Positions 1 to 30,132 of a stretch of DNA of 30,132 nucleotides are shown here, piece after piece (positions within the stretch are counted from its first letter, which is position 1; the number at the start of each line of letters is the position of its first letter). Under the pieces are notes generated by a model. It made no database searches. It saw only the letters and a program-made list of their open reading frames with translations, and had not been told where the DNA came from. Source of the stretch: a virus (lineage: Duplodnaviria; Caudoviricetes); the IMG/VR virus record IMGVR_UViG_3300033067_000617, positions 1 through 30,132 of that record, one strand, 5' to 3'. A program made the position numbers and the translations under genes.

Positions 1-1317
1 AGTGTTACGACCTATCTGCAAAAGGCAGTAAGCATCGAATACACGCAAGACACTGTGCTCGGTCTGTGGTGCGAATTCCCTGACCCTGGCCGGATTGCAG
101 CTATCGAATTTGCGCTGTCGAATGACGCCGGAACATTTACAAACTGGAAGGTGCTGAAACTCGGCGGCAGCGGCGGCGCTGTGTTTGCTGGTACACGCTA
201 CTTCCTGACCGCGCCGATTTCTGCGGCAACTGCCGGCGGCGGCTCGTTCGCAACAGAGGGAACGATTCAGACAATCCGAATTCGCGTACTGAGCACGTAT
301 AAAAATCAGGGCGGCGTCGTCAAATTCCGGTCGCTCTGCGTCAACTCGATGAGCCGCCCGAAATTGGTTTTGGCGTTTGATGACGGATTTATCAGCCAGT
401 ACACCGAGGCGTACCGCTACATAAGCATGTACGGGCTGCGCGGCACGCTGGCAGTGATTACCGGGAAAGTTGGCGACGCCAACTACATGACGCTAACGCA
501 GCATCGTGAGCTTTACGATGAGGGATGGGATATCGTCGGCCACACTACCGGCCATGTTGCGTTTAACTCGCACAACACCACGGCAATCTGCGCCTCGCAG
601 GTTCCGGCCGGGGCAGGCAATATGACGTTAAACGGCTCCATCGGCAGCAACACGTTCGACACGCCGCGTCATGTCGTTGTCACGGCGGCTGGCGATCAGG
701 GCATTAAAGTCACCGTGACTGGGCTAGATTCGCTGGGCGCTGCGGTACAGGAGGACGTTTACACATGGACGGGCCGCTGGGTAACGACGCAAGCTGTTTT
801 CAGCAAAGTGACACAGGTTGCCGTCGATCAGGCTGCATCTGCGGGAATCACTGTCGGCCAGTGCCGCAGCTACGCGGAGCAGCAATACGACATCGCAACT
901 GTGCGCGATTATTTGATTGCAAACGGAATGCCGCGTGGTGCGCTGCATCTGGCGTTTCCGCAGGGCGAGTTCAATGTGACAACGCTGCGCATTCTGGCTC
1001 AGGAGGGCATTAAATCAGCCCGCGTGGTTTCTGGTGCGTTGCAAAACCCGCACAAGATGGACTTGCGACCCTATGAACTGCCCGGCTACGGCGGGGATGG
1101 GTCAATCCCAACGGCGTCAACCATGAACGGCTACCGAGCATCTGCGCTCAGTTCCGGCGGGGTTATGTTTACGTACCTCCACAAAATCGTACAGACGGCG
1201 TCCACCAATTTGGAGATGTCGCGTTCGGAGTTCCGCAGCTTCATCGATTCGACGGTTTCGGATATGCAGGCCGGGAAAATTGATCTTGTGACGCAGACAC
1301 AGATTGCAACGAGTTAA
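1..1317 (+). CDS. Polysaccharide deacetylase (CE4/NodB) domain protein, 5'-truncated, with internal inserted domain
   Basis: Frame is open from base 1. CE4 motifs LAFDDG, HTTGH (HxxxH), AFPQG and TYLH are present; about 95 aa is inserted between motifs 2 and 3. Confidence 0.8.
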   Translation, partial: SVTTYLQKAVSIEYTQDTVLGLWCEFPDPGRIAAIEFALSNDAGTFTNWKVLKLGGSGGAVFAGTRYFLTAPISAATAGGGSFATEGTIQTIRIRVLSTYKNQGGVVKFRSLCVNSMSRPKLVLAFDDGFISQYTEAYRYISMYGLRGTLAVITGKVGDANYMTLTQHRELYDEGWDIVGHTTGHVAFNSHNTTAICASQVPAGAGNMTLNGSIGSNTFDTPRHVVVTAAGDQGIKVTVTGLDSLGAAVQEDVYTWTGRWVTTQAVFSKVTQVAVDQAASAGITVGQCRSYAEQQYDIATVRDYLIANGMPRGALHLAFPQGEFNVTTLRILAQEGIKSARVVSGALQNPHKMDLRPYELPGYGGDGSIPTASTMNGYRASALSSGGVMFTYLHKIVQTASTNLEMSRSEFRSFIDSTVSDMQAGKIDLVTQTQIATS

Positions 1318-1324
1318 AAACAAC

Positions 1325-1345
1325 ACCCGCCCCGGCGGGTTTTTT
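1325..1345 (+). terminator. Rho-independent terminator
   Basis: ACCCGCC-CC-GGCGGGT followed by TTTTT. Confidence 0.8.
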
Positions 1346-1361
1346 ATTGCCCGGAATACCC

Positions 1362-1538
1362 ATGCTCACCAAAGACGACTTCAAAACGCCCACCTGGCAG
1401 CGCGTGACCGAGCACTTGCAAACGCTTCTGGACATGGCGCGCCAGCAGAACGACAAGCATTTATCCGCAGATGAAACCGCCGCACTGCGCGGCCGTATCT
1501 CTGCCCTGAAAGAATTGCTGAACCTGCCCAAGCGGTAG
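1362..1538 (+). CDS. Small phage head-region protein (Bbp19-like position before scaffold)
   Basis: ATG 1362 in the ORF-track frame; helical 58-aa protein with LRGRISALKELL motif, typical of genes just upstream of podovirus scaffolds. Confidence 0.65.
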   Translation: MLTKDDFKTPTWQRVTEHLQTLLDMARQQNDKHLSADETAALRGRISALKELLNLPKR

Positions 1539-1590
1539 GCTCGCACCCGGAGCGGCCCGAACGGTAAACGTCGAGCTGCACCCACAACAG

Positions 1591-1615
1591 ACCCGCCACT
1601 GAGGCGGGTTTTTTT
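1591..1615 (+). terminator. Rho-independent terminator
   Basis: ACCCGCC-ACTGA-GGCGGGT followed by TTTTTT. Confidence 0.8.
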
Positions 1616-1628
1616 ATGGACGAACGAA

Positions 1629-2543
1629 ATGAGCGACACGAACCAAGCGCATGAAATCGATGCCGGTGACGACGACGCAGCGTTTGAGGCCGGTTTTGCT
1701 TCGGTACATGGCTCAGAGCCAGGTAGCGAGCGTTCCGAGCTGTCAGGCACTGCTGACGACAACGGCGCAGAAATCAGCACTGACGAGCAGCTACACGGCG
1801 ATGCAGAGGCGCCAGCGGTCGAGCAGCAGCCCGAACCGCAAGCCGAAGCAGATCCGCTGGATGGCCTGCATCCGAAGGTGCGCGAGGCACTGGCAGAGCT
1901 GGAGCAGCTGCGCGCTGTAGCCAACCGCATCAACCGCCTTGAGGGATCGATTGGCGGCCTGCAATCGCACGTGAAACAACTCGCATCGAAGCCGGCACCA
2001 CAGCCGGCGAACGGCAATGCGCCGGCCCCGAATCAGGAGCAGGCGAGCGAGGAATGGAAGCGTATCGAGGAAGAATTCCCCGAGATTGCGGCGGCCGTGG
2101 ACAAGCGGCTGCGCGGCGTTGGCGGTGCAACGCAGATTGATCCGGCTGATCTGGTCGGCAAGGTCACAGAGCAGGTTCGTGCCGATCTGGATGCGAAGCG
2201 ACAGGCTGATTCGCTGGCAGAGATTGAGGAAGCGCACCCGGCATGGGGCGATGCCATCAAGTCCGAAGCCGGCCAGGCGTGGCTGAAAACCCTGCCGCAG
2301 CATGAGCTGCAGGAGTTCTTCACCACCGAGCGCACATCCAAGGTGATCCGCTATCTGGATCGCTTCGCTGAGCATCAGCAGAAACAACAGCAGGCTTCAT
2401 CGGTGCAATCGCGCCGTGAGGCAACTGCACGCAACGCCATCACGCCACAGGGCGGAAAGGCTGGCGTTCCGCGCCGCGAAATGGATGAGGACGCAGCTTT
2501 CGAGGCTGGTTTCTCATCGGTGCGTGGCGTGCGCAATCGATAA
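1629..2543 (+). CDS. Putative capsid scaffolding protein
   Basis: Acidic, coiled-coil-rich 304 aa directly upstream of the capsid gene; EEFPEIA and HPAW motifs. Confidence 0.75.
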   Translation: MSDTNQAHEIDAGDDDAAFEAGFASVHGSEPGSERSELSGTADDNGAEISTDEQLHGDAEAPAVEQQPEPQAEADPLDGLHPKVREALAELEQLRAVANRINRLEGSIGGLQSHVKQLASKPAPQPANGNAPAPNQEQASEEWKRIEEEFPEIAAAVDKRLRGVGGATQIDPADLVGKVTEQVRADLDAKRQADSLAEIEEAHPAWGDAIKSEAGQAWLKTLPQHELQEFFTTERTSKVIRYLDRFAEHQQKQQQASSVQSRREATARNAITPQGGKAGVPRREMDEDAAFEAGFSSVRGVRNR

Positions 2544-2559
2544 CGAAAGGAAATAGGAC

Positions 2560-3591
2560 ATGGCAACTCAAAGCTATAACACCGAATCGCAACGAATCGG
2601 TAAGTACAAGGGCCAGATTCTCGGCCACGCAATCCCGCAGGAAGTGTCGGGCCGCTTCGGCGTGAAAAAGGAAATCCCGAAAAACTCCGGCGACACCATC
2701 ATTCTGCGCCGCTGGCTGCCGGCAGGTGCAACCGCATCCAGCCCGAACATCTGGAGCGTTGACCCGGCCAAGCACACCATCCAAGAGGGTGTGACTCCGA
2801 ACGCTGAAACCATCAAGCCGCAGGATATCCAGGCAACGCTGCAGGAAATCGGCGTGGTGTATCGCTACACCAACCGCGTGGCGGATCTGTACGAGGATGA
2901 TGTGCCGGCTGAAATCGTGCAGCTGACCGGTGAGCGCATGGGCTTGGTGCAGGAACTGATGCGCCTGGGCGTGCTGCGTGCTTGCCCCAACGCCTTCTAT
3001 GCCGGCGGCGTGGTTTCGCGTGCATCGATTGTCAGCAAGATTACGCCGAACCTGCTGCGCAAGGTGGCGCGTTCGTTGAATACCAATCTGGCTCGCCGCA
3101 TTACCAGCGTGCTGGATGCCAGCCCGAAGGTGAACACCTACCCGATTGAAGCGGCGTATGTGGTGCTGTGCCATTCGGATTGCGAGGCGGATCTGCGTAC
3201 CGAGCTGCCTGGCTTCAAGCACGTGAGCGAATACGGCCAGCGCCAGGCGGTTCACGAAAACGAGCTGGGTTCGTGGGAGCAGTATCGCTTTATCTGCACC
3301 CCGCACATGCCGGTGTATCTGGCCGGAGGTGGCGCTGTTGGCGCAACCGGTCTGGTTGGTACGGTCAATATCGATGTTTACCCGATGATTGTGCTATCGC
3401 AGGAAAGTTATGGCGACGTTGCGCTGCGTGGCAAGTCGTCGCTGAACGTGGGCCACCAGCCTGCCAATCAGAAAACCAAGGACGACCCGCTGGGCCAGCG
3501 TGGCGTTATCTCGGCATCGACCTACTACACCGCTGTGCGTCTGAATGACCTGCAGATGGCCGTGGTTGAGGTTGGCGTTACCGCTCTGTAA
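2560..3591 (+). CDS. Major capsid protein, N4-gp56 family
   Basis: IPKNSGDTIILRR, EGVTP, ENELGS, DVYPMIV and DDPLGQRG motifs characteristic of N4-gp56-family capsids; strong SD. Confidence 0.9.
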   Translation: MATQSYNTESQRIGKYKGQILGHAIPQEVSGRFGVKKEIPKNSGDTIILRRWLPAGATASSPNIWSVDPAKHTIQEGVTPNAETIKPQDIQATLQEIGVVYRYTNRVADLYEDDVPAEIVQLTGERMGLVQELMRLGVLRACPNAFYAGGVVSRASIVSKITPNLLRKVARSLNTNLARRITSVLDASPKVNTYPIEAAYVVLCHSDCEADLRTELPGFKHVSEYGQRQAVHENELGSWEQYRFICTPHMPVYLAGGGAVGATGLVGTVNIDVYPMIVLSQESYGDVALRGKSSLNVGHQPANQKTKDDPLGQRGVISASTYYTAVRLNDLQMAVVEVGVTAL

Positions 3592-3635
3592 TGACTGACG
3601 GGGCCGGTGCGCCGGCCCTGCTTGAAAGGATGAAC

Positions 3636-3980
3636 ATGATCAAACCTACGATTGGCCGTGTGGTGCATTACCGCCCAACCGGCATTTCTGGCGTTATTTG
3701 CGCGGCACTCATTACCGCTGTGCATAGCGATACCTGCATCAACTTGCGTGCGTTCCATGCCGATGGCACCGACTCTGCCCCAGCATCTGTTGATCTAGTG
3801 CAGGACGACAACTATCCGAGCGATGGCCGCCCATTTGCTGAATGGATGCCGTATCAGATTGGCCAGGCCGCCAAGACTGAGCAGGTCATTGCCGATACTG
3901 CGGCTGCCGCCGATGCGGTTGCGCTGACAGTTGAACCTGAAACCGACACTGCTGCAGCCGATGCTGCCGCTGGCGTCTAA
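3636..3980 (+). CDS. Conserved phage hypothetical protein (KPTIGRVVHY type)
   Basis: SD AAAGGA at 3625-3630 before ATG 3636; Ala/acidic tail. Confidence 0.7.
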   Translation: MIKPTIGRVVHYRPTGISGVICAALITAVHSDTCINLRAFHADGTDSAPASVDLVQDDNYPSDGRPFAEWMPYQIGQAAKTEQVIADTAAAADAVALTVEPETDTAAADAAAGV

Positions 3981-3992
3981 TCCGAAAGGAAC

Positions 3993-4478
3993 ATGATGGA
4001 TACCCTGAGCCAAATCTTTGGTATTTCGATGGCGTTCGGCCCGGCCGGTCTGGCGCTGACTGCTGCGGCAACTACCTACAGTACTTCGACTGCGTTCAAC
4101 TTCTCCAACAAGGGCGTGGTTTACGCAAAAGGCACGATTTCCGCCACCGCAACGCCGACCACTGACGGCCGCACTGGCGCCGCGCTGACCGGTATTGTTG
4201 CCGGCCAATGCACCGTGCTGGTGTGGTGCGTGGATGCTGGCACGGTCAAGGTGCTGCAGGGCGGCATTGGCAAGTGCGATGCGGCCGGCAACATCACCGA
4301 TGCGCCGCAATTCCCGATTGTGCCGGACACGCTGACCCCGTTCGCGTATTCGACACACCGCGCAGCCAGCACTGTTGTCGGCACCTGGACGCCGGGCGGT
4401 TCCAACTGGAATGCGACCGGCATGACCAGCACGCCGTACAACATCGCCGCGCTGCCGGATCGTCCGGCTACCGTGTAA
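3993..4478 (+). CDS. Putative head decoration or minor capsid protein
   Basis: SD GAAAGGA; Thr/Ala/Gly-rich beta protein right after the capsid gene and followed by a terminator. Confidence 0.55.
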   Translation: MMDTLSQIFGISMAFGPAGLALTAAATTYSTSTAFNFSNKGVVYAKGTISATATPTTDGRTGAALTGIVAGQCTVLVWCVDAGTVKVLQGGIGKCDAAGNITDAPQFPIVPDTLTPFAYSTHRAASTVVGTWTPGGSNWNATGMTSTPYNIAALPDRPATV

Positions 4479-4496
4479 GCGGATTCCACGTCAACC

Positions 4497-4524
4497 AAAA
4501 GGCTCGCTTCGGCGGGCCTTTTTT
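4497..4524 (+). terminator. Rho-independent terminator (possibly bidirectional)
   Basis: AAAAGGCTCGC-TTCG-GCGGGCCTTTTTT. Confidence 0.85.
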
Positions 4525-4537
4525 ATTGGAAAAGAAC

Positions 4538-5008
4538 ATGGCAAGCAAACAACTCCCCTTGGCCACCGACGACATGGCAACGCAGCGCCGTCAGGTGCGT
4601 CGCATCGATGGCATCAACACACTGAATGCGATGGAAGCGCCGGATATCCAGGTTGTGTCGATCTTCGATACCAGCGCCGATTACGAGGCGTTCATGCAGC
4701 AATACGTGGAAATCGAGATCCACACCACGCAGGACAAAAACGCGCCGCCGATGGTGCCGGTAGGCGTCAATGGCGTGCAAGCATGGCTACCGCGTGGTGA
4801 GCCTGTCGAAGTGCCACGCTACTTCGTTGAGCGCCTGCTGCGCAGTCAGTCGCACAAGTTCGAGACCGTGAACAACAACGACTATGCCGCCGAGGCAGCT
4901 ACGTCGATCCGCGAAACCATCGGCACTGACTTTCCATTCCAGATCAATTACGACCCGGATCAGCGCGGCCGTGAGTGGGCGCGTGCGATTCAGTTGCAGG
5001 GCTGCTGA
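4538..5008 (+). CDS. Conserved phage protein found near N4-gp56-type capsids
   Basis: Real start is probably ATG 4538 after the terminator, not 4208; VGVNGxxxxLPRGEPVEVP motif. Confidence 0.7.
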   Translation: MASKQLPLATDDMATQRRQVRRIDGINTLNAMEAPDIQVVSIFDTSADYEAFMQQYVEIEIHTTQDKNAPPMVPVGVNGVQAWLPRGEPVEVPRYFVERLLRSQSHKFETVNNNDYAAEAATSIRETIGTDFPFQINYDPDQRGREWARAIQLQGC

Positions 5009-5034
5009 TAAACCCAATACGAAAGGACTTCCCC

Positions 5035-5244
5035 ATGCCGTCGATCAAAGACCGCCTTGGCAATGCTCGTTCCACAAAAGAAAACACCGAGATTCGCGCC
5101 TTACTGGCCTCGGTGCAGACCGATCTGGAAACGCTGCGCGCCAAGCACAATGCGTTGCTGGCAAAGCTCGATGCTGATGCTGGTGTAACGGACACCAACT
5201 TTGCCGCGCTGCATACCGTTGGCACGCTCAGCACTCAGCAATAA
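5035..5244 (+). CDS. Small coiled-coil virion protein
   Basis: SD GAAAGGA at 5021-5027; HNALLAKLDADAGV motif. Confidence 0.7.
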   Translation: MPSIKDRLGNARSTKENTEIRALLASVQTDLETLRAKHNALLAKLDADAGVTDTNFAALHTVGTLSTQQ

Positions 5245-5247
5245 GTC

Positions 5248-5913
5248 ATGAGCTATCTGACACTGCTTCAAGACCTGCACCGCGAATCAGGAATTGCAGG
5301 CGCTGCGCCGACCAGTGTAACCGGCTTGAGTGGCATGCCGGCCAAGCTGGCGGCGTGGATCGCGTCTGCGTGGCAAGAGATTCAGTCTGCGCGCAAGTGG
5401 GCATTTCTGCGCAAAGAGGCGGACGTGCTGCTGACTGCCGGCAAGCGCGATTACATGCTGCTGGCTGACTTCGGCCTGTCTGATGTGCGCGAGATTGATC
5501 AGACGTTTGCTGCGGTGATGTTGCCCGATGGTTCGGACATGGGGCGGCTTTCGTGGCTTCCGTACACCGATTTCCGCGACCGCTATGGGCTGAGTACACC
5601 AGACACTGCGCGGCCATCGGTGGCAACGCTGATCCTGCCGACGCAATTGCGGATCAACACCTTGCCGGATCAGGATTACAAGCTGCGTATCAGCTACTGG
5701 CGCACGGCGACGGTGCTGGCGGCGGCGAGCGATGAGCCAACCATCACGGCGGAAGAACAGGCCGCGATTCTCTGGCGTGCGTTGATGTTCTACGCGGCGC
5801 ATGAGGGCGCAGCGGACGTGTTTGCCGATGCCCAAGCCAAATACAAATCCGCATTCGCGTTGCTTGCACAACGCTATCTGCCGCAGATCGGCTTCGGAGC
5901 GCCATTGGTATGA
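5248..5913 (+). CDS. Head-tail adaptor (tail tubular protein A-like)
   Basis: Size 221 aa, position before the nozzle gene, MSYLTLLQDL...WAFL...PD..Y pattern. Confidence 0.65.
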   Translation: MSYLTLLQDLHRESGIAGAAPTSVTGLSGMPAKLAAWIASAWQEIQSARKWAFLRKEADVLLTAGKRDYMLLADFGLSDVREIDQTFAAVMLPDGSDMGRLSWLPYTDFRDRYGLSTPDTARPSVATLILPTQLRINTLPDQDYKLRISYWRTATVLAAASDEPTITAEEQAAILWRALMFYAAHEGAADVFADAQAKYKSAFALLAQRYLPQIGFGAPLV

Positions 5914-7643
5914 CATGGCAACAGCAGACCGTGGCGCTCGGCATGGGCCTGAATGTGGCAGATTCTGCCGTTGTGGTAGATGGTGGGGAATGTATTTTCT
6001 GCCAGAACTACGAGGTATCGATCAATGGCGGCTATCGGCGCGTCGATGGCTATACGGCGTTCGACGGCCGACTGGATAACACGCTGGCGCAGGCGGTGCC
6101 GGGTTCCGGCCCGGTGCGCGGGGTGTGGCTGTATAACGGCGATGTGTTTGCCTGGCGTGACAATGCCGGCGGCACTGCGCTGGTGATGCACAAGGCGACG
6201 GCCGGCGGATGGGTGGCGGTGGCGCTGACGCCGTTCATCCCGTTCAACGCCGGAACGGCCAGCATTGCAGAAGGTACGGCTATCAACAACGGTTCTGGCG
6301 CAACGGCGACGGTGCTGCGGGTGGCGCTGGCGTCCGGTGATTGGGGCGGTACGCCACAGGCAAGCGGGCGGCTGTATGTGTCTGGCGTGACCGGCACGTG
6401 GGCGGCATCCAATCCGATCAAGGATGGTGCGACGACCAAGGCGACGGCGACCGGCGGCGTGAGCACGCCAACGCTGCTGCCTGGCGGCACGGTCGAGTGC
6501 GCCAATTACAACTTCTACGCCTCCAGCAACAGCTATCGCTTGTATGGTGTGGATGGTGTCAACCCGGCGTTCGAGTTTGACGGCAGCAACTTCTATCAAC
6601 TGATTACCGCCATGCCGCAGGACAAGCCGACACATCTGGCCTGTCATGGTGGCTATTTCTACCTGTCGTTCCCAGGTGGCTCGCTGCAGCGCTCCGGCAT
6701 TGGCAATCCGGGCAAGTGGTCGGTGGCGCTAGGCGCGGCCGAATTGGGCATTGGCGACGAAATCAATGGCCTGTTGTCGAGCGTGGGCGATGCGCTGCTT
6801 GTGTTCGGCAGCAAGCAATCTGCCGTGTTGTACGGATCTTCGACAGCATCGCTGCAGCTCAAGCCATTGCACAACGACGGCGGCGGCCTGGCGCGGTCGG
6901 TGCAGTCGATCAATGGCAATGCCTATGTGGTCAACGGCAATGGGTTGACCAACTTCACCGCTACGCAATCGTTTGGTGACTTCGTTTCGTCTGGCATTTC
7001 GCGCAAGGTAGACCGGTTTATCAATCTGCCGGATGTGGTGGCCAGCTATGTGGTGCGCGAAAAGGCGCAGTACCGGCTGCTGATGGCTGACGGCTCGCAG
7101 ATGACCGCCACATTCATTGGCAACCAAGCGCGGTTCTCGCGCCAGCGGTTCCCGCATCAGCTGCGTGCGGTGTGTTCCGGGCGCGATGCCGCCGGCAATG
7201 AGTTGATCTATGCCGGTGACAGCAATGGCAATGTGTACCGCATGGACTACGGCACCAGCTTTGCCGGGCAGTCCATCGCATCGGCCATCCGCCTGCCGTT
7301 CAACCACCTGAAATCGCCGCTGCACAAGAAGCGGTTTCGCAAGCTGCTGCTGGAAATGCAGGCAGACGAGCCGACCGAAATCACGGTAGCCACGGATTTT
7401 GATTATGCGGCTGTTGGCGGTGATGTGCTGGACGTGGATTCTGGCGGCGGCGGCGGCATGCTTGGCGCGGCAATTATCGGCACGGTGCGTTTTGGTTCGG
7501 CGCTTTACCCTGGCGCAGAAATCAATATCAGCGGTGTAGGCCGCAACATCGGCATTGTGCTGTATCACGACAGCGCGGCAGCGCGACCGTTTTCAGTCAA
7601 TGCCATTCATCTGCAATTCGAGATTTGGGGGGTGCAACGGTGA
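5910..7643 (+). CDS. Tail tubular protein B / head-closure (P22 gp10, T7 gp12-like)
   Basis: 577-aa beta-rich protein, ATGA overlap with the adaptor, C-terminal KKRFRKLLLE typical of podovirus nozzles. Confidence 0.65.
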   Translation: MTWQQQTVALGMGLNVADSAVVVDGGECIFCQNYEVSINGGYRRVDGYTAFDGRLDNTLAQAVPGSGPVRGVWLYNGDVFAWRDNAGGTALVMHKATAGGWVAVALTPFIPFNAGTASIAEGTAINNGSGATATVLRVALASGDWGGTPQASGRLYVSGVTGTWAASNPIKDGATTKATATGGVSTPTLLPGGTVECANYNFYASSNSYRLYGVDGVNPAFEFDGSNFYQLITAMPQDKPTHLACHGGYFYLSFPGGSLQRSGIGNPGKWSVALGAAELGIGDEINGLLSSVGDALLVFGSKQSAVLYGSSTASLQLKPLHNDGGGLARSVQSINGNAYVVNGNGLTNFTATQSFGDFVSSGISRKVDRFINLPDVVASYVVREKAQYRLLMADGSQMTATFIGNQARFSRQRFPHQLRAVCSGRDAAGNELIYAGDSNGNVYRMDYGTSFAGQSIASAIRLPFNHLKSPLHKKRFRKLLLEMQADEPTEITVATDFDYAAVGGDVLDVDSGGGGGMLGAAIIGTVRFGSALYPGAEINISGVGRNIGIVLYHDSAAARPFSVNAIHLQFEIWGVQR

Positions 7644-8191
7644 GCAATCGATATTGCAGCTACAGCTACGCAACGGTGGATGGCGTGACGCTGACGGCGG
7701 GCATGTGGAATGGTGCGTTTGCCGCAATGCTGTCCGGGTTTGATGCGGTACAGGCCGATGTGGATGGCGACAAGGCCAATCAGGTTCGATACAGCGGGCT
7801 GACGAGCAATTACAACGCTGCGGGTTACCGCATTACTGGCGCGGGCAATGCCGTAAATCCACAGGATTACGTTACGCTGTCGCAGCTATCTTCGGCGTCG
7901 TTGGCTGCTTCCCTTCCGGCCTATGCGGCCTATGCGGGGCGCAACATCCGCAACACAGGCAGCGCGGTGTTTTGGGCGAGCGATTCGCCAAGCTCGGTCA
8001 GCTACAGCTACAACGGCAGCGGGCAAGTGACCGGCATTACTGAAACAGTGGACGGCTACCCACGAACGACAACGCTAACCTACAACGCCGATGGCACGGT
8101 GAACACAGAAGCGGTGACGTGGCATGGCGTCACCCGCACCCGTACCTACAGCTACTCAAACGGCCAGTGTACTGGCAGCACGGAGGTATAA
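7640..8191 (+). CDS. Tail fibre base/adapter with YadA-neck-like motif and YD-like repeats
   Basis: GTGA overlap start; RITGAGNAVNPQDYVTLSQL neck-like motif; YSYNGSGQV and LTYNADGTV repeats. Confidence 0.6.
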   Translation: MSNRYCSYSYATVDGVTLTAGMWNGAFAAMLSGFDAVQADVDGDKANQVRYSGLTSNYNAAGYRITGAGNAVNPQDYVTLSQLSSASLAASLPAYAAYAGRNIRNTGSAVFWASDSPSSVSYSYNGSGQVTGITETVDGYPRTTTLTYNADGTVNTEAVTWHGVTRTRTYSYSNGQCTGSTEV

Positions 8192-8194
8192 AAC

Positions 8195-9400
8195 ATGGCA
8201 CTGGATGCAGTCATCCTAGCGGAAGTGATGCGCCGGGTTAATCCGATTGGCGCTATTGCGCCGTTTCAGAATGTTGGAACCAGCTTCATCGACCCATATA
8301 CCGGCGCCGAGTGGTTGCGCTCAGGCGTGGTCAAGGCGGCTGCCGGGTATCCAGTGGCAGCAGCGCACCCGGCAACGCAAGCATTTGGAGCCGCATTCAG
8401 CACTGCGCCGGCAATGGGGTCTGTCGGGCTCTACGACATGGCAACCGATGGCGCTGGGCGCTATGTGCTGTGTACTACGCACAGCTCAACGGCGGTGCAG
8501 GTATCCAGTGATGGCGGCGCAACGTGGTCAACGCTGGTGCATAACCTTGGCGTGCAGTGCGCGTCGGCGTGCTGGGATGCGACAAACAGCCTGTGGATAT
8601 TTGCCGGCAACGACGCAAGCGGTCTCAGAATCAGTACCAGCCCAAATCTGTCCACAGCGGCAACGTTTCGGTATTCGCAGGCGCTGACAAGCGGCGGGGC
8701 CAATCAGGCCATTGTGCGTTGCACCGCTTCCGGAAATGCCATTGCGGCCGTCTTGGCCAACAGCGTGGGGCAGACGGCTAAAGCCAGTAACGGCATTACG
8801 TGGGCCGCAGGCGGTGCGCTTGGCTTGCAACCTTACGGTCTGACTGTACTGGGTACGCGCTGGCTTGCGTCTGGCACGAACAGCTCCATTCCCTATACGC
8901 AGTATTCCGATGACAACGGCGCGACGTGGAGCGCGACGCAATCGCTTCCAAGTGGTGCATCAACTACCGCGCTGTTGTCTGGCGACGGACTGTTTCTGCT
9001 GCTCGGTAGTGCGGGCGCGGCGATTGTAAGCGCCACCGGTGCGACAGGGTCGTGGTCTGACCGATATCTTGGAGGCGCGAACGAGTCGCCATCCACCAGC
9101 CGTTGCGCAGGCGGGTACGTTTCCGGTAAGTGGCGGTTTGCCACGTCGGCCGGCGTACTGGAGAGCAGTGATCTGGTCAATACCACGCTCAAACGTATCC
9201 CGTGGACGTTCTCAGGTGGAGCGCCAATGCTGCTGGCTGATGCCAGTGGCCGCTTCCTGATTACGCAGGCAGGCGGCGCCACAGCCGTTTACGGCGGTAC
9301 ATCACTGACTACGGCGACCTATGTCGGTCTGCCGGCCGCATCCGTTCCAGAGGCCGGCTCTGCTGCAGGCTGGCCGTGTTATTACGTGAGGATCAAATAA
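8195..9400 (+). CDS. Receptor-binding tail fibre with BNR/Asp-box beta-propeller
   Basis: Asp-box repeats SSDGGATW, ASNGITW and YSDDNGATW; C-terminal YYVRIK. Confidence 0.65.
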   Translation: MALDAVILAEVMRRVNPIGAIAPFQNVGTSFIDPYTGAEWLRSGVVKAAAGYPVAAAHPATQAFGAAFSTAPAMGSVGLYDMATDGAGRYVLCTTHSSTAVQVSSDGGATWSTLVHNLGVQCASACWDATNSLWIFAGNDASGLRISTSPNLSTAATFRYSQALTSGGANQAIVRCTASGNAIAAVLANSVGQTAKASNGITWAAGGALGLQPYGLTVLGTRWLASGTNSSIPYTQYSDDNGATWSATQSLPSGASTTALLSGDGLFLLLGSAGAAIVSATGATGSWSDRYLGGANESPSTSRCAGGYVSGKWRFATSAGVLESSDLVNTTLKRIPWTFSGGAPMLLADASGRFLITQAGGATAVYGGTSLTTATYVGLPAASVPEAGSAAGWPCYYVRIK

Positions 9401-9672
9401 TGCTTGATACGATTGTGGTTGATCGCGCCACGTTGGTTCCGCTTCGCGTTACGGCATTTCAGGCAAAAATGGCGTTAGCCAATGCCGGGCTACTGGATTC
9501 GGTAGAAACGCTGATGGCTGACCAGGCTACGCCCCTGCGCACCAGGCTGGCATGGAAAGAGGCGGCAGGGTTTGAGCGGTACAGCGACATGATATTGAGC
9601 ATGGCTGCCGTGCTTGGCCTGTCCGATGCGCAGCTGGATGCCTTGTTTGTCGCGGCGGAACAGATCAAATAG
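9400..9672 (+). CDS. Tail-fibre-associated small protein (putative chaperone)
   Basis: TAATG overlap with the fibre gene; VTAFQAKMAL...LGLSDAQLDALF pattern common after fibre genes. Confidence 0.65.
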   Translation: MLDTIVVDRATLVPLRVTAFQAKMALANAGLLDSVETLMADQATPLRTRLAWKEAAGFERYSDMILSMAAVLGLSDAQLDALFVAAEQIK

Positions 9673-9707
9673 ATCCGGGCGCTGCTGCAAATTTACGGCA
9701 GGCAAAA

Positions 9708-9716
9708 TGCTACAAT
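9708..9716 (+). promoter_or_regulatory. Putative extended -10 promoter
   Basis: TGCTACAAT (TGn + TACAAT) in an intergenic gap; no good -35. Confidence 0.45.
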
Positions 9717-9730
9717 GAGGTTATTCAAAT

Positions 9731-9755
9731 AGGCCCGGATTCGTCCGGGCTTTTT
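9731..9755 (+). terminator. Rho-independent terminator
   Basis: AGGCCCGGA-TTCG-TCCGGGCTTTTT. Confidence 0.85.
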
Positions 9756-9774
9756 GCGTTTATAGGGGGTAAAG

Positions 9775-10755
9775 ATGGGCCTGGTGTCCAACAAGATGGG
9801 CCAAGACTGGAATGCTTACTGGTCTGGCTCGAAGGCTGGCGATAGCCAGTCCTGGGTGAATGGCACGCTGACGCGCAACAATGACGGATCGGCCACCTAT
9901 AAGCGCAATGACGGCTCCAGCGTGAACTTCAACCAAGGCACGGCGATAGATGAATTGGCATCGGGAAACAAGGATATCGCCAATGCCTGGGGCAACACCT
10001 ACGGCTACAAGCCGGATTCCGAAGTCAAAATTCCTGAATTCAAGATGCCGACAGCGGCAACGGGTGGCGGCCCAGGCGCGGTGACGCGCAGCGTGACTGA
10101 CAACGAGCTGACATCGAGCAACCTGACCAAGCTGCTGCAGGGCGATTCGCCGTACATCAAGCAGGCAATGGACAGGTCGCTGCAGACGATGGGCGAGCGT
10201 GGGCTGGTGAATTCATCGCTGGCGGCCGGCGCCGGCACGGCAGCGGCGATTGACGCTGCATTGCCGATTGCCAGCGCCGATGCCAGCGCATACGGTACAG
10301 CGGCGCGAGACAACCAGAGCGCGCAAAACAATTTCAATCTGGCCGACAAGCAGGCGGCCAACAGCGCGGCGATTGCCGGCATGCAGATGGCCGGTCAGGC
10401 GCAACTTGCTGGCATCAATGCCGCTTATCAGCAGCAGGCGCAGGATCGGCAATTCGGCCAGCAGTTCCAGCTGCAGCAGAATCAAAACGATTTCAATGCC
10501 AAGCAGCTGCGTGATCAGCAGCAGTTCCAGCTTGATCAGCTGAAAATCAACATGGATCTGGCGTATGACAAGATGACGCTGGATCAGACCAATACCTATG
10601 CGCAGGGCTATCTGAATATCGTCAACAGCAATATGCCGGCTGCGGATAAGGCGATTGCTTTGTCTGGTTACTCGGCCATCTACGGATTTAGCGACGGCAT
10701 GGCCACCGATACCACGATTGATCTATCTGCGTTGCCAGCGGCGGGTGGCGGCTGA
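9775..10755 (+). CDS. Putative internal virion / DNA ejection protein
   Basis: Ala/Gln-rich; RGLVNSSLAAGAG and ALPIASADA motifs; position after the tail genes. Confidence 0.6.
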   Translation: MGLVSNKMGQDWNAYWSGSKAGDSQSWVNGTLTRNNDGSATYKRNDGSSVNFNQGTAIDELASGNKDIANAWGNTYGYKPDSEVKIPEFKMPTAATGGGPGAVTRSVTDNELTSSNLTKLLQGDSPYIKQAMDRSLQTMGERGLVNSSLAAGAGTAAAIDAALPIASADASAYGTAARDNQSAQNNFNLADKQAANSAAIAGMQMAGQAQLAGINAAYQQQAQDRQFGQQFQLQQNQNDFNAKQLRDQQQFQLDQLKINMDLAYDKMTLDQTNTYAQGYLNIVNSNMPAADKAIALSGYSAIYGFSDGMATDTTIDLSALPAAGGG

Positions 10756-12137
10756 TGGCTGAGTTGGCCGAATACCAGCAGTGGCTGCGCGACGGCATCA
10801 AGGCTGGCGCAGCGGGTGACAAGAACAACAAGTATCTGGCGCACCTTGCGCAGTACGGCGGCGATGCGCCGTTTTACGGCGGCAAAGCGCAGTTCGGCAA
10901 CCTGCAGTATCGCGCCAACAACATGAGCAATGGGCGCGACCTTGGATCGGCGCTCACGGGCATGTCAGGCGCTGAATTGCAGTCGATGTTGCGCGACAAG
11001 ATCAATGCCCGCAGCACGACGCAGAAAAACTGGAACGACTCGGGGCAGGAGTACGAAACCGAAAGCCAGTGGGCGGCGCTGAACCCGCGTGATCTGGCAG
11101 AAGTCGATAAGATCGACCCGAACAAGCGCTATATCTATTCCGCAGACGACGCCCATGATTACGGCGCGCGAACCGTTACCGGCGGTCTTGGACAATACCG
11201 GGAGGCGGCCGGTGACTTTGATCCGTCCAAGTTCGCAGGCAGCGAAGTTATCCGCCCCGGTGAGCTGGATAACTTCGTCAACAACGTCAAGGATATGTAT
11301 GGCGAGCAGTTCGATAGCGCATGGAAAGCGCAGATTGAGCCAAAGCTGCGTAAGGCCGGCGCCAAAGGCGACTTGTCTGCGGTGCGTGACAAGACGCGTG
11401 CGAACTATCTCGATACCGGCATCCCCTGGCAAAACCTACTCAAATACGACGAGAACATCGGCCTATATGCGCCGATGGGGAGCGTCAAGCACGTAGATGA
11501 TCAAGGCGGTGGCTGGGCCAAGTATGGCGATGCGTGGACGAAAGCTATTTTTTCCGTTGCTGCAACGATTGCAACGGCAGGTCAGGCGGCCCCAATGATC
11601 GGCAGCGCGGTGGCAGGCGCGACAGGATCGGCTGCAGCCGGAACCGTTGCTGCAGGCGCGGCTCAAGGCATCGCCGGCAATCTGATCGGCTCCGGCATCA
11701 CCGGCACGAAGCTAAGCGGTAAAGGGCTGGCCACCAGTGCGCTGATGGGCGGGCTGACGCCTTATGCCAATGCCAATCTCGGCCAGTACATCACGCGCCC
11801 AGGCACCACGGCTCTGCTGGAAACGATCCGGCAGGCGGCAACCAACAAGGGCAAGATTGACCCGCGTCTGGTGCTGGCCACCACGGCAGGCAGCGAGGCG
11901 GCTGGCTGGGTTGGCGGGCAGCTGAAAGATAGCGGCATTGTTGGCAAGTTCATCGGTGGCGTGACGGGCGGGGCGGTCAAGCAAGGCGTGAGCGGCAGGC
12001 CGATGGACGGCGCAGGCATGGCGCTGTCTGGCGTTGGCAATACCGGCGAGGCTGGCAGTGTCATGGCCAAGGTGATGCGGACATATCAAGGACAACAGGC
12101 GCTGCGGCAATACATGGCGCAGCGGCAGAGGGGGTAA
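10755..12137 (+). CDS. Putative internal virion protein with Gly/Ala-rich hydrophobic C-half
   Basis: TGATG coupling; glycine-zipper-like segments. Confidence 0.55.
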   Translation: MAELAEYQQWLRDGIKAGAAGDKNNKYLAHLAQYGGDAPFYGGKAQFGNLQYRANNMSNGRDLGSALTGMSGAELQSMLRDKINARSTTQKNWNDSGQEYETESQWAALNPRDLAEVDKIDPNKRYIYSADDAHDYGARTVTGGLGQYREAAGDFDPSKFAGSEVIRPGELDNFVNNVKDMYGEQFDSAWKAQIEPKLRKAGAKGDLSAVRDKTRANYLDTGIPWQNLLKYDENIGLYAPMGSVKHVDDQGGGWAKYGDAWTKAIFSVAATIATAGQAAPMIGSAVAGATGSAAAGTVAAGAAQGIAGNLIGSGITGTKLSGKGLATSALMGGLTPYANANLGQYITRPGTTALLETIRQAATNKGKIDPRLVLATTAGSEAAGWVGGQLKDSGIVGKFIGGVTGGAVKQGVSGRPMDGAGMALSGVGNTGEAGSVMAKVMRTYQGQQALRQYMAQRQRG

Positions 12138-12139
12138 GC

Positions 12140-12637
12140 GTGAGCAATTACGATTTCAGTGAGGTTGAAAGCCTGTTTCAGTGGGATGACGGCGGCGCTG
12201 GCGAATTTGAGCAGGCCGCAACCGGTGGCCAATATCCTGACTATTCCGGCATGTTCGATTTCGGTAGCGGTGCATTGTCTGATGAAGAACTTGGCGCTGT
12301 TGGCAATTATCTGGCGCAGAACGGCATCGATATCAATACGCTGATGGCCGACAGCAAGCCGGGCTTGTGGGATAGCGTCAAGGATGGCGCTAGCAGCCTT
12401 GGTAGCGCATGGAAGAACCTTGGCCCGGCAGGTCAGATGGTACTTGGCAGCGCGGCGGCGGGCGGCCTGTCAACCTATCTGCAGAACCGGCAGCGTGATC
12501 AGGAGCTGGCCAGTCTGACCGGCATGAAAGAAGAAGAATTCAACCGGGCTTTGACATTGAAGAGGGCGCCGACCAATAAGGTGGCGGATGTGAATCACTT
12601 TCAAGGCATGATCAATTCGTTGCGGGGTAAACAGTAA
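12140..12637 (+). CDS. Putative ejection protein
   Basis: GTG start with SD GAGGGGG; in the coupled ejection-gene cluster. Confidence 0.55.
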   Translation: MSNYDFSEVESLFQWDDGGAGEFEQAATGGQYPDYSGMFDFGSGALSDEELGAVGNYLAQNGIDINTLMADSKPGLWDSVKDGASSLGSAWKNLGPAGQMVLGSAAAGGLSTYLQNRQRDQELASLTGMKEEEFNRALTLKRAPTNKVADVNHFQGMINSLRGKQ

Positions 12638-13173
12638 TGGCTGGATTGGTGACGAAAGCACTGGGGCGCAACCCGGAGCAGCAGGAAGAAATGCAGGAGC
12701 CGGCGGACAATCCGCAGGAAGAAATGGCGGAAACCGGCGCAAGTGCTGGCAAGTCGGCCGCAGGCTCTTGGAACGGTGACAAGGTGCTGCAGACGGCAAC
12801 GCAGCTGGCTTTTGAAACGCTGTATTCCGAGGGCGGATTTCAGGCGCTGGAGGAACGGCTTGCCGGCGCGCAGGATCTGCCGGCAGATATGGCGGATATC
12901 GTTGCCAACGCGATGCGCGCCGCGATGGCCAAGGCGCAGGGGAATGGCCGCACGATCCCAGGCGATACGCTGGATAAGCTGGCTAAAACGCTGGTTTTTG
13001 AGGTGCTGCAGGTTGCGGAAATCATGGGGCTGCTGCAGAAGGAACAAGGCGCGGGCATGGCGCGCCAGGTATTGCAGATGGCGTTGCAAGCGTTTGCGCA
13101 GCCGAAACAACCGCAACAGCAGCCACCACAAGGCGCGGCGGGCATGGTGCCGCAACAAGCAGAAGGGATGTAA
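12637..13173 (+). CDS. Hypothetical virion protein
   Basis: TAATG coupling; helical with Gln/Pro tail. Confidence 0.6.
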   Translation: MAGLVTKALGRNPEQQEEMQEPADNPQEEMAETGASAGKSAAGSWNGDKVLQTATQLAFETLYSEGGFQALEERLAGAQDLPADMADIVANAMRAAMAKAQGNGRTIPGDTLDKLAKTLVFEVLQVAEIMGLLQKEQGAGMARQVLQMALQAFAQPKQPQQQPPQGAAGMVPQQAEGM

Positions 13174-13175
13174 TC

Positions 13176-13964
13176 ATGGGCGGATTCGTAGAGGCAATGT
13201 TGGGTGCCGGCATCGGCGCGGCAGGCTCGGTGGTAGCCAATGCCAAGCATGATCAGCAGCAACTGGATGCGGATGCGGCAGAAGGCCGGATCATGAACCG
13301 AGAGGCGGCGCTGATGTATCTGCGCGACAAGTACGCCAAAGGCCAAGCGGAATATGGCGACAAGCTAGCCCGTGGGCGGGCAGAGCATCAGCAGAAACTG
13401 CAACTGGATGGGCTGAATGCGCCGCAGGCCGTTGAGGCAGAGCAGCGCAAACGGCAAAGCGAGATTGATGATTACGACATCAAGAGCGACATCGATCAGT
13501 ATAAATGGGCGAATCAAAACAAAGTTACCCACAAGCAGGCGCTGGAGTTGCTGGAGAAACAACAAGCGGGCCAGAGAAGCCTGCTCAATACGAGGCTGGC
13601 TGCGAAAGGCGGCAAATCCGGTGGCGCAGATGACGACGAGCTTGGCAATCCGGACTTTGTTGAGGGCCGCAAAGACCTGTATTCGTACCTTGGCGTTGAT
13701 GATGACCCATCGAAAGTGAATTTGTTGGCGGCACGACTTGGGTTGCCTGAAAAAGCCAAGCCGAAGGACGCGCGTGAGGTGCTGAAAGCAGCAACCTATG
13801 TACTGTCAGCCAACCCGAATCTTGCGCCAGATGAGGCGCTGCAGATGGGTAAGGACTTGGCCTACAAGAAAACCAAACTAACCACGGCAACGCTGCCAAA
13901 TGGCCAGCGTATGCAGTATTTCAACGTCGATGGCCGGCGCTACGGTTACGGCCGCCCCAACTAA
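13176..13964 (+). CDS. Putative ejection protein
   Basis: Gly-rich hydrophobic N-terminus followed by coiled coil. Confidence 0.6.
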   Translation: MGGFVEAMLGAGIGAAGSVVANAKHDQQQLDADAAEGRIMNREAALMYLRDKYAKGQAEYGDKLARGRAEHQQKLQLDGLNAPQAVEAEQRKRQSEIDDYDIKSDIDQYKWANQNKVTHKQALELLEKQQAGQRSLLNTRLAAKGGKSGGADDDELGNPDFVEGRKDLYSYLGVDDDPSKVNLLAARLGLPEKAKPKDAREVLKAATYVLSANPNLAPDEALQMGKDLAYKKTKLTTATLPNGQRMQYFNVDGRRYGYGRPN

Positions 13965-13987
13965 ACAACACGCTCCCCAATTCAATC

Positions 13988-14018
13988 AGGCCCGGCACTC
14001 GTCGGGCCTTTTGTTTTT
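13988..14018 (+). terminator. Rho-independent terminator
   Basis: AGGCCCGGC-ACTC-GTCGGGCCT followed by TTTGTTTTT, just before the SD of the giant gene. Confidence 0.75.
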
Positions 14019-14028
14019 CTGAGGCCAA

Positions 14029-17000
14029 ATGTCCAAGAAGAAAGTTGTATTCGACGCCTATGCGTTGCTGAACTCGCCGGAAATGTCCGCCTATCTGGAT
14101 AAGCAGGAAGCCGAACAGGCCGAGCAGAAAAAGAGGCTTGTCGCTGAACAAGAGGCGAAGCAGCGCAAAACAGGTGGCCAGCAATCCCGTTCGGTGTCTG
14201 ATGACGAGTTATCGCCAGAAGCGTTGAGGCGCGACAACATCAGCCAGACAACAGGCGATATTACAGGCCGTGCAAACGATGTATGGCAGGCGCTCAAGAG
14301 TGGTGGTGCGACACTGATTCAGGGTGCTGGCTGGCTAGCGAACGAAGCCGGCGCGCATGATTCTGGCCAGTTCCTGCAGGACATTGGCCAGATCGGACAA
14401 GAGCAGGCGCTGGCCAACATGACGCAAGCCGGGCGTGAGGCGCAGAAGAACGGGGTGTTCAAGGAGGATCTGAGCGGCGTCAATGATGATTGGGGCCGTG
14501 GCATGGCGCAAGGCATTGCCGGATCTGCTGTGCCGTCGATTGTCGGTGCCATGCTGGGGGCGCCGATTGCGCGTGGCATTGGTGCAGCGGGTGAGGCGGT
14601 GCTTGGCCGTGCGGTGGTATCTGATGGCGCGCTGGGTTCGGTGCTGGATGCGGCAACAAAATACACCCCCGCACCTATCATGCGTCTGACTGGCGCATTG
14701 CCTGGCGCTGCGGGAGCGGGCGCGGGTGAGGCTGCAGTGACTGGCGCAACCAATGGCGCGCAGGCATATCAGGAAGTGATGGACGCGCCGATTGAATCGC
14801 TGCGCAAATCGCCGGCATTCCAGAGCCTGAGCAAAGAGCTTGGCAGCGAGGATGCGGCACGCAAGGCCATTGCCGACCGTGTGTCGATCCAGACCGCAAA
14901 GGACACTGCGCTGTCTACCGGCCTGATTGGCGCGGCAATGGGCGGCGGTGCAGTCGGTTCGCTGCTGAACAAGTTTGCCGTCAAGCAGGGCGCCAAGGAA
15001 GTTGGCAAACTTGGCGCCAAGGCTGCTGCAAAAGAAGTGCTGAAAGATGGCGCAAAGGAGTTTGCAGAGGAATTCGCGCAATCCGGCCCGGAGCATTACC
15101 TGCAGAATGCCGCCAAACGCGATTACCTTGACCCGACCATCGACCCGTCAACCGGCATGTTGCGCGCTTCGCTGGAAGGTGGCGTAGTTGGCATGGGCCA
15201 GGGCATGGGGATGTCGGGTGGTGCGCATGCCGTGAATCACCTGCTGACGCGAAACGATCCGCAGCCAGCAAAACAACCACAGCCGCAACCACAACCCGCG
15301 CCAGTTGCCACGCCAGAATCCGTTGCCGGTTACGACCCCATCGCGCCGAATCAGGCCGATCTGCTGCGCCGCATGGGTGTTGAGGCTGACCCGGTAGCGG
15401 ATGCAGCCGCAGCATCGGTGGAATCGGTGCTGGGCGCTGGCGACCCGACCGCCGGGCTAGTGGCCAGCGTAATGCGTGGCGAGGCGCTGCAGCCTATCCA
15501 CGATATGGCGGCGGTGCGCGCCAATACGGTGTTGCCGGTCGGATCGAATGAGGGCGGGCTGTATGAGCCGCAATGGCTGCCGGATGCAGAGCAAGGCGAA
15601 TCGTCCAACGGCATGCGGATGCCGCGCCGTGGCTTCGACTCGCAGGAGCAAATGCTTGCCAATGCCGGCATGGATGCCCGCGACGTACAGCGCAAGGCGG
15701 ATATCGCCAGCCAGGTTGATGCCGCATGGGCGCAGCAACAAAACCCGGTTCAGAAGGCCCGCGAACTGGAATCGCTGGCGCAGGAATCGGCCGTGCCGGT
15801 GGCGATTGATCGTGCAGAACAGTCGAACCAGATCAATCAGGTATTGGCGAATGCGGCCGGTGAAGGCGAGTCGGTGCCGAATGCGATGCAGTTGGCGCTG
15901 CAGCGGGCGCAGAATCAGGGCGCGGCGGCAAAACCTGAAGAAAATACGCAAAAAACCGCAAAAAGTTTCATGACCGATGGCGCATCGGATGTGGTAGCAC
16001 CACAAACAATCACGTCACAGCATGGCATTGCACATGCCATTACCGAGCCGGATCAGGCCGATACAGCTCCGAACATTTCTGACAAAGCTCCGAGTATTCC
16101 GGCTCCAGCTCCGAACATTTCCAGCGATCCGGCGCTCACCATGCAGCAAACCGAGCGCGGCCAGTGGCTGATCAAGGGCGACATGGCGCAGCATGCCGGT
16201 GCTATTCGTGACGCGCTCAAGGGTATGAATGTACTCGTCAGCCCGAAGAAAGGGCAGGCGCTGGTGGCGATGCCGAAGGACAAGGACACCAGCAAGCAAG
16301 CGAAGGCTATCCGCAAGGCGCTGGATCATCTGCTGTTGAACGGCGAGCAATTGGCGCAACGTGACGCGCAACGCGCCCAAGCCGGTGAACGCATGCAGGC
16401 GCGGAACAAGCAGGCGCTGCAGGTTGATCATGCTAACGACGACATTTTGCAGGCCATTGCAAAAATGGGCGGCATCGACACCGAGCAGGCGCTGTCTGAG
16501 TGGTGGCGCGGTCAGTCAGAAACTGTCGGCCATTACAACGCAGAGGTGCCGGGCAATCTGCGCCGGCAAGGTGCGTTTGCCTTCAAGCGCGGCGGCCAGC
16601 CGATTGACACCGTGATTCGCCGGCTGGAAGGTGAAGGCTATTTGCCGGAAGGCGCAACGCCGAATGATCTGCTGGATGCCATCGAGCAACGCCGGCTGCA
16701 CCCGGCCGGCATGGAAGAACAGGCCCGCCGCGAATTTGATGCCCGTCAGCAAGAAGAACAGGCCAATGCACCGGGCGAGTTTCAGCAGGCGTATGATGAG
16801 GGCAGGTTTGCGGATGAATTTACCAAGCGCGAACTGGAAGAAGAAACCGATTATTTTGAGTTGAATCGCCAGAATCGCGAAGCCGCAGAGGATGCCGCAG
16901 CGACGGCAGAAGCGGCCGAGCTAGACAGACTTATTGATAACGCCCCGGTGATTGCAAGCAAATCCGGGCCAGTGACAGAGGAAGAACTAGATGCCATCTT

Positions 17001-20000
17001 CGGCCAACAACCGAGAAACACCGCAGCAGAAGGCACGCAGACTGATCGAGAGCCTGCCGCCGGAAGATCAATGGAAGGTACTGAAAGTGGCACGGCAACT
17101 GCAGAAGCTGCGCCAGAAGAAGATGGATTCGGCCTTGCCGGCTACACAGAAAGCGATCTCCGACGCGAAGAACGGGCCGCCGAGCAACAGCAACGAGAAG
17201 TAGAGCGCCAGCGCGCCGCTGCCGACAAGGCGCGCCAGGACGAGGAAACCCGCAAGGAAATCCGCCGCCGCTCTGAGGCTGCGGCTGATACGTTCACGCT
17301 GGGCGGAAACGCCGAGGACAATCTGACCGGGCAGGGCGGGTTGTTTGATGCGCCGGCGGAATCGAGTAGCGAACAAAATGCCGACCGCTCGCCGGAAAAA
17401 GTGCCAGATTTGGCACCAAATGCGGCGAGTAGCGCGGAAATGGACGCGCTTAAAGCGGAAATGGGCGATGCAATTGGCGAACTGGCATCGATCCTTGGTG
17501 CGCGCAAAAACCTGACGCCAGAAGAAGAATCGAGAATCATCCCGGTCATGTCCAAGATTTTCCGGATCGCGGCCAAGATGGGGTTTGTGAAGTTCCGCGA
17601 CGCGGCGCAGCATGTGATGAGCCAGATCCGACAGCTGGCCGGTGACGAAATCGCGGACAAGCTGAGCATTGATAACCTGCAGGCTGGGTATATCAACATT
17701 GCCAGCGAGATTGGCGGTGATAAGCGCGAAGCGCTGGCGTATGATTCAATTGAGCAACTAGAGAAAGATAAAGATCATGTCACTGACCAGCGTAGCGGCT
17801 CCGATCTGGAACGAAATAGCGCAGACGCAACACCTGAAAACGGCGTGGGCGCGCAAGGCGTTCGCGCTGGACGGGCAGGGAATGGCCGAACTGGAAGATC
17901 AGGAGTGGAAAGCACTCAAGGCGAAGTCGGACAGCGAGACAGCATCGGCCCTGATGAACGTGAAGCCGCTGATTCTGGAGAACGTAGCGATAGCGAAGTT
18001 TACGCAGGATCACCCATCGTTACGCCAGGTTCTGCCGGAAGTCGTGTCGATATCGGAAGCACTGATTCTGGCATCCCAGGATTACCCGTTGAACCGCAAG
18101 CAACAAGCCAGATTGCGCGAGTTGCTAAAAGCGACCATCGAAAACAGTTAGCCAAGGACGAGCAGCGAGAGGCCGACAAGCACGCAGCCAATGCGAGCGT
18201 TGCCGATGCGCTGCCGATCCTGACAGAAGGCCAGCAACAGGACGTGGTGAAGGCCGAGGCGCGTTTCGCATTGCCAGATGGCTACGGCATGCTGTTCACC
18301 AATGGCACCGGCACAGGCAAGACCTTTACCGGGCTGGGTGTTATCAAGCGGTTCGTCAATAACGGCAAGACCAATATCCTTGTCGTTGCACCTAACGACA
18401 AAATCATTGAGGACTGGCAGCGATCCGGCAAGATGCTTGGGCTGGATCTGGCGCGACTGGCAAACACCAGCGAAGCAGGCAAGGGGCTGGTGATCACCAC
18501 CTATGCCAACATGGGGGCCAATAACGCTCTGGCTGGACGGGATTGGGATCTTGTTGTTCACGACGAGGCGCATTACCTTGCCATGGACAAGGACGGCACC
18601 AATACCAACGCGCTGAAAGTGTTGCGCGCCATTTCCTTGCACCATGACGGCGCCTACCATCGCCACGCCATGCTGAACGCTGACGAGATTGCACTGGCCA
18701 ATCGCCTTGCCAAAGAGGCCGAGATGCAGCGCACGTCTGACAACGAGCAGGAGTGGTATCTGGCCAATGAGACACAGGCCAAGGCGGACAAGCTCGCCAA
18801 TGAGTTGAGCAAGAAGCTGGACGCCATCAAGGCGGATGTGGCGTCGCGCCAGGGTGCGGCACGCACGCGGGTTGTATTCCTTTCTGCCACGCCTTTTGCC
18901 TACGAAAAAACCATCGATTGGGCGAACGGCTACCTGTTTGACTACAACGAAGGCCGCAGCAACGAGGAAAACAGCTATCGCGGCTACAACCAAGGCAGCA
19001 ACCGCGAGCAGTTTTTCATGCAGCACCTTGGATACCGGATGCGCTACGGCAAGCTGACAGCGCCGGATGCCAAGGTGGATGCCGGGCTGATGCAGCGCCA
19101 GTTCAATGCCTACCTGAAAAAGAAAGGATCGCTGTCTGGTCGCATGCTGGACGTGAAAGCGGACTATGACCGCCGCTTTATTCTGGTGGATTCCGCCATT
19201 GGCAAGCGCATCGATGATGCTTTCGAGTGGCTGAGAGACAAATCAGCCGGCACCGATGCGTCAGCGACAGAATATCGGAGCATGATCGACCATCTGTATG
19301 AAAAGTTCGATTATCTGGCGCGGCGCTATCTGCTGGAATCGATCAAGGCGCGTGAGGTTGTGCCGCATATCCGTGAGCACATGGCGCTAGGTCGGAAAGT
19401 CGTTGTTTTCCATGACTACAAAAAAGGCGGCGGATTTAACCCATTTATTTTCAGCGGCGAAATGTTCGACCACAACGCCGTTGACGCCTTCAATCAAGAA
19501 TTCCGCGACATCATCAATTCCAGTCTTTTCCGCCAGTCATCACCGATTGATATGTTCAAGCAGGAGTTTCCTGATGTGCTGCTGTTCAATGGCGACGTGC
19601 CAGCCAATCAGCGCCGCGCCAATGTGGCGAAGTTTCAGGATGACGCCAGCGGGCCGCAGATCATCCTGGTTCAATCGGCCGCAGGCAAGGAGGGGATTAG
19701 CCTGCACGACACAACCGGCAAGCATCAGCGCGTGCTGTTCAATCTTGGCCAGCCGACGCAACCCACCACCGCGATTCAGCAAGAGGGCAGGATCTACCGC
19801 ACCGGGCAGGTGACGGATGCAATTTTCCGCTACTTGAACACTGGCACCAATTGGGAAAAATTGGCGTTCGCCACCACTATCGCCCAGCGCGCCAGCGCGG
19901 CTGAGAACCTTGGCATGGGCGAAATGGCGCGTGCGCTGAAAGACGCATTCATTGCTGGTTTCGAGGAATCCGACAACTACCGTGCGGGCATGGAAGGCGA

Positions 20001-23000
20001 AGGCAAGGGAGGCAAGGAGCGCGACCGTGCTGCGAATGATGCGCTGACAGAATACGATCGAGCGCGTTCGTTCTACTTCGGCACCCAAAAGAAAAACGCA
20101 CAGACCAAGGCCAAAGAAGGCAAGGACTACTTTGCCACGCCTGAGCCGGTCGGCCTGAAAATGGCCGAGTTTGCCGATGTGCGCCCAGGCGAGTCTGTAC
20201 TGGAGCCTTCTGCCGGGCATGGTGCGATTGCGCGCTGGTTTCCGGAGGATGCAAACCGAACCGCCATCGAACCAAGTACCGCGCTGCGCGCACGGCTGGC
20301 AATGGTGTTTGATGGCAAGATCATTGACTCTGACTTTGAAGGTCACAACATCGTCAACAAGTACGATGCGATTGTGATGAACCCGCCATTTGGCGTTGGC
20401 GGAAAGACGGCCGTTGATCATTTGTCCAAGGCTGCTGGTCATCTGCGCGAAGGCGGTCGAGTCGTTGCGCTGCTGCCATCCGGGCCGGCTGCCGACAAGC
20501 GGCTGGACAATTTCCTGTATGGCGAAACAGAGCGCGAGGTGAAGCCACTGCTGGAGCACCCAACGCTTGGGCCTGTGTACCGTGGCGACACAGTGAGCAC
20601 CAACGCGGCATGGGCAAAGCAAGGCGTGCTATCCCGCAAAGACCGTGGCGGCGGATACTGGCTTGAAGTAAAGACCCCTTCAGGAAAATCAGAATACCAG
20701 GTGAATCCTGCCGCATGGACGGCCGTTGAAGCAACAGGCAAGCGCAAGGAGACATATCGCCCGGCTGGTGATCTGTCGCTTGTGGCGGATATCAAGCTGC
20801 CATCTGTCACGTTCGAGCGCGCAGGCACCGGTGTTATGACGCACATTATCGTGCTGGAAAAGGGCAAGGCTGGCGCAGAGGCAGACGTTCAACAGGTTAA
20901 TCGTGATCTGGCTGGAATAGACAACATCAATGATCTATTCAAGCGCATGGAGAACATGACGCTGCCCAAGCGAGTCAACGCGGCTGAGCCACGTATTCAA
21001 GAATCTTCCAGCGAGAGTGGCGCCGTTGAATCTTCCGGCCCGGAAGCAGGCGCCAGTGGGCTGGACATTGTTGAGCACACCACCGCCAAGGGGAAAGTGC
21101 TGCGCGGAGTGATCCGCACCGATCTGACCCAGGCACAGGCAAAAGAGATTGACCCGTACACGTTCAAGAAAGATGGCGGGTATTTCATCAGGGATAGATA
21201 CTTAGGGCAAGGCGGCACACTCAACAGCACAGCCAGCCACACCACAACACAACAACGCATGACACAGCAGCAGCTGCAGGATCTGCTTCACAAGGCCGTG
21301 CCGCCGCATTTGCGCGGCATGATCAAGGTGGCGCAGAGCCGCAACGCCGAGACAGGTGGCAGCAACACCCATCAATCCACGGCCGACGAGGTGATTGACG
21401 ACGTTGAGGCCACCTACGACCCGACGACAAACGAAATCACCTTCTACGCTGACGCGATGGATTCGCCAGAGCGCGCCTTGTTCGTGCTCTCGCATGAGCT
21501 GACCCACTACGGCCTGGATGCGAAATACGGTTTTGGCCTATCCAATATCCTGCTGGAAACCCGCAACAACCCGATGATTGCCAAGCTGGCGGCGGCCATT
21601 GCCGTTGACAGAAGCATGACCGTCAACAGCGTGCGCCAGGATATTGCTGACGCGCTGGGCGTACCGGTTGCCCGCATAGCCCGGAGCGCGGCCATTCATC
21701 GCCTGCAAGTTGAAACCGCCAACGAGGCATTGGCCGAGCTGAATGCCGCCATCGAGCGCGACGACTTCGCCTATCTGCAGGAGCGTTATGGCGTGGCCGT
21801 GCCGAAGATGATGCGCAATGATCTGCGTGGCCGGCTGGCGCGCCTGACGGCTTCGGTTAAAGCATGGCTGGCCAAATTGACCGGCAAGCAAGCCACCGAA
21901 TACAGCGATAAGCAGGTTTGGGATTTGCTGGCTGGGGTGCGGGAAACGGTGCGTGGTGGCGGAAAGTTGTCTGCTGGGTATCGTGATGGCGCTGCACAGC
22001 ACAGCATGGCCGCGTCATCGAAAACAATCAACATTGACGGAGTGACACGCCCGACTACCAACAGCAACGGCAAGCCTATCGCACAGACCGAAGAAGGGCT
22101 GCGCAACTTCTGGCGCTGGTTTGGTGATAGCAAGGTGGTGGATAAGGATGGCAAGCCGCTGGTGGTGTATCACGGCACGGAGTCGGATTTTGATAGCTTT
22201 GACCAGAACAAGGTAAAAACCACAAAGCTAGGCTCTGGATTCTATTTTGCGAAAGACCCCGAAACGGCCAATCTGTATGCCGGATTCTCTGGCAGCAACG
22301 TGGTACCCGTATATCTGCGCATGGAACGCCCGCTAATTGCGTCTAGCGTAGAAGAAGCCCGGCAGATTCTGGAAGATAACGGCCAGTACATGAACATTGA
22401 TGAATTCAGTGGGACGCACGCCGCAGACATGGCAGACGTCTTGGCTAAAGCAGGGTTCGATGGGATCATGTACGACGGCGTTATGGTGGTTCAAAACCCC
22501 ACCCAAATCAAATCCGCCGTGGGCAACCAAGGCACATTCAATGGCAGCGCCCCTAACATTCTGCGCAGTACCGCCCCCAAACAACCCGCTTCGGCGGGTT
22601 TTTCTTTGCCAGAAGAAACCAAAGCCCATGCCACACAGCGCGAAGTGCAGGACAACATGAACCGCTGGCGTCAGGTACTGGAGAATGTGCGCGAGCAGGG
22701 CGGGCAGGTTGACGAGCAGAACGACGTGTACGGCGCAGAAGAACGTTTCCACGGCCGGACGGCAACGCGCATTGAGGACTTTGCGCGGGATGAGGTGGAG
22801 CCGCTGATGCAACGCCTGGCCGATTCTGGCCATTCGCTGCAGGATGTTGAACAATATCTGCTGGCGCAGCACGCCGAAGAAGCCAACGCCCGTATTCGTG
22901 AAATCGACGATAGCCGCGACACGGCTTTCGGCATGGAAGATGGCGAGGCGCAATCGATCCTGGCGAAGTTTGCCGCCATGCCTGACGCTGCCGAATTCAA

Positions 23001-25335
23001 ACGGCTGGCCAATGATTTCCGCCGCATTTCCGAAGGCACGCTGTCGCTTTATGTGAAGGCCGGCATTGTGTCGCCAGAAGCTGCGCATGCAATGCGGATG
23101 GCGTATCAGTTCTATGTGCCGGTTAAGGGTGGCGACGAGGATCAGGCCGCACGCCAAGGCACTGGCAAGGGTTTGAGCGTGAACGGCAAGCAAAAGCGCC
23201 GCATGGGCCACGATATGCGCGATGAGCATGTGCTTGAGAACATGCTGCGCGACCGTCAGCGCGCCATTGTTCTGGCCGAGAAAAACAACGTCGGCACCTA
23301 TCTGCTGGATCTGATCGAGCGCAACCCTGATCCGAAGCTATGGACGGTGAATGTGCTGCCGAAACAGAAGGTGCTGCGCGATCAGGTGTCGTATGTGGTT
23401 GAACTGAACGGCCAGATGCTGGACGCATTCAACAGCATGGAGGCGGCCCGCGTGTTTATCCAGGCCGAGGCGGCGCGCACAGGCAGCAAGCCAGGCGCGT
23501 TTGCCGTGTCGAAATCGTCTGATCCCTATGTGTCGATGATGGCCAAGCCAACCCTGCAGGATCATGAGGTGCAGGTTTACGTGCAAGGCCGGGCGGTACG
23601 TATCCAGTTGCACGATCCAATCCTGGCTGGCCAGTACCGGCGCATGGGTACGGAGCAGATGGGGCGGATTATCGAGGCGGGCAAATCACTGAACCGCTGG
23701 CTATCCAAGGTCTACACCGGCTACAACCCGGAGTTTTTCGTCAAGAACGTGGTGCGCGACCTGTTCGCTGGCACGATCAATCTGACAGCAGACCAAGGCG
23801 CAAAGGTGACGGCGCGGGCCTTGTGGCACTGGCCAAAGGCGGGCGCAGCGATGTTCAAGTTTGCGCTGACCGGCAAGGCGCCATCCGGCGACTATGGCAA
23901 GGCATTGCAGCGTTACCGTGCGGCTGGCGGATCTACAGGCGCCGCCTACATGGGCGACCTGGAGCGCCAGGCAAACACGCTGACGGAGCTGTACGAGAAC
24001 TATACCGGTGCGATGGCAACGCTGCAGCAGGGGAAGCCGTTCAAGGCGGCGCGCATCGCCGGTCGTAAGCTGGTACAAGGTTTGGCGCACTGGTTCGAGG
24101 TATGGAATCAAGCCGGTGAAAGCGCATTCCGCCTGGCCACCTTCATGGCCATGCAGGAGAGCGGAAAGACCGTGGCAGAATCGGCCAGCATGGCGAAAAA
24201 CGTAACGGTGAACTTCAACCGAAAAGGCGAGTTGACCCCGCAACTTGGCGCGCTGTATCTGTTCTTTAATCCGAACGTGCAAGGTTCGCAGCGGCTGTGG
24301 CAATCGCTATTCGGCGGCGACACCAAACACAAGGCGCAAGCATGGGCCTTGGTCGGCTCGATGGCGGGCGCCGCATTGGCGCTGGCGATGATGAATCGCG
24401 GCGACGACGAAGATGAATGGGAGGCTATCCCTGATAGCACGAAGGATCGCAACCTGATTATCCCGCTGGGCAACAAGCGCAAGCTGACCATCCCGCTGCC
24501 GTATGGCTATAGCTTCTTCGTTTCGATGGCAAACCGGCTTGATGCGTTAATGCACGGCGAATCGGCCGAGAAAGCCAGTATTCGCATGGCTTCCAGCTTC
24601 TTCGAGAACTTTAGCCCAGTCGGCAATCCGATTGGCGATGATCCGAAGTTGGAAAACATGCTGATGCTATTGCCAACTGCAATCAAGATCCCTGCCCTTC
24701 CGGCTGCCAACATTACTGATTTTGGCGGGCCGATGCGACCTGATTACAAGGAAACTCAGCCTGACAACGAAAAGATGTGGCGCGGCACACGCGGCAGTCT
24801 GTATGACAAGGCAGCACAAGGCATATCCAGCCTCTATGGATCGCCATATGAGAACAACTGGAACGATATCAGCCCGGAAACCATCAAATATCTGTTCAAA
24901 ACGCTGGCTGGCGGAACCGGTGGGTTTATGGCTGATTCGGCATCGCTGCTGAATGTGTTGGCCAGTGGCAGTGCGCCCGACGTGTCCGAGGTGCCTTTCC
25001 TTCGATCTGCCGTGCGCGAATCGACAGTAAAAGACGCCCGCGCCCGATTCTACGATTTGGGCAAGGACGCCAAAGGCCACGTCGAAGCATGGAATCGTGC
25101 CGTTGAGGCCGGCGACGACAAGGCTGCGACAGAGTACGAGCAGGATGGCGAGCTGATGGCACTAGGCCAAATGATGGACGGCTACCGCAAGCAGGCGACT
25201 GCATTACGGGATTTGATGGCGCTGGAAATGCAGCGCGAGGATCTGACGCTGGCGGAAAAGCGGATGAAGCAGAAATCCTACGAGAGCCAGGAGGCCGAGA
25301 TTTACCGCGAGTACATCCGCCAGTTCAAGCACTGA
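14029..25335 (+). CDS. Large polyvalent (DarB-like) virion-ejected protein, 3768 aa
   Basis: SF2 helicase, N6A-MTase, HExxH peptidase, ART-like and LPD38-like motifs in one ORF; SD GAGG; last gene of the ejection cluster. Confidence 0.9.
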   Translation: MSKKKVVFDAYALLNSPEMSAYLDKQEAEQAEQKKRLVAEQEAKQRKTGGQQSRSVSDDELSPEALRRDNISQTTGDITGRANDVWQALKSGGATLIQGAGWLANEAGAHDSGQFLQDIGQIGQEQALANMTQAGREAQKNGVFKEDLSGVNDDWGRGMAQGIAGSAVPSIVGAMLGAPIARGIGAAGEAVLGRAVVSDGALGSVLDAATKYTPAPIMRLTGALPGAAGAGAGEAAVTGATNGAQAYQEVMDAPIESLRKSPAFQSLSKELGSEDAARKAIADRVSIQTAKDTALSTGLIGAAMGGGAVGSLLNKFAVKQGAKEVGKLGAKAAAKEVLKDGAKEFAEEFAQSGPEHYLQNAAKRDYLDPTIDPSTGMLRASLEGGVVGMGQGMGMSGGAHAVNHLLTRNDPQPAKQPQPQPQPAPVATPESVAGYDPIAPNQADLLRRMGVEADPVADAAAASVESVLGAGDPTAGLVASVMRGEALQPIHDMAAVRANTVLPVGSNEGGLYEPQWLPDAEQGESSNGMRMPRRGFDSQEQMLANAGMDARDVQRKADIASQVDAAWAQQQNPVQKARELESLAQESAVPVAIDRAEQSNQINQVLANAAGEGESVPNAMQLALQRAQNQGAAAKPEENTQKTAKSFMTDGASDVVAPQTITSQHGIAHAITEPDQADTAPNISDKAPSIPAPAPNISSDPALTMQQTERGQWLIKGDMAQHAGAIRDALKGMNVLVSPKKGQALVAMPKDKDTSKQAKAIRKALDHLLLNGEQLAQRDAQRAQAGERMQARNKQALQVDHANDDILQAIAKMGGIDTEQALSEWWRGQSETVGHYNAEVPGNLRRQGAFAFKRGGQPIDTVIRRLEGEGYLPEGATPNDLLDAIEQRRLHPAGMEEQARREFDARQQEEQANAPGEFQQAYDEGRFADEFTKRELEEETDYFELNRQNREAAEDAAATAEAAELDRLIDNAPVIASKSGPVTEEELDAIFGQQPRNTAAEGTQTDREPAAGRSMEGTESGTATAEAAPEEDGFGLAGYTESDLRREERAAEQQQREVERQRAAADKARQDEETRKEIRRRSEAAADTFTLGGNAEDNLTGQGGLFDAPAESSSEQNADRSPEKVPDLAPNAASSAEMDALKAEMGDAIGELASILGARKNLTPEEESRIIPVMSKIFRIAAKMGFVKFRDAAQHVMSQIRQLAGDEIADKLSIDNLQAGYINIASEIGGDKREALAYDSIEQLEKDKDHVTDQRSGSDLERNSADATPENGVGAQGVRAGRAGNGRTGRSGVESTQGEVGQRDSIGPDEREAADSGERSDSEVYAGSPIVTPGSAGSRVDIGSTDSGIPGLPVEPQATSQIARVAKSDHRKQLAKDEQREADKHAANASVADALPILTEGQQQDVVKAEARFALPDGYGMLFTNGTGTGKTFTGLGVIKRFVNNGKTNILVVAPNDKIIEDWQRSGKMLGLDLARLANTSEAGKGLVITTYANMGANNALAGRDWDLVVHDEAHYLAMDKDGTNTNALKVLRAISLHHDGAYHRHAMLNADEIALANRLAKEAEMQRTSDNEQEWYLANETQAKADKLANELSKKLDAIKADVASRQGAARTRVVFLSATPFAYEKTIDWANGYLFDYNEGRSNEENSYRGYNQGSNREQFFMQHLGYRMRYGKLTAPDAKVDAGLMQRQFNAYLKKKGSLSGRMLDVKADYDRRFILVDSAIGKRIDDAFEWLRDKSAGTDASATEYRSMIDHLYEKFDYLARRYLLESIKAREVVPHIREHMALGRKVVVFHDYKKGGGFNPFIFSGEMFDHNAVDAFNQEFRDIINSSLFRQSSPIDMFKQEFPDVLLFNGDVPANQRRANVAKFQDDASGPQIILVQSAAGKEGISLHDTTGKHQRVLFNLGQPTQPTTAIQQEGRIYRTGQVTDAIFRYLNTGTNWEKLAFATTIAQRASAAENLGMGEMARALKDAFIAGFEESDNYRAGMEGEGKGGKERDRAANDALTEYDRARSFYFGTQKKNAQTKAKEGKDYFATPEPVGLKMAEFADVRPGESVLEPSAGHGAIARWFPEDANRTAIEPSTALRARLAMVFDGKIIDSDFEGHNIVNKYDAIVMNPPFGVGGKTAVDHLSKAAGHLREGGRVVALLPSGPAADKRLDNFLYGETEREVKPLLEHPTLGPVYRGDTVSTNAAWAKQGVLSRKDRGGGYWLEVKTPSGKSEYQVNPAAWTAVEATGKRKETYRPAGDLSLVADIKLPSVTFERAGTGVMTHIIVLEKGKAGAEADVQQVNRDLAGIDNINDLFKRMENMTLPKRVNAAEPRIQESSSESGAVESSGPEAGASGLDIVEHTTAKGKVLRGVIRTDLTQAQAKEIDPYTFKKDGGYFIRDRYLGQGGTLNSTASHTTTQQRMTQQQLQDLLHKAVPPHLRGMIKVAQSRNAETGGSNTHQSTADEVIDDVEATYDPTTNEITFYADAMDSPERALFVLSHELTHYGLDAKYGFGLSNILLETRNNPMIAKLAAAIAVDRSMTVNSVRQDIADALGVPVARIARSAAIHRLQVETANEALAELNAAIERDDFAYLQERYGVAVPKMMRNDLRGRLARLTASVKAWLAKLTGKQATEYSDKQVWDLLAGVRETVRGGGKLSAGYRDGAAQHSMAASSKTINIDGVTRPTTNSNGKPIAQTEEGLRNFWRWFGDSKVVDKDGKPLVVYHGTESDFDSFDQNKVKTTKLGSGFYFAKDPETANLYAGFSGSNVVPVYLRMERPLIASSVEEARQILEDNGQYMNIDEFSGTHAADMADVLAKAGFDGIMYDGVMVVQNPTQIKSAVGNQGTFNGSAPNILRSTAPKQPASAGFSLPEETKAHATQREVQDNMNRWRQVLENVREQGGQVDEQNDVYGAEERFHGRTATRIEDFARDEVEPLMQRLADSGHSLQDVEQYLLAQHAEEANARIREIDDSRDTAFGMEDGEAQSILAKFAAMPDAAEFKRLANDFRRISEGTLSLYVKAGIVSPEAAHAMRMAYQFYVPVKGGDEDQAARQGTGKGLSVNGKQKRRMGHDMRDEHVLENMLRDRQRAIVLAEKNNVGTYLLDLIERNPDPKLWTVNVLPKQKVLRDQVSYVVELNGQMLDAFNSMEAARVFIQAEAARTGSKPGAFAVSKSSDPYVSMMAKPTLQDHEVQVYVQGRAVRIQLHDPILAGQYRRMGTEQMGRIIEAGKSLNRWLSKVYTGYNPEFFVKNVVRDLFAGTINLTADQGAKVTARALWHWPKAGAAMFKFALTGKAPSGDYGKALQRYRAAGGSTGAAYMGDLERQANTLTELYENYTGAMATLQQGKPFKAARIAGRKLVQGLAHWFEVWNQAGESAFRLATFMAMQESGKTVAESASMAKNVTVNFNRKGELTPQLGALYLFFNPNVQGSQRLWQSLFGGDTKHKAQAWALVGSMAGAALALAMMNRGDDEDEWEAIPDSTKDRNLIIPLGNKRKLTIPLPYGYSFFVSMANRLDALMHGESAEKASIRMASSFFENFSPVGNPIGDDPKLENMLMLLPTAIKIPALPAANITDFGGPMRPDYKETQPDNEKMWRGTRGSLYDKAAQGISSLYGSPYENNWNDISPETIKYLFKTLAGGTGGFMADSASLLNVLASGSAPDVSEVPFLRSAVRESTVKDARARFYDLGKDAKGHVEAWNRAVEAGDDKAATEYEQDGELMALGQMMDGYRKQATALRDLMALEMQREDLTLAEKRMKQKSYESQEAEIYREYIRQFKH
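16065..16122 (+). repeat. Three direct repeats at 21-bp period inside the giant gene
   Basis: AGCTCCGAACATTTC (16065), AGCTCCGAGTATTCC (16086), AGCTCCGAACATTTC (16107). Confidence 0.85.
16991..17203 (+). CDS. Putative nested +1-frame small helical protein
   Basis: SD GAGGA at 16978-16982; ARRLIESLPPEDQWKVLKVARQL amphipathic helices; host frame is a disordered linker here. Confidence 0.5.
   Translation: MPSSANNRETPQQKARRLIESLPPEDQWKVLKVARQLQKLRQKKMDSALPATQKAISDAKNGPPSNSNEK
17717..17745 (+). promoter_or_regulatory. Putative internal sigma70 promoter for the nested gene
   Basis: GTGATA-N17-TATGAT, 31 nt upstream of ATG 17777. Confidence 0.5.
17777..18151 (+). CDS. Putative nested +1-frame 124-aa alpha-helical protein
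   Basis: Globular composition with genome-typical codons (CTG, GCG, CCG, AAG), while the host frame uses GGA, CGA, AGA and ACT and is low-complexity. Confidence 0.7.
   Translation: MSLTSVAAPIWNEIAQTQHLKTAWARKAFALDGQGMAELEDQEWKALKAKSDSETASALMNVKPLILENVAIAKFTQDHPSLRQVLPEVVSISEALILASQDYPLNRKQQARLRELLKATIENS
18200..19960 (+). other. SF2 helicase domain (strawberry-notch-like) of the giant protein
   Basis: Walker A GTGTGKT (~18304), DEAH (18562), SATP (18883), GISLHD (19693), QQEGRIYR (~19777). Confidence 0.85.
20125..20865 (+). other. N6-adenine DNA methyltransferase domain of the giant protein
   Basis: DYFATP, VLEPSAGHG (motif I), NPPF (20380, motif IV), TFERAGTGV. Confidence 0.9.
21400..21760 (+). 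other. Zincin-like metallopeptidase (MPTase) domain
   Basis: EATYDP...HELTH (21493-21507) with downstream EALAE. Confidence 0.7.
22090..22560 (+). other. ADP-ribosyltransferase-like (ART-PolyVal-type) domain
   Basis: FWRWFGDSKVVD, VYHGT, GFYF, PVYL, GFDGI, PTQIKS motifs. Confidence 0.75.
22583..22607 (+). terminator. Intragenic rho-independent terminator in the giant gene
   Basis: AACCCGC-TTCG-GCGGGTT followed by TTTCTTT; cUUCGg tetraloop. Confidence 0.65.
23650..25335 (+). other. LPD38-like C-terminal region
   Basis: YNPEFFVKNVVRD, VTVNFNRKG...LYLFFNPNVQG, IPLPYGY; boundaries approximate. Confidence 0.65.
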
Positions 25336-25680
25336 TCAGTTGCAGACCCGCGAATAGCCACTGCCGGTACACATCTTGCCGGTGCCGTAGTTGTAATAGG
25401 TGTTGCTGTCGCGGTTATAGTTCCACATATTGCCATCGGCATCGGTGCCGCTCTGGTTGCCGCTCCGGTCGCTGTGGCTGCGCCACTGGCTGCCGGTGTT
25501 GGCGTTGTTGCCGTAAGTATCGCTGGAGCCATCTGCATAGCGGCTGGTGTTGGTCATATTGCCGGTGGCTGGGTCATAGTGGCTGCTGCTGCGCGGCGTG
25601 CGTGGCTTGTATTCGTATGGGTTATCCCATGCCAGTGCGTTGCCGGCCAGCAGTGCCAGGATCAGGGCGGATAGTTTCAT
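25336..25680 (-). CDS. Small exported protein (moron)
   Basis: Signal peptide MKLSALILALLAGNALA; SD AAGGAG; C-terminal Cys pair. Confidence 0.8.
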   Translation of the reverse strand: MKLSALILALLAGNALAWDNPYEYKPRTPRSSSHYDPATGNMTNTSRYADGSSDTYGNNANTGSQWRSHSDRSGNQSGTDADGNMWNYNRDSNTYYNYGTGKMCTGSGYSRVCN

Positions 25681-25711
25681 GGTTCAACTCCTTGTTGATG
25701 ACGTGGGTTGG

Positions 25712-25755
25712 GCTGCAGGTATCTGCAGCATAGCGAAAAAGGGTGTAACGCAAAA
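25712..25755 (-). promoter_or_regulatory. Putative moron promoter with overlapping palindrome
   Basis: -10 TATGCT (25727-25732), -35-like TTGCGT/TTTGCG; GCTGCAG-GTAT-CTGCAGC at 25712-25729. Confidence 0.45.
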
Positions 25756-25795
25756 CCCCGCCCCTCGCTGCTGATGCGATGTGAGGGAGAGGCGG
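25752..25795 (-). terminator. Putative terminator after the antirepressor gene
   Basis: On the minus strand CCCGCC...GGCGGGG followed by TTTT. Confidence 0.5.
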
Positions 25796-25806
25796 GACGG
25801 GGGAGG

Positions 25807-26601
25807 TCAGGCGGCTTGGCGCGGGATGTCGAACTTCTGGCCGGTCTTGCCGCAGATGCGGTTGAGGTCGGCCAGTGTATCGACCGCGCCCCACCATGCC
25901 TTGCCGACTGCCTTGGTCATGTCGGACATGGAGAGAATCACCATGTCGGGCTGCACCTCATTCCAGACCAGATGACCTTCGGCGGTCATGTGTACCAGCC
26001 AGCGTTTGCTGGCGAATAGTTCCGGTAACGATAGTGCGGCAGTCGGCTCTGGCAGGGTTGCGCGAGTCAACAGGCTGACGGCCTCGGCAAACTCATGGCG
26101 CGGAATGTCGCGATACGCCACGCCGAAATGTGATTTGAGCTTGCTCCACATCTTGATGGCCGCGCCGCCCTGCTGTTCTTTGGGCAGGGTTTCGACGTGG
26201 GCTTTGACCAGCCCGCGCAAATAGTCCTGCTCGTCTTTGGTCAGGGTGTCGGTTTTGCCGACTGAATACGGCGTTTCGTATTTGCCGGTCTTGCGGATGG
26301 TGGGCAGGACTTCATCCATTACCCATTCTTCAAACCGCTCGGCTTCTGGTTTGCGGCTTTTGACGATCAGTCGGTACAGGTTGCCTTCGTTGATGAAGGT
26401 CATTTCCTGATTGCCCTTGTCCGTAAGGGTGTCGCGTTTCGCGACACCCTTCTCTTTGCAGTGTTTTGCTACGGCGTCGCGAGGGTTCGCATAACCCAGT
26501 ACGCTGCATACATCGTTCGCCAAAAACCAAAGCTCATTGCGCTCGTCGGCAAAGGTGCGGACTTCAGCAGATTCAAATTTGAAGATAGAAGAGGTGTTCA
26601 T
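25807..26601 (-). CDS. ant: Phage antirepressor, BRO-N domain
   Basis: WFLANDVCSVLGY, FINEGNLYRLIVKSRKPEAERFEEWVMDEVLPTIRKTGKY; C-terminal WSKLKSHFGVAYRDIP. Confidence 0.9.
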   Translation of the reverse strand: MNTSSIFKFESAEVRTFADERNELWFLANDVCSVLGYANPRDAVAKHCKEKGVAKRDTLTDKGNQEMTFINEGNLYRLIVKSRKPEAERFEEWVMDEVLPTIRKTGKYETPYSVGKTDTLTKDEQDYLRGLVKAHVETLPKEQQGGAAIKMWSKLKSHFGVAYRDIPRHEFAEAVSLLTRATLPEPTAALSLPELFASKRWLVHMTAEGHLVWNEVQPDMVILSMSDMTKAVGKAWWGAVDTLADLNRICGKTGQKFDIPRQAA

Positions 26602-26612
26602 GGTCGTTCTCC

Positions 26613-26620
26613 GTTCTTAG
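26613..26620 (-). promoter_or_regulatory. Downstream antisense target (a2-like) abutting the ant SD
   Basis: CTAAGAAC immediately 5' of GGAG SD on the minus strand. Confidence 0.7.
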
Positions 26621-26645
26621 TCGGAATTGACCGCCATCAACATGA

Positions 26646-26729
26646 GGCGGCCGGGAGGCTAAGAACCTGAAAACCACAGGCGGACTTCTTCCCCTTGCGG
26701 GTATTTTATCCGTCGCCCTCCCGGCCATT
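26646..26729 (-). ncRNA. C4-like antisense RNA
   Basis: Closing stem GGCCGGGAGG/CCTCCCGGCC, inner CCC-GCAA-GGG hairpin, and GGTTTTCAG-GTTCTTAG complementary to upstream and downstream targets. Confidence 0.75.
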
Positions 26730-26765
26730 GACCGTGAGTGCTCGAAGCCGGCAGGCTACGGGCGC

Positions 26766-26818
26766 AAAAAATCCACGTCTGACGGGCGTGGGGCAATCCG
26801 GGTTTTCAGAGTTCTTAG
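26766..26818 (-). promoter_or_regulatory. Upstream antisense target (a1/b1-like) plus attenuator terminator
   Basis: CTAAGAAC-T-CTGAAAACC-CGGA, then CCACG...CGTGG-ATTTTTT. Confidence 0.7.
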
Positions 26819-26830
26819 GCTCTTGCCCGA

Positions 26831-26859
26831 ATCATATCCCCATCCCCACCGCGTTGCAA
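26831..26859 (-). promoter_or_regulatory. Sigma70 promoter of the C4/ant operon
   Basis: TTGCAA-N17-TATGAT. Confidence 0.8.
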
Positions 26860-26889
26860 TATCAGTGGTCGTTGATGCCTGTGGACAAC

Positions 26890-27110
26890 CATCAAAAAGC
26901 CTGTCAAAACTATGGGGTAAGTATTTGATTTAATTGCGCGCAAATGTCACAATTTGACGCTGCCTTTACCCTGTTGAAAACTAACATAACACTATGATTT
27001 ATAATGGGAAATATTCGGTTCTATTTATCTGCATGGGCAATTGACGATAGGCCTGTAAGTGCCTGATTTTATTGGTGGCAGTAAAAACCAAGTCAAAACT
27101 CGGTCAAAAC
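26890..27110. other. Putative attP
   Basis: Arm-type repeats GTCAAAAC at 26903, 27092 and 27103, with variants at 26891 and 27081; IHF sites at 26918 and 27056; AT-rich; next to the int 3' end. Confidence 0.75.
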
Positions 27111-28169
27111 TCAACCGGATTTGACCATGATCCATTCGGCCCCACGGCGGTCTTTGTAGGTCTGCGTTGACCTGATGTCTTTGTGTCCCAGCAGCGCTTG
27201 CGTGTCGATTCCGACTTCGTTATACAGACGCTCGGCCAGGCTGCGCAGCTCGTGGAACGTGGCCGGGGATTTGTCGCCCCAGTCGATTCCGGCCTTGTCT
27301 CGGGCGGCGGCGAATTCTCGGGTAAGCTGTGTTGCGTTGACCTTTTTCCCCGCCGCCTTGCTGCCGGTAGGGTAGTGGACAACATACTGACTCAGTACGT
27401 CGTCACGGCATGATGCGATTACGCTTTCCAGCGATCTGCCATTAAGCGTGAGGGATAGCGGGATGGCGACTTTGTTGCCGGTCTTGATCTGTTGAACCCA
27501 TACATGCCCGTCGTGGATGTCTGCGCGGCGGATGTTGACCACGTCCGATATGCGTTGCCCGGTGTGTAGTGCCAGCATGGCGCCGCGCTTTGCCCATGCA
27601 TGTTCGATCAATGGCTGTATCTGCTGGTATTGCTCCAGAGTAAGCCGGGCGCGCTTGACCTGTGGCGCAGGGTCGCGCAATGACTCTGCCGGGTTGTTGG
27701 TTGACCAGCCTTCGATGATCGATTCGCGGAACACGTCGCACATGACGGAGCGAATGGCCTGTGCCATGCGTCGCTTGCCTTGATCGATGTAGGTTTCAAG
27801 CAGCCTGTTTAGATTGCGGGCGGTGATGCTGTCGAAAGGCTCGGCGCCGAAGGTTTCGCGCAGTGTGCCGATGATGCTGTTGCGCGTTTTCATGGTGGCG
27901 GGCTTGAGGCCGCGCTCGATGCAGCGCTTTTCGTACACGTCAAGAAATTGGCCGAAGGTTTCGCGCTCTTGAATTCTGTCGGCCAGGGAGTAGCTTTGCT
28001 GGCGGTCTGCGATGATCTGGTTGGCTTCGATGGCCTGGCTGATAGCCTCGCGCTTGTCTCGGCCAAGGCCAAACCATTTGCCGTTTTCCGGGTTGCGGTA
28101 TTTGTAGTAGCCGCCTTGGCAATACAGGTTAGGCGGCAAGCCTCGATTTTGTTTTGATCTGGGTCGCAT
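27111..28169 (-). CDS. int: Lambda-type tyrosine integrase
   Basis: Arm-binding N-domain LPPNLY...YRNP; catalytic GQRISD, HELR, LLGH, Y. Confidence 0.95.
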   Translation of the reverse strand: MRPRSKQNRGLPPNLYCQGGYYKYRNPENGKWFGLGRDKREAISQAIEANQIIADRQQSYSLADRIQERETFGQFLDVYEKRCIERGLKPATMKTRNSIIGTLRETFGAEPFDSITARNLNRLLETYIDQGKRRMAQAIRSVMCDVFRESIIEGWSTNNPAESLRDPAPQVKRARLTLEQYQQIQPLIEHAWAKRGAMLALHTGQRISDVVNIRRADIHDGHVWVQQIKTGNKVAIPLSLTLNGRSLESVIASCRDDVLSQYVVHYPTGSKAAGKKVNATQLTREFAAARDKAGIDWGDKSPATFHELRSLAERLYNEVGIDTQALLGHKDIRSTQTYKDRRGAEWIMVKSG

Positions 28170-28362
28170 TTCTGAGCGCTTTCTGCGGGTCTATCAGCTT
28201 TGCGGCTGGGTCAAAATAGTAGCATTTGCCGCCATACTTCTGCGGGGCGGGGTAAATGCGGCCGGCCTCGATCCAGCGCCAGACGGTACGCTTGCTTGGC
28301 GGGTCGTCGCCGAACACTTGAGCGAGCCATTGTTCAAGTCGGATTAATCGTTGTTGTGTCAC
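28129..28362 (-). CDS. xis: Excisionase
   Basis: Winged-helix PPSKRTVWRWIEAGRIYPAPQK; overlaps the int start as in lambda. Confidence 0.85.
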   Translation of the reverse strand: MTQQRLIRLEQWLAQVFGDDPPSKRTVWRWIEAGRIYPAPQKYGGKCYYFDPAAKLIDPQKALRNATQIKTKSRLAA

Positions 28363-28736
28363 CCCAACACCTCCACAAGTTTCTGATAAGCAATCTCCGC
28401 GTGGTGCCGGCCTTTGACCTTGACTAGGTTGCGGGCGGCGGTTTCGATCTTTCGCAGACTAATCATGTTTTGCTCCATCCCGTCGATAATTGCGGCACTT
28501 ATTTCTGCGCTTTTCTCGTTGCGATCAGATAGCATCTTCCCGTATGCAAACGCTGAAAACATGAGGGATGTTTCTGAGTCTGAATAGCGACCTTCGTCGT
28601 TTGTTTTTAATGCTCTAGCTATATCAAACTGGCCCATGTGCTGGAAATTTTGCTTAAACCATTGCTCAAAAATCCGCCTGTTTTCGTTTTTGTTGTTCTG
28701 CGCCAGCTCGCGCAGCTTGGTTGTGTCGATGGTCAT
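28359..28736 (-). CDS. Early-region hypothetical protein (mosaic)
   Basis: Coupled by 4-nt overlaps; IDTTKLRELA N-terminus; AT-rich middle. Confidence 0.7.
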   Translation of the reverse strand: MTIDTTKLRELAQNNKNENRRIFEQWFKQNFQHMGQFDIARALKTNDEGRYSDSETSLMFSAFAYGKMLSDRNEKSAEISAAIIDGMEQNMISLRKIETAARNLVKVKGRHHAEIAYQKLVEVLG

Positions 28737-28990
28737 TTGCTCCGCTCCTGCTCAATATAGAAATCGATCAGTTGCACCAGACGGCGCAATGGCTTCTGGC
28801 AGTTTGATCCGTGAGTGGGCGCCATCTGTTCTGCAAACGCCCGCAGACGCTTATCTGCCTCTCCTTCACGATCAAGAATCTTGTGCAGCTCACGCCAGAC
28901 AACAGCGAATTCCCAAGGCTCCGCGTTGGCCAACGCCAGTGCGATTTGCTCCGGTGTTGCCTGGTAACTGGCATTCATTTGCACGTTCAT
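28733..28990 (-). CDS. Hypothetical protein
   Basis: ATGA overlaps at both ends; SD AGGAG. Confidence 0.7.
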   Translation of the reverse strand: MNVQMNASYQATPEQIALALANAEPWEFAVVWRELHKILDREGEADKRLRAFAEQMAPTHGSNCQKPLRRLVQLIDFYIEQERSK

Positions 28991-29151
28991 TCGCTCTGCT
29001 CCTGTTCAATCCGTTCGATCTTCAATCCCCATAACCAATACCTCCCAGCGCCACGCTTCACCAGTCCACGTTCCAGCGCCTCGATATAACAGGTGATTCG
29101 GTGCTGGTGCGGCTTGCCGACTGGCTGGCCGTTATGGGTTAGCTGGTACAT
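28987..29151 (-). CDS. Small hypothetical protein, 54 aa (not in the ORF track)
   Basis: MYQLTHNGQPVGKPHQHRITCYIEALERGLV...; exactly fills the operon gap with overlaps. Confidence 0.65.
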   Translation of the reverse strand: MYQLTHNGQPVGKPHQHRITCYIEALERGLVKRGAGRYWLWGLKIERIEQEQSE

Positions 29152-29333
29152 GTCTCGCCTTCGTAGTACGCCTCCTTGCCCTGCAGGATCAACGAAATCG
29201 CCCGGTGTTGATCTTCCGTGATGGCTCCAGCGGTGTGCATGCTGCTGCCTGTGTCTACCTTGGCGCGGTAGACGAAAAACACAACGCCTTTATCTGGCTT
29301 GCCTTCCGGCATTGCGATGCGTGGTGCGGTCAT
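29139..29333 (-). CDS. Hypothetical protein
   Basis: SD GGAGG; ATGA-coupled. Confidence 0.65.
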   Translation of the reverse strand: MTAPRIAMPEGKPDKGVVFFVYRAKVDTGSSMHTAGAITEDQHRAISLILQGKEAYYEGETCTS

Positions 29334-29722
29334 TCCAAACCTCCCAAAATCTCGCGCTCGATGTTATTAAGCATTTGCAAGACGCCATAAAGCTGCTGCT
29401 GCCACAATTGGCACTTGCGCATTTCCAGTGGCTTCGTATCGCTCCATCCGGCCGGAAGCCCCATCATCCACTCTTGAATAAGCGGGTTTGGCCGACCAAA
29501 AACCTTCTTGAATGCCCTCGCACTCGGCCACTTTTGCATTGATTGTGCGCAGTAATTTGCTTTTGTCGTTGGCGTATGCAAGTAACCAATATCGTTCCCG
29601 AACGTGGTCTGCACCCAAGTCTGCCGCACTAAGGGAAAGCATTTCGGCTTTGTAACCCAAACTGGCGCAATCCTTTGCGGCCCGCTCAATGGCATCTGAA
29701 GAAACGTTTTCTGCGAATACAT
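29330..29722 (-). CDS. Putative C5-MTase beta polypeptide (motif IX), overlapping frame
   Basis: SD GGAG 7 nt before ATG; PNPLIQEWMMGLPAGWSD resembles motif IX. Confidence 0.65.
   Translation of the reverse strand: MYSQKTFLQMPLSGPQRIAPVWVTKPKCFPLVRQTWVQTTFGNDIGYLHTPTTKANYCAQSMQKWPSARAFKKVFGRPNPLIQEWMMGLPAGWSDTKPLEMRKCQLWQQQLYGVLQMLNNIEREILGGLE
29339..29363. repeat. 25-bp direct repeat, copy 1
   Basis: ACCTCCCAAAATCTCGCGCTCGATG. Confidence 0.95.
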
Positions 29723-30050
29723 AATCAGTCTCCGATTCTGTGATTACCCTGAACATTTCAGGCCAAAGGTTTTTGGCATCAATATTTCTACCTCGCGCCG
29801 CCGTGCTAAATGCTTGGCAGGGAAACCCTCCAGACACGAAATCACATCTGCCGCGCCACGCTCTGCCGTCAAAGGTACAAATGTCATCCCATACAGGGAA
29901 AACGGCTCCAAGCGATCCGTCATTTTGTCGCCGTGTAAGAACGCATCTGCGGTGCCAATCCAACTCGACAGCGCAGACCGTTCTAAGTCCAAGTGATGAG
30001 GTGCCAAGTATTCCTGCACCAATGCCCGCGAAAAGAGCCAACTCATTCAA
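29367..30050 (-). CDS. DNA (cytosine-5) methyltransferase alpha polypeptide
   Basis: Probable TTG start after GGAGG; motifs LFAGIG (I), GFPCQ (IV), ENV (VI), HVRER (VIII), GNAQVP (X); no motif IX. Confidence 0.85.
   Translation of the reverse strand: MNELALFAGIGAGILGTSSLGLRTVCAVELDWHRRCVLTRRQNDGSLGAVFPVWDDICTFDGRAWRGRCDFVSGGFPCQAFSTAARGRNIDAKNLWPEMFRVITESETDYVFAENVSSDAIERAAKDCASLGYKAEMLSLSAADLGADHVRERYWLLAYANDKSKLLRTINAKVAECEGIQEGFWSAKPAYSRVDDGASGRMERYEATGNAQVPIVAAAALWRLANA
29744..30046 (-). CDS. Overlapping ORF in the same frame as the beta polypeptide
   Basis: ATGA-coupled to the upstream gene; separated from 29330-29722 by a single TAA. Confidence 0.4.
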   Translation of the reverse strand: MSWLFSRALVQEYLAPHHLDLERSALSSWIGTADAFLHGDKMTDRLEPFSLYGMTFVPLTAERGAADVISCLEGFPAKHLARRREVEILMPKTFGLKCSG

Positions 30051-30132
30051 CTTGACCTCCCAAAATCTCGCGCTCGATGGCGCGCACTGCATGCTTCATT
30101 TCCTCAATGGGTTTGTGCATCGAGTAGTTTTT
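30043..30132 (-). CDS. Partial hypothetical gene (3' end)
   Basis: Open from the window edge: ...HAVRAIEREILGGQVE*. Confidence 0.6.
   Translation of the reverse strand, partial: KNYSMHKPIEEMKHAVRAIEREILGGQVE
30055..30079. repeat. 25-bp direct repeat, copy 2
   Basis: Identical to 29339-29363. Confidence 0.95.

Follow-up and report, generated by a model that had tools for sequence, protein, structure and literature searches.

The window analysed here is a whole virus record of 30,132 bases, and it contains one giant ORF of 3768 aa (14029..25335; this and all other features given with coordinates below lie on the + strand), which is the last gene of the virion module and is present as the initial annotation had described it, a single ORF of 11.3 kb. 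Profile searches found matches to a major head protein, the SU10 adaptor and tail proteins 5′ of this gene; 3′ of it, on the other strand, are matches to an antirepressor and an integrase, and because of these two nearby matches we infer that the phage is temperate. Because the initial annotation gives no coordinates inside the gene, each element it names is identified here with the best candidate in the sequence. Two small ORFs are nested within the giant gene in its +1 frame: ORF-A (16991..17203), encoding a basic protein of 70 aa and preceded by GAGGA 8 nt 5′ of its ATG, and ORF-B (17777..18151), encoding a protein of 124 aa that is conserved across relatives.

The giant polyvalent gene and its sequence signals

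The giant frame encodes, in order, a segment that we call domain X (17461..17769), helical by pattern and matching no family; a Strawberry-notch-like SF2 helicase (18196..19908, approximately residues 1390–1960) with ResIII, Helicase_C and Helicase_C_4 matches; an adenine methyltransferase-like domain with an NPPF motif (20086..20478, approximately residues 2020–2150) that matches phrog_6263 and phrog_799; an ART-PolyVal domain (22141..22539), recognized by a profile match; and a C-terminal module (22606..25320) matching phrog_14770 and phrog_616, inside which LPD38 lies at 24409–25002. The match to the Sno-type helicase C-terminal domain (PF13871, E-value 1.8e-9) exceeds the curated cut-off, and the MTS and N6_Mtase matches to the methylase domain fall below it. 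In a sister contig the ART domain is swapped for an unrelated domain, with both flanks retained.

The gene joins at least two unrelated conflict domains in one polypeptide and belongs to the virion module, both of them features of polyvalent proteins, and its product is to be classed with the phage polyvalent proteins described by Iyer et al. (2017; PMC5512222). It has in common with that class a giant ORF that closes the virion module, an SF2 helicase, a methylase, ART-PolyVal and LPD38, and its cultured relatives, which occupy the same gene position, are 'DarB-like' or 'PLxRFG' giants. In the parts of the survey available to us (PMC5512222), a Strawberry-notch-like variant is noted in a few cases, and the DarB dyad is given as LPD36, a methylase and a SWI2/SNF2 helicase. 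The window instead has the order helicase then methylase and no match to LPD36, and because the domain order is reversed the giant product is not a DarB dyad. Excerpts of the literature report that virion packaging has been shown for P1 DarB and JC1 gp69.

Two hairpins resemble intrinsic terminators. The stronger (13988..14009; −18.4 kcal/mol, z −5.0) lies 19 nt before the giant ATG and would imply that read-through from the late operon needs antitermination. The other (22583..22605; −11.9 kcal/mol, z −2.6), with a 7-bp stem, a UUCG loop and a U-run, lies where the ART domain gives way to the C-terminal module. The sister retains its stem although the ART domain there has been exchanged, so that the hairpin belongs to the constant C-terminal module. 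The intragenic terminator of the initial annotation is in this respect a canonical and retained hairpin, but it is local and no feature of the family: any such hairpin is found in 18 of 129 giants, at scattered places, and the region as a whole has 17 terminator-like sites where 13.7 are expected.

A candidate sigma-70-like promoter (GTGATA-17-TATGAT; 17717..17745) agrees with the consensus at 9 of 12 positions and ends 31 nt 5′ of the ORF-B ATG; in the giant frame its −10 hexamer doubles as the codons for Tyr-Asp. Promoter-like sites number 1 in 11.9 kb, compared with 5.0 expected from shuffles. Among relatives, a site of at least 9/12 occurs within 200 nt upstream of ORF-B in 22 of 129, compared with 6 % of random windows, an excess that is modest and confounded by AT-richness. 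Two assembled RNA contigs of one study begin at 17722–17746, although no internal transcription start can be claimed from them, because the site is spanned by further contigs and most of the phage is represented in the libraries. Of the internal promoter proposed earlier, what stands is the candidate site in front of ORF-B; it is weak, and only weakly conserved.

A palindrome/repeat cluster had also been placed at the domain junctions. The perfect 16-nt direct repeat (16064..16121, copies at 16064 and 16106) lies in a linker, and related strains omit 33 nt there; it is an ordinary small duplication. This repeat and the other best candidates, at 20975–21060 and 21205–21285, fold at chance level (z +0.74, −0.09 and 0.0, respectively), and the cluster is not upheld. 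A position at a domain junction is borne out for ORF-A, for ORF-B and for the hairpin at 22583..22605. Beside the ART domain of the window no nested gene was detected.

ORF-B and other nested genes

The length of a nested ORF is by itself no evidence for a gene, because synonymous recoding of the giant gene yields a mean of 2.6 open +1 stretches of at least 125 codons, compared with the 3 observed; tests of frame openness and ORF length were uninformative both for the reality of the nested genes and for their origin. ORF-B has 52 close homologs, and its family comprises 579 representatives (E ≤0.001) among clusters at 50 % identity. All 50 of the viral loci found with ORF-B itself have it inside a long ORF and in the +1 frame, and among 17 genome loci found with it nine copies are nested in long ORFs, two are contig-edge fragments and six are orphans. 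In one phylum ORF-B was present in only 2 of 401 genomes, the second (L236) being prophage-like by its ORFs, and a plasmid search gave one match, under a gene with an LPD38 domain.

For an unbiased test, loci were chosen by their helicase alone and then scored for ORF-B. The best 80 of 355 helicase-picked viral loci all contain it (80/80), nested, in the +1 frame and with an ATG start, and in a more distant set it is present in 69 of the best 80 of at least 146 loci. After removal of duplicates, and of L231–L235 (unrelated SNF2 proteins with HMM scores of 22–35), ORF-B is found in 127 of 132 distinct relatives, always in the +1 frame and upstream of the helicase, although the helicase queries came from B-positive loci and could favour B-positive relatives. 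The +1 stop codons in homologs that would have spoken against a nested gene are not seen in these 127, in which ORF-B is open; the other five are four stand-alone helicase-methylases and one distant giant of 2480 aa (L229), whose helicase is distant too and which has no match to ORF-B. ORF-B is present in all five cultured phages of the set (Serratia Parlo, Klebsiella ZX1, Pseudomonas Skulduggery, Ruegeria 45A6 and Vibrio 1.232.O) and is annotated in none of the five records.

Comparison of the two frames over the same bases establishes which of them is conserved. Among 78 sequences, the B frame shows an amino acid identity of 37 % and the giant frame one of 24 %, with the B-frame value the higher in 99.6 % of 3003 pairs, and the frame-specific dN/dS, which the initial annotation had suggested as a check, is 0.28 in the B frame versus 1.77 in the giant frame and is lower in the B frame in 33 of 33 disjoint pairs. 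The giant-frame value above 1 is forced by the overlap and does not reflect adaptation. Recoded versions of B would place a mean of 3.9 stops in the giant frame, and the nested copies have none; at this point G, A, D, R and S abound in the giant frame, and W and C do not occur. ORF-B is a real gene under purifying selection, and the giant frame across it is a drifting, low-complexity spacer that is kept open.

ATG is the start codon of ORF-B in all B-positive loci of both helicase-picked sets, and a Shine–Dalgarno (SD) motif precedes 85 of 129 ORF-B starts, compared with 1392 of 13394 other +1 ATGs; the start region is also less folded in the set of relatives. The SD sequence of the window's own ORF-B is weak (−2.9 kcal/mol, the family median being −6.6). 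The open frame, the ATG start and the SD enrichment in relatives support the earlier supposition that the small partners stayed expressible. The ORF-B product is modelled as all-helical (pLDDT 90.7), and like that of ORF-A it has no cysteine. It matches no family in Pfam, PHROG, NCBIfam or PADLOC, and Pfam matched 0 of 33 long ORF-B homologs; Rfam gave no match. Fold searches of the PDB and BFVD with Foldseek returned nothing at E ≤0.001, the ESM Atlas gave no usable match, and the best hit among 48,161 chains searched with VIA-align had a Z of 4.6, a result that does not in itself prove a new fold.

ORF-A is probably a real gene as well. An open frame at its position is trivial (P 0.88), but its SD score is −6.0, and it has three homologs with 65–84 % identity, in addition to a sister copy that is 93 % identical; it joins a profile of seven loci, which is related to two small groups (probability 96.6 and 67.6). 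Of the two protein-like +1 genes reported in the initial annotation, ORF-B is confirmed by its conservation and ORF-A is supported. A filter for nested candidates based on SD sequence and composition passed 120 of 2232, with 61 of 436 passing within 2 kb upstream of B and 59 of 1796 elsewhere, and hand-seeded profiles then gave 54 members of further nested families in 49 of 149 loci, all in the +1 frame. These families other than B are small (2–10 members) as well as hand-seeded, and their SD strength is partly circular, being built in by the filter. Several begin where a recurring segment of the giant frame ends, and the peptides of families A and E are basic and follow acidic segments. In ten loci a nested gene terminates directly 5′ of the B start, and one phage-type locus (L241) has three nested genes, E, B and D, kilobases apart within a single giant gene, in which the helicase separates B from D and X is present too. 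For the family, the description of the gene as a hidden operon is a fair one. Other +1 ORFs of the window, at 15476, 18278, 18836, 19403/19574, 20219 and 22397, were rejected: none had a family match where scanned, and for those of them that overlie the helicase-methylase the homologs start at scattered points, mostly with no SD sequence.

Genomic associations and origin of ORF-B

A helicase lies downstream in 148 of 149 ORF-B loci, and ORF-B is located 101–755 nt before the Walker A motif even though the upstream domain varies. ORF-B is also nested in genes for proteins of 1240–1280 aa that lie beside DarA_N and ddrB-ParB genes, and in these X is absent. No match to it was found beside four distinct stand-alone helicase-methylases of 844–916 aa, which occur in AT-rich, non-virion neighbourhoods. 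ORF-B accompanies helicase-methylases with a fused N-terminal extension and is missing next to stand-alone forms; since the latter persist with no detectable B, the enzyme would not always be in need of restraint. In 106 of 149 loci ORF-B has an X-like segment at its flank, as judged with an HMM built from six seeds, and one locus (L009) keeps B and X with no helicase. The partner of ORF-B is ambiguous, with co-occurrence pointing to the helicase and the bacterial fusions to X.

In these fusions the small modules and the giant-frame X are retained and the enzymes are lost. They include proteins of the arrangement E-X-B plus a new domain (Bradyrhizobium japonicum WP_354269332, P0183, L238 and L239), which are 58–71 % alike and so probably represent one event, as well as X-B-D (B. 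lablabi WP_212499458), B-X-A3 (P0178) and B-X (P0099 and P0123). The C-terminal domain of the E-X-B fusion matches unnamed bacterial clusters in the ESM Atlas at 0.93–0.95. A single-chain model of P0183 from 22 sequences (pLDDT 65.7, pTM 0.43) is confident for E and for B and leaves the packing between modules undefined. Judged by their sequences, some bacteria appear to have kept nested genes as fused proteins of their own, although the fusions could also be prophage debris. Among the orphan copies on bacterial contigs, one (L059) adjoins matches to PADLOC PDC-S11/PDC-S65, and another (L069) adjoins a type I restriction enzyme. In L060 the neighbour is a pair that reads by eye as MazEF-like, in L061 it is a tRNA-like end together with a transposase, and in L066 it is a resolvase-like gene.

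The initial annotation proposed that formerly separate genes had been fused by read-through in another frame; alternatively, the nested genes may have arisen by overprinting of disordered spacers, an origin that is compatible with any function. All nested B copies and the members of the other nested families (54/54) are in the +1 frame, as are 75 % of de novo viral frames according to the part of a published analysis available to us (PMC8227390), in which de novo frames are also more hydrophobic and less acidic than the ancestral frame, as B is. The free-standing B copies examined are scattered in the tree, beside different nested lineages, and two of them are derived, because the giant frame is almost open in both (1 stop versus 10.9 expected in L060 and 0 versus 4.5 in L066; L059 and L061 are saturated and uninformative in this test). 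Stand-alone helicase genes have no B upstream, and no ancestral free-standing B was found, which counts against read-through fusion. Codon adaptation speaks for it, being 0.106 for B and −0.167 for the giant frame and higher in B in 104 of 138 cases; in addition, the giant-frame spacer resembles a shadow frame, and in B the frame that the giant uses is opened more easily (5.0 versus 7.4 expected stops). We leave the two origins evenly balanced.

Possible functions and significance

We regard it as not quite an even proposition that ORF-B, and probably ORF-A, encode small separate proteins that attach to the giant protein and maintain its modules in an inactive or soluble state until packaging. 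Ribosomes would initiate at the internal ORF-B ATG on the late mRNA, and in some phages an internal promoter would perhaps be used as well, so that ORF-B would be produced at the very place where the helicase-methylase is next to be synthesized. Its product could then bind the helicase-methylase module or the neighbouring X, as an inhibitor or a chaperone, and bacterial copies that have B and lack the enzymes would be captured inhibitors. A further step, which we think rather improbable, is that bacteria harvested out-of-frame inhibitors into fused proteins that disarm an injected helicase-methylase, as a form of anti-phage defence. There is a likeness to the immunity and polyimmunity proteins of polymorphic toxins, in that small genes lie near effector domains and occur as orphans and in multi-module bacterial fusions (Zhang et al., 2012; PMC3482391, as far as its text was available to us). 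Here, however, the genes lie inside the effector gene and the fusions include the giant-frame X, and no immunity family gave a match.

In a rival to the inhibitor or chaperone role, the ORF-B product would be a positive accessory subunit, packed and injected along with the giant protein and needed for anti-restriction in the way that Ulx of phage P1 is. According to the portions of those papers available to us, Ulx is a 146-aa virion protein required with DarB against EcoB and EcoK (PMC12810830, PMC11437467), and like the ORF-B product it is a small protein encoded beside a methylase-helicase, which in P1 is packed into the virion (PMC12810830, PMC11437467, PMC9024508). That B tracks the fused helicase-methylase, including at the loci beside DarA_N and ddrB-ParB genes, would fit such a subunit. 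Unlike ORF-B, though, ulx is a separate downstream gene, and PHROG and NCBIfam offer no match for B that would link the two; an hhalign comparison with the single P1 Ulx sequence gives a probability of 0.3 %, and an activator would give bacteria no motive for keeping B once the enzyme is lost. We consider a Ulx-like role unlikely. Also unlikely is that ORF-B acts on an unrelated host or phage target, for example by binding nucleic acid or in anti-defence, and shares with the giant gene only its expression slot. This would fit the proteins in which B is joined to unrelated C-terminal domains (P0057, P0062, P0079 and P0175; HTH-like or clamp-like by eye), the modest promoter enrichment upstream of B and a recurring likeness to ribosomal small-subunit chains that is weak and not significant (Z ≤4.6), but an unrelated target would account neither for the fixed position of B before Walker A nor for its absence beside stand-alone helicases.

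It is very improbable that ORF-B yields no free product and that ribosomes instead enter it by a programmed frameshift, or that its role is re-initiation to give a shorter helicase protein; the end of B does just precede the point at which stand-alone helicases start, but its ATG and SD sequence are conserved, slippery heptamers are present in only 6 of 129 relatives, the B stop is followed by an in-frame ATG in only 32 of 129, and the window has none of these. It is extremely improbable that chance shadows of the giant frame account for both nested ORFs, as the expected number of long open +1 stretches and the trivially open frame at ORF-A would allow. For B this is already refuted by conservation, SD sequence and dN/dS, and for ORF-A its homologs, SD sequence and related family speak against it; the shadow ORFs over the helicase, unlike B, mostly lack an SD sequence and have no fixed start.

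Nested genes as such are an already known kind of arrangement. Phage phiX174 has nested genes, and Rz1 is in the +1 frame and is the partner of Rz. Like Rz1, which is embedded within Rz in the spanin genes (PMC9144972, in the part available to us), ORF-B is a complete ORF inside another on the same strand, with its own start signal and with both frames kept. The host gene here is by comparison some 3800 codons long, with several nested genes in spacers, and whereas Rz1 is a lipoprotein, the B product is predicted to be soluble and helical and, as noted, lacks cysteine. Neither the available part of the polyvalent-protein survey (PMC5512222) nor the five cultured-phage records mention nested genes, and we found no description of them in polyvalent or DarB-like genes in the literature covered, which included few subscription papers.

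Because it lies inside another gene, the ORF-B family is invisible to normal annotation. Virion proteomics against annotated ORFs cannot have detected the nested products, and deletions made inside 'DarB-like' genes would unknowingly remove nested genes. The presence of ORF-B in cultured phages makes it directly testable, and through it one can approach the question of how a phage produces and packages a multi-enzyme protein of 400 kDa while sparing the producing cell or lysogen. If the bacterial fusions do protect against phage, the nested genes would also provide a new route to defence genes.

Boundaries and neighbours of the giant gene

A strong terminator-like hairpin lies at positions 13988-14009 of the window, with the ATG of the giant polyvalent gene (14029-25335) 19 nt further on, and comparable hairpins are found where the giant span begins in three relatives (L088, L094 and L100). 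Its stop codon is abutted by a 114-aa gene on the minus strand (25336-25680), placed tail to tail with the giant gene; the product of this small gene has a signal-peptide-like N-terminus and a body rich in Gly, Asn, Ser and Tyr, and a family search with it gave no match. At 55-1317, a gene immediately upstream of the head genes encodes a polysaccharide deacetylase domain.

Insertions and losses in related giant genes

The giant gene of relative L009 lacks the helicase and retains both X, a segment of the giant frame that is helical by sequence pattern, and B, the small gene nested in the +1 frame (at 10001-10390, with an altered C-terminus). In the L034:9986 region an inserted stretch of roughly 650 residues, by eye a putative intein, splits the helicase directly behind its Walker A motif (GKAQPLDA). 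The giant genes of L084, L090 and L095 contain other +1 ORFs, 1.8-3.3 kb upstream of B, and on inspection these read like fragments of HNH homing endonucleases.

Shorter helicase-methylase loci

In two AT-rich, P1-like loci (L195:2958-9934 and L198:893-9817), genes for DarA_N, ddrB-ParB, InPase and LPD3 precede one that encodes a short helicase-methylase protein and has B nested inside it. Stand-alone Sno-like helicase-methylase genes are present at L157:6848-9466, L158:6971-9505, L159:6908-9658 and L161:6899-9490, all on AT-rich phage contigs with small genes around them; two are followed by a gene that appears DnaB-like by eye, and B was not found at these four loci.

Domains joined to B and domain exchange

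Several B homologues are extended. On visual inspection, the C-terminal domain joined to B in P0079, L061:10004-10708 and P0175 is similar to a sliding-clamp subdomain, and P0057 and P0062 have a tail resembling a helix-turn-helix. The C-terminal domain of the fusions of B with X and E, another small nested family (P0183, residues 250-413), matches an unnamed widespread bacterial family (feature score 0.93-0.95). Within the giant protein itself, a small domain encoded 3' of the methylase (20995-21215 region; residues about 2345-2395) is similar by eye to the segment preceding B in the short L195-type proteins, a likeness that suggests domain shuffling.

Follow-up and report, generated by a model that had tools for sequence, protein, structure and literature searches.

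A conserved 124-codon reading frame nested in the gene of a giant phage polyvalent protein, next to its helicase-methylase module

The locus and the two readings of the overlap

The stretch of DNA analysed here, called the window throughout, comprises 30,132 bases of a virus record with an estimated completeness of 53%. Capsid and tail genes on the plus strand run into a giant open reading frame (ORF), which is followed on the opposite strand by an integrase and an antirepressor; the phage is temperate. By its domains, i.e., LPD38, ART-PolyVal and the helicase and methylase matches, the outer gene encodes a polyvalent protein, and its setting is that of late virion genes, with genes for the major head protein, the tail and the SU10 adaptor preceding it on the same strand (Table 1). 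Its conserved module carries a Walker A motif at 18301 (aa 1425), a DEAH motif at aa 1512 and an NPPF motif at 20380 (aa 2118). Its best sequence match in the PDB is a helicase of the Snf2/Rad54 family (E = 8.7e-12), and M.TaqI is matched weakly (E = 0.008). By analogy with P1 DarB and phi24B gp47, as treated in PMC9024508 and 10.64898/2026.04.10.717836, respectively, the giant may be packaged into the virion and ejected.

A second ORF, which runs from an ATG at 17777 to a TAG at 18151, lies entirely within the giant, in the +1 frame relative to it. From its stop codon it is about 33 nt to the start of the conserved module (about 18184) and 150 nt to the Walker A motif, in good agreement with the original prediction, by which this ORF ends just as the helicase begins.

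Table 1. Positions of the features discussed in the text
Feature	Position	Strand	Remark
Major head protein	2560-3591	+	PHROG match
SU10 adaptor	5248-5913	+	Pfam match
Giant polyvalent protein gene, outer frame, 3768 aa	14029..25335	+	3' of capsid/tail genes
Second +1 nested ORF, 70 aa	16991..17203	+	codon switch; Shine-Dalgarno -6.0
Outer-frame domain without a name, aa 1136-1249	17434..17775	+	directly 5' of the nested ATG
Putative sigma70-like site, GTGATA-N17-TATGAT (9/12)	17717..17745	+	31 nt before the ATG
Purine-rich stretch, weak ribosome-binding region for the nested gene	17757..17772	+	-2.9 kcal/mol
Outer-frame reading of the nested region, aa 1250-1373	17776..18147	+	G/S/R/D-rich, hydrophobe-poor linker
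Nested gene, 124 aa, seven predicted helices, new family	17777..18151	+	+1 frame of the giant
SF2 (SWI2/SNF2-related) helicase-like ATPase, then N6-adenine-type methyltransferase	18184..20628	+	
ART-PolyVal domain of the giant, aa 2705-2837	22141..22539	+	E = 3e-27
LPD38 domain of the giant, aa 3461-3658	24409..25002	+	E = 3e-30

Within the overlap, it is the nested frame that uses codons as a gene does. Its synonymous-codon score is 0.117, as compared to -0.112 for the outer frame over the same span; among 18 reference genes, 17 score 0.089 to 0.322, and a C-5 methylase gene scores -0.162. The frame-wise switch of GC3 to the +1 frame that had been predicted for 17777-18151 is indeed seen (0.70 nested versus 0.40 outer). 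The outer reading of the same span was expected to be rich in G, S, R and D and in uncommon codons, and this is what we find: the four residues make up 46% of it versus 27% elsewhere in the giant, and the codons GGA, CGA, AGA and ACT account for 19 of its 124 codons versus 63 of 3644 elsewhere (Fisher p = 6e-12), with AGA contributing just once. No +1 codon switch was flagged across the ART-PolyVal domain. The length of the nested ORF was rejected as an argument, since the +1 frame of the giant has two longer stretches without a stop, of 166 and 140 codons, neither of which shows a sustained codon switch. A slip in the assembly is unlikely, because one contig from an RNA run (X15), which may itself be the source of the window, equals 17300-18700 without any difference, and a second one (X2) crosses the nested ORF without an indel. 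These data are assembled contigs, and their ends at 17746, 17722 and 17388 are not informative on a transcript start.

The ribosome-binding region in the window is as weak as had been anticipated, versus a family median of -6.5 to -7.0 kcal/mol. A Shine-Dalgarno (SD) interaction of -3.4 kcal/mol or stronger precedes 45 of 48 copies and 30% of 852 control ATGs, and a second set gives a similar picture (75 of 87 copies versus 527 of 1872 controls). Out of 88 copies, 87 have an ATG close to where the profile begins. By this comparison, the family is shown to have an ATG and a predicted SD sequence of its own.

The nested gene was also proposed to have its own promoter, and here the results are divided. 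The site in the window is the sole sigma70-like match in 13900-25500, where shuffles yield 4.4 +/- 2.3, and by itself is thus at chance level. Among relatives, sites with at least 8 of 12 matches occur within 80 nt upstream in 19 of 87 cases, as compared to 41 of 609 tiles further upstream and to 133 of 2509; they are approximately three times commoner close to the gene, in a set of 87 that includes a near-identical relative of the window and whose members are not independent. In several relatives, boxes resembling TACAAT or TATAAT precede the nested ATG by 17-49 nt. Against this, 47 of the 87 relatives (22 of 48 in the other set) have no promoter-like site, and the sites vary in sequence and spacing. 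The promoter claim is weak, with an enrichment in a minority of relatives and a site in the window that does not exceed chance. An internal promoter is possible in a subset of relatives; internal initiation on the mRNA of the giant would be the simpler default.

Conservation, selection and predicted fold

With the nested protein as query, matches at 30-38% identity were obtained in five phage records, and a database homolog used as query gave matches in eight. In a first round of loci anchored on the helicase, a homologous +1 ORF was present in 27 out of 27 distinct loci, two duplicates being excluded. A profile search extends the family to 557 clusters at 50% identity.

Selection was analysed on 48 nonredundant copies (<90% identity) taken from 59. 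Their mean amino acid identity is 0.39 in the nested frame versus 0.25 in the outer frame. The nested identity is the higher one in 1127 of 1128 pairs and the third nested codon position is the most variable in 812 of them, counts which are less independent than they appear, as the copies are related. Of 46 close pairs, the 25 closest give a pN/pS of 0.33-0.73 for the nested frame versus 0.97-2.11 for the outer one. Searches of stored, redundant loci point the same way: 198 of 257 loci were matched by the nested frame and 29 by its outer frame, whereas a chance +1 ORF within the helicase, used as a control, matched 27 loci versus 244 for the outer frame. The nested protein sequence is thus shown, by comparison of its predicted copies, to be under purifying selection, and the homologs keep the frame open as predicted. 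The outer frame behaves differently. Across 1595 junctions in the 48 copies, no outer-frame stop was observed versus 128.7 expected; in 25 low-GC copies of the second set, which had been chosen as nested, the figures are 0 versus 104.3. The outer linker remains stop-free across relatives and its sequence is not conserved. Because the outer frame is kept stop-free, the giant is probably translated through the nested gene. On this comparative ground the overlap appears to be read as a disordered linker in the giant, with selection on the outer frame solely to stay open. Taken together, we regard the nested gene as almost certainly real.

An AlphaFold2 model of the 124-aa protein shows seven helices at high confidence (pLDDT 94.9, pTM 0.84), which agrees with the helical, globular product that had been expected. 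Near-invariant positions are W11, N12, A15, P64, L65, E68, A71, L86, P87, E94, L105, L113 and L117; the protein has no cysteine, and among columns conserved at 60% or more there is no histidine. The idea of a DNA mimic was considered and is unlikely, with a median net charge of -4 in the family. Searches for relatives outside the family gave little. The 124-aa protein has no match in Pfam or PHROGs, and 17 family members gave weak, scattered matches to Pfam from which no assignment follows. The best hit of a search against PDB sequences has E = 0.27, and the ESM Atlas returned no usable match. Foldseek found nothing at E <= 0.001 (best E = 0.98 in the PDB and 0.32 among viral structures), and VIA-align found no chain at Z >= 5 among 48,161 (best Z = 4.5, rmsd 5.0, 99 residues aligned). 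This lack of a fold match is no proof of a new fold.

It was foreseen that annotation pipelines would miss such a gene. Out of nine annotated records that were opened and contain it, none lists it. Among the carriers are the cultured phages Skulduggery (on Pseudomonas fluorescens SBW25), Parlo and 45A6, in which it is likewise unannotated.

Genomic company and possible role of the nested gene

A search of viral contigs with the nested protein yielded 49 loci, 48 of which are nested within a frame that carries the same helicase; the remaining one is interrupted by the end of its contig. Out of 50,697 phage records, 8 have the full module, and the small gene is found in exactly these; the C-terminal part of the giant is present in 334. 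The reverse search, anchored on the helicase, gave 160 loci. Nine without a Walker A pattern were removed, and the other 151 were reduced to 100 nonredundant viral loci. Polyprotein forms make up 89 of these, all with the nested gene and with GC contents from 28% to 69%: 88 combine it with a long N-terminal extension, and in the last one the gene is nested as well and a frameshift follows it. The other 11 loci are short stand-alone forms, and none has the gene. They are mostly low-GC helicase-methylases of approximately 850 aa (one is ended by its contig), and no homolog of the nested gene was found in their flanks up to 8 kb. Five out of seven annotated short-form loci have genes of replication or recombination as neighbours, in a scan of 55 out of 124 ORFs; around the other two (L104 and L106), no named function was seen. 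A stand-alone helicase-methylase on an Aquimarina plasmid has no homolog of the nested gene in its whole record. Two regions of Acinetobacter that resemble prophages do carry it, their host ORFs measuring 1276-1336 aa. The original prediction of a dedicated partner of the helicase-methylase therefore holds in part: co-occurrence in 89 of 89 polyproteins and in the same eight phage records supports it, and absence from the 11 short forms and the plasmid copy ties the gene to the polyprotein form and not to every copy of the enzyme. The short forms, being mostly low-GC relatives drawn from one query alignment, may be one lineage, so that the contrast between the two forms may reflect a single event.

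Co-divergence of the nested protein with the helicase is moderate (Spearman 0.44-0.50 for pairwise identity, as compared to 0.73 between two parts of the module). Physical proximity by itself may suffice to hold gene and module together. The distance between them is not fixed. In two loci (L087 and L088) another domain lies between nested gene and helicase, in three viral loci the gene is 880-1440 nt before Walker A, and in one more it is 899 nt before it. On the other side of the gene, the outer-frame sequence is of several kinds among relatives, as judged by eye, and the nameless domain directly before the nested ATG is therefore not its constant neighbour.

The 124-aa gene is not the only ORF of its kind in these giants. 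A second +1 ORF in the window (Table 1) shows a codon switch and a better SD than the main nested gene; beyond one near-identical phage contig, no relative of it was found. Among the relatives, we count 40 codon-switch +1 ORF candidates in 170 kb upstream of the main nested gene versus 4 downstream, in a scan that recovered 39 of 48 known copies of the main gene. The downstream region served to train the codon model, which biases this upstream/downstream count. Some upstream candidates are tandem ORFs that end directly before the main nested ATG. In one locus (L055), a complete HNH endonuclease (PHROG, E = 1.8e-50) is nested in the open outer frame of the giant. These other nested ORFs vary from phage to phage, and the 124-aa gene is constant in the polyprotein loci.

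Copies outside a giant are few. In 800 sampled genomes, a match was found in five other genomes, and in two places it is free-standing. These two copies (L091 and L092) belong to bacterial genomes and lie outside any giant. In L092 the former outer frame has four stops and the small protein is intact, which argues for a use even where the giant is missing, as an inhibitor would have. A fused form (P0201) is located on the chromosome of Bradyrhizobium japonicum. Together with P0127, P0207, P0167 and P0232, it is one of several natural fusions, recognised by eye, to the upstream outer-frame domain, and such fusions hint at another partner than the helicase; P0167, searched in viral contigs, gave no match. 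There are also database proteins in which the small domain is joined to pieces that resemble other nested ORFs, and in P0201, P0193 and P0186 the upstream sequence is in frame with it. In a midpoint-rooted tree of 131 columns, many forks of which are open, the free-standing copies, and with them 18 database proteins that are extended or fused, are dispersed between nested copies, and therefore look like escapes rather than ancestors. Neither in the 800 genomes nor in the tree was a free-standing ancestor or a separate free-standing group found. The nested frame had been proposed as the ancestral one. Codon use and selection fit this view, the missing free-standing group and the derived look of the free copies do not, and its ancestry is an inference. 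The origin might be sought in an operon of the small gene and a helicase-methylase, absorbed into the polyprotein by read-through of the small gene in the -1 frame.

As to function, we suggest that the 124-aa protein attaches to the helicase-methylase and keeps it in a folded but inactive state during late synthesis and packaging of the giant, a proposal to which we give an even chance of being right. Ribosomes would initiate internally on the late mRNA of the giant, and the partner would thus be made at the same time and place. The helical protein could then bind the adjacent module during synthesis and packaging of the giant and keep the enzyme quiet; it would be left behind or released, and the enzyme would act in the next cell. 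Nesting would tie the synthesis of the partner to that of the giant and keep its link to the module while flanking domains are swapped. If true, this would show how a phage makes an injected helicase-methylase safely in the producing cell.

The same binding step at another time would make the protein an immunity factor of the lysogen: an internal promoter active in the prophage would supply it, and it would block the helicase-methylase injected by related superinfecting phages. The enrichment of sigma70-like sites close to the gene, the integrase and antirepressor in the window, the free copies in bacterial genomes and the fused copy on the Bradyrhizobium chromosome are in agreement with this. 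However, more than half of the relatives have no such site, the one in the window is at chance level, the relatives are not independent, and the free copies may be what is left of broken prophages; we consider the explanation rather unlikely.

About equally unlikely is an activating or loading subunit, either packaged and ejected with the giant for antirestriction or recruiting it to the capsid in the manner of P1 Ulx. The presence of the gene with the polyprotein form and its absence from short forms would suit such a role, as would the near-invariant polar residues N12, E68 and E94 and the Ulx entry in PMC9024508. But stand-alone helicase-methyltransferases of approximately 850 aa lack the small protein, so the enzyme family does not need it, and most of the 334 records with the C-terminal part of the giant lack the gene, which argues against a general packaging factor.

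The protein could also be a mere passenger, i.e., a small gene whose useful function has nothing to do with the helicase, trapped by the fusion that made the giant and linked to the module by position. Unrelated small +1 genes do occur in these giants, including the HNH endonuclease, and both the fusions to the upstream domain and the moderate co-divergence with the helicase fit. Other nested ORFs change between phages, though, and the 124-aa gene stays in all polyprotein loci over a wide range of GC; searches of the viral and phage collections gave no copy separate from this helicase. We hold this for improbable. That there is no separate gene, but a chance frame shadowing a hydrophobe-poor linker or a programmed +1 frameshift that ends a shorter giant, is most improbable: by the genetic code, a linker with few Leu, Ile, Val and Met codons does leave the +1 frame open, the giant has two longer +1 runs, and three database proteins carry in-frame upstream sequence, but purifying selection acts on the nested and not on the outer frame, the ATG position is kept and SD sequences are enriched, the predicted model folds as a complete domain, and a same-frame stop directly before the ATG in several copies (L063, L065, L068, L071 and L076) bars entry from upstream.

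Returning to a partner that restrains the enzyme, a broader reading can be drawn up, which we put forward as doubtful. The linkers of the giants would be -1 readings of hidden small partner genes, and since read-through of entire operons would have made the giants grow, every toxic or DNA-acting module would carry its own inhibitor within its gene. The 124-aa protein, with a new helical fold, would be the off-switch of the injected helicase-methylase, reused by lysogens and bacteria for immunity to related phages.

The locus suggests how polyvalent proteins may gain modules and yet keep the partner gene that lies between them, and it suggests that genes dropped by annotation may hide in their 'disordered linkers'. 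A single base change removes the nested ATG and leaves the giant unaltered, and the cultured phages make the gene testable.

Comparison with known systems

Iyer et al. 2017 (PMC5512222) described the polyvalent proteins of phages and conjugative elements. With the proteins in its main text, the outer gene shares many domains (ART-PolyVal, LPD38, helicase and adenine methylase) and the late-gene setting. The words 'overlapping' and 'frameshift' do not occur in that main text, and 'nested' and 'reading frame' are used there for other matters. No Pfam family matches the small nested protein.

A parallel is offered by P1 DarB: a giant packaged helicase-methylase with a small companion, as we propose for the phage of the window. 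In section 14 of PMC5512222, the DarB dyad is given as LPD36, then methylase, then SF2 helicase. The giant of the window has the N6-adenine methylase of NPP(Y/F) type and the SWI2/SNF2-related ATPase of DarB, but in the order helicase (aa 1425), then NPPF (aa 2118), and without an LPD36 match; it is not a strict DarB. A further mark of the DarB type would be protection of phage DNA from type I restriction. Cultured relatives are annotated as 'DarB-like' (PMC6606913), and the Parlo announcement under this accession mentions the giant alone and not the nested gene. P1 Ulx sets a precedent for giant packaged helicase-methylases with a small helper; it is a 17 kDa protein whose entry in PMC9024508 reads 'Aids DarB localization'. 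Ulx has its own ORF (9) adjoining darB (10) in the table given there and is thus a separate gene, unlike the nested one. No PHROG family matches the nested protein.

Long, fully nested genes on the same strand are considered rare in phages of bacteria. A known case is Rz1, embedded within Rz of phage lambda on the same strand, with its own start and with a product that works with that of the outer gene. Embedded spanins of this type are lipoproteins with a lipobox cysteine, and they are present in the Parlo record. The 124-aa gene resembles Rz1 in its full same-strand nesting and its own start. It differs in that its product is predicted to be helical and is no lipoprotein, in that the outer reading of the overlap is an unconstrained linker, and in that the outer gene measures 11.3 kb.

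Another hidden gene is that of the ShiLan insertion, described in PMC11855218 as an HNH endonuclease read out of frame within actinophage methylase genes. It likewise is a whole gene out of frame in a phage gene, with a stop-free, loop-like outer frame, and the HNH endonuclease inside one of the giants (L055) resembles this element. ShiLan is a homing element, whereas the 124-aa gene has no HNH match and is present in all polyprotein loci instead of being patchy; it looks like a fixed partner. In the open-licence PMC and bioRxiv literature, no description of the 124-aa family was found. Nested phage genes as such are already known; what is new is a fixed, unnamed and, by its model, well-folded partner family in the linker of a polyvalent giant.

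Additional reading frames nested in the giants

Besides the small gene at 17777-18151, the giant polyvalent protein gene and its relatives (loci numbered L; see Table) contain further ORFs in their +1 frame. The second nested ORF of the window, which likewise exhibits a codon switch, i.e., gene-like codon use in the +1 frame instead of the outer frame, is linked by BLAST to a single sequence, one near-identical contig. Short basic helical ORFs are found at similar positions in relatives. In five loci, the stop codon of an ORF of 51-53 aa immediately precedes the start codon of the main nested gene, and the two constitute a nested run of two genes. The longer ORFs of the cultured phages Parlo and ZX1 and of one viral contig resemble each other at their C-terminal ends and possibly represent a second nested family.

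Features of the window and of related loci
Feature	Location	Strand	Remarks
Terminator-like hairpin, T run	window 13988-14009	+	
Terminator-like hairpin, T run	window 22583-22600	+	
Second nested ORF	window 16991-17203	+	+1 frame, 70 aa, SD -6.0 kcal/mol
HELTH, zincin-like HExxH motif	window about 21493-21507	+	aa 2489 of giant
C-5 cytosine methylase gene	window 29367-30092	-	codon score -0.162, GC3 0.47
Nested ORF, 51-53 aa	L063:3842-4000; likewise L065, L068, L071, L076		+1 frame
Nested ORFs, 62-81 aa	L020:6913-7158, L023:6908-7120, L038:1679-1867		+1 frame
HNH endonuclease gene	L055:2120-2677		complete, 185 aa; PHROG 3377, E 1.8e-50
Ferritin-like gene	L006:1541-2032		Pfam E 1.4e-14
Free-standing small gene	L092 (G231:C344:83-439), L091:13518-13937 (G517)		bacterial genomes
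Stand-alone helicase-then-methylase	L098-L116 (11 loci), L096:6902-9463		about 850 aa

Recognisable genes occur in the +1 frame as well. The outer frame is open across the HNH endonuclease gene. The ferritin-like gene is located upstream of the helicase-methylase module, and its -1 frame holds one stop; thus the giant frame begins within this gene.

Other features of the window

One terminator-like hairpin is located 19 nt ahead of the ATG of the giant and the other within it, just past the ART domain. Since 16 such hairpins were found vs 13.8 expected, they may have arisen by chance. The HELTH motif of the giant has no Pfam match. The C-5 cytosine methylase gene, with its atypical codon use, was perhaps recently acquired.

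The small gene apart from the module

The stand-alone helicase-methylases form a family that is carried for the most part by low-GC phages, as well as by an Aquimarina plasmid, and lack the small gene in all loci listed. Neither free-standing copy of the small gene has a helicase within the fetched stretch, and a contig end is near both. Reading by eye, the L091 copy follows a Sel1-like repeat protease gene, close to a primase-like gene. At L119:7520-8120 the nested gene is intact, and a frameshift just downstream, either a sequencing error or a natural break, splits the N-terminal part of the giant from the helicase. The small domain also forms part of longer natural proteins (P0127, P0167, P0201, P0207, P0232, P0248, P0191), in which it is fused to pieces similar to the upstream domain of the giant, to the start of the helicase or to further nested ORFs. 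Of these proteins, P0201 is chromosomal in Bradyrhizobium japonicum, and the cluster of P0207 comprises 23 members.
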